Positions 1-64,000 of a stretch of DNA of 64,000 nt are shown one piece after another. The notes under the pieces were generated by a model, which saw nothing but the letters and a program-made list of their open reading frames with translations, ran no database searches and had not been told where the DNA came from. Every line of letters begins with the position of its first letter. Position 1 is the stretch's first letter. The DNA is from Octopus vulgaris (Eukaryota): the NCBI GenBank assembly GCA_951406725.2, contig OX597828.1, forward strand, positions 20,584,001-20,648,000, written 5' to 3'. The translations under genes were made by a program, and so were the position numbers.

Positions 1-165
<165 letters not shown>

Positions 166-169
166 CTAT

Positions 170-595
170 GGCAGCGTGCTGGCAGAATCGTTAGCACGCT
201 GAGCGAAATGCTTAGCGATATTTCGTCTGTCGCTACGTTCTGAGTTCAAATTCTGCCGAGGTCGACTTTGCCATTTATCCTTTCGGGGTCGATAAATTAA
301 GTACCAGCTGAGTACTGCGGTTGCTGTAATCGAATAGCTCCCTCCCCCACAATTTCAGGCCTTGTGCCAATATTAGAAAGGATCATTATTAATATTAAAG
401 CTGTGAGCTGGCAGAATCGTTAGCATACAGGGAAAATGCTAAAAGAGCATTTTGTGCGTCTTTACGTTCAAATTCCGCCGAGGTTGATTTTGCCTTTCAT
501 TCTTTCGAGGTCGACAAAATAAGTACCAGTTGCGTACTGGGGTCGTTGTAACCGACTAGTACCCTGCCTCGAAATTGCTGGCCTTGTGCCAAATT
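170..595 (+). mobile_element. Two adjacent tRNA-headed SINE copies (family A)
   Basis: Head GCTGGCAGAATCGTTAGCA, box-B-like GAGTTCAAATTC and core GCCTTTCATCCTTTCGGGGTCGATAAA..AGTACCAG; recurs many times in the window. Confidence 0.8.
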
Positions 596-701
596 TTACA
601 TTGCTCAGTTTTATGGCATCCGCTCCGAAATTACCCTTTTTGTTATTCTACTCCATACACAGACTTTATAATTTCCATCTTTTTACCCGGGAACTTTTTG
701 A

Positions 702-1273
702 TACCTATTTCTTTACTACCCACAAGGGGCTAAACACAGAGAGGACAAACAAGGACAGACAAACGGATTAAGTTGATTATATTGACCCCAGTGCGTAACT
801 GGTACTTATTTAATCGACCCCCGAAAGGATGAAAGGCAAAGTCGACCTCGGTGGAATTTGAACTCAGAACGTAACGGCAGACGAAATACCTATTTCTTTA
901 CTACCCACAAGGGGCTAAACACAGAGAGGACAAACAAGGACAGAGAAACGGATTAAGTTGATTATATCGACCCCAGTGCGCAACTGGTACTTATTTAATC
1001 GACCCCCGAAAGGAGGAAAGGCAAAGTCGACCTCGATGGAATTTGAACTCAGAACGTAACGGCAGACGAGATGCCTATTTCTTTACTACCCACAAGGGGC
1101 TAAACACAGAGAGGACAAACAAGGACAGAGAAACGGATTAAGTTGATTATATCGACCCCAGTGCGTAACTGGTACTTATTTAATCGACCCCCGAAAGGAT
1201 GAAAGGCAAAGTCGACCTCGGTGGAATTTGAACTCAGAACGTAACGGCAGGCGAACGTTTCTGCCAGCTCGCC
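702..1273 (-). repeat. Tandem trimer of a 185-bp SINE family A body
   Basis: Unit TACCTATTTCTTTACTACCCACAAGGGG... starts at 702, 887 and 1072 (period 185); SINE head remnant at ~1256-1273. Confidence 0.9.
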
Positions 1274-2118
1274 GAACTTTTTGATACCACCATGTGTATA
1301 TTATGATATAGCTCAAGGCGATGAGGCTTGCAAAACAGTTAGAGCATCGGTGGAGTCACTCTATTCTGTCTTCCTTCCAGATCTTTCCATTCTGAGTTCC
1401 ACTCAGCAATGCGTTTCCTTTCAGGGTCGATTAAATAAAAGTACCAGTCAAGTTCTAGTGTGAATGGTATCAAAACCATTGCGGCACGACTTCAATAATG
1501 CTCTTGATCTTGCGATGACGTGGTTTTTAGCATTTCTCCTCCAATTTCATTCTAATCTACGATCATTTCCGCGTTTTTGCTTGCTTGTATTTTAGTTGTT
1601 TTGGGTGGGGGTGGATTTTGGTGGGATTTATTGCCGCTTTTTTCTTTTTTTTTTTTTTACTTGTTCAAAGACTGTTGCTATACCTCAGCAGATATTTTAT
1701 GTACGACCAGTTCCAGCGCGTCTTCTGATTCAAGAATCATAAGAACATTGCTATCATTAAACGTCTTTTTCATGTGTCTATTAAAATGTTCTTAGCATTT
1801 TTATTAGATGTTTATATCAGATGTTATTGGTTGACCGTCAGTACCAAACACTAGCAATCCTTTTGATCTCAAATACAAACACTGACTCGTATACATGCAT
1901 ACATTTATTCACAAATGATCGCGAAGCCTGCTAAATTGAATACTGTTTTCTTGAGCCAATCATGGTGCTTCTCTGAGATCACTTGAAAAGGAAATAACAG
2001 CCAAACCTTCCTCAAATCGCTACCTAGTCTCTTGAATAAAGACAGAAAACACGAGATAATGAACTTAACAAGCTGCCCTCTAAAAAGACAGGTTGATCAC
2101 GGATGGAATGGTATATAA

Positions 2119-2802
<684 letters not shown>

Positions 2803-3177
2803 AATCTCTGACCCATATATACTACAATGCTTATGGATATGAAACATTTTATCATATTTCACTGCAGAAACGTTGCTTCAAACATCTGATGAGTAACGAT
2901 AGCAAAAACATTGAGATATAAGACAATTAGTAGGTAGGTACCCATCCAACATGGTAAAATGTCAACTTTTCAATGTGTTAAATGATGATTTTTTTTTAGA
3001 AATTGCATAAAAACTTTTCAATATGTGTTAAATTATTTTTTTTAGAAATTGTATACATTTGTTAAATGATTTTCTTTTGTTTTTCAGATTATTTCAGGGC
3101 AAAAATGTATTATAGTTTTACAAAAATACCTACATAAATCTAAATTTAAACTGTAATAAGTATATGAAATTAGATAA

Positions 3178-3540
3178 AGACAACTAGAAGTAAGAGCTGT
3201 AGTTCAGCTTTTGGATTTCCTGAAGAATTTCCAGCAGCAATGACCCCCATCAAAGGCTGATGTTTTCCGACATTATTTATGCAAAAGAAAATGTAAAGAA
3301 CAGATACCAAAAACTTCACCCACCGCGAAAGAATGCTACCGAATTGTTGATGCAGATGTGCAAACGATATGGGATAATATTTTTTTCCTTATAATGGGTT
3401 TGAGGGAATAGCTCTAAAAGTTGAGAGAGTGATTGAATTTGCCTATTAATCAAACAAAATACCTATCAAGCAAAACGGAAATAGTTTTGATAAGAAATTA
3501 GAGTTCAATGAAATGTTTGATAAATGTGCCTGCTCATATT
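3178..3540 (+). pseudogene. Degraded DNA-transposase N-terminal fragment (hATm-like by recollection)
   Basis: Hand translation TRSKSCSSAFGFPEEFPAAMTPSKADVFRHYL...VQTIWDN...FNEMFDKCAC with an internal stop; family assignment is from memory only. Confidence 0.35.
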
Positions 3541-3709
3541 ATGGCAAACAAATAAAAAGATCTGACTATCATAGTCAATACCTCTTCCTTGTCATAGCCC
3601 AGGAGTCGAGCATGCTATCAGTTTAGTAACAAAAGCTTCTGAATTCAGAATAGGCTACGATAATAGGCACAAATTCATATTAAATGCACTGAAATCAAGA
3701 CGGGAAAAG

Positions 3710-4520
<811 letters not shown>

Positions 4521-4679
4521 ATATTCTGCATGTATTTCTTGCAGATGCTTTTATTTTCACATCGTGTAGCTGAATGCTCCGGATGTAGAGAACGAAGAGA
4601 GTCGGTTGTTTATAAATTATGGACGACTTAGTTCCTTCAATCCATTTCCTTATTTCTCTAGAGCCTCAGAACAATGAAG

Positions 4680-5249
4680 AATGGTGACAATGACGGTGGT
4701 GGCGATGGTAGTGGTGGTGGCGGTGGTGGTGGTGGTGGTGGTGGTGGTGGTGGTGGAGGTGGTGGTGGTGGTGGTGGTGGCTGCGGCAATGACGACGACG
4801 ATGATGATGATGATGATGATGATAACATTGATGATACTTCTACTGCTGCCGCTAATGATAATGAACGCCACATTGCTACCACCGTCACCATCGCTACCAT
4901 GACCAACGTCATAATTATTGTCTTCGACAGCAAAGCCATCGTCATCGTCATCAGCAACGTAGTTGTTCTTGTCGTCAGCGTTGTCATCATCATCATCATT
5001 ATCATCATCATCATCATCATTATCATCATCATCATCATCACCACCACCACCATCATCTTCCTCCTCTTCTTCCTCCAACTAATCTCCTCCCCTTCTTCCT
5101 CCTACTAATCGTCCTCCCCCTCTTCTTCCTCCTCCTAATAATTCCCCTCCTGTTCTTCTTCCTCCTACTCTTCCTCCTGCTGGCACTGCTCCTCCTCCTC
5201 CGCCTCATCCTGATCATCCTTGATGTAGTCATCATCATCATCGTCATCG

Positions 5250-5298
<49 letters not shown>

Positions 5299-5374
5299 TA
5301 TCGTCGTCATCGTCATCATCATCATCATCGTCATCATCATCATCATCATCATCAACATCATCATCTTCATCATC

Positions 5375-5413
<39 letters not shown>

Positions 5414-5428
5414 TTCATCATCTTCATC

Positions 5429-5469
<41 letters not shown>

Positions 5470-5590
5470 TGTTATCGTCATTATCTTCGTCTTCATCCTC
5501 TTCCTCCTCCTCCTCCTCAGCCGCCGCCTCCTCCTACTTCTCACCATCATCATCATCATGGTCCTTGTTGTCCCTGTTGTCATCGTCAAC
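4680..5590. repeat. Compound triplet low-complexity tract (GGT)n/(GAT)n/(CAT)n/(TCC)n
   Basis: Directly visible; source of homopolymer ORFs. Confidence 0.95.
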
Positions 5591-5852
5591 CCGCCCGGCC
5601 AGTTTACATATAACCGTGTGTTATATGTTGCTCCCATAAATCTAATATGGATACGAAATAGATTTACCACGCGTCCTACGGTTGACTGTTATTATTTATT
5701 ACGTCTCGCATTAAATGTTCTATTCCCGGATTAAACGTTACATTCCTGTAGATTTTCCGTGATAATCCCGGATTAAAAGATACACGCCTTAACAACATGT
5801 TTTCTCTACTGATGAGGGATATTTTGCAATAATATACTTTTATGCATAAGAT

Positions 5853-5935
<83 letters not shown>

Positions 5936-5938
<3 letters not shown>

Positions 5939-6255
5939 GGCACGTGGCTTAGTCGTTAGAACATTCGGCTCACGATATCATAAGGTCGTGAGTTCAATTC
6001 CAGGCGACGCATCGTATCCTTGAGCAATCCATTTTATTTCACGTTGCTTCAGTCTACCCAGCTGGCCAAAATGAGTAGTACCTGTATTTCAAAAGGCCAG
6101 ACTTGTCACACTCTGTGCCATGCTGAATCCTTCTGAGAACTACGTTAAGGGTACACGTGTCTGTGGAGTACTCTACCACTTGTACATTAATATCACGAGC
6201 ATGCTGTTCCTTGATCAGATCAGCTGGAACCTTCGTCATCGTAACAGACGGAGTG
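5936..6255 (+). mobile_element. tRNA-headed SINE family C
   Basis: Box A TGGCTTAGTCGTTAG, box B GAGTTCAATTCC, body TCCTTGAGCAA..TTTATTTCACGTTGCT; multiple copies in the window. Confidence 0.8.
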
Positions 6256-6271
6256 ATCTCTTTTATAATAT

Positions 6272-6308
<37 letters not shown>

Positions 6309-6358
6309 TTAGTGTAAGAAGAAATGGAGCTGAACGAAGATTTAGCAAAACTTCAATA

Positions 6359-6397
<39 letters not shown>

Positions 6398-6888
6398 CAT
6401 ATATATATCGAGGTCGCATGGTAAGATGCTTGATAACCGATAACATCGTTACAGGTTCAATCCCGTTGTGAGTCACCTTCGGCAGTGTCTTCTACTATTG
6501 CTTTGGTCCGACCAAAATATTGTCAGTGGATTTGGAAGACGGGATTCTGCTGTGTATATATTTGTGTGTCTGTGTTTGTTAGTATGTGTGTCTTTGTGTT
6601 TGTGTATATGTGTATGTGTGTGTGTTTGTGTATTAATATGTGTGTGTCTTTGAGCTTGTAAGTATGTGTGTGTGTGTGTGTATTGCTGGTGCTATTACAT
6701 TTTTAACGCTGCTTTAGTAGTTTGCATGCGGGTGGCTAAGTTGTTAGGGTATTCGGCTGACGAGTGTAAGGTCATGAGTGTAAGAGCGTGGTTTCAGGGA
6801 GATTTGCGTGATTTGGCTAAAAGATCAAGCAACCAAGTTGTCTCCATTGTTACCACATAAATAACGTTTCCAATATTACAGGTAAGGG

Positions 6889-7190
6889 TAAAGGTGCATG
6901 GCCCAGTGGTTAAAGCGTCAGGCTCACAATCAGGAAGTGGTGAGTTCGATTCTAAGATCGGGCTGTTTGTTGCGTTCTTGAGCAAGACAATTTATTTCCC
7001 GTTGTTCCAGTTCACTCAGCTGTAGAAATGAGTTGCGACGTCACTGGTGCCAAGATGTATTGGTCTTTGCCTTTCCCTTGGCTGACATGCATGGGCGACT
7101 GCTGGTCTTCCATAAACAACCTTGCCCAGACTTTTCTACGTGCAATCCCATAGCCATTCGAGACCGAAGGGGGTTTTTCCACCTTTACCC
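6889..7190 (+). mobile_element. SINE family C variant
   Basis: tRNA-like head plus TTCTTGAGCAAGACAATTTATTTC; paralog at ~27990-28265. Confidence 0.7.
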
Positions 7191-7705
7191 TTTATTACGT
7201 ATAAATCCTCTCTAAGACACACTAAGACGGACGAAAGCATAGCAGATCAGAAACAACATGGAGAAAGTCTGCAAAAACTAAAACATTGGTAGGCGGGTAG
7301 ACCTGGAAACAACCGCAACACATTGCCAAAGATCGAGGCATATGGACATCTCCTGTTGGTGCACTACGCTTCACATAGAATCAAAGGAATTCACTGACTG
7401 ATGGTCCGGCACTTTACTTTCTGAATTCGTGTCATACCAATGTCAATTTTACTTTTCTTACTTCTGGAAACGATGAGGTAAAGTACTGTCCCTCGACGAC
7501 GGATTAACGAAATTGTTAGGTCCACCGACAAAGTATCATGTAGTCCTTGTTCCGATTCAGTACGTTTTTAATTCAAATTCCACCCTGGTCAGTTTAATCT
7601 TTCATATATCTGGGGAAGAAGAAACAAAATGTAGGTCACGGATAATGGATTAATGGAACTGTTAGAGAGTTAGACAAGATATCATTCTATATTTGTACTG
7701 ATTCC

Positions 7706-7862
7706 AGGCGTAGCTGTGTGGTAAAAAGTTTGCTTTTCAACCACATGGTCCGGGTTCAGTCCCCCTGCGTGGTACCTTGGTGCAAGTGTATTCTACAATA
7801 GCCTCGGAGCGACCAAAGCCTTGTGAGTGGATTTGGTAGACGGAAACTGAAAGAAGCCCATC

Positions 7863-7932
<70 letters not shown>

Positions 7933-8200
7933 GTATATCTCTGTGTGTGCGTATGTATGCGTGTGTATGTCTGTGTGTCTTTGTGTTTCTCACCCCCACC
8001 GCTTGACGGCTTGAGGACTGGTGCTGTTTTGTTTGCGTTCCCGTAACTTAGCAGTTCGGCAAAAGAAACCGATAGAATAAATACCAGGCTTAGAATGAAG
8101 ATGCCACTGGGGTCGACTCGTCCGACTAAACAATTTTCAGATCGGTGTCTCAACATGACCACAACCAAATGACTGAAACAAATCAAAGAGAGGTTAAAAG
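7706..8200 (+). mobile_element. tRNA-headed SINE family B with internal (TA)n/(TG)n
   Basis: GCTGTGTGGTAA..CAACCACATGGT.CCGGGTTCAGTCCC.CTGCGTGG.ACCTTGG; CORE-like ACCTTGGGCAAGT segment; >8 copies in the window. Confidence 0.8.
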
Positions 8201-8699
8201 AAAAAAAAAATTCTCAGTTCGATTTCCACGAAGGTAGATTTTTGTGTTAAATCCTTCTAAAGTCGCGCAACATGGAGGAGTGGTAGAATCGCTAAAGTTT
8301 CAGACAAACTATTTTGCTGTATTTTTTTTAATTCCTTACATTTTGAGTGCATGCCTGGAAAAACAAGTCTATCTGTTTGTATCTAGCCGACAGGATGGCG
8401 TCTTAAGAAGAAATATATTCTAAAAAAAAAGAGGGCACCAGATAGAAAACAAAAATACGGCCTCGTTTTTTTTTTTTTTATAATTCCATGCAAAATCCAT
8501 GTTAAGCATAGCGCGCTTGTCAAGCTAAATAATGCGGGGTTGTTGTTCGATCTCGTGACCTAGAAGGGAGAAGTACATTGGCGTATCTGTAATTGTGAAT
8601 CAGCGGGTGCCGTGTCTTTAATAACAAGTTGTCTCTCGATGAACAAATTTCAGATTAACGTTTCGCAGTTTTGGCACAAGTTCGTATGATTTAAACAGA

Positions 8700-9195
8700 A
8701 TCCTCTCCCTTCTCTCGTCTCCTTCTCCCCCAACTCTTCTTCCTCCTCTTTCTCATCAACAACATCATCATGCTCATCATCATCATCATCAACATAATCA
8801 TTCTCATAGCTATAATCTTCTCCAATGCCAGTATCATCCCCATCATCGTCGTTGTCCTCGTTGTCATCGTCACCGTCGTCGTCATCATCATCATCATCAT
8901 CATCATCACCACCACCACCACTACCACCACCACTGCCACCACCATCATAATCAGCATCACCATCATAATAATAATCATCATCATCCCCACTACCTCCATT
9001 ACCACCACCAATATCATCATCATCATCCTCATCATCACCACCACCATCATCATCATCATCATCATCATCATCCCCGTCTCAGTGCTCCTTGCCACAGTTA
9101 CCATGACCACCTTGACATCACTCATTCGCCATCACAATCATCATCACCACCATCACCACCACCAGTCACCACTACCATATTGACGTGCCATCAAT

Positions 9196-9245
<50 letters not shown>

Positions 9246-9290
9246 TATCATCATCAACAACAACAACGTCAACGCCAACGCCACCACAAA
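8700..9290. repeat. (CAT)n/(CAC)n triplet low-complexity tract
   Basis: Directly visible. Confidence 0.93.
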
Positions 9291-10204
9291 TAACACGCAT
9301 TTAATTAAAATTTTGAAAAAGTCGATCGAGAACACCAGGGCATTTGGGAATTGGTTATGGAGGAATATGGATAAGGTGTGGGAGAGATCATGTGCATCAG
9401 TGGTGGAGGGAGGGAAGGCGGAAGGGTCAGGTCCAAACATGGAACCAATGGAATGGCCAATGGTGGTAAATTAGATTCTTGAACGATGTAAAACAGCCTA
9501 TAGTGTGAGTGTGCAGAATAAAATAATTAATGGACACATATATATATACTTTTATACAAATGTAAAGAGAGAGAGAGAGAGAGGGGTAGATGGGAGAGAG
9601 AGAGGAAGGGAGAAAGAAAGACTGAGAAAAAAGAAAGAAAGAAGGAAAGAAATGCGAGAGAAAAAGAAAGGGGGAAAAATTAGAAAAGGAAAGAGAAAAA
9701 AGAGGAAAATGAGCGAAAGAGATGGTTTGTCAACTGATGGCCGAAGCCGTTCTCTCTCTCTCTCACACACACACACACATACGCATACACACATACAAAT
9801 CACATGCACACACTCATGTATACATACAATTGCACATATGCACATACATACATGTATACACACACGCATATACACACGCACACAAACACGTACACCAGCA
9901 CACGCATACTTTCAATGACAGCCACCCCATTATGATCACTGCAATCAGCTGGTCTAGTTCAACAACGTGGCTATGCAAAAAAAACAACAAAACAAGTAAC
10001 ACTGGCACGCGTCGGTGTGATAATACTCAGAGATTGGTGTTGGTGGGTAATGGCAGCGAAACGAGCAAAGTTTTTAGCAACGCTATTTGGAGAAAAATAG
10101 TTGTAACAACTTTCATGATTACTGTAGAGAATTTGTTTCAAATTTGGTCGTGAAATTATTTTGTGTCAGTCCTGTGCTCATTAGAAAAGAAAATATTTGT
10201 ATTT

Positions 10205-10575
10205 GCATACATACATACATACATACATACATACATACATACATACGCACATGCTTACATGCATGCAGGCATACATACATACATACATACATACATACAT
10301 GCATACATGCATACATGCATGCATACATGCATACATACATACGTACATGCATACATGCATGCATGCATACATACATACATACGTACATGCATACCTGCAT
10401 GCATGCATGCATACATACATACATAGATACATATACATACATACATACATATACATACATACATACATACATGCATACATGCATACATACATACATACAT
10501 ACATACATACATACATACATACATACATACATACATACATACATACATACATACATACATACTTATATACATACA
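10205..10575. repeat. (CATA)n/(CATG)n tetranucleotide array
   Basis: Directly visible. Confidence 0.95.
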
Positions 10576-10937
10576 TAATGGCCGTCCACTCGTGACCGAG
10601 GAAGACCTTTGCTGACCTTTAGGAACATCGTGCGCTCTAGGACTAACGTATACTTTGTATTTGCGGCTCCGTTGGTGGTTACAGAGCCCTGCTCTTGACA
10701 AGTATAAATGACTGCAAACATTGCAAGCCCAGCTTTCCACATTCATTATGTTAGCAGTGCGCTTTCGAGCAGCACGCTTAAATTCTTCATGATGGATACG
10801 TGCTTTTTCAAAAGTGTCGACTCCTTCCTTAACCTGCTTCCCTTATCTGTGGTGATGATAGGCATTATTCTCCCAGTCGGTCCCCTGCATATCACAGGCT
10901 TTTAATGAGGACTTGACACAGTCCTTAAAGCGCAGCC

Positions 10938-10938
<1 letters not shown>
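10575..10938 (-). mobile_element. RTE-type LINE 3' fragment with C2H2-like zinc finger
   Basis: Minus ORF 10255..10746 contains WACNVCSHLYLSRAGLCNHQRS, typical of the C-terminus of RTE ORF2; flanked by (TATG)n on both sides. Confidence 0.6.
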
Positions 10939-10968
<30 letters not shown>

Positions 10969-12267
10969 CATACATACATACATACATACATACAAACATA
11001 CATAGATGTAATTTATCAATGTAAGGTAATAAGTATCGATCTAGTACATAATTACATATGACTTTACCTCCAACCAAATTTTTAGTTACACCCATACATT
11101 TAAGAACCACGTCTTTATCTAAATTTATATGGGATTTGAAAAGTAAAACTTTCACTTGTAACTTACAATGACATTTAGTGTCTGAAGTCAGTTAATTCAC
11201 GGAAAATAAAGTAGTCTGCAATTTATGTGCAATTGAAATCTGCATACTACTCTCTCTCTCTCTCTCTCTTTATCGGTCTCTCTTTCTCCCTCGATCCCTC
11301 TTTCTCTCCTTTGCTTCTGGGAGAAATTCAGGGCCAATAAAAGTGGCAACAGTAATTCAACGTAAGTCGTGGCAGATCTTTCTTGCTTTCTTTTTCTTTG
11401 AGCTGATTCCCATAATAGCATTTTAGGAATTTATTACTTCGCTGTGAGTATCCACTACATTTCAACCTCAGTATATTTACAGTCTCAGTTATCTTAGGAA
11501 TATTACCGTGTAGTTGCTACTTTATTTGATGTGTTTTTCTATGACATTTTCCTTGCTGTTCTGAGAACCAGAAGTATAGTCCATCTAGACGTTTATCCTA
11601 ACAGAGTGATTTAATAAGGGTCCAGCATTGTGCTCGTAGAGAATTTTCTTTTCGTGGACATAACAGTTTTGAAACTTATTTAAACTATAAACTTGAAGCT
11701 CAACCACAAAGATAAATTTTGTCTGCAAATTCATTGTGGATTATAACAATTATGTATTTTAAGTATCTCTCGGACCTCTAATTCTTTCCTTTCTCTGCAG
11801 TCTGCTTCCGTTGGCCCATTAAACCTCTTCACGATACGCTCAAACTTGGCGATACTCCAGATATTCGCTAAATATGCTATACAGTTAGTTATTTGCCGTA
11901 TAATCAGAATAAAAACGATAATATTTAACAGAATAATTGAAACAACTTATCTCCAACCCATAAACTATTAAAGCATTTTTATAGTAATGCTTACTGTAAT
12001 TTACATAGTATGCAAGTGTATGTATGGGCCTGTGTCTGTGTATGTGCAGATACCTGTGTATGTGAGTGTGTGTTCGTAAGTATGTGCGCGTGTGTTTGTG
12101 TGGGTGTCTGTATGAGCAAATGTGTGTGCACATGTGTCTGTGTATGTGAATATGCAGACTAGTATATGAGTGTATGTGTGTGTATGTGTGCGTCTGCATG
12201 CGCGTATATATATATACATATGTGTGTGTGTGTGTATATATATATATGTATACAGGCATACACATAT

Positions 12268-12347
<80 letters not shown>

Positions 12348-12954
12348 TACCATCTTACCAAGGTGAAAAACTTCCGCGACCTTTAATAAATAAAAATCGA
12401 TCATTGATAATATTGATTTTAATAAAATTGATATTTCTATCTAAAGGTGGAATATATCTTGCCATAATGGTGTTTTGTTAAACTGTTTTATTGTCTGCTT
12501 ATATCTGGTTCACAACTCCTCGTTATCATGTCGTTTTTCTCGACTATAAAAGAAATCGGTGACTAATCAACATTGCAACATTCTGATCATTTCGTGAAGA
12601 TCGAACAGACATAGTTAATTAAATCAATATCAATAACCTAGATCAATCGATGCCGTAGGTTTGTCGGTAACGACATTCCCAAGATCTATCGAACCAGAAC
12701 GTAAATATAAAAACAACTCTCGATATGAAGACTTAATTAGATGAGCTTTCTGCGTTATTTCCTGATCTGCTAGAAATGACAGCTAAATGTTACGGAAGAA
12801 TTCAGCTCCGACTGTTGCAGTACGGCGAAGAAGTAATACGCATTATACACACCACAAGAAATCGCAGCACAATCTATGTTGCAATAGAACGCAGAAATAA
12901 AACAGGTGTTACTTAACCGAGTGTAACTGTAACAGATCTTTGTTACACTGCTGG

Positions 12955-13275
12955 CACACCATCAGTTACGAATACGCGGGTTCTATTTGATCCGATCAAC
13001 GGAACAGCTTCCTTGTGAAATTAACGTGCAAGTGGCTGAGTACTTCACAGACACGTGTACCCTTAACGTAGTCCTCAGGAAGATTCAGCGTGATACAGAG
13101 TGTGATAAAGCTGCCCCTTCGAAATACAGGTACTACTCATTTTTACCAGCTGAGAGGACTGGAGCAACGTGAAGTAAAGTGTCTTGCTCAAGACCTAATG
13201 CGTCGTCGGGAATTGAACCCACGACCCTACGATCGTGAGTTGGATACCCTAGCCATCAAACCAAGCATCTTCGCT
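12955..13275 (-). mobile_element. SINE family C
   Basis: Reverse complement of the 5936-6255 family. Confidence 0.75.
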
Positions 13276-13324
13276 CTTCGTTATAACAGGATACGCAATT
13301 AAAGTAGACCATGATCCAAGGCAT

Positions 13325-13670
13325 GACGGTAACACAGATCATCATACAGCCAAACAAAACTTTAATGTTATTCAAGTTTACAGCAACACTGTAACATAGA
13401 CCGTGACACTACAGAACCTAACTGTAACATAAACCTCGACACAATATAATCTAACTGAAACACAGACCTCCACAGAATAGGCTCTCACAGTAACACAGAC
13501 CGTGGGAGAACAGGACCAAGCTGTAACACGGATACGACACATGAGCGCCTTACTGTAACGCAGACCTTCACAGAACAGGCTTTCACAGTAACACAGACCA
13601 TAGGAAAACAGAACCAAATTATAACACAGATATGACAAAACAGAACAAAACCTAACCGAAATAAGGACCA
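13325..13670. repeat. Degenerate 33-bp minisatellite
   Basis: Motif GTAACACAGACC recurs at ~13391, 13424, 13457, 13490, 13523, 13556, 13589 and 13621. Confidence 0.75.
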
Positions 13671-13921
13671 TACAGTTGCAAATGTTGTTGTTGCTGTTCT
13701 TTTCAGTTGTATTTTTCGTGCTTTTGTGGTTAAATAGTTCGCTTCGTAAACACGTGACTGCTGGTTCCGTCCGTCTCACTGTGCGGGCACTTTATCTCTG
13801 AATCGGCCAATGCTTTGGGAATGATTTTGGTAAACGGAAACTGTGCGGAAGCCTGACATATATACACTCACACACTTACACACACAGACACACCACACAC
13901 ACACATTTATATGCTTGTGTG

Positions 13922-13987
<66 letters not shown>

Positions 13988-14607
13988 TATACGTGTTTGT
14001 ATTCTATATGTGTTTATATCTGTATGTGTGTTTGTGCATGTCTCTCATCTCTTAGCAACTGGTGTCGCTTTGTATCTCTGAATCGATCAATGCCTTGGGA
14101 ATGATTTTGGTAAACGGCAACTGTGCGGAAGCCCCCACATGCATACACTGACATTACACACACACACACACACACATTTACATGTTTGTATATATATATA
14201 TGTGTGTGCATATAATTATATACTTTTATTCTTTTATGTTTCATCCCTAAGGCTGTGGCCATACTGGGGCATATATACACATGTTTGTATATGTATGTGT
14301 GTTCGTGCATGTCTTACCGCTTGGTAACTGGTGTCGCTTTGTTTGCGTTTCTGCAATTTAGTGGCTCGGCATAAAGATGGAGTGGATTTGATCGACAAAA
14401 CCTTTTTCAAGGCAGTGCTCCCGCATGGCCACTATCCAATACCTTGAACAAATTAGACAGTATACTATATCTAAGACTACATAACCGTATTTTTTAACGC
14501 CAGGATGTGGTTGAGGGATGAATTTCGCTGTTAATTCTAGCAGGTTGAGTTACTCTGTTAAGGCTTACATATTCGCTCTCATTGTTAATATGCTTTACTT
14601 CCTCTGC

Positions 14608-15145
14608 GAAGGCACGTGGCTTAGTAGTTGAGGTATTCGGCTCACGTTCGCAAGGTCGTGAGTTCAATTTCCGGCAACGCGTTGTGTCCTTCAACAAGAC
14701 ACTTTATTTCACGTTGCTCCAGTCCACTCAGCTGGCAAAAATTAGTAGTACCTGTATTTCAAAGGGTCAACCTTGTCACATTCTGTGTTACACTGAATAA
14801 TGCATAATGCATAATGCACACCTGTGCTGACTGACTGGCAGAAGTATGCCAGAGAATATAAATAATTATGTGAAGGCGCGTGGCTTAGCGGTTAGGGCAT
14901 TCGCTTTACGATCGTAAAGTTGTGAGTTCCATTCCCGGTGACGCATTCTGTCCTTGAGCGAGACAATTTATTTCACGTTGCTCCGCTTCTTTCAGCTAAT
15001 AAAAAGGAGTAGAGCCTGTATTTCAAAGTATCCAGCTTTGTCACATTCTATGTGTGTGGAATACTCGGCCTCTCTCAAGTTAATTAATTTTACGAGCAGG
15101 TTGTTCTGTGGATCGGATCACTTGATGCACCCGTCGTCGTAACTG
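14608..15145 (+). mobile_element. Two consecutive SINE family C copies
   Basis: GAAGGC(A/G)CGTGGCTTAG heads at ~14608 and ~14872. Confidence 0.8.
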
Positions 15146-15475
15146 ATTGAGTGCCAGAATAATTATGTACATTGGGGACTCGATACCCTGTGTTGAAACC
15201 GAAATAACTATAGATCGAAGTAAGAACACTTTTGCCCATTTAAGAACACTATATTATCCACTTACCAACACACAAACGCTATTATTTCTTAATCATCTCT
15301 TAATCTATTGTAGAACGCCCAAAAATTTCGCATTTTGCAACTTCATCACAGACAAAATTGCCTTTGAACAATATCTCATGAGCGGAATTACATAAGCGAA
15401 ATCTTTGCCCAATAGCTCGTCGTATAGTCACCTAATCACACATATATATATGTATATATGTATATATATATATAC

Positions 15476-15507
<32 letters not shown>

Positions 15508-16016
15508 ATGCATATATACATACATGCTAGGTATGTACATACATATCTCCATACATGCATATATACAAACCTACAAAGGTACATACATATATATGTATGC
15601 ATATGCATACATACACACATACGTACATACATATGTACATAGCTGCATACATACATATAAACATACATATAATCATACACGCACACATACAAGCACACAC
15701 GCATACATACATACATAGGTGCATACATACACATACACACATACACGCACACATAAATACATACATACGCATATACATACACACATACATAGACACATAC
15801 ATACATACATACATACATACATACATACATACATACATACATACATACACAGATACGTACGAATGCACATTCTTACCTGCGCAGAAACGCATACAAACAT
15901 CAATGCATCTATAGTTCTCATTTAAATGACAGCCAAGCTCACACACACACACACACACACGCACACACACACACACACACACGGACGCACACACACACGG
16001 ACGCACGCACACACGG

Positions 16017-16053
<37 letters not shown>

Positions 16054-16479
16054 CGGACGCACGTATAACAATCCTCCATCTTAACTACAGACACGATTCT
16101 ATACACACCTAATCAACGGCAACAATTTCTCTTCATCTTGTAATTAATATTGTCCAGCACAATGATTATAACTTATTGTCCGCCATTTTATATCTCAATT
16201 ACAACAAGAGATTTCTTTCCTTCTTTGTTTCTTCTTTGCCTTTCTTTTCATTTTTTCCCATTGTTATTTATAATCTTGTTCATTCGTATTTTCAAATCTC
16301 TTTGTTTGTTTGTTTTTCTCCGTTTCTTTCTTTCTTTTGGCTATTACGTCTAATTTCGGTGTTACGGCATCTTTCAATCTAGAAGTCTTGGAATGCACAC
16401 ACACTCATATATAAACATATGTGTATCTATGCGTGTGTATGTGTGTGTTTGAGTATGAATATGCTTGCGTGTTATATGT

Positions 16480-16535
<56 letters not shown>

Positions 16536-16680
16536 AATATATATATACATGTATGAATATATTTCTATATATCATATAAGGAGGGCAACAATTTCAAAAC
16601 TCCCACGTTCACCAAATGCCACATATCAGGATATGTTTCAAGTAGTGAAGGTGTTGGAACTAAAGTTAAAGAGTTACATG

Positions 16681-16751
<71 letters not shown>

Positions 16752-16794
16752 ATACAAATATATATATGTATTTGTATATGTATATATATATATA

Positions 16795-17030
16795 ACGGGA
16801 AGCGTTATGAAAATAGACAAAAGACAAAGGCAGGTTTACGGAAATAAACAAAAGACGAAGGCAGGTGGAATACAAACAAACAATTGTATTAGTATGGCGC
16901 TCAGGAAATATAAATAAAACAAGTCTTTAACGTTTCGAGCCTACGCTCTTCAACAGAAAGATACACAGAGAAAAAACACAGAAAGAAGGAGAGAAAAAAA
17001 TAGGTTATTAATTAAAGTGGCTGTTCGCAA
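16795..17030 (-). mobile_element. Short Penelope-like terminal-repeat cassette
   Basis: Homologous in inverted orientation to 56627-56825; abuts (TA)n; carries a hammerhead-like motif. Confidence 0.55.
16924..16961 (-). ncRNA. Hammerhead-like motif with variant core
   Basis: Minus strand UCUUU-CUGUUGA-A-GAGC GUAG GCUC-GAAAC GU-U-AAAGA: stem I 5 bp, stem II 4 bp, loopless palindromic stem III; the conserved A6 is U. Confidence 0.45.
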
Positions 17031-17756
17031 TCTGAAACCAAAAAATACAAGTCACAAGTGCAAACGTCATTGAAATTGACTAAAGGTGAAAGTAAGCACC
17101 AGCAATGCTAGGAAGGCAGGTCGTCAAAGAGAAAGATACTCTGACATAAAACTTGCAATCAACTATGGTGACTCAGAGAGGGGCAGAACGTTGTACAAAC
17201 CTGTATCACTTAAATCCTGTGATATAAAGTTGTTTGTATTATCATTTCATTTCTTGATCTGTTTTGATTTTTATAAAAAGTCTTATGGCGATGGATGTGA
17301 GGATGAGTCAAATCTACGGACAGCCAAGTATGTCTAACATTTGACAAGACAAGAAGCCTATCATTTGACAAGACAAGGTAACCATTACCAAGCATCCGTG
17401 ACTGTGCGTTCAAACTAAAATGAATACAGCGTGGAAGACATGTTAGACGGTCAAAAACGCTCAAAGGCACGGAGCGATAACTTTCACTGTATTCTTCTGA
17501 AGACATGTTTTTGCGCCCGAATTATAAAGTTCTTTTTTTCTTTCTTTCTTTTAAACTTTCTGCATTGTTAGAAGCTACCCTTATTTCTCATTTCGCACCC
17601 TTTTTCTACTTCTGTACTACAATGTTTCAAGCGAATTACACGCCCTTGAAACAATAAATGTTTGAGTGAAGTTGACAATTTTTGTGTGTTTTTTAATGGG
17701 GAATTGAGGACTTTCCACATTGTAATTGTTTATATACACTTACTCTTACTCTTACT

Positions 17757-18103
17757 TTAGTCGAGCAAATCGACCCCGGGACTTATTCTTTGTAAGCCCA
17801 GTACTTATTCTATCGGTCTCTTTTGCCGAACCGCTAAGTAACGGGGACGTAAACACACCAGCATCGGTTGTCAAGCAATGCTAGGGGGGACAAACACAGA
17901 CACACAAACACACACACACAAATACATATATATATATATACATATATACGACAGGCTTCTTTCAGTTTCCGTCTACCAAATCCACTCACAAGGCATTGGT
18001 CAGCCCGGGGCTATAGCAGAAGACACTCGCCCAAGATGCCACGCAGTGGGACTGAACCCGGAACCATGTGGTTGGTAAGCAAGCTACTTACCACACAGCC
18101 ACT
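17757..18103 (-). mobile_element. SINE family B
   Basis: Near-identical to 53857-54263 in reverse. Confidence 0.85.
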
Positions 18104-18598
18104 CCTATCATATTATATACTAACTGGCCCCGTCTCGTGAAAAAATGACGACTACTTGTGATATTTTATATATAAATAAGGTACAAAATAAGGTAAATAA
18201 TAATCACGGATACAAACATTCACATACTTCCCTTGTACACGCACACATATACACACATATACTTAGACAGAGTTGAAACGCTGGTTTTTAATTTTTCTCC
18301 CCTTCCTTCGTTATTCATCTATCACCCCTTCCTTTCTCATTCATATGTTGTGATGGAGAAAACAGATGATACACGACGTGATCTTTGCTACATCCTCTCT
18401 CTCATTACTATTACCTTCTCTCACACCATCTCAGTCACGGCTATTACTCTCACTACTTCTCCTTCACTGAATTACTATTTCCTTTTCTCCCTCCACTTAT
18501 ACTACTCTGCATGATTTTGGACAAATATATATATATATATACATATATATAAAGACACTACGCTCATTATTATATTAGGAGATAAATGTGTGTATATA

Positions 18599-18650
<52 letters not shown>

Positions 18651-18891
18651 TGAAACTCTATTCTCTCCAATGCCGTATTGAGCACTATGTTATTTGTACA
18701 ATTTCGAAAATATTCCACTGATATTAATAAAACGATGTCAACAGCGAGTTTACGAATCACCCAAATCTGTAGGCGCCCATGTCATACAAAACCCGAATTC
18801 CTATCATTGCGACAGGGCTGGAGTTTTTTAAACTCAAATGGTCCTGTTTTATTCAATATTAATCGAAAGAAACGAAATTCACAGTATTCAA

Positions 18892-19285
18892 GGTGGCGAG
18901 CTGGAAGAAACGTTAGCACGCTGGGCGAAATGCTTAGCGGTATTTCGTCTGCCGCTACGTTCTGAGTTCCGCCGAGGTCGACTTTGTTTTTCATCCTTTC
19001 GGGGTTGATTAAATAAGTGCCAGTTACGCTCTGGGGTCGATGTAATCGACTTAATCCGTTTGTCTGTCCTTGTTTGTCCTCCCTGTGTTTAGCCCCTTGT
19101 GGGTAGTAAAGAAATAGGTATTTCGTCTGTCTTTACATTCTGAATTCAAATTCCACCGAGGTCGACTTTGCCTTTCATCCTTTCTTGGTCGATAAATTAA
19201 GTACGAGTTGCATACTGGCCTCGATCTAATCGACTGACCCCGTTCCTAAAAATGTTGGGCCTTGTGCCTGGAGTAGAAAAGAATA
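18892..19285 (+). mobile_element. SINE family A, dimeric form
   Basis: GGCGAGCTGG head followed by two body repeats. Confidence 0.85.
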
Positions 19286-19489
19286 TTAAAACGGTACTTC
19301 GACAAATTCGTCCATGAAGTACCAGATAAACCATCACCATCAGAATAAGTCTCAGCCAACAACTCTTTGTTGGAGTGGTCCATTGTGTCTTGAAATATTA
19401 TTTAAAAAAGATCGCTTCAGATGCTGCTATGAAGTTATACATGGCCTGGGCTGATAATGGCCCAAACGAATCTAAGTATTCTAGGTGAC

Positions 19490-19548
<59 letters not shown>

Positions 19549-19764
19549 TTTATCGTTTACTTGTGTTGGTGATTTGTCTGCGGCCATGCTAGGGCACCGC
19601 CTTGAAGGGATCCTAGGACATCACTTTTGAAGTCTAGTACTTTTTGCCGAAGCGCCAGATTATGGAGAGGTAAACACACCAACACACTTCAACAACCATT
19701 GTCAAGCGGTGGGGTGGGGTTCAAACACAGACTCAGACGCGCGCACACACACACACATACACAC

Positions 19765-20727
19765 TTCGGTTTCGAAGAGGAGAACTCTGAAAGGTCAGTT
19801 TCGACTTCCTCAGTTGTTCCGAGAGTTAGTCCATCCAAATGATTCTGTAAACTATGGAACAAAGGATAATCTGAAGGAACACGGTCTGGGGAATAAGGCA
19901 GATGAGCTATTTTCTCCCAGCCTGCTTCATCGGTCTCTTGTGATGTGATCTTTGCAGTGTGTGGGGGGGGGTCTTGCATTGTTCTGATGAAACACTCCCT
20001 TTCGATTCAATAAGGCAGTGCTTTTTTTCTTCAAAGTAGCGTTTGTAGCCGCTCTAAGTTGATGCTTCTTTTGCAATCCCACTTGAGAGAAGAACCTTCT
20101 TCGCATGGAGTTCCCTTTTCGGTTGTGGTTCGGTCTTTTCTCCTTCACTAAGCCAATGTCTACGATCTTAAAATTTTCATAAAAGACTCATTTTCTATCA
20201 CCGGTCACCAATCTGTCCAAAAAGGCGAGATGAATTCACGAGAACGAAGAGAAGAGGAGATGTCCACTTTGGATTTGCGGTTGGCTTAAGACAAATCATG
20301 AGCCATCCATTTTCCAGATTTGGGGACCTTTACTAGCAGTTGAAGATGGCGGGGAACAGTTGTATGGCTTGAACAAAGCTTGATGGTCAATTCTTCAACT
20401 GGAACTGCATAATCTTTTTTCAAATTCCGCCAAAAGAATCTTGTCATTAAACTCAACTTGACATATTGTTCGTGCCTCATCCTCAAGGCTGAAATCTCCA
20501 CTTCTGAATTTTACAAACCATCTTCTGCAAATTCTTTCATTCAGTCACTCTTCTCCATAAGCTGCACAGTTCTCTTTTTTAAACGCATAATGCAAAAATT
20601 AATTAGTTTAAATATGTCCAAATATATATAACTATTACTCGATGCCATTAGACATTCTAAAATACTGTTAAAGCGTTTGAAATTGACCATATAGGAACCC
20701 GAACATTATTTATGGAATGACCTGATA
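19765..20727 (-). mobile_element. Degenerate mariner transposon, 3'-truncated
   Basis: Minus-strand frames give GKWMAHDLS (WVPHEL-like) and HLPYSPDRVPSDYPLFHSLQNHL (YSPDLAPSDY motif); TIR-like TATCAGGTCATTCCATAAATAATG at ~20704-20727. Confidence 0.85.
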
Positions 20728-21516
20728 CGTGAAAATTTGCTTCGCTATATTTATTGCATTTTCGTTTAATAATGCGTGCCTTTTTAATAATTCATCACTG
20801 AAATGTTATGGATATATTTCATGCTGCTTAGACACCAATTTATTATCTGAAAATAATCAATTCTTAGATATTAATATAAAACATATGAGACATTACTCAG
20901 ATGCGGTTAAACACTTGGAGATTAGTTCCTGCTATTTAGAGTAAATATATTTTAGATAGTTTATTATAAAGAATCGGGAAAGAGAGGAAGAGAGAGAGAG
21001 AGAGAGAAAGAGAGAGAAAAAGAGAGAAAGAGAGATAAAAGAGAGAAAGAGAGAATGTAAGAGATACACTTTAAAATCTGGAAATAACGTTGATAAACTT
21101 CTATGAGTCTCTCACTATAAACTTACAACTGTAATTACAGATAATTATATACATACACACACACACTCATATACATTCACACTTATATATGTATTTATGT
21201 ATATGTATATATTCACATACTCATATACACACATACATGCGCGTGTGAGTGTACATACGTTTGCATATATACTCACTTATGCATAAATGGACATGTGCAT
21301 AAAACTATATATATATATATATATGTACATATATATATATATATACATATACATACATACATACATACACATGCTACACATACATGCATACCTGCATACA
21401 TACATGCATACATATATACACATACATACATACATGCATACATATATACACACACATACATATACACAAACATACATGCATGCATACATACATACATACA
21501 TACATACATACATACA

Positions 21517-21547
<31 letters not shown>

Positions 21548-21987
21548 CTAGTGATTCATTCTTGTTGCTCCATTCAGGTTTAAGGTTTGCAATCTCAGAG
21601 AACGATTCTATCGCTAATGTAAGCATTATTTCAGAGATATAATTCCTACGCTAATCGTTTAATTAGATTATTCGTTTTATGTAACGCCTGTTGGTAAAAA
21701 TATAAGTACTTCGCTTTTCATTATAGTTGTACTGACGTGCCAAGTTTACTGTATCTTTCGATAATACTACGAACTGTCTTACCTATATATGCCTCAGGGA
21801 TGTTAGCACGTTCCTTCAAGGCATCATATACGGTATACAATATAATACATAATTTCTAATTTAACAGTTGATATGTAATTTTATGCTACATATTTGGTAA
21901 CTATTTCCACGAGTCTCTTTGTTCAAAAGGATAAGGCTAGATGCACCGCAGATTCACCTAAATTTACTAGCTATGTAAATGTGCGGT

Positions 21988-22395
21988 TATGGCTGCATGG
22001 TTTAGACGTTTACTTTGCGACTACATAGTTTCGGGTTGTGTCCCACTTACCGGAACCTTGAGCAACTGCCTTCTACTATAGCTGCAGGCTGTCCAATGCA
22101 CTCTGAGTTAATTTGGTAGATGGAAACTGTGTGAAAGCTCTCTGTTTATATGTGCACGCGTATGTATATGTGTCTGGGCGTGTGTCTTTATGTCTGTGTT
22201 TATTTCTCTCACATTGCTTGACAACCGATGTTAGTTTGTTAATATCTCTGTAATTTAGCGACTTAGTACCCAGACTTCAAAAATAAATACTGGGGTTATA
22301 CTGGGGTTGATTTGTTTCGACAGAACCTTTCAAAACGGTTCCCTAGCATGGTCGCAGTTCAATGACTCAAACACATAAATTATAAAGATAAAGGA
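21988..22395 (+). mobile_element. Diverged SINE family B
   Basis: TTTGGTAGATGGAAACTG and GCATGGTCGCAGTTCAATGACT segments. Confidence 0.65.
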
Positions 22396-23148
22396 TAACT
22401 TACTATTAGATATTTCATATCTGCAAATGACCGACGTCCTGTCCAAGGGTGAAATCTATGCGCTACAGAATCGGAAAACCGGCTCCTTATGAGGCTATGA
22501 CTCGGAAAGGAGCATTGCTCATTTTTCGTTCGTTTTTTTTTCTTTTTTGAGAAGTTGCATCTTTAAACATTAAACTCCTTACCAATTCATTATTAGGTAT
22601 AACCTTTATAATCACTACTCTCAAATCTATTAACGTGCCGTGAACTGATTTCGGTTATCATATTGCTACTCTTAACGGCCCTCTTCCAAAATTTGTTACG
22701 CCATAAATGGCATGTCCAATTTGTGTCATTTTAAAAGATGTTAACAGACCGTTTACTTGCTCCGTTCACACCATGTGCCTACTTTCTTACGTGTAACAAA
22801 ATGATTGCATTCAGAAAATAAGACACTGAATGTGTCTTTGCAGCCCTTTCACATCCGCATATTCGTACTGCATTTGCCATCAAGATGTTAATCTTCCGAC
22901 ATAGTGGTCATTCTTGATCACTAAAGCGTTCGCTGTGGGTTTTCTAAAATGCGTGTGCAACATGTATGATTTGGATGTTGCATTTTATATACATTGCTTG
23001 GTGCCTAGAACAGGTAACTACATATTCGGGTACCTAGAAAGACGGCTAAAAGGAACTCATACTAAAGCCAATACTTTCGAACCCTTTACAGGCTCTACTT
23101 CTCCGAAGTGGGAGCTCAGAGCTTCGGTACACCGGACATGCGATGAGA

Positions 23149-23405
23149 GTGAAGGTGGGTGGCTTCGTGGTTAGGGTATTCAGCTCACGATTGCAAGGTT
23201 GTGAGTTCGAAAACCGGCGGCGTGTTGTGTCCTTGAGCAAGACACTTTATTTCACGTTGCTCCAGTCCACTCAAATGGCAAAAGTGAGTGGTACCTGTAA
23301 TTCAAGAGGCCAGTGTTATCAGTTTCTGTCACGCTGAATCTCCCTGAGAACTACGTTAAGGGTATGCGTGTCTGTGGAGTACTCAGCCACTTATACGGTA
23401 ATTTC
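23149..23405 (+). mobile_element. SINE family C
   Basis: GTGTCCTTGAGCAAGACACTTTATTTCACGTTGCTCCAGTCCACTCA. Confidence 0.8.
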
Positions 23406-23419
23406 AGTCCAACGTAACC

Positions 23420-24400
23420 GGTGCTGGTGCACCATCGCCTCAATACCCAAGATATCAGCTTTCCTCAGGACCTGTATGTCTGGATTGAATTTTTAAGGTC
23501 CAACCAACATTCAGAATGTGTCTCAGACATTTCTGATGAAAGCGTTCAAAGACCCTTACATGATGTCTCATATGAGTCACGGAGCGATGTCAGTACACAT
23601 GCACAGTGCACAGCAATTTTTGTTTCCCTTTTGATGCTATGCTGGGACCAGACACGAGACTGAAGAGAACAGACTGAAACAGTTCATCTCTGCAGCCTGA
23701 AATATATTTCATCGTCCAGAGAGTAAGAACGGCTGCGTGTGCTGCCCAGGTAAGCAAACTTGTCTATCAGTTTCAGTATTATTCCTTCAACCAAGATAGT
23801 TGGTTCCACATATGAATTTCCTGGTGCAGGCTAGAACATTACAACAGTCTTGTCCAGGCTAATGCTGAGTCCAAATGCCTTGCAAGAAACAGAAATATGA
23901 TTCATAAGTATTTGCATGTCATCCACTGTATGAGTGACTAAGTCATAGTCATCTGCATAAAGAAGGTCAGGAATAAGAGACTGGAAAACGTTTGATTTGG
24001 CAGAAAATTGGCGCAGATTAAAGAGACGGCCAGAAGAGCAATACGTAACATATATTCCCAGAGAGATAAATTTAGCAAAAGAATGAGTAAAAGCAGCAGC
24101 AAAGTACGAAGGAAAGAGAGTTGGAGTAAGGATGCCACCCTGCTTGACACCATTCTCTACAGGAATGGCTACCGCTATACCTCCACCAACATTGACCCAA
24201 GCCTCCATCCCATCATGAAATGATTTAATCATAGATAGAGTGATCCAGACATCCAAGTTGGTCAACTATTTTCCATAGCAAGGCCCTATTCACAGTTTCA
24301 AAGGCCTTGGTTAAATCAATGAACACCTCGACAAGATCCATATTTTACTCATAACACTTCTGCATGTCTTGCTGTGAAAATCTTATCCATTGTCCATCTA
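23420..24400 (-). pseudogene. RTE-clade LINE reverse transcriptase fragment
   Basis: ORF 23831..24265 has GVKQGGILTPTLF, DLLYADD and FGLSISLDKT RT motifs; upstream VFIDLTKAFETVN; frameshifted. Confidence 0.9.
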
Positions 24401-24419
24401 CCATTAAATATACATAGCT

Positions 24420-25890
<1,471 letters not shown>

Positions 25891-25961
25891 ATATATATAT
25901 ATATATGTATGTATGATTGTATGTATATAAATATATATATATCATATGTGTAAGTATATAA

Positions 25962-25993
<32 letters not shown>

Positions 25994-26242
25994 GTACGTA
26001 TATATGTATGTATGCATTTACGTATATGTATATTATTTTGGTTGAGTTACTCTCTCGCTGCTCAGACATTCACCTGTAGATACATAAATCTTCAGCCAAG
26101 CTGCGACAGGTTTTACCTGAATATCTTGTACACCTACAGGTGAAACTTATGCTAGCAAGAGGATGTCTCGAATAAAATGAAATATCATTCATCTCTATCA
26201 CGGTAACGAGTACTACGTATTCTAAAGGTTAAAACCTAACAA

Positions 26243-26327
<85 letters not shown>

Positions 26328-26379
26328 TACACGCACGCACACACAAATATATATATATATATACACACATATATATTCA

Positions 26380-26469
<90 letters not shown>

Positions 26470-26473
26470 TTAT

Positions 26474-27105
26474 AATTTGAGGGAATATTATTCCAAACTT
26501 ACAGGGAAAAATTCAATTTAGACATACTAAATCAAATTTCACAAAATATAATATATATATAAATTAGAAAATAACCACCTTTTATCAATTCAAAATGAAA
26601 AATTAAATTACACCCTCTAGAAAATTACATATAATAGAAATATTAAATATAGGGAAAAAAAATATATCGATGATTATGTAATGTGCAAAATAATAAATAA
26701 AACGTATATATTGGTATATATATTGGTATATATTGGTATATATTGGTATATATTTTTATCTTATATTTAATATTTCTATTATATTATACTATATTATATT
26801 ATGCGGAGAAAATCCCTGGAGAAGGACATCATGCTCGGAATGGTCAGTGGCAAGAGAGGAAGAGGCCGACCAAAAACCCGCTGGATCGACACCATCAAGA
26901 GTGAGACCGGAATTGACATAGCCAATCTGAAAGAAGCGGCCCAGGATAGAACTGACTGGAGGACACTGATTCAACGAGTAACCGAGAGTCGACTTCTACT
27001 GAGCGGATAGATAGATAGATTATATGTAATTTTCTATTATATGTAATTTAATTTTTCATTTTGAATTGATAAAAGGTGCTTTTTTTAAATTTATATATAT
27101 ATATA
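26474..27105 (-). mobile_element. Relative of the 24574 cassette (shared terminus, inverted ends) interrupted by an RTE insertion
   Basis: GGGAATA..TCCAAACTTACAGG.AAAAATT shared with ~24578; TTTTATCAATTCAAAATGAAAAATTAAATTA (~26580-26610) is inverted at ~27045-27075. Confidence 0.6.
26801..27020 (+). mobile_element. RTE-BovB-like LINE extreme 3' end
   Basis: ORF 26801..27010 SLEKDIMLGMVSGKRGRGRPKTRWIDTI...DRTDWRTLIQRVTESR resembles the BovB/RTE ORF2 C-terminus; short (GATA)n tail. Confidence 0.85.
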
Positions 27106-27989
27106 TATATAAATTAGAAAAAAACATGTATGTATGTTTTGTATGTATGTATGTTTTGTATGTATGTATGTTTTGTATGTATGTATATGTAGAAGATATT
27201 TTATTTCACACGGGTAGAAATATAGGAAAAATAGAAGTTGAAAATGTACTGAGAATAGTTAAAATAATTTTAATCAAACTATTTGAAGCTTTAACCGGTT
27301 TCACACTTTACACTGATTTTCAAAAAGTTCAAATAGAAAGATGTGGCTTATGCCGCAGCTGTCTTGCTTCTGACTATTGTTTGAAGTTTTCCCTGTTTTT
27401 ATAGGGAGTTTATGGCTCCCATTTGCATATATTTTGAATATGATTTGATTGGTAGAGGATAGTCACATGACTGGTATTAGAAATTTTTGTAGGTTCCTCG
27501 CTACGTCCATGCGTTAGTATCAAGTGACAATGTTTGACCTGCTAGCCATTCTGCCAGCTCACCACCTTAAAATACAGGTATATCAAATACTCTACAACAA
27601 GGATTCTTGATTTATTAAAACAATTTCTGCTTCTAGATGTATCATAATTATTGAACGGTAATTATGATTTGTGAAGGGGAGATAATCTTCCTATTCTAGA
27701 ATTCTCCAAACTTGACGTGTCGTTAAGGAGAGGGACAAGTTTCTTGTCTTGAGATAAGAGGAGAGTCGCAAACATGTGTCTCTGGTTCAATACCCTTCAT
27801 CAGTACGATAATTGTCCGATCTAGACTCCAGTAGCCAAAGCCTTTGTTAGGCCTGGGGCTATAGTGGATGATGCTAGTTCGAGGTGCCGAACACACACAT
27901 GTGTGTATGTTTATATACGCTCATGGTGATGCAAACAGGAAAAATAGAACTCAAAATATGAGTGTATATGCGTGTAAAATATGAATGTG

Positions 27990-28265
27990 CAAGGCTCGGT
28001 GGTTAGAGCGACGGGTTCACAATCCCGAGGTAGTAAGTTCGATTCAGGGACCGGGACCGGGATGGGAATTGTGTTCTTGAGCAAGACACTTTATTTCACG
28101 TTGCTCCAGTTCACTCAGCTGTAGAAATGAGTTGCAACGTCACTTGTACCAAACTGTATTCGCCTTTGCATTTCCCTTAGATAGCATTGATGGCACGGAA
28201 AGGTGAGGCTGGTATGCAAAGTTGACTGCTGGTCTATCATTCATGACCGAAGGGGGTCGTTACCG
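27990..28265 (+). mobile_element. SINE family C variant
   Basis: Paralog of 6889-7190. Confidence 0.7.
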
Positions 28266-28376
28266 TTTTATATATTTCTATTAATATTTATCGTGTTAGT
28301 TTCATACGTGACAATGTACAAAACTCTCAGCCCTAGAGTCACTTAGCTCCGTTGTTTCTGCTACATATTAAAATAC

Positions 28377-28423
<47 letters not shown>

Positions 28424-28529
28424 GTATAAGTATAAATACTTATATATATTTATATTTATATTTATACACATACATATAAGCATATATGCGTATGTATACA
28501 TACGTGTGTGCGCGCGTGCGCGCATTTAT

Positions 28530-28597
28530 AGTAGAAGTAGTGGCGGCAGCAGCAGCAGCAGAAGCAGAAGCAGCAGTAGCAGCAACACCAATAATAA

Positions 28598-28663
<66 letters not shown>

Positions 28664-28721
28664 CAACAGAGGCGGGTGAAGCAGCAGCAGAAGCAGCAGC
28701 AGCAACAGCAGTAGCAACAGT

Positions 28722-28756
<35 letters not shown>

Positions 28757-28761
28757 TAGTG

Positions 28762-28795
<34 letters not shown>
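28530..28795. repeat. (CAG)n/(TAG)n triplet tract
   Basis: Directly visible. Confidence 0.95.
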
Positions 28796-29063
28796 ACCGC
28801 TGGAAACCCAAACAAAGCCAAACAGATTTCAATGCTTACTGGTGAATAATTCCTCTCATCTGAATTTAAATATATTCTGTAGAAATGAAGAAATGCCTTC
28901 TAGATATTATATGACTTCCTAAACTCTGTTGGTTTGGTGATAGGTTGGGATGTTGGCTAGACGGCCACGTACAACATCACACGCATTAAGCAAGTGAGCA
29001 AGTATGCATAAAAGCGTATAAACAAATACACGCAATATTTGCACACACACACACACATTTCAC

Positions 29064-29127
<64 letters not shown>

Positions 29128-29181
29128 AAATACCTGTTTAACTGACTTTAGCGAAAATACACATACATATATATAGACAAA

Positions 29182-29685
<504 letters not shown>

Positions 29686-29969
29686 AATTGATAGGTGAGC
29701 GTTTCGCTCAATCGGATGCGCAAGTAGCCGTGTTAGTGTTGATTGAGGGGTTCGATTCTGGCTGGGGTTACCCAATCATTTTTCAGTCATCTGTTTGTAT
29801 TTTAAAATTGTCGCTTCAAATCGAAGTTCGATTGAAGAGTGTCAATGTTTATTACTGGGCGCCGGCCTGCGATTGGTGGACAAAGGTCACGCCGTATTGA
29901 TGTTGGTATTTCAACTGTAACTTGCAATAAATGTGTTGAGTGCCCTTCTTTCGTTTGTCTACTCATTCG

Positions 29970-30006
<37 letters not shown>

Positions 30007-30184
30007 AAGAGAGAAGGAGAGAGATAGATATAGATGTATAGATACATACACACATATACATATATACTTGTATGTATATATATATACCTGTATCTACATA
30101 TTTATATATATATATGTGTGTACGTATATATATATATACATATATATGTGTATGTATATATATATATATATATGTATATGGACC

Positions 30185-30465
30185 ATGGCGTAGCTTGTTG
30201 AGGTCATTCGGTGCGTTGTGTCCTTAAGCAGGACATTTATTTCACGTTGGTCCCGTCAACTCAGATGGCAAAAATGAGTAGTACTTCTAATTCAGAGAGT
30301 AAGCGGTGTCACATTCTGTATTCTGTGTCACACTGAAACTCCCTGAGAAATACGTTAAGAGTACACGCCCTAGTGCAGAGCTCAGCCTCTTGCATGCTTA
30401 TTTCAGGAGCAGGCTGTTCCGTTGGTACGATCAACAGGAAATTTGTCTTCGTAACTGACAAATGG
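30185..30465 (+). mobile_element. Diverged SINE family C
   Basis: GTTGTGTCCTTAAGCAGGACATTTATTTCACGTTG. Confidence 0.65.
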
Positions 30466-30574
30466 CCAGGACTTATATACATACATACATACATACATAC
30501 ATACATACATACATACATACACATACACACATATATATATATATTTATATATATATATATATTTTTTATATTAA

Positions 30575-30626
<52 letters not shown>

Positions 30627-31617
30627 CATATGTATGTACGTATCTATATATGTATAAGATTGTTATGGGCGGTCAGAAAGTCACTATACGTTTCGCACCT
30701 ACAAAGCGCGTAGCTGTATAGACATTTCGTCAGACTTAGTTCGCTGGAAGAGCATAACCTCTCGACAATCATAGGGTAGGAGAATACATCCATGGGCAGT
30801 TAATTTTGTAAACAGATTCCGGAGCGAAACACTACTAGCAAAACCTTGTGCGAGATGGAGTTATCCCCCGAAGATGGTTGAACATGGCCACATTTCCCTC
30901 GTCGACAAACAGGGAATTTCATGTTTCTAACACGAATTTCCTCTGATGAAAGCACTGACAAAAATCTCTAATTTGGAGTTTAATAAGGTACTCCAGTCAA
31001 GTGAATATTTCAGGATTCTTGCTATTTCTGCCAAACGTTTGCTCCCTTTAAGGCGCGGTCCCCAAAATTATCAAAGGTTTTTCCTGAGCCATAGGCTCAT
31101 AAGGCTGGTTTCCAAGATTCTGTACCATACACATTACCCCACCTGAATGGGACACCGGTTCATCGCAGGATTATCATTTTCGCCAGCAACAAGAGTGTTT
31201 TGATAAAGAACACAACACATCACTCGGTCAAGGAAATGAAATCACGATCACACAATCATCAGTGCAACACCCAACACTCCACACTTACACGCACGTACAC
31301 ACACATACACATACACATACACATGAACATATATATTATTAATATAAACATACATACATACATATATACAGGCATGCATGCATACATTTACACCTACGCA
31401 GAGAAGCAGACGTACAACTGGACAGTTCATTTTTTCCTCTGCTAATGTATATAAGGGATTATCGCTGCCAAATTATATTCCTGCCATTCTAAATCCAATA
31501 ATACCATTTTTATCAGCCATCCAATCACGGAGAAATCCCTTGTCCTTTTAATAATACTGTAGACTCTCATATCAGTGTTTGTGTTAGAATTTATGTGTGT
31601 GTGTGAGTGTCAGAGAC

Positions 31618-31738
<121 letters not shown>

Positions 31739-31859
31739 TATGTGTATATATGTGTATATATATGTATGTATATGCATATGTCTACTTATATGTGTGTATA
31801 TATATTCTGTAATTCTTTTATTTTATTCCTTAAAATTGTTCCAGCTTCAATTCTGAGGT

Positions 31860-32255
31860 CATGCTGGGGCACCACCGTTGTCTGTGCTACACAGTTATTT
31901 AAAACCACCTCTGATAGGAGGCAATTTGTGAATGAGGGAGTTTGATACTGCTACCCTCATCTATGCTTCCTGCCGCGAGGTAGGCTCATCTGGAACCTTT
32001 GGCAGGAAAAGATCCAGTTTTAGTTTCAATACACCTACATTTACACCATGCAAGTCTCTCAGGAAGGTTACTGAACTGCTGTGGGCCCTTCACACCTAAG
32101 CTGTTGCAGTATCTGGTCTTGTATTTTGATGGCGATGCTGGGATCTTATGTATGTATGTATGTATGTATGTATGTATGTATGTATGTATGTATGTATGTA
32201 TATATGTATTATGTATGTATAGCAGCCCTCGTGTATCATCGACAGCGAGGTTAGA
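31860..32255 (-). mobile_element. CR1/L2-group LINE 3' fragment split by (CATA)n
   Basis: Minus frame KIPASPSKYKTRYCNSLGVKGPQQFSNLP...VPDEP, typical of the ORF2 tail. Confidence 0.55.
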
Positions 32256-32578
32256 ATCGAAATGTGTGTGTGTATATGTATATATAAATATATACATATA
32301 TGTATATGTATAGGTGTGAGTGTGTGGGTGGGTATGTGTGTGTGCATGTGTCTTTGTGTGTATTTGTTTATCTCCACTAACACTTGGCTGTCGAGATTGG
32401 TTTCTTTACGTCTCCGTAACTTAGTGGTTCAGAAAAAGAATCGATAGGATAGGTACAAGTTTTTCAAAAAATGAACAAGTACTTGGATCGATTTTTTTTC
32501 GATTAAACCCTTAAAGACGGAGTATTAGTATGGATGCAGTCCATACTAATGAAGAGAGAGGGATAGACAGATAGAAAC

Positions 32579-32623
<45 letters not shown>

Positions 32624-32711
32624 CAGATACATACATGCATACATACATACATACACACATACATACATACATACATACATACATACATACATACATACAT
32701 ACAGAGGAAGG

Positions 32712-32838
<127 letters not shown>

Positions 32839-33284
32839 GTAAGTAGGTAGATAGACATACAGACAGACAGATAGATAGATCAATAGATAAATAGATAGGC
32901 TAATAGACAGACAGAAAGACAGATAGACAGACAGAAAGACAGACAAACAGATAGATAGATATATAGATAGATACATAGATTGATAGATAGATCGGTATGG
33001 TCAGTTAGCATTAGTATAATTTAGATAATTAAAATCGTTCCAATTTAGAACTTCCTAATTAACACTTATCTAAGTTATCTAATTAGTGGCTAAATAACTT
33101 CAGTTCCTAATAATATGCAGACTTCATTTACATTTGGTACATTGTCAGTGACATACTGATTCTTCCCTTCTCTCCCTCACACATACACACACTAGCTCTC
33201 TCTCTCTCTCACTCTATCTGTCTATCTATTCTTATTCTTTCTTTATCTCCTGCATACATACACAAATGCGCACACACATATACG

Positions 33285-33620
<336 letters not shown>

Positions 33621-33684
33621 TCGGGGTGAGTACTTGATAATTATAAGCACCTGTGTATACCGTTTGGTGGTGTAGGTGGTGGAG

Positions 33685-34787
33685 TAAATTGATCAAAATA
33701 AAAATAAAAACATGAGGCGAAGGATTCAGCGGTACATATGTTTCGGGCCTTTATTAGACAGATTTATAACAAAGCATAATGTATGTCTGTGGCCTTCTTC
33801 AGCCGCGCACAACAGCTTCCACAAGGACATGTGTTACATCAAAAATTCTTGGTTGGGGATGCAAATCCTCTCGTTCACGTACGACATAATGCGGCAGCAG
33901 CATAGAATTGAAGCGTCCATCTCTTTCTTCTCTCAATGTAGAATGAGGAAACTTGGATGTTGAGGTAATGTAAATAAATAAATACGTATATAGAGGTGAA
34001 GATGGAGGGGCGAGAGTTCGGGACGAGGGATAAAAAATATATATAAAAAATGTACGTATAGAATAATATAAAAATGTAGAGGATAAAGATATAAAGAGTT
34101 GTAAGGAGATGTAAAGGGGGTGTAAAGAAATATAAAGAAATATAAATAAATGTAAAGGCATAAGGTTGTAAAGTAAAAATAGAGATGGAAATAATAGTAA
34201 AAGAAGTGAAAGAACCTGATAAAAACATGATAAAAGTGTAAAAGAATGTAAAGATAAGGGATGTATAGAGGTCGCGGACCAAGCATGGTGGTCAGGAGAT
34301 TGATAAAACTTAGTTGTAGAACTGTCAGTAAATTAACAGTTTCGTCGTAAATCAGAGCTGATGAGAATTTAATCTGGTTCCTTGAATTAAATGGACTTCC
34401 AGTACATACATATCATCATGGGTACATACACCCACATACACGCGTACATATACGTCTCCAAGCCTATAAGCATACACACGCACTCGCGTGTAAACACGTA
34501 CATAAACACACACGCACCCACACGCACGCGCGCACACACACATACATACAACAGAATATCCGCATATATAGACGGACATTACGCGCGTACACGCTCACAT
34601 GTATATACGCGCGCCCCTCACTACATACACACACGTATATGCCCACGCCTCTAGGTCTAGGTATAAGATATTAAAGGATGTGTATAAGAACGTATGTAAA
34701 GAATCCCGTACTCATGTTAATACGCGCACGCACACACGGCTGTGTGTCCGTATGTGCGTGCACATATACACCCATATACACACACAG
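33685..34787. repeat. Left arm of ~1.1-kb inverted repeat
   Basis: Reverse complement of 36027-37127; mirrored ORFs in the track (33712..33963+ equals 36849..37100-, and others). Confidence 0.97.
33729..33806 (-). ncRNA. Type-I hammerhead ribozyme (sense to the element)
   Basis: GCGG-CUGAAGA-AGGCC..stem II..GGCCC-GAAAC AUAU GU-A-CCGC; palindromic ACAUAUGU stem III. Confidence 0.8.
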
Positions 34788-35446
34788 AGACACACGCGCA
34801 CATGGGTATAGCCATAAGATATCGAAGTATGCATGTACATATACGCGCGTGCGCATGTATGTATGCGCATACACACGTACGCGGACGCTCGCATACTCAA
34901 AAGGCGGATCCATAGGTAAGTAAATAAACATATATAGAGGTGTAAAGCGATAAATTAGGGGTAAGAATGAGGGTAAGGGTAAAGATTAGAAATAAAAAAT
35001 ACAGTATAAAATAAGAAATACAATGTAATAGTTAGAAATGAAATATAAGAATTATAAGGGTTATAAGAGTTAAGGTAAGGGATGAAAATGAAAATGAGAG
35101 TAAATGGAAGTAGAATAAAAGTAAAAATAAAATTAAAAATAAAAATAAAAATAAATGGAAGTAGGATAAAAGTAAAAATAAAAATAAAAATAAAAATAAA
35201 AATAAAATAAAATAAAATAAAAAAATAAGGTAAAAATATAATTTTGTAAAGTTTAACATGAGATGGAGGTGGCACACATATATATATATATGTATATGTA
35301 CACATACGTACACGTATGTGCACATACACACGCACACACACACACACACACACACATACACACGCACATATAGGAAAGCGGGATGTGCTGGAGCCGACAG
35401 GTTGCACCGGGTGGGAGGAAATAGCATGGGGGAGTTGGTATAAGAC

Positions 35447-36026
35447 CTAAGCATTGTAGTATTTGAAAGTATTAATAAGTTTATGTATACAGGATGGTTT
35501 GAACTCTGACCTTTTGTTAATAAGATTGTGTTTGTCTTTGAATTTCAAGATGTTCAGGAGTTCTACACAGCATAGTTGGCATCCTGCTCTATTATTTAAA
35601 TAAGGTGCAGCTGATCCGATGATGGACCATCTGAGTTTGAAGCCTATGCATTTGTCTTTTAATTCCCAAATTCTTTTAGAGAGGGAGGTGCTGTTAGCCT
35701 TATGTCTATGTCTCAGCGAGGACCGGTGGTTGTAGTATCTGGATTTCCAGGAGGTTGAGCAACCAATATAGGTGAGTGTGTTAAACTGAGTACTCACCTC
35801 ACATGAGTATATTACGTTTTTCGCCCTGCATGCGCCCTGCAGCGGGCACTCTGATGCACATCTGCAGTTGCATTGCATTGCATTATTCGGTCGTGTGCTG
35901 CTAATCCCAGGCGGAGGTGTTGCAATACGAGTGGGGGCGTTGGTATCCTCCTGGTTGTTGATGGGTGTAGTATTTCCTCTGTTGTGTTGGCGGGTGTTAT
36001 TACTAACTGCTTGGGTAGTATGGTAG
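35447..36026 (-). CDS. GIY-YIG endonuclease domain (C-terminal part of the Penelope-like ORF; RT domain lost)
   Basis: ORF 35447..36136: CNCRCASECPLQGAC linker, NVIY..TYIG, SRYYNH, CQLCCVE, INKRSE, CIH; no internal stops; the first ~36 codons come from the inverted arm. Confidence 0.88.
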
Positions 36027-37125
36027 CTGTGTGTGTATATGGGTGTATATGTGCACGCACATACGGACACACAGCCGTGTGTGCGTGCGCGTATTAACAT
36101 GAGTACGGGATTCTTTACATACGTTCTTATACACATCCTTTAATATCTTATACCTAGACCTAGAGGCGTGGGCATATACGTGTGTGTATGTAGTGAGGAG
36201 CGCGCGTATATACATGTGAGCGCATACGCGCGTAATGTCCGTCTATATATGCGGATATTCTGTTGTATGTATGTGTGTGTGCGCGCGTGTGTGGGTGCGT
36301 GTGTGTTTATGTACGTGTTTACACGCGAGTGCGTGTGTATGCTTATAGGCTTGGAGACGTATATGTACGCGTGTATGTGGGTGTATGTACCCATGATGAT
36401 ATGTATGTACTGGAAGTCCATTTAATTCAAGGAACCAGATTAAATTCTCATCAGCTCTGATTTACGACGAAACTGTTAATTTACTGACAGTTCTACAACT
36501 AAGTTTTATCAATCTCCTGACCACCATGCTTGGTCCGCGACCTCTATACATCCCTTATCTTTACATTCTTTTACACTTTTATCATGTTTTTATCAGGTTC
36601 TTTCACTTCTTTTACTATTATTTCCATCTCTATTTTTACTTTACAACCTTATGCCTTTACATTTATTTATATTTCTTTATATTTCTTTACACCCCCTTTA
36701 CATCTCCTTACAACTCTTTATATCTTTATCCTCTACATTTTTATATTATTCTATACGTACATTTTTTATATATATTTTTTATCCCTCGTCCCGAACTCTC
36801 GCCCCTCCATCTTCACCTCTATATACGTATTTATTTATTTACATTACCTCAACATCCAAGTTTCCTCATTCTACATTGAGAGAAGAAAGAGATGGACGCT
36901 TCAATTCTATGCTGCTGCCGCATTATGTCGTACGTGAACGAGAGGATTTGCATCCCCAACCAAGAATTTTTGATGTAACACATGTCCTTGTGGAAGCTGT
37001 TGTGCGCGGCTGAAGAAGGCCACAGACATACATTATGCTTTGTTATAAATCTGTCTAATAAAGGCCCGAAACATATGTACCGCTGAATCCTTCGCCTCAT
37101 GTTTTTATTTTTATTTTGATCAATT

Positions 37126-37127
<2 letters not shown>
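36027..37127. repeat. Right arm of ~1.1-kb inverted repeat
   Basis: Mirror of 33685-34787 with one 2-nt indel and a few substitutions noticed by eye. Confidence 0.97.
37006..37083 (+). ncRNA. Type-I hammerhead ribozyme (mirror copy)
   Basis: GCGG 37006-37009, CTGAAGA 37010-37016, GAAAC 37068-37072, GTA 37077-37079 (predicted cleavage after 37079), CCGC 37080-37083. Confidence 0.8.
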
Positions 37128-37184
<57 letters not shown>

Positions 37185-37855
37185 AAGCAAAAGAAATGTA
37201 AAAGTCATAGAAAGTTTGTATAATAAAGTTTATGGTGATATTAAGATCATATTGCATCATTATATCATTACAAATTAAAGACAGTACCGGTTTCACGATC
37301 AAACGATTGGAAACTTATATAGAGAAAACTTTTTTTGCTGTCAATAGGACGCCATCTTTGAAAAATGTGAACAGAGATGAAGCAATATGTCGAAGGGAGC
37401 AACTCTTACTTTTTCCTGAAGCTCTTCAGTGGCTTTGGCAAGCATACATTTACAGGAGTCATTTCCTTTTATACACAGTTAATTGTATTACTCACTAGGT
37501 TTTTAAGATTATACAGTAATGTGTGAATGGGTGTATGTGCTCTAACATCTCATTATCTCTCTTGTAAAATATATGTGTATATATATTTATATATATATGC
37601 ACACACACATATAAGTATGAACAGTAATTTATACCTAAAAATTGTGGTTGGCATACAATTATAACTTTCTTGTATATGTTAAAATTCCATAATTGAATAA
37701 AATAAATCAATCCAATAGAAAATGAACGACAAAGCAATTGCCAAGATATGAATACTTTCTTCATAAGAGTCATGTCGGACCTCTCATGACTCGGGTTTGA
37801 ATATGAGTTGGTGTCCAGGATCAAGTAATTGAGCGACAATCTTTATATATATATA

Positions 37856-38377
37856 CTAGCAGTATCGCCTGGCGTTGCTCGGGTTTGTAAGGGAAATAAC
37901 TATATAAGCATTTTTAGAGAGTTACTTCCTTTATAGATGCCAATTCGGGCTTTCTTAGCCATTTCTGTTTTGGTGTCTTCAAGCCATGAAGTCGTTGTTC
38001 TAAAAGAACGCTGGTCTCCTTGACAACGCTTTACGACGTTGATTTCCTTACACTCCCTTACACTCCCTTCCCCACAGCTTCACGAGGGAGGTAAGAAGGG
38101 GGAGAACCAAACAGGTGCAGTGTGACCATGGACGCCAACTCCGCCGCCATCGACACACGAAAAATTATGCATTAAAATGGAATAAAAAATGATGTTAAAT
38201 TATTTTTAAAATCGTAGACTCATCGTAGACGCGCGCTAATACTCAGACGGGCTCGATATGAATCACGACTATAAGATACCCGAATTTGGTTAAACTGCAC
38301 CGCAAAATGTGGGAGTAGTTAGGAATCTAAATCGAAGGGGACAGACACTCACACAACTACAGTTTTATATATATAGA
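37856..38377 (-). mobile_element. Non-autonomous Helitron
   Basis: Minus strand starts A|TCTATATATATAAAA and ends CCCGAGCAACGCCAGGCGATACTGCTAG|T; A/T insertion with no TSD. Confidence 0.75.
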
Positions 38378-38378
38378 T

Positions 38379-39123
38379 ATAAAACTGAGAATGTGTGTGT
38401 GTCTGTCTGTCTATCTGTCTGTGTGTTTCCCTAAAACTTGAGAACTACTCAACCAATTTCATTCAAATTTTACACATGCCTTACTTAGGTGTCATCGGCA
38501 ATTTTTGCCTAGGGCGAGCCCACAGCAATATCATATCTTCTCCACTACGATTCCCTAAAACTTGAGAACTACACAACCAATTTCATTCAAATTTTACACA
38601 TGCCTCACTTAGGGTCCATGTAGTTTCATGGGCAAAAAAATGTTCAACTTCTTGCCTAGGGCGAGCCCATAGCAATATCATATCTTCTCCACTATTTCAG
38701 TATTACGTGTTAAAAGTGAAACAAAAACATTTCTCTATTTTATGTCAGATACTTTCACTTTAACAATAAAAATAATAATAACAATTGAATAATAATTAAA
38801 ATCAAACTAAAGTATAATATAATCGTAACATAACAAAAGTAAAATAGCAATTGGTATAAAATTGCATCAAGGATTTGAACTTGAATAAGTGGTTTCACAT
38901 GAATGGGAATAAATTAAAAATAAAATTAGCGTGCAGAAATGGAATAGTCATACAATTCCAGTCTGTTATATATTTTCAGTATTGTTATCACTAGCGATAT
39001 CAAGATATAACTTTGTATTTTGTATTTTATGTGTAGATGTATATATATAGATGTACATGTAATATGTACACATATATACATGCACTAGCACTATGACCCG
39101 GCAAAGACGGGTCATAATGCTAG
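38379..39123 (+). mobile_element. Non-autonomous Helitron with internal ~120-140-bp direct duplication
   Basis: ATAAAACTGAGAATG(TG)n(TCTG)n start; 3' hairpin ATGACCCG-GCAAAGA-CGGGTCAT then CTAG|T; repeat ~38428-38547 / 38553-38694. Confidence 0.75.
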
Positions 39124-39133
39124 TATATATATA

Positions 39134-39347
39134 TAATAATCCCTCGCCATATCACGGTTCACCTATCCACCTATCGTGGTTTATTATTTTACGTTGATTC
39201 CTCTGTGGTGTTGTTTTGCATTTATAATAAAATAAATATATACAAATTATAGAAATAATTTTTTAAAATATACAGTGCAGTTCTGTTTCTACTTCGCGAA
39301 TTTTCATCTATCGTAACGCAACACCTGCAATAGCCGAGGGATTACTG
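39134..39347. mobile_element. Tigger/pogo-like MITE
   Basis: TIRs TAATAATCCCTCG / CGAGGGATTACTG with TA flanks. Confidence 0.65.
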
Positions 39348-39361
39348 TATATATATATATA

Positions 39362-40371
39362 TAGGCGTTGGACAAAATAATGGAAACACCTAGCATCATA
39401 GCATCATAGCATCATAAGTTTGAAATATCTATAAAACCATCAGCAGCTTGATTATTTTCATGTTTTTTTTATTTATTATTATTGTTGCTAGAATTTTGCT
39501 AAAATTGTAGATATCATCAAAAAAAAAAGGTCAGTAAAGTTCATTAAAATGACAGATCTATCGGACTTTAAAAGAGGTCAAATTGTTGGCGCTCGTAAGC
39601 TGTTCGCCGGGAGCTGCATAAAGCCAGATTTCACGGGCTGCAATCAGAAAACCACTCCTTTCAAAAACAAACGTTGCAAAGCGTTTAGAGTGGAATAAGA
39701 ACCTACAGAATTGGTCCCTATAGCAGTGAAAGAATGTTATTTTCTCGGACGAGTCATCCTTCACCATATTTCCAACCATCAGATGAGTATACATGTGGAG
39801 ACAGCCAAAAGAAGCATTTGACCCAGACTCCTTTCATCCAACTGTTAAACATGGATTAGGATCTGTGATAATCGGGGGGGGGGGGGGTGCTATATCTTGG
39901 AAATTCGCCTGCCCAATGATTTCCTTTCATGGCAGAATTAACAGTCAAGACTATTTAAGCATTTTATCTGATCAAATTCACCCTATGGTTGCGGAACTGT
40001 TTCCGAAGGGAAATGCAATCGTTCAAGATGATAATGCACCAATTCACAGCTAAAGCTGTTATTGAATGGCACGAGGATCGTTCTCGTGAAATTGAACATC
40101 TTATCTGGCCACCACAGCCCCCAGATCTCAATATTATTGACTATTTATTGTGCATTTTAGAAACACAAGTAAGGAGTCCATATCCTCCACCATCATCACT
40201 GGAGACTGTTTTAGCTGAAGAATGGACAAAATGTTTTTTTGGGGGGGAAACAATTCAAACTTTGTCCATACCGCGTAGAATTCAAGATGTAATTACTGCC
40301 AAAAGCTGTCCTACCTCATATTAAAATAAATTTGTTTAAAATTTTAAGGTGTTTCCATTATTTTGTCCAAC

Positions 40372-40376
<5 letters not shown>
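39362..40376 (+). mobile_element. Tc1 transposon, internally deleted and frameshifted
   Basis: TIRs GTTGGACAAAATAATGGAAACACCT / AGGTGTTTCCATTATTTTGTCCAAC; motifs VIFSDES, PTVKHG, QDDNAPIH, WPPQPPDLNII; TA flanks. Confidence 0.92.
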
Positions 40377-40426
<50 letters not shown>

Positions 40427-40427
<1 letters not shown>

Positions 40428-40810
40428 TTTTACTTGTTTCAGTCATTTGACTGCAGCCATGCTGGAGCACCGCCTTTAGTCAAACAAATCGCCCCCTTAT
40501 TCTTTGTAAGCCTTGTACTTATTCTATCGGTCTATTTTGTCGAACCGCTAAGTTACGGGGACGTAAATGCACCAACCTCGATTGTCAAGCGATGGTGGGG
40601 GAGGGACAAACACAGACACACAAATGCGTACATATATAGACATATATATATACGACGGGCTTCTTTCAGTTTCCTTCAACCTAATCCACTCACAAGGCTT
40701 TGGTCGGACCGAAACTATAGTAGAAGACACTTGCCCAAGATGCCGTGCAGTGGAACTGAACCCAGAACTATGTGGTTGGCAAGCAAGCTCTTTACCACAC
40801 AGCCACTCCT
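40427..40810 (-). mobile_element. SINE family B
   Basis: Full-length reverse copy. Confidence 0.85.
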
Positions 40811-41285
40811 GAGCCTATATGTGTGTGTGTGTGTGTATGTGTCTGTGTGTATTATTTAAAGCAGTTTAATTCGGCTCAAACGACATAAAGCTTGGCGGGC
40901 TCCTTAGAGAAAAGCTAGTTCATTCTTGCTCAGTTAACTGAATGAAGAGATACAGGAAATCCAAGATGGGTACGGGAAACAGGGCTATAAGTCACATGGT
41001 GCCGAGTCAAACTATTTTAATTGATAATACATGTAACTCCTGCAAATTTTTTCAGTACCTTTTTCTTTCCTTGGCCTATTCACTCGTATGTGTGTGTATA
41101 TTGTGTGTGTGCGTGTGTGACACACACACATGATTTTGATTGATTTTGATTTTTCCAGTTTCAGCTAATGAGCTGTGGCCATGCTGGGGCACCGCCATTT
41201 ATATAAAAAACAATGAACAATCTTAATCGATTTTCGAACCATATTGGATTCTCATCAGAGGCGTCTGCATCATTTTGACAGTCTC

Positions 41286-41356
<71 letters not shown>

Positions 41357-41879
41357 CATACATACATACATACATACATACATACATACATACATACATA
41401 CATACATACATACATACACATATATATGTATATGCGACGGGTTTTCACACACCGCCAACCAAATTCACTCGTAAACTCACAAGACTTTGGCTGGTTCGGG
41501 GTCGTTCAAAAAGACATTAAAACAACACTTGCCCAAGATGCAGCTGTGCAATGGAATCGAACCCGACGAAACCAGGCGGCTGCAAAGCGAGCCGCTTAAC
41601 CACCTGGCTATGCCTACGCTTATGTCGACGGACGAGAGTTGTTTTAGCGTCATCCATCTTTGACTCATCGTATTGCTCAATAATTCAACATTCTAAATTC
41701 CCTTTGTAAGATCACGAGAGGCGAACGTGGGTGGACAGGGACTGGTATAAGAAACACTTCTCTGTAAAGCTGTCATCGACATACGACAAAAGCAAACAAA
41801 GAACAAAGAGAACGAAAAGAACAAACGTTCTGAGAAGAACATACTTTTTTGTTGATTCTGTTTTTTTTCTGTTTCCATC

Positions 41880-41959
<80 letters not shown>

Positions 41960-42208
41960 GTATATATACATATGCTTTTTTCTGTTTTGTATTTGTTATT
42001 TTGCCACGGACAGCTGTATATTGACGTTTGATAGCTTGAAAAAAAGAGCGATGTGTGAATATCTGTGTACATACATATATGCATACAGAAAGACATACGT
42101 ATATACATATATATGTGTGTGAATATATGATATCGATTCACACACACACACATATATACATATCTATAGTGTATATATACATACATAATACACACACACA
42201 CACACGTA

Positions 42209-42269
<61 letters not shown>

Positions 42270-42354
42270 TAATACATTGATTGACTAATAGACTAATATA
42301 TATGCATTCATATGTCTGTGTGTTTATGTGTATAGATAGACAAACAGGCAGACT

Positions 42355-42419
<65 letters not shown>

Positions 42420-43229
42420 GTGTCAGTATTTGTATGTGCGTGTATAACTATCTATGTATATATATTTATATATATATATATATATACATAGATACATTCG
42501 TAAGTACATACATACATACATACATACATACATACATACATACATACATACATACATACATACATACATAGCTATGTACGTACATACATGCATACGAAAC
42601 GTTCCTTTAGACAAGAATGGCGAAATTAATAGCAAGAAATGACATTACATCGCCAAGTGTGTTTGTAAAGAAAATCCGAGACGACTTTACGGTCACAACT
42701 TTATTTTTATTGTTATTTTATTTTATCTTTCGTTACTTTTTTGTTTCTTTCTTTTAATCTATCTATATACTTATTTTTTATTCAATTGTTTGATTATTTA
42801 GTTTTAATTTTTGTTTTGTTTTTGGTGGGAGGCGTTGCAATAATTGAAGAATGGTTTTGCTAAATCCAGGTCTCTGTAAGTCATTCTATGTAGTTATATG
42901 ACTCATAATGGTTGTATTGTAAAAATACAAACATCACCTCGGCTCTTGACACCGAATTGTGTGGTTTCAATTTCCAGGTGGATTTTCTTTTAAAGATTTT
43001 GTGAGATGAGGAAAGGGCCGCGTCTATTAATTGTTCCCGAAACAACCTCTGTGACTTATTAAAGGCAAGCTGAAGTAAGCACAACTCACATATTACCTAA
43101 AACCGTAAGCTTGCCTAAAAACAGAACACTGCTAATGGCACCCAAGGATCAGGTGGTGGTGGTATGATATTTTCTTCATATTCTCTGCTGTAGCCCTTAG
43201 GTAACACCTGTAGGTAATAACAATCTTAC

Positions 43230-43550
43230 TACCTAACTTTAAGTATCAGCCATAACTCAAACCCTGAAATATTACCTCAAAACTTAACCGAAGGATTTCC
43301 TCAAAACTTAACCAAAAGCTTACCCCACTTCTAAATTCCAATTCAAACTTAACCCTAAATTCCACCCGTACGTAAATCCTTGTCGGAAATGTTTAGCCAC
43401 CCTTACCTTAAATTATATCCACTTTAACTCTAAACCTTGTTCTGACACTAAATTTAAAGTTTAAATAACCCCTAACTTTAAACCTTACCTCAACCCTAAC
43501 TCTAAAGCTCATCCAAACCCTACACTACACTTCACTTTTACTTAAACCTG
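43230..43550. repeat. Degenerate (CCTAAC/CCCTAA)-like hexamer tract
   Basis: Scattered CCTAAC, AACCCTAA, CTTAAC and AAACCT units. Confidence 0.5.
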
Positions 43551-43857
43551 AACTCAGAAACAATACTTTTCCCTGTCTATCTTTCACAACTCCTGGTCTG
43601 GCGTCTAAAGCAGTAACCTAAATTTACCTCTCTGAATTAAGACAAGCATCCGAGATGTTAGACTTTCCTTATCATACACGTTGTAAAACATATTCTACAG
43701 TTTATACTATTTGTATTACTTTATACCAATACAAATAGTCCCCTCAGATTCTACTCACGGCCTGACAAAACAGTTAATGAAAATACGCCAAACACAAGTG
43801 CTAAGGTCCATGTGAGTGATTTTATTCTTTCATAATTTCTAGATTTCAAAGCTAGAA

Positions 43858-44300
43858 GGTGGTGAGCCGGCAGAATCGTTAGCACGCCAAGCGAAATGCG
43901 TAGCAGTATTTCGTCTTCATTTACGTTCTGAGTTCAAATTTCGCCGAGGTCGACTTTACCTTTCATCCTTTTGGGGTCGATTAAATAAGTACCAGTTACG
44001 CACTGGGGTCGATATAATCGACTTAATCCGTTTGTCTTTCCTTGCTTGTCCTCTCTGTGTGTAGCCCCTTGTGGGTAGTAAAGAAATAGGTGGTGAGCCG
44101 GCAGAATCGTTTGCATGCTCGGCAAAATCCTTAGCGGCATTTCATCTGTCATTATGTTCTGAGTTCAAACTCCGCCGAAGCCTACTTTGCATTTTATCCT
44201 TTCGAGGTCTATGAAAAAAGTACCAGTTGAGTACAAGGTCGATGTAAGCCACTGGCCCACTCCCTTAAAAAATATTTCAGGCCTTTTTCCTATAGTACCA
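43858..44300 (+). mobile_element. Two tandem SINE family A copies
   Basis: GGTGGTGAGCCGGCAGAATCGTT heads at ~43858 and ~44089; more decayed copies follow to ~44650. Confidence 0.85.
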
Positions 44301-45347
44301 AAGGTAATTATCATTTACGTAATTAATGCGATTAGCGAGCAAACTCGTTAACGCTTCCGACAAGGTACTTAGTAGCATTTCTCCTAACTCTTAAAGTTCT
44401 GAGTTCAAATCTCGCTGAGATCAAATGCCCTTTCCCCCTTTTCGGGTTCGATATAATAAGGTGCCAGGCATGTACTAAGATCAATGCAATCAATTTATCT
44501 TCTCTCCTCAAAAATTGCTGGCCTTGAGCATAGATCAGAAAGTATTTTAGTTACTAGCGTAGTCGGTAGAGCGAAACACAAAACTACTTGTGCCATTTTG
44601 TTGTATCCCTTTACATTTCGAGTTCAAATCTCGTAGAGGCGAGATCGTCTTTATCCTTAATCATTCCAGGGTCCCTAAAATAAACAGTCGTTTGTTCATT
44701 TGTTGCCATTTTTGCCCCGAGAAAAGAAACATCAATTTTTGCGATAAATTCAGAAAATATTTTTCCATTAGAACTAATATTGATGGATGGCAGATTATAT
44801 TTTTAAAGATGATGTCCCGACATGGCCTCAGTCTATGGATATTATTAATAAAACATAGAATAATAATACTTCAAATATACATATAGATATAATTCATCCT
44901 ATCGAGAATTCTTTTTTAATACTTCAGCAGCAGACGAATATTTGATAAACATTTGTCTAACTGGATTTAGGAAGAGAGGGTGGGGAGAAAGAGAAGGTGA
45001 AAGGAAGAGAGGAATTATGGCAGCGTAATCCAAAATTTATTATTAGACGTCATACGTTTATTGTGATAACAATAAACAGCGCAAAAACATTTTTCCAATG
45101 TTATATAGTGGGATGTCACACAAGCATACAATACACACGTACATACATACATACATACGTACATACATACATACATACATACACACATACACACATGCAT
45201 ACATACATATAAACACGCATACATACAGACAAGTATACATGCATATATACGTAAATATATATCTGCACATACACGCACAAATACATTATATATATATATA
45301 CATATGCATACACACACACACACATACAGACACACACACACACACAC

Positions 45348-45394
<47 letters not shown>

Positions 45395-45533
45395 GTACAT
45401 GCATACATAATAGGTGTATATTATATATTATAATCTCTTAAAATTTAAATGACAGTGACTGCGAGCAGGATCTGTAGGTTATTCACACCATACGTGTGTG
45501 TATGTATGTATTTGTATATAAGATTGTATGTAT

Positions 45534-45940
45534 TGGCTGTGTGGTAAGTAGCTTGTTTACCAACCACATGGTTCCAGGTTCAGTCCCACTGCGTGGCACC
45601 TTGGGCAAGTGTCTTCTACTATAGCCTCGGGCCGACCAGAGCCTTGTGAGTGGATTTGGTAGACGGAAACTGAAAGAAGCCCGTCGTATATATATGTATA
45701 TATATATATATATGTATATATATGCGTGTGTGTGTTTGTGTGTCTGTGTTTGTCCCCTTAGCATTGCTTGACAACCGATGCTGGTGTGTTTATGTCCCCG
45801 TTACTTAGCAGTTCGGCAAAAGAGACCGATAGAATAAGTACTGGGCTTACAAAAGAATAAGTCCCGGGATCGAGTTGCTCGATTAAAGGCGGTGCTCCAG
45901 CATGGCCGCAGTCATGAAACAAGAAAAAGAGTAAAAGAGT
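45534..45940 (+). mobile_element. SINE family B
   Basis: Close match to 53857-54263. Confidence 0.85.
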
Positions 45941-46209
45941 ATATATATATAAGGTATATTAGAATATATGCTGGCCACTTGATGAAATTTTTTGAAAAAT
46001 TTTATCCTATATTAGAAGTAAATTTATTACCATTCACTTCGAGACTTGTGACCAGTCGAAGTTGTGATTCCTGACCGATTACACGTGTATTGAGGCTTGC
46101 TACGGAATTTATATTTAGTTATATTTGGGGTACTTATGTGTACACATGACTTTGCTTCTGCTTTTTTCCATGGGTGCTTGTAAGTATTTCATTTATTTCT
46201 TATCGTATT

Positions 46210-46265
46210 CTCTGCTGAAGAAGGAAATATCCGTTGCATTACTTTCGAAATCGATCGATACAGAG
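46210..46265 (+). ncRNA. Minimal type-I hammerhead ribozyme
   Basis: CUCUG-CUGAAGA-imperfect stem II-GAAA UCGAUCGA U-A-CAGAG; stem I 5 bp, palindromic AUCGAUCGAU stem III; lies in a ~460-bp cassette between (TA)n runs. Confidence 0.7.
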
Positions 46266-46411
46266 ATAACGCATTAAAAAAAAAAATTCTGTTAGCTTGC
46301 TTTCCCCAATTCAACACGATGTGTATTTATAGTGATGTATATTGTATGTGGTGATTTAAGGTCGTTTTCTCAGCGCATTGGCATAGAATTTTTTTCTTTT
46401 ACACTTATTTA

Positions 46412-46468
<57 letters not shown>

Positions 46469-46474
46469 AAAAAT

Positions 46475-46725
46475 AAATGCGCCATTTTAAAGCCTAGCCA
46501 GGCTCATGGGCCCGGTTTCCCGGTTTCTGTGGCGTATGTGTTCCCCAGCTGGACGGGACGCCAGTCTATCGCAGCGTTACTCATTTTTGCCAGCTGAGTG
46601 GACTGGTGCAACGTGAAAAGGAAATGTTTTGCTCAAGAACACAACGCGTCGCCCGGTCCAGGAATCGAAACCACAATCTTACGATCATGATGCTGACACC
46701 ATAACCACTAAGCCACGTACCTCCA
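46475..46725 (-). mobile_element. tRNA-headed SINE (family C head, different tail)
   Basis: Minus strand GTGGAGGTACGTGGCTTAGTGGTTA..GGTTTCGATTCC; tail GAAACCGGGAAACCGG shared with 52731-53043. Confidence 0.75.
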
Positions 46726-46775
<50 letters not shown>

Positions 46776-47147
46776 ATAATAATTCTAATTCTAATAATCC
46801 ATGGACGGAATTTATAAAATACATCGCTACGCGCCTTTCCACAGATCACATGTTTCTTAAGATCATAGCCCGTCACCACACACACTTCCATCTCTTTATG
46901 ACTACCATTTCTTCCGCTCTTTTCATTGCCTTCTGCTCCTCCCCACCAAATACACACACAAATAACCACATGCCCCAATCAGCTTTTTCATTGGCCAAAA
47001 TTGATAAACAACCCTCAGTTAAACATCCGTTAATGTCATATCGCCCGAAGAAATGAACGCATGAATATGATCTACCCGATATCCATGGATACTACGGACT
47101 GTAACGCAATCACCCCAGGAATACCGACTTATATTATTATTATTATC

Positions 47148-47594
47148 ATTGAGTGAGCGAGCAGAGCATGCCATCAAAGTGACACTGGGGTAAAATATAC
47201 GAAGCCCAGTATACCCATCATGACTACCCGTCCGATAAGGGCACACCAGGCACATGCATCACAACCATATGTGCGCGACATGGTGATCTCATATCAAGAT
47301 AAACTGCACATGACCTTGCAGGTGGAGCCCAGTTAGAATTTTCTTCAGATCGAGTAACCCATCCCGCTCAAAAGGTCCCCGAATAAGGGCTGTCCAAGGA
47401 CGTTGAACGAAACACTCATGTTTCCAGAGGTGAATTATTCAAACCCCAAAGAATCCCTCTCAACACATGCCTATGATGCTCCCCCACTACTTCTGCTCGT
47501 GATCAGAGATGCACATATCGTCAGCCACTAAGGGACATGCTCAACTGGTTAAGGTCAAACAACTGACAAGCAAATATGTGGTATTGAACAGAAT
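47148..47594 (-). mobile_element. Non-coding retroelement 3' segment inserted in (TAA)n
   Basis: Complex sequence bounded on both sides by (ATT)n; probably a LINE 3' UTR or a non-autonomous partner. Confidence 0.5.
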
Positions 47595-47601
47595 ATTATT
47601 A

Positions 47602-47669
<68 letters not shown>

Positions 47670-49210
47670 GTTAATGCCTTTGCACAGCTTCAAACGCTGG
47701 AGATGTATTAAAGTGTCAGCTGTTCACTATCAGTGAACTAAGGTAACACCTCTTAATTTTCGAGCACTTTCCGGAGTATTCGAGCGGTTCCAAGCAGTGC
47801 TGTTTTCTGCAAGTGCTCCAACCTTATTCCCAGGGCTCCGACTATTATTGGTACCACTGCTACCTTTTTCATAGACCACAACTGCTTAACTTCCAAAGCT
47901 AACCTCTCATATCTATCGACTTGTTGTCAGCTGGGCATGCTATATCTATGATCTAGTATGGTTTGTTTTCTTTCTCAATTAAGACTATGTCTGGCTTCCT
48001 ATTCCCTATCTCATGGTAGCACTGAATCATTAAATCCCACAGGATCTTTGCATTTCCATTTTCGGCGATGCCTTCAGGTTTGTGGTCGTACCAAGTTTTT
48101 GCTCTGTCATGTCCATACTTGTTGCAAAGTGTTCAATGAACAAGTCTGGCTATATTACCGTGGCGTCTCTTATATTCCTTCGGGGCTAGTGGTGTACATT
48201 AGCTGGTAATATGTCATACGGTTCCACTATTTTGTCCACAGATTCTGCACTTATCACTTTCTGTTGTGTTGTCTACTCTGTATTTTATATCATTTTTAGT
48301 GCTTGTAATTCTTAGTGCTTGCTCTTGGGTAGCACAGATTAGAGCTTACGTTTCCGGTTTTAAATCACTTTTAGTCATGCACAGTCATCTCTTTTCTCTG
48401 TCTGTCTTATCTTCAACATCCCTATGCAATTGAACCTGCATTCTTTTCTTTACCCACCTATTTTCAGTTTTATTCGTTTTCAATTTCTTGTATAGTGCTT
48501 TATCTTTGCAATCTTTCATCCTATACAAGCGTGACCTTCTTACTTCTAATCATAGCAGTTCTGTGGCATATTTACATACCATGCTATGTTGTTTTCTTCT
48601 GTTCTAATGCTGTGTTCATATCCAATAAGTCCTCTTCCCACTCTTTTTCTTAGTACATACAGTCTGTCTGTGTCACTTTTGGGTGGAGTGACCCATATCT
48701 AGATAGCAACTTCCTTGTCTTTCTATCTAAGCTGTTTAGTTCATCTACTGTCTATGCGATTACCCCTGCTCCTTATTAAGGAGTGAAACTGCCCAAGTGT
48801 TGATAGCTTCAGTCTTATTCCGTCCGTTTAATTTCGACTTGAGGATCAGTCTCAGTCTGCGCAAATACTCCACCCTAAATTGTTCTGTTATTTCTTACTC
48901 CATCAATTTATCCATTTCCAAAATCCCCAAGTACTTATAGCCCGTCTCTTCTATCTGCTTCATAATCCCCACCGACGGTATCTTTAGCCCGTCCATACAT
49001 TTGATTTTGCCTCTCTTCAAGACTAACACACCACACTTTCTCAGTCCGAACTCCATTCTGATATCAGCACTGAAGGTATACACCGTATCAACGAGGGAAC
49101 TGACTTGGGCTTCATCTTTACCATAAAGTTTGAGGTCATCCATGAATAACAAATGGTTGACTTTTTGTTGGTGGCTTTTGAATACATACCCAGCCTTTGC
49201 TTTCCTTAGT
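47670..49210 (-). pseudogene. R4/Dong-clade non-LTR retrotransposon 3' half (RT, CCHC knuckle, restriction-like endonuclease)
   Basis: LFMDDLKLY..MEFGLRKC..YKYLGILE (ORF 48895..49152); hand translation CRICGQ..HITS.C..EYKRRH and KPDIVLI..IIDIACP..VPIIVGALG; 3' end abuts (TAA)n; many stops. Confidence 0.85.
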
Positions 49211-49246
49211 TATCAGACAAGGTGGCAGTGTTTGGTGGGAGGAAAG

Positions 49247-49343
<97 letters not shown>

Positions 49344-49585
49344 GGGTGGATGGGTTGAGCGTAAGTTTGCGTTTAGCTACGTCTATGTTAATAATGTCAG
49401 GTGGAGTGTAGGTGTAAGCTTATGTGGGGAGGCGCGTACATGGGCAGAGGGTAGATATGTGTGAGTAGGTGCATCTTCGTGAGCGGGCATAAGACAGAGA
49501 GATAGATAGAGAAAGAAACAAACAAACAAACAAAAAAAAGAGAGAAACAAAAAGGGAGAGAGGGAGAGAAAGGGAGAGAGAAAGA

Positions 49586-49668
<83 letters not shown>

Positions 49669-49854
49669 TGTGTGCGTGTCGGTCTGGGGAATGGCAAGTT
49701 CAAAAGAAATTATGTCTTGCCACAAAAAGAACTCAGATAAATCTGGGAGTGAATAAAATATTTAATCCGAAATCGTTAATCCGACAACATATATGTTGTC
49801 GGACAAACGTTTATGGATTACACACACACATATATATATATGCACATACATATT

Positions 49855-50025
<171 letters not shown>

Positions 50026-50243
50026 GTAAATATGTACATATGTATATATGAGTATATATGTATACATATGCATGTACATGTGTGTGTATAAAAATACACG
50101 TATGTATGTAGGTAGGTAGGTGCATGGGTGGGGTGGGAGGGTGTGTGCGCATAAAACATTGTCAGTTTCGATCTGCGAATGTTATGCAATAAATCATAAT
50201 TACGATTTGTTTTATAAGAAAGAAGGGAGGAAAGAAAGAACGA

Positions 50244-50322
<79 letters not shown>

Positions 50323-50606
50323 GGAGAGAGAAAGAAAGCGAAACATTTGCATGAAATTTAGGCGGAGTTAATCTTGGGTAGGGTTACCTTATAAGGAGGT
50401 GAGCGGTTCTATGACTAGAATTTGGAAAACGGTCGTTGCATTCGAAGAATTGATAGGATGAGAGTTGTTTATAAAATAATGGATATGAAAGAACTGAAAA
50501 AGAAAGTTATATGTGTATGTATGCGTGCGTGTGTGTATATATATATAAAATAACAGAAATTGTATATATATATATATATATATATATGTGCGTGTGTGTG
50601 TGTGTA

Positions 50607-50751
50607 AGCGCAGGAATGGTTTGCTTACTAACCACATGGTTCCGGGTTCAGTCCCACTGCGTGGCACCTTGGGCAAGTGACTTCTACTATAGCCTTGGGC
50701 TGACCAAAGCCTTGTGAGTGTATTTGGTAGACGGAAACTGAAAGAAGTCTG

Positions 50752-50820
<69 letters not shown>

Positions 50821-51003
50821 TATGTCTGTGTTTGTCCTCCTACCATCGCTCGATAACCGATACCAGTGTGTTCACATCCCCGTAACTTAGCGGTTCGACA
50901 AAAAAATCCGATAGAATAAGTACTAGACCGATTTCTTCGACTAAAGGCGGTGCTCCAGCATGGCCGAAGTCAAATGACTGAAACAAATAAAAGAATAAAA
51001 GAA
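50607..51003 (+). mobile_element. SINE family B
   Basis: Family B body and tail. Confidence 0.85.
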
Positions 51004-51232
51004 TGTATACAGAGAGAGCGAGCGAGAGTTAACAGCGTCTCGTTTACTCATTTTAGACAGTGAGATAAATTGAACAGAGAGCGAGAGAAAAGAGGAAGTC
51101 TGTTAGCGTTCAAAACACTATAAAATATATAATTTATGGCAGAAACGTTAGCATTCTGCACAGAATTCTTAGCATTTCTTACGGTTTCACGCTTTGAGTT
51201 CAAATTTCGTCGGTGTCTCCTCTTCTTTTAAA

Positions 51233-51640
51233 AGGCGGCGAGCTGGCAGAAACGTTAGCACGCCGGACAAAATTCGTAGCGGTATATCGTCTGTCTTTAC
51301 GTTCTGAGTTCAAATTCTATCAAGGTCAACTTTGCCTTTCATCCTTTCGGGGTCGATAAATTAAGTACCAGTTGCGTACTGGGGCAGATCTAATCGACTG
51401 TGCCCCTCCCCCAAAATTTCGGGCCTTGTGCCTAGAGTAGAAAAGAATACTTAGTGGTATTTCGTCTGCCGTTACGTTCTGAGTTCAAATTCCACCGAGG
51501 TCGACTTTGCCTTTCATCCTTTCGGGGTTGATTAAATAAGTACCAGTTACGCACTGGGGTTGGTATAATCGACTTAATCCGTTTGTCTGTCCTTGTTTGT
51601 CCCCTCTGTGTGTAGCCCCTTGTGGGCAGTAAAGAAATAA
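51233..51640 (+). mobile_element. SINE family A, dimeric
   Basis: GGCGGCGAGCTGGCAGAAACGTTAGCACG head plus two bodies. Confidence 0.85.
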
Positions 51641-52334
51641 GAAACTAAACATGTTTTATTTTTTTGTTTTGTTTTTCTTTTAGTCTTTTTGCAAGAATTT
51701 TGATCTGTAATCGTGTAATGAAACCAATATTGTTATAATTCGGATAATTCATAAATAGTAATCATTTTTAATTTATGCTCAAGTCCTGAAATTTTAATGG
51801 GGAGGCGGATAGGCTGTTACATCGACCCCAATCATTAACTGATAATTATTTTCTCGACCCCCCTCCCCATTCCCTTTGCCGGAATTTGGACTCAGAACTT
51901 ATATAAAGACGGACTTAATGCCGTTAAGCCTTGTGTCCGGCGTGTTGATAATGCTGCCAATTCACCGCCTTAAGAAGTTATAACTAATAAAGCCTATAAA
52001 TGCATCCATCGGTTGTTGCTTGTATATATGTCTCTTTTTCTGATGTAATCTTTGCTCCTTTACTTACGTGAAAATGCAATCGTAACTTTTACTTTATTTT
52101 AAGATGGCAGAGTAATGTGAAGGATTTAAGATCCTTTTATGGAAATTTAATTTTTTTTTTAATGTCAGTAAATAGTTCCAAATCATACAGCAGTAAATAC
52201 GTCTGTAAAGGGTTCCAAGACATGCGACTTAACTCGGAAAACGCCTTAAAACGAAAAAGACATTTTTAAAACATTTTTTTAGTTCATTTCTTTTTTAATG
52301 ATTTGTATATATTCTTTTCCATGGTTTGTAAATA

Positions 52335-52602
52335 TTCTTTTCTACTCTAGGCACAAGGCCCGAAATTTTTGTGGAGGTGACCAATCGATTAGATCGACCC
52401 AAGTACACAACTGGTACTTAATTTATCGAGCCCGAAAGGATGAAAGGCAAAGTCGACCTCGGAGGAATTTGAACTCAGAACATAAAGATAGACGAAATAC
52501 CTATTTCTTTACTACCCACAAGGGGCTAAACACAGAGGTGAAAAACAAGGACAGACAAACAGATTAAGTCGATTATATTGACCCCAGTGCGTAACTGGTA
52601 CT
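52335..52602 (-). mobile_element. SINE family A fragment
   Basis: Reverse copy of the dimer junction. Confidence 0.8.
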
Positions 52603-52730
52603 TAACTAAAGGGTTTGTGTATATTTCAACATTTATTATTTTGATTTTGCTCTTCAGTTTTAGTTTTATACGTTTTTATTTTTATTTTTATGCTATTCTA
52701 AACATTTTTGCTGAGGCCAATATAAAGTCG

Positions 52731-53043
52731 TGGAGGCACAAGGCCTAGTAGTTAGAGAAGCGGACACGCGGTCGAGGGATCTCTGGTTCGAATCTCAGAC
52801 CGGGCGATGTATGTGTTTATGAGCGAAACACCTAAGCTCCACGTGGCTCCGGCAGAAGGTAATGGCGAACTTCTGATGACTCTTTCGCCATAACTTTCTC
52901 TCACTCTTTCCTCCTGCATCTTGCAGCTCACCTGCGACGGATGGGCATCCCGTCCAGGTGAGGAACCTATACGCCATGGAAACCGGGAAACCGGCCCTAT
53001 GAGCCAGGCGTGGCTCGAGAAGGAACAAACAACAACAACAACA
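52731..53043 (+). mobile_element. tRNA-headed SINE with (CAA)n tail
   Basis: GGCCTAGTAGTTAGAG..GGTTCGAATCTC boxes; ends AAACAACAACAACAACAA. Confidence 0.75.
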
Positions 53044-53404
53044 ATATAAAGTTGGATAAACTAACTGAAGTTTAAGGTTTATTTTCACCGTTAATTTCTT
53101 AGAAAATAAAATCAACGTAAAGTTGAATAAAACGCATTTCGAAACGATGTAAGTTGCGGTATGCTTGTATTTTCCACAATATCAACTTATGACTTTCTCA
53201 AATGATTAATTAATTGTTAACTGATTTTAATGTGTACACTCCTTGAAAAAGACCGCAGACTAATATGGAGCAAAACACCTTCGGGTATATAGACACAGCC
53301 ATTACCAGATTTTATGCAATATAAGGCACACTTCTTTCTAAAAAATATTTAAACTAAATCATCCTGGATCCCATGTGAGAAGTAGGGCTTATAACGTTTT
53401 CAAA

Positions 53405-53637
53405 AATTTGGCACAGGGCCAGCAATTTCAGTGAGGGGTGTAAGTCGATTACATCGATTCCAGTATTCAACTGGTACTTATTTTATCGACCCCGAAAGGA
53501 TGAAAGATAAATGATGAAAGATAAAGGATGAAAGATAAAGGCGACCTCGGCGGAATTTGAACTCAGAACGTAAAGACGGGCGAAACGCTACTAAGCATCT
53601 TGTTAGGCGTGCTAATGATTCTGCCATGTCGCCGCCT
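53405..53637 (-). mobile_element. SINE family A with an internal short triplication
   Basis: Reverse copy; GATGAAAGATAAA repeated three times at ~53499-53539. Confidence 0.8.
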
Positions 53638-53856
53638 CAAAATTGGGTCTTATAGACCCAATTTTAAGGCGGTGATATAATGCACTGAAAACCGTAATTT
53701 TCCTGAATATGCGCTGCTGGAATAAGACTGCATCTAACATCACCGTTTGTTTTTTATGCCATCAAATACCGCATTTTGTTTTTTTTAATACAAAGAAAAT
53801 AAATATAGACAAACAGTAACTGGTGAGTCTCTTTATAGGCTTATTAGTTATGGCTC

Positions 53857-54263
53857 AGGAGTGGCTGTGTGGTAAGTAGCTTGCTAACCAACCACATGGT
53901 TCCGGGTTCAGTCCCACTGCGTGGCATCTTGGGCAAGTGTCTTCTGCTATAGCCTCGGGCCGACCAAAGCCTTGTGAGTGGATTTGGTAGACGGAAACTG
54001 AAAGAAGCCTGTCGTATATATGTATATATATATATGTGTGTGTGTTTATGTGTCTGTGTTTGTTCCCCTAGCATTGCTTGACAACTGATGCTGGTGTGTT
54101 TACGTCTCCGTCACTTAGCGGTTCGGCAAAAAGAGACCGATAGAATAAGTACTGGACTTACAAAAAGAATAAGTCCCGGGGTCGAGTTGCTCGACTAAAG
54201 GCGGTGCTCCAGCATGGCCGCAGTCAAATGACTGAAACAAGTAAAAGAGTAAAGAGTAAAGAG
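53857..54263 (+). mobile_element. SINE family B, near consensus
   Basis: Complete head to (GTAAAAGA) tail. Confidence 0.88.
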
Positions 54264-54739
54264 TTACTGTCATAGCATTCAATGTGTATACTATGTATAG
54301 CGGAAAAAAGATTGTGAATATATAAGTAAACGAAGCCAAATACCTCTTTGCCAAAAATAAAAAAAAAAAAATGGGATAATATAATAAAAAATGGTTTTGG
54401 GATAATATAAATACTTTCGCTTACCCAAGCGAATACATGGAATCACTGGTTTGTAATAACCTTTTTGATAAAGGGTTCATTTGAAGTGAAGTAAGATATA
54501 TTTTCGATAATGTATTATATGGTAGGTCTTTTAGGTTCAGGTATGTAGGATAATGTTATAAGAATTTTGTTATATAAACATCGTTTTGTAAGCTGCATAG
54601 GAAACAACTTCGTAAATAAAAATAAAAGCAGAACCGTAAAAGAATATTAACTAAATGAAAAAATATAAGCAAACTGAATACGGTCACATTAAGAATTTGC
54701 CAATGTATTAAAGAGCTTATAATTACGTGTGAGCTTATA

Positions 54740-54806
<67 letters not shown>

Positions 54807-54917
54807 TGATGAGCTTCTGTTATGCGTTATGGATAAAGAAGTTAATAGTAAAATAATGTTGCTAATACATTATGTACGCACACATAGACATGCACAAACA
54901 CACAGAGGAGTGTGTGA

Positions 54918-54985
<68 letters not shown>

Positions 54986-55368
54986 GTATATATTAAAAAC
55001 AAGAAGGAAATGCTTTGAAATCTTTACCATGGATGAAAGCAAGAAAGATCCATGGTAAAGCTCTAAGCAGTTTCTTCTCGCATATCAATATATATTTACT
55101 TCATGTGAAACCTCTGCAACATTTCAATACATACATACATGTATACATGTGTGTATGCGTGTGTGAGTGTGTGTGTTTGCGCGTGTATTTGCATACATTT
55201 ATATAGATAGATGAATAGTATTAAAAGTGAAAGAAGTTAAAGAATATATTCATGTGTTCCAAAGATAGTCACAAAACTATTATAATTACATGGTTTTATC
55301 CTACTAATGTCGCTTCTTAAAGTTGATATGTTTTGAGATTATAGTGTAGATAAGCTTTGAGGCTTAGA

Positions 55369-55415
<47 letters not shown>

Positions 55416-55514
55416 TTATTTATCTATCTATCTATTTATCTACCTATCTATCTATCTATTTATTTATTTATTTATCTATCTATTTATCTACCTATCTATC
55501 TATCTTTCTATCTT

Positions 55515-55579
<65 letters not shown>

Positions 55580-55632
55580 TTATCTATCTATTTATCTATC
55601 TACCTACCTACCTACCTATCTATCTATATATA

Positions 55633-55683
<51 letters not shown>

Positions 55684-55834
55684 GAAACTTTTTTACCACA
55701 TCTATACACCACTTTACTGGAATAATGGAACTGTAACTACAATATTTAATATGTTATTTCTACTTTCGTTCTCTTCTTTTCCTCTATTATCCCTGTCTCC
55801 CCCCCCCCTCTTTTCCATTTACCTCTCTCACATT

Positions 55835-55882
55835 GTCTCTGATGAAGTGATATCTATAATATCCCAGAAACAGTTGTAAGAC
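55835..55882 (+). ncRNA. Minimal type-I hammerhead ribozyme
   Basis: GUCU-CUGAUGA-AGUGAUAU CUAUA AUAUCCCA-GAAAC AGUU GU-A-AGAC; in a ~265-bp cassette between (TG)n and (TA)n. Confidence 0.68.
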
Positions 55883-55944
55883 TATATCTCATCCTTATAA
55901 AAGTCCTGAAAACTCCTCACAGCCTTGGCTTTGTTATGTTGTTG

Positions 55945-55987
<43 letters not shown>

Positions 55988-56289
55988 CGCACGGGTGACT
56001 CTGTGGTAAGATACTTGCTTCCCAACCACATGTTGGTGTGTTTACATCCCTGTAATTTAGCGGTTCGGCAAAGAAAAAGTACTAGGCTTACATAGAATAA
56101 GTCCTGGGGTCGATTTGTTCGACCAAAGGTGGTGGTACATCATGGCTGCAGAATGAAAAAAGAATATACATATATATACATGTACATATATATGCATGTA
56201 TGTGTGCGTATGTATGTGTGTATATATATGTGTGTATATATATATATATATATCCATACATAATTATATATATATATATATATACATAC

Positions 56290-56585
56290 TTCTACACATC
56301 GCATAACAATACGGCACAATTTTTTCACCTCAGTTGGCCCCACTCTCTTTAACATTACACCAAAACACATTAAAGCAGAAACACACCTCATAAATTTCAA
56401 GAAGTCTTTGGACAAATTCATTCAAAGAATCCCGGATAAACCTCCTAAACTCCGATATGTCTCCATGAACAATAAATCTCTCCACTAGTGAGCCATGTTG
56501 TCCGATTCCTGATTTGAATGTCTCTGCCAGGTGGTGCTATTAAGTTAGACATGGTCTGGGCCAATACTGGCCGAAACCAATCAAA

Positions 56586-56587
<2 letters not shown>
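56290..56587 (+). mobile_element. CR1/L2-group LINE 3' fragment
   Basis: Hand translation [40 protein letters not shown]; ends in (TA)n. Confidence 0.6.
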
Positions 56588-56626
<39 letters not shown>

Positions 56627-56627
<1 letters not shown>

Positions 56628-56825
56628 CCATGATAGATCGTTAGCCACGACACACATTTTTTACTCTTCTTGTTTCTCTCCTTGTTTTGTCTGTGTCCCT
56701 TTCTGTAGAAGAGCGTAGGCTCGAAACGTAAAAGACTTTTTCTATTCCTGAGCGTTATTCTAATACATTTGCTTGTTTTGTACTCCACCTGTCTTCGTCA
56801 TTTGTTTTTTTCGTAAACTCTTCCT
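56627..56825 (+). mobile_element. Short Penelope-like terminal-repeat cassette (paralog of 16795-17030)
   Basis: Shared GAAGAGCGTAGGCTCGAAACGT and TTCCTGAGCG..CTAATACA.TTG; (TA)n on both sides. Confidence 0.55.
56699..56734 (+). ncRNA. Hammerhead-like motif with variant core
   Basis: CUUU-CUGUAGA-A-GAGC GUAG GCUC-GAAAC GU-A-AAAG. Confidence 0.45.
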
Positions 56826-56855
56826 ATATACATATATACATACGCACACACACAC

Positions 56856-56896
<41 letters not shown>

Positions 56897-56898
56897 CA

Positions 56899-56944
<46 letters not shown>

Positions 56945-57069
56945 CATGTACGTATATGGGAAGGTCTTTTGTTGCCTTGTACAGCATTGCTTCAACTTGG
57001 TGCTCTATTTTAGATTGTAAGTTCTTGTTTCTTCGATCTCCATATTAATCGAGATAATATTGTTTATTA

Positions 57070-57279
57070 TGAGGTTGGTGCATAATTATTGCGTCTATTT
57101 TATTCAACAAAAACAATAACAACATTTAACAAAACCATCTTTAAATGATTATTCTGGAGCATATTCACCATCTACTTCAAATTCTGTTTGGCGTTTTGTT
57201 AAAATTGGTGTTTTGTTTTTAGTTTATTGTTGAATAAAATTTATTGAAAAAAAGCCGCAATAATTATGCACCAACCAAA
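57070..57279. mobile_element. Mariner-derived MITE (210 bp)
   Basis: TIRs GGTTGGTGCATAATTATTGCG / CGCAATAATTATGCACCAACC with TA target duplication. Confidence 0.85.
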
Positions 57280-57909
57280 TACTTCTATTGAGATTTGTAA
57301 AAATGTGAATGTGTTTATTACTGCGTACCTTAAATGAGAATAGAGGGAAGGTAGGTGTAAAATTGCGAGGAATTATTAGATTGTACGTTACATTGATAAA
57401 CTGTTTCACGAACTAGACCCTTAGATTGTAAGTGGCGAGTGCGGAATTGTTACAATTTTAATTTGTATTAGTTTTAAGATTACAGATGGGATTAAAGAGA
57501 TTGTAGAAATTAATCTTATACGTGTCAAATGAGGAAACAAAAATTGGGTGAAATTTACAAAGGTGAAATAAGTGACTTCTATGGTAGATATTTTAATGAC
57601 TATTTTATTTCTATGCTACGGATGGAAGTGTTGTTTTAAATCGCTTGGGTATCTCAGTTAACTTAAGAACGGTGATTATTGTAACTAACATTTCTTTCAT
57701 ATCTCTAATTATGTGGTGTTATATTCATAGCGCATTCAATATAAATTTTGTTTCTCTAAAACCACCTCATGGATCACATATTAGCAAGATATGCTTTTTA
57801 AATATATTTGGTAATTAAGACAGTGATTATAAAATCTAAGAAATTTTTCTAATTATATTATTCAGAATATCCTTGGGTGGGTCGAAAGGTTATTCACATA
57901 TATAAATAT

Positions 57910-57955
<46 letters not shown>

Positions 57956-57967
57956 AATATATATTTC

Positions 57968-58002
<35 letters not shown>

Positions 58003-58699
58003 TGTATGTGTATATGTGTCTATACATACATATATATATATATATATATGCATGAATGTATGTATGCATGCATGTATATACGTATGTATTGTTAATATTC
58101 ACTTGGTTTCCTGTCGACCTAATGTAGTGAATTAGATAAGGATCAAGAAACATGCCAATGTTGGCTTTGATTAACTTTATTTATTTGATAATAGTGAATC
58201 CAAAGATCCTGGAGTCAACATACATACAGCTTGCATTTTTTTTTAGAATTCTCTTTGATTTTATTTATTTCTTTTACTATTTATTTCAATATTTTGTAAT
58301 TTTTGCAGGGCAGCAAGTGTATTAAGAAAATAGGCCGCCATTGCTGCATAATCTGCTCCATATAGTAGTGATGTTCATTTTCGGTTATTAGAAGGAAAAA
58401 GCCATTGAGATTGCTAATGTAAGTCGAATTATTTTCTCTCAGAGCTACATCAATCAGAGTGTTCAGCAATTTATTATTTTCCGTTCCAAATGGCATCTAG
58501 CTAATTCTTGATCATATTTACTTTCCTTGGAAAATATAGCAATCGTAGAGTCTGTGATGTTATTAACTGATTTAGCGAAATTATCAGTGTTGGCTAATAA
58601 AAGTAATGTGCTTGACGCATAATAATATTTTTAAATGAAGGTAGAAAGATTTAGTATTATCCTTGCCTGGTATTAATATAATTGTGATGAATATGTGTC

Positions 58700-58757
<58 letters not shown>

Positions 58758-59106
58758 TATGTGTATGTATGTATGTATGTATGTCGTAGTTTTCAGTCAT
58801 TGAACTGCGACCTGGTATTAATATAATTGTGATTGATATATATATATATATATATATATTACTTGCTTCGGTCATTGAACTTCAGCCATACTGGAGCATC
58901 TGCTTGATGGATTTATTCGGTTAAATGGACCACAGTACTGATTTTTCTGTGTTTGATAATTATTCCATTGGTCTCTTTTGCCGAAGTGTTAAGTTACAAG
59001 GAAGCAAGCAAATCAGCCCCTGTTGTGAAATTGTGAGGGCTAAACATAAGTAGGAAGACTCTCTCTCTTTCAGACAGACAGACACACACACACATACATA
59101 CATACA

Positions 59107-59204
<98 letters not shown>

Positions 59205-59266
59205 TATACGTATATACACAAACATATATATTATAGAATCCACAACTTAAAAATAACTGGTAAATT

Positions 59267-59324
59267 CCCTATTGCAATTTCGACGTTAGAGACCTCTTAA
59301 GGGACCCATTCGTCTCGTCAGGGG
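59267..59324 (-). ncRNA. Minimal type-I hammerhead ribozyme
   Basis: Minus strand CCC-CUGACGA-GACG...CGUC-GAAA UUGCAA U-A-GGG; full core, G-C closing pair of stem II, palindromic AUUGCAAU stem III. Confidence 0.78.
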
Positions 59325-59697
59325 TATTCTTATAAAGAGAAATCAAAACAAGATTTTACCTTGGGGCTAGCATTAAGCCCAACCGGCAAGAGAAATGTTT
59401 CAATCTCTATCTACACGTTAAAGTTTTGAATTCAAGTGTCATGCACAGCGTTTATGGGAAAAGACGGTAAATTCAAGCTACGGCAAAATCCCCGGATATG
59501 AGTTGAAGAAAATTAAATAATTAGAAAGTAATGTTATAAAACATTACGGAGGATATATCATAAATAATTAAGATTATTTATGAATATATCAATGGCCAAA
59601 CATGTTATCATAAAATATAAAAAAGAACATTTATGATCATGAACAAGTCACAATTATATCTAAGAGGGTTTCAAAACCCTTACATGTTAAAAATAGC

Positions 59698-59855
59698 ATG
59701 GTGTTTGGAGTGATCACTAGTGACAGCGACGTTATGCCTCAGACTCAACACGGAGGCCTACATCAAGAGCCTAGAGGAGGTAGTGCTGCTCTGGGTCAAG
59801 AGGGAGGCTGCTGGAGGACCCTATATCTGGCAACAGGACTCTGCACCATGCTACG
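59698..59855 (+). pseudogene. Tc1/mariner-superfamily transposase fragment
   Basis: MVFGVITSDSDVMP then, after a frameshift, AAGGPYIWQQDSAPC. Confidence 0.6.
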
Positions 59856-60229
59856 CATGCTTCAGACGTGTTCGTTATTGGTGAACAAAACAATTGCATT
59901 ATGTAAAAAAAAGTTCTCTTAAGGCGAATTAAGAATAAAATTTAACATTTAGGATTTCCACATAAATATTACATAATGTATATTGACCCTCCCATCTTGG
60001 TTACAGCTGAGAATATATATAGTCGAGTGAATGAGTAAACAAACAAGAGAATGTAGTACTCACCACATTTATTTAGTAGTATTTAGTGACAGTGTTTGAC
60101 TCAGCTTCTCATTACTTAAAGTTTCGTGCCCATAAAATACATCTACATCATCAGATGTTTTTCTTTCAATATACATTTGCTCGTGCAACAATACACCACA
60201 TCAGTCTTTCTGCTGAACTTCTAACTGCT

Positions 60230-60980
60230 GTGTCCAACTATCCGGTCAATATATACACAATATGTTTATCAATTTTATTTTTATCTATTCCCTAAACACT
60301 GAAGTCATTTGTCTAGCCAACATTTACACACTGTATTTATCTCTTCAGTCATTATCCTGTCAATAAGTGTATGTATATATATATATATATATTCTTTGTC
60401 TATCCTTTCAGTCAATAATTATTTGCCACGTTTGTCTATCAAGTCAACATATGTACACTGTGTTTATCAATTCACTCATCTACAAATGTATTCACCTGTC
60501 TAACCAATATATACACTCTCTGTTAATCTCTCTTGTCATTACCCCGCCGGTTTGTGTGTGTGTATGTGTGTGTGTGTGTGAGTGTGTGTGTGCGTGTATG
60601 TGTGTGTGTACATTTTAGTTGTCCAGTGAACCTCCACACGCTGTGTTTATCAATCCGCTCCTCATTTTTACGATGTATCGATCTCTCCCCACTTTATCTG
60701 TACACACTATTTTCATCCAGTCAGCATCTACACACTCGCTGTACTCATCCAGTTAACATATACCAAACCCAGGTCATATCCAAATATTCATCGCCTACAA
60801 AATGTATCTATTTGTCTATCTACATGACTACATACCGGCCTACCTTTCCACCCATATATCTATCAATATATCTATCTATTCATTCTTGCCCTATCGATAC
60901 ACTTTCTGTCTATCCAGTCAACGCCTACACACACTTTATATTCATCCATTTAACATCGACAAGCCCACTCTAATCAATCA
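60230..60980. repeat. Degenerate tandem repeat of ~60-70-bp units
   Basis: TCTATCCAGTCAACATATACACACTGTGTTTATC-like motif recurs about 8 times. Confidence 0.55.
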
Positions 60981-61630
60981 CTAATCATTTACAAAAGAAA
61001 TTTCTGTCTACTTATCTGTCTAGCTATCAGTCTGTCTCCCTATCTAGCTATTTACCTCTCTATCTACGTATGTATCTATCTTAGCAATGCATCTCCCAAT
61101 CTATCGATACACTCATCAACTACACACAAAACCCAACCTAGCCATATCTTTTATCCGGTCGCTCCACTTATCAAATATTGACCAGACAGTAGATTTCTGC
61201 AAGAGGCGAGGAGAAGTCAGTTCTACTCTCAAGCCGTCAACCTTAATCCGTTACAAAACATATTCCTACAATCGATCACTTCTTTTGAATCCATCAATAT
61301 TCCCATAAACCACACGGTGAGATTAATAATACTTTCATAGCTTATTGATTCAGCATAACTTTTCATTTATGAAGTTTCCGATAACTATTACATTTCTAGT
61401 CTCTTTGTTGTACCCTATTTGACGAAACAATTTCGTCCCTTCTTTCTCTGCCAAGAGATATTTTCAATTAGATTCTTTGTCGCTATTCTTTCATTTACCT
61501 TTCTCCATTTTGTTTCGTTCATTTTTCCCTTTCTCCCTCTTCTCAACCAATATTCTTGTCTGTGTCTTCTTCCTATATTCTTACCTTTCTAAATCTCACT
61601 ACCTTTGTATAATTTTGTACTAATGTTTTC

Positions 61631-61699
<69 letters not shown>

Positions 61700-61817
61700 T
61701 GTATGTATACATATATATATACATATATATACACATATGTATGTATACATAAATATATATTTATATACGTACATATATATATGCATATATATGCATATAT
61801 ATTTACGTGTAAAATAT

Positions 61818-61856
<39 letters not shown>

Positions 61857-61907
61857 TGTATATATAGATATAGATATATAGACAGATATATGAATATATA
61901 TATATAT

Positions 61908-62270
61908 GTTCCCAACCACATGGCTCCGGGTTCAGTCCCACTGCGTGGCACCTTGAACAAGTGTCTTCTACTATAGCCTTGAAGCCTTGTGAGTGAATTT
62001 GGTAAACGGAAACTGAAAGAAGCTCGTCGCATATATGCATGCATATGTATGTATGTGTTTGTTGTTTGTGTCTGTGTTTGTCCCTCCACCATTGCTTGGC
62101 AACCGATGTTGGTGTCTTTACGTCCTCGTGACTAAGTGGTTCGGCAAAAGTAGAAGATAGAATAAGTACTAGACTTACAAAGAATAAGTCCTGGGCTCAA
62201 TTTATTCGACTAAAGGTGGTGCTCCAGCATGGCCGCAGTCAATGACTGAAACAAGTAAAAGACTAAAAGA
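61908..62270 (+). mobile_element. SINE family B, 5'-truncated
   Basis: CCCAACCACATGGCTCCGGGTTCAGTCCCACTGCGTGGCACC. Confidence 0.85.
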
Positions 62271-62345
62271 ATACATAGAGAGAGAGAGAGTGAAATGGAT
62301 GGAGGGATGCGTGGGTGTGTGGATATATGGGCGTATGGATTGACT

Positions 62346-62500
<155 letters not shown>

Positions 62501-63074
62501 GATAGGCAGACAGATAGATGAGCGCCTTCTGTTTAACACAAGTGACAAAAGATATCACTTATTAAAGAATATATTCATTTGTATGATGCGAGTAATTCAA
62601 GCGGTTGCTTTTCATTATTCATCGATCGATGAAGACGAATTCCTTCAGTCGTCAGTAAGATATTTACATACGTGTGTGTGTGTATGAATGTATATATGTA
62701 TCTGTATCTATAATTATTTATTAATATACATAGATATTTGATGGCTGTCTCTTGCAGTAAATGTTCAGAGAGCTTTCCACCCACGTTGGCATAAATACGC
62801 GTATATATACATATATAAATACATACATACATGCATGCATACATACGTACACACACACACACACACTCACATACATATATACATGCACTCATATAAATAT
62901 ACATATATATATATGTTTACATACATATATACGTATGTATATATTTGCGTGTGTATGTATATATATACATATATATGTGTATTTATGTATGTAAATGTAT
63001 ATGTTTATATATGTATATTATATATATATATACACTTATACATATATATTCACATACATACATGTATATTTATA

Positions 63075-63460
63075 CTAGAAGGCATAGTGCCGCAGGCTTT
63101 CTTTCGTAGGTTTTTCCATGCTCAGTCAGATGCACGTTTGTTAATGTTGTTTTCGAACAGTTGCCAGTTAAAAACAGTAGGAAGAACACGGACAAAGAAG
63201 GACTTCCAGAGGGACGACGCTTTGAAGAGGAACGAGTAGTTATAATGGCCAGTGAAGGGCTTGTGGAGAAGACGATATAAATGAGAAGTGGAGAAAAAGT
63301 GAATGACTCGGAAATTCATGTTGTGGGTGATATGAGACCAACTTGCTGCGAAGAAACATTTATATGAAATATTCGTGGAAGGGACAGAAAGATTAGCGGG
63401 AAGATCTGTGGAGCAAAGGTTGGTAAACGACAACATGTCTATAGGTAACATGACCCTTCT
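63075..63460 (-). mobile_element. Possible LINE ORF2 C-terminal remnant
   Basis: ORF 63122..63451 ends KSFFVRVLPTVFNWQLFENNINK, reminiscent of L2/Jockey-group tails. Confidence 0.35.
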
Positions 63461-64000
63461 TTTGATAGATTGTTTTTGTGAAACAGCAGCAGAAGTTGTA
63501 CTAGACGAGGTCGAGACAAAACTCTACATGTAGTCTCGTTTATCGCTGATTCAGTCATCCTTGATCCTGCATAACACGGTACGTACAATTGTGAAGCATG
63601 TTAAGCTTATCATGAAATGATTTGTGATAACAGGGGTTGATAATTGCTTGTACCACAAAAACGTGTGTCAGCTTTTTAATAGAAATTCATATAAAGTTAG
63701 TTTTGTTGTAAAGACCAATGTAACAAAATTACTGGCAAATATTCCCTTAACTGCATTTGACTTTCAAACTCTTAATTCCCTTGTACTAACGTTTAGCTTG
63801 ACGATAGAACTCCTCTTAAATCTTACATTAACCTTCCAGAAAATTCTTTAAAAACAAGACATCAATTATCCAGAAGATACGCTATAACAGCGATTAATTT
63901 CATTTGGCCTTTGAAGGAATCAGTGTCTGAGTTTTGTAATTATTATAATCATGATAATTTTTTTTTTTACCTTTGAGAGTGAAGGGGCCAGTCGATTACA

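Follow-up and report, generated by a model that had tools for sequence, protein, structure and literature searches.

The locus and its fold-back element

Between positions 33616 and 37127 of the window (the whole 64,000-nucleotide stretch of DNA that was analysed) lies an element that forms a near-perfect palindrome of ~3.5 kb and whose sense strand is the minus strand. It is bordered by two target-site microsatellites to which no strand is assigned, (TA)14 on the left (33588..33615) and (TA)27 on the right (37129..37182). From left to right, the element comprises: an unpaired 3′ tail of 69 nt, present at one end only (33616..33684, minus strand); arm 1 (33685..34787, minus strand), which the arm alignment and contigs across 34787/34788 define as the native 3′ end of the element, a pseudo-LTR (pLTR); the simple-repeat-rich remainder of a non-coding 3′ region of 1831 nt (34788..35446, minus strand); and the C-terminal part of a 5′-truncated Penelope-like element (PLE) open reading frame (35447..36023, minus strand). 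The frame encodes an N/T/P-rich linker, a CxCX5C motif (35846-35872, minus strand), a GIY-YIG core (35762-35815, minus strand), CxxC-E and N-CxH motifs and a stop. There follow a fold-back junction of 3 nt (36024..36026), absent from the arm and from the longer copies listed, and arm 2 (36027..37127, plus strand), which by the arm alignment is an inverted copy of the 3′ end without the tail. Compared by eye, the last 3 nt of the arm are the same as the 3 nt preceding the break in the longer copies listed.

Alignment of 33685-34787 with the reverse complement of 36027-37127 gave 1098 matches, three substitutions (34590, 34591 and 34615) and one 2-nt indel (34523-34524), i.e. 99.5% identity, and the outer 838 nt of the two arms are identical. 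This bears out the near-identical inverted arms of the initial annotation, which had also given a spacer of ~1.24 kb, a tail of ~70 nt at one end and (TA)n at both; the spacer measures 1239 nt, and the tail and TA runs are as listed above. All of the arm differences cluster within 93 nt (34523-34615; p about 0.02), possibly as a patch from a sibling copy. Because (TA)n lies on both flanks, a target-site duplication is unreadable; outside the TA runs the flanks are unrelated to one another.

Other features were recorded elsewhere in the window. The same (TA)n array holds, in the same orientation, what remains of a fold-back from another family (33386-33587, minus strand; ~200 nt). It has perfect 46-nt arms (33477-33522 and 33538-33583), a 15-nt loop, a 91-nt tail and a hammerhead motif (33490-33527); the core of this motif is CCGAUGA, and by eye its helix I and helix III arms match those listed for Hydra-2_aMil. 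An isolated type I hammerhead motif whose 10-nt helix III strand is palindromic (46211-46274, plus strand) likely belongs to the 3′ end of a PLE family distinct from these two, and a weaker hammerhead-like motif ~70 nt from (TA)n (55836-55883, plus strand) failed the filter for a palindromic helix III. A decayed Hydra-type nuclease fragment with stop codons is found at 11106-11240 (plus strand; 36% identity over 45 aa, E=5e-5). Decayed transposons are represented by fragments at 23834-24265 (minus strand), 48898-49209 (minus strand) and 39959-40321 (plus strand), two of them RVT_1, one of which is above the Pfam cut-off, and one a weak DDE_3. No host gene was found by Pfam on 109 of the 111 window ORFs, a scan that left aside the ORF of the element and a single mirrored ORF from the arm, and in which the RVT_1 fragment was the sole match above cut-off.

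A predicted GIY-YIG nuclease

The minus-strand frame is open over 35450-36139, its initial stretch being inverted arm, and is predicted by structure modelling to fold as a GIY-YIG nuclease. The alignment-based model (101 sequences) reached a pLDDT of 93.1; a single-sequence model (pLDDT 38.8) was unusable. The top three structural matches of the model were I-TevI (Z 9.1, rmsd 2.4, 90 aligned), T4 EndoII (Z 7.2) and the UvrC GIY-YIG domain (Z 6.2). Foldseek ranked the same families first, but not significantly (E>=0.14). The VIY..YIG, R, H, E and N residues are conserved in the element nuclease. An uninterrupted GIY-YIG domain in the spacer, as previously proposed, thus agrees both with the open frame and with the fold.

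The profile search that had been suggested as a check gave a divided answer. The Pfam GIY-YIG match on the element ORF (E=0.97) was below cut-off, but phmmer with the last 143 residues as the query retrieved 4501 proteins at E<=0.001, of which 1472 reached E<=1e-10; identity was 44-47% for the best relatives. Pfam on 17 relatives returned sub-threshold matches only, and a profile search of PDB sequences with the nuclease returned none. Among 10 phmmer matches looked up, one was named, a hypothetical protein of Argonauta hians with 34% identity. All four of the phmmer matches of at least 600 aa have an RT-type YxDD upstream of the C-terminal endonuclease (EN), and RW[KQ] and DK[TS] are present in 3/4 of these.

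Assignment to the Hydra clade

The Hydra clade is marked, according to Craig et al. 2021 (PMC8557442), by a C-terminal EN, a CxCX5C linker that replaces CX2-5CxxC, and no CCHH motif. In addition, CxxC and CxH surround the conserved E and N, the RT carries RWK and DKT, insertions target (TA)n, and hammerheads occur at the 3′ end. In the protein of the element ORF (P0001), residues 52-60 form the CxCX5C linker, CCHH is absent, and CxxC-E and N-CxH are present. The EN is at the C-terminus: there is a stop after it, and the frame extends upstream in other copies. Every EN feature of Hydra is therefore found in P0001, and neither of the two that mark Neptune. The (TA)n insertion and the 3′ hammerhead motif also agree with Hydra, the helix II insert being longer. 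The GIY-YIG endonuclease, and the inverted pLTR with its one-sided tail and hammerhead motif, are those of EN+ PLEs. Since this copy has no RT, the clade rests on EN motifs and not on an RT tree, and by these motifs we class the element as a Hydra-clade PLE.

The motifs were also counted in 151 proteins, consisting of the query and its 150 best matches. CxCX5C occurs in 104, CxxC-x2-E in 137 and N-CxH in 126, whilst of the 122 proteins with a scorable YIG, none has the linker of Neptune or a CC pair ahead of YIG. The initial annotation had assigned the element to the Neptune group, to which a Cys-rich linker ahead of a C-terminal GIY-YIG, a microsatellite target and a hammerhead could all point. 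We have withdrawn that assignment and regard a Neptune-clade element as having next to no probability: the CX2-5CxxC linker of Neptune and Nematis is absent, there is one Cys between GIY and YIG where the CCHH finger needs two, and the linker instead matches the CNCR-x-CPL pattern of the Hydra rows in the PMC8557442 alignment. Naiad was also rejected; its N-terminal EN, CX2-5CxxC, CCHH and lack of a canonical hammerhead do not describe this element.

Hammerhead motifs and the predicted fold of a transcript

Using our own descriptor, we found one predicted type I hammerhead motif per arm, in agreement with the initial annotation: the first at 33729..33806 (minus strand; predicted cut after 33733) and its mirror at 37006..37083 (plus strand; predicted cut after 37079). 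The motif has a 4-bp helix I, a CUGAAGA core, an A.C mismatch at 10.1/11.1 (the base of helix II), a 4-bp helix II with a 41-nt insert, and a self-complementary helix III strand of 8 nt. Measured inwards, the predicted cut is 48 nt from the end of the arm and 117 nt from the end of the tail. The descriptor had four matches in the window versus a mean of 0.015 (maximum 1) in 200 shuffles, a comparison that favours the real window because the descriptor was hand-written after the motifs were seen. Rfam gave 51 weak matches, all below the gathering score and none of them a hammerhead; metagenome and viral contigs contained no match to a 26-nt hammerhead motif. Folded freely, the hammerhead region and the tail did no better than shuffles (z -0.3 to 0.9), and the free fold of the motif does not take the hammerhead shape. 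Separately, 34320-34370 and its mirror in arm 2 contain the two halves of a hammerhead core on opposite strands, which may be left over from an earlier fold-back that the long 3′ region captured.

Hammerheads of PLEs, including nearby pairs on opposite strands, were described by Cervera and de la Pena 2014 (PMC4209133), who report that the minimal motifs show no cleavage as monomers and weak cleavage as dimers, so that dimers are needed. Hammerhead cleavage was dispensable for insertion in vitro (Frangieh et al. 2024, PMC11167929). The earlier suggestion for the present element was that a transcript could be trimmed by its hammerhead into a long hairpin RNA. The geometry of this idea stands. 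In the predicted fold, 1098 of the 1101 arm bases are paired, giving a 1.1-kb duplex. The trimming is unlikely because, in the folded plus-strand transcript, 78/78 hammerhead bases have a predicted partner in the opposite arm; the duplex is worth -147 kcal/mol, and the hammerhead fold of the monomer -9.5 kcal/mol. In such a transcript, the antisense arm would be made before the hammerhead. The hammerheads are likely passengers in this copy.

The duplex that a read-through transcript would form could also be taken to indicate that the locus is a functional gene for a hairpin RNA or for an RNA processed by its ribozyme, or that it belongs to a non-autonomous family, fixed in palindromic form and mobile as one unit. 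Against these readings, the hammerhead is completely buried in the duplex, contigs of 3/4 runs enter coding sequence, and not arm, at 36023, and the breakpoint of the only other inversion joint listed is a different one. We give these readings very little weight.

The family in public sequencing runs

The family is highly abundant in public sequencing runs, where it occurs at high depth. Of the 24 runs listed, 20 (nine studies, three organisms) contain part of the stretch, each at most 0.70 of its words, and no RNA run was listed among those containing it. Four runs (X1 to X4) were compared with the element over 33616-36110, using contigs only, and the species of the window may differ from organisms A and B. 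Depth over 33700-33951 was 9-21x that over the nuclease in three DNA runs, as summed contig depth rather than copy number; this gradient fits what is expected from 5′ truncation. The 3′ region at 34788..35446 was covered in 3/3 DNA runs except for 35128-35295, which lies within a skipped repeat stretch. Contigs of X2, X3 and X4 cross 34787/34788, and arm 1 is therefore the normal continuation of the spacer. In the tail, bin depth fell to 0.19-0.62 of the next bin in 3/3 DNA runs. Run X2 (guessed to be RNA; one run, contigs only) had almost no cover over 33616-33783, an observation to which we give no weight.

At the other end, loose ends were seen at 36023 in X1, X4 and X2 (3/4 runs, among the 24 rows listed of 298). 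Past this point the frame stays open for 30 nt in the longer copies, and the three differences between runs are all synonymous (both by eye). Because the longer copies continue in frame beyond 36023, this copy is 5′-truncated in the linker and has no reverse transcriptase. The earlier description of a 5′-truncated Penelope-like copy carrying an inverted copy of its 3′ part is thus supported by the anatomy and by the longer copies. An opposite-strand joint at 33893/33960 in X4 belongs to another copy with its own breakpoint, showing that fold-backs recur with other breakpoints.

A recent insertion, with an active source element, had also been proposed. The first part probably holds: judged from the 99.5% arm identity, the intact frame and a 960-nt contig of run X2 that differs from the window at 3/650 nt, the copy appears young. 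The active source was not recovered, as no full-length copy was found; word-indexed protein searches gave 0/183 longer candidates at E<=1e-10 and 0/11 near-length candidates at E<=1e-5.

Copy-specific alleles

At 15 or more sites (among the 40 rows listed of 55), the window differs from at least 84% of the depth in all three DNA runs. Ten of these 15 sites are in the arm and 10/10 of the alleles are common to both arms, indicating that the arms come from one source. The 15 near-fixed sites listed over 33616-36026 include 13 copy-specific transitions, of which 11 are towards G/C (11 versus 2), eight of them A-to-G on the cDNA strand. The skew has p=0.011 against 50:50, but p=0.07 once base composition is allowed for, and the transitions show no significant strand bias (p=0.25). 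The G/C-ward skew is therefore suggestive only. Its use as evidence for an editing signature was rejected, since the count used 38 of the 40 rows, with two second alleles dropped, and 15 more rows were unlisted.

Formation of the inverted arm

We consider it very probable that the element is a 5′-truncated Hydra-clade PLE copy in (TA)n whose inverted arm arose, likely, during insertion. Having no reverse transcriptase, it would be unable to move on its own. A full-length element elsewhere would have supplied the RT-EN protein, and the nuclease would have nicked both strands of the TA array. The first nick would have primed a cDNA at the outer start site, which ran for ~2.4 kb and stopped in the RT-EN linker; the second would have primed another cDNA 69 nt further in, of 1.1 kb; and the two cDNA ends would then have joined head to head over ~3 nt. 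This twin-priming route for the inverted arm is the one that we lean towards, by a modest degree. With a Poseidon PLE in vitro, both target strands are extended, and there are two start sites whose distance equals the tail (PMC11167929). The drop in tail-bin depth would fit two start sites here also, albeit that Poseidon is a different clade.

A rather less probable route is snap-back, in which the truncated cDNA would have folded over at 34787, so that copying ran back in the direction of its start. Arkhipova et al. 2013 (PMC3846280) suggested self-priming of this kind for the inverted junctions of PLEs, and both the private alleles shared by the arms and the 3-nt match at the junction are what it would produce, although snap-back and twin priming explain these two observations equally well. 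What snap-back alone gives no reason for is an arm that stops 69 nt short, near the depth drop of the family; the three extra nt at the junction also count against it. Later rearrangement, or some other route, seems improbable to us. Less probable still, and by some way, is that the structure is an assembly or library fold-back artefact. A long near-perfect palindrome is open to that suspicion, and no contig spanning the 36023-36027 junction was present among the 32 listed of 9129 pieces. However, an artefact is unlikely because the arms differ at three places and end at element-specific positions, and because the flanks beyond the TA runs are mutually unrelated; in addition, the one-sided tail and layout match published PLE insertions, and a second, tiny fold-back of like layout lies next door. 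Published work, PMC11167929 included, treats the origin of PLE inverted ends as unsettled.

Implications

A single insertion matters little, and the main use of this one is in annotation. Hydra-clade elements fall below Pfam and Rfam thresholds and are easily mislabelled as Neptune; only 27 Hydra families appear in the 2021 listing (PMC8557442), yet public runs contain the family of this element in abundance. Genome data alone could serve to test twin priming versus snap-back in a high-copy family that is young and whose fold-back junctions vary. If transcribed, the 1.1-kb palindrome would yield double-stranded RNA.

A broader reading, which we think improbable, is that the element represents a very abundant, unlisted, long-tailed Hydra subgroup, characterised by a 3′ region of 1.8 kb and an enlarged hammerhead helix II, and that the terminal 250-330 nt of this subgroup have dispersed independently as a non-autonomous element with a hammerhead. 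Its fold-backs would be traces of twin priming from a pair of fixed start sites separated by 69 nt, and the transition skew (11 versus 2) would reflect either wobble errors of the RT or A-to-I editing that retrotransposition had fixed. If true, the subgroup would be a natural test set for the formation of PLE inverted ends.

Comparison with known systems

A search of the literature, with Repbase, Dfam and the O. vulgaris repeat library outside its scope, found no published description of this family. The family may already be catalogued in repeat libraries; the O. vulgaris repeat library paper (PMC13282606) gives 31 recently active Penelope-like families. Hydra-1_Obim of Octopus bimaculoides (PMC8557442) is alike in clade, target and cephalopod host, but by eye it differs clearly in the EN linker, GIY-YIG core and hammerhead arms and is annotated without a pLTR. 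Non-LTR retrozymes share a type I hammerhead with a palindromic helix III; they were rejected as a match, as they are protein-free head-to-tail repeats whereas the element is inverted and carries EN coding sequence.

More distant PLEs share parts of the architecture. Pen1 and Pen2a of Adineta vaga (PMC3846280) have an inverted pLTR, an optional tail and an N-rich RT-EN insert, and Pen1 has, like the element, a long spacer (0.9-1.5 kb) before its 3′ pLTR. These belong to a different family group, however, and the Pen1 spacers are unique to each copy, whereas the 3′ region of the element has family-level depth. The PAc Poseidon of Anolis (PMC11167929) resembles the element in its tail, hammerhead and AT-rich target, but is of the Poseidon clade and has a hammerhead that overlaps the ORF start; inverted arms are not described in the available portion of that paper.

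The closest likeness is to the Hydra families of PMC8557442, with which the element has in common the C-terminal GIY-YIG, CxCX5C, the lack of CCHH, CxxC/CxH, (TA)n and 3′ hammerhead. The A.C mismatch at 10.1/11.1 resembles that of many Hydra motifs in the same source, whilst the 41-nt helix II insert contrasts with loops of 3-10 nt in 26 Hydra hammerhead rows. Published tails measure 30-40 bp, about half the 69 nt found here. With 1831 nt of 3′ region after the stop and relatives of ~700 aa, we infer a full length of ~4 kb, compared with 1080-3045 bp for the 27 Hydra families listed. The anatomy itself (inverted end, short tail and hammerhead motifs) has already been described, and the element is at most a new family: Penelope-13_HM, of the Hydra clade (PMC8557442), is laid out in the same way, with an inverted copy of 966 nt at its 5′ end and one hammerhead per strand.
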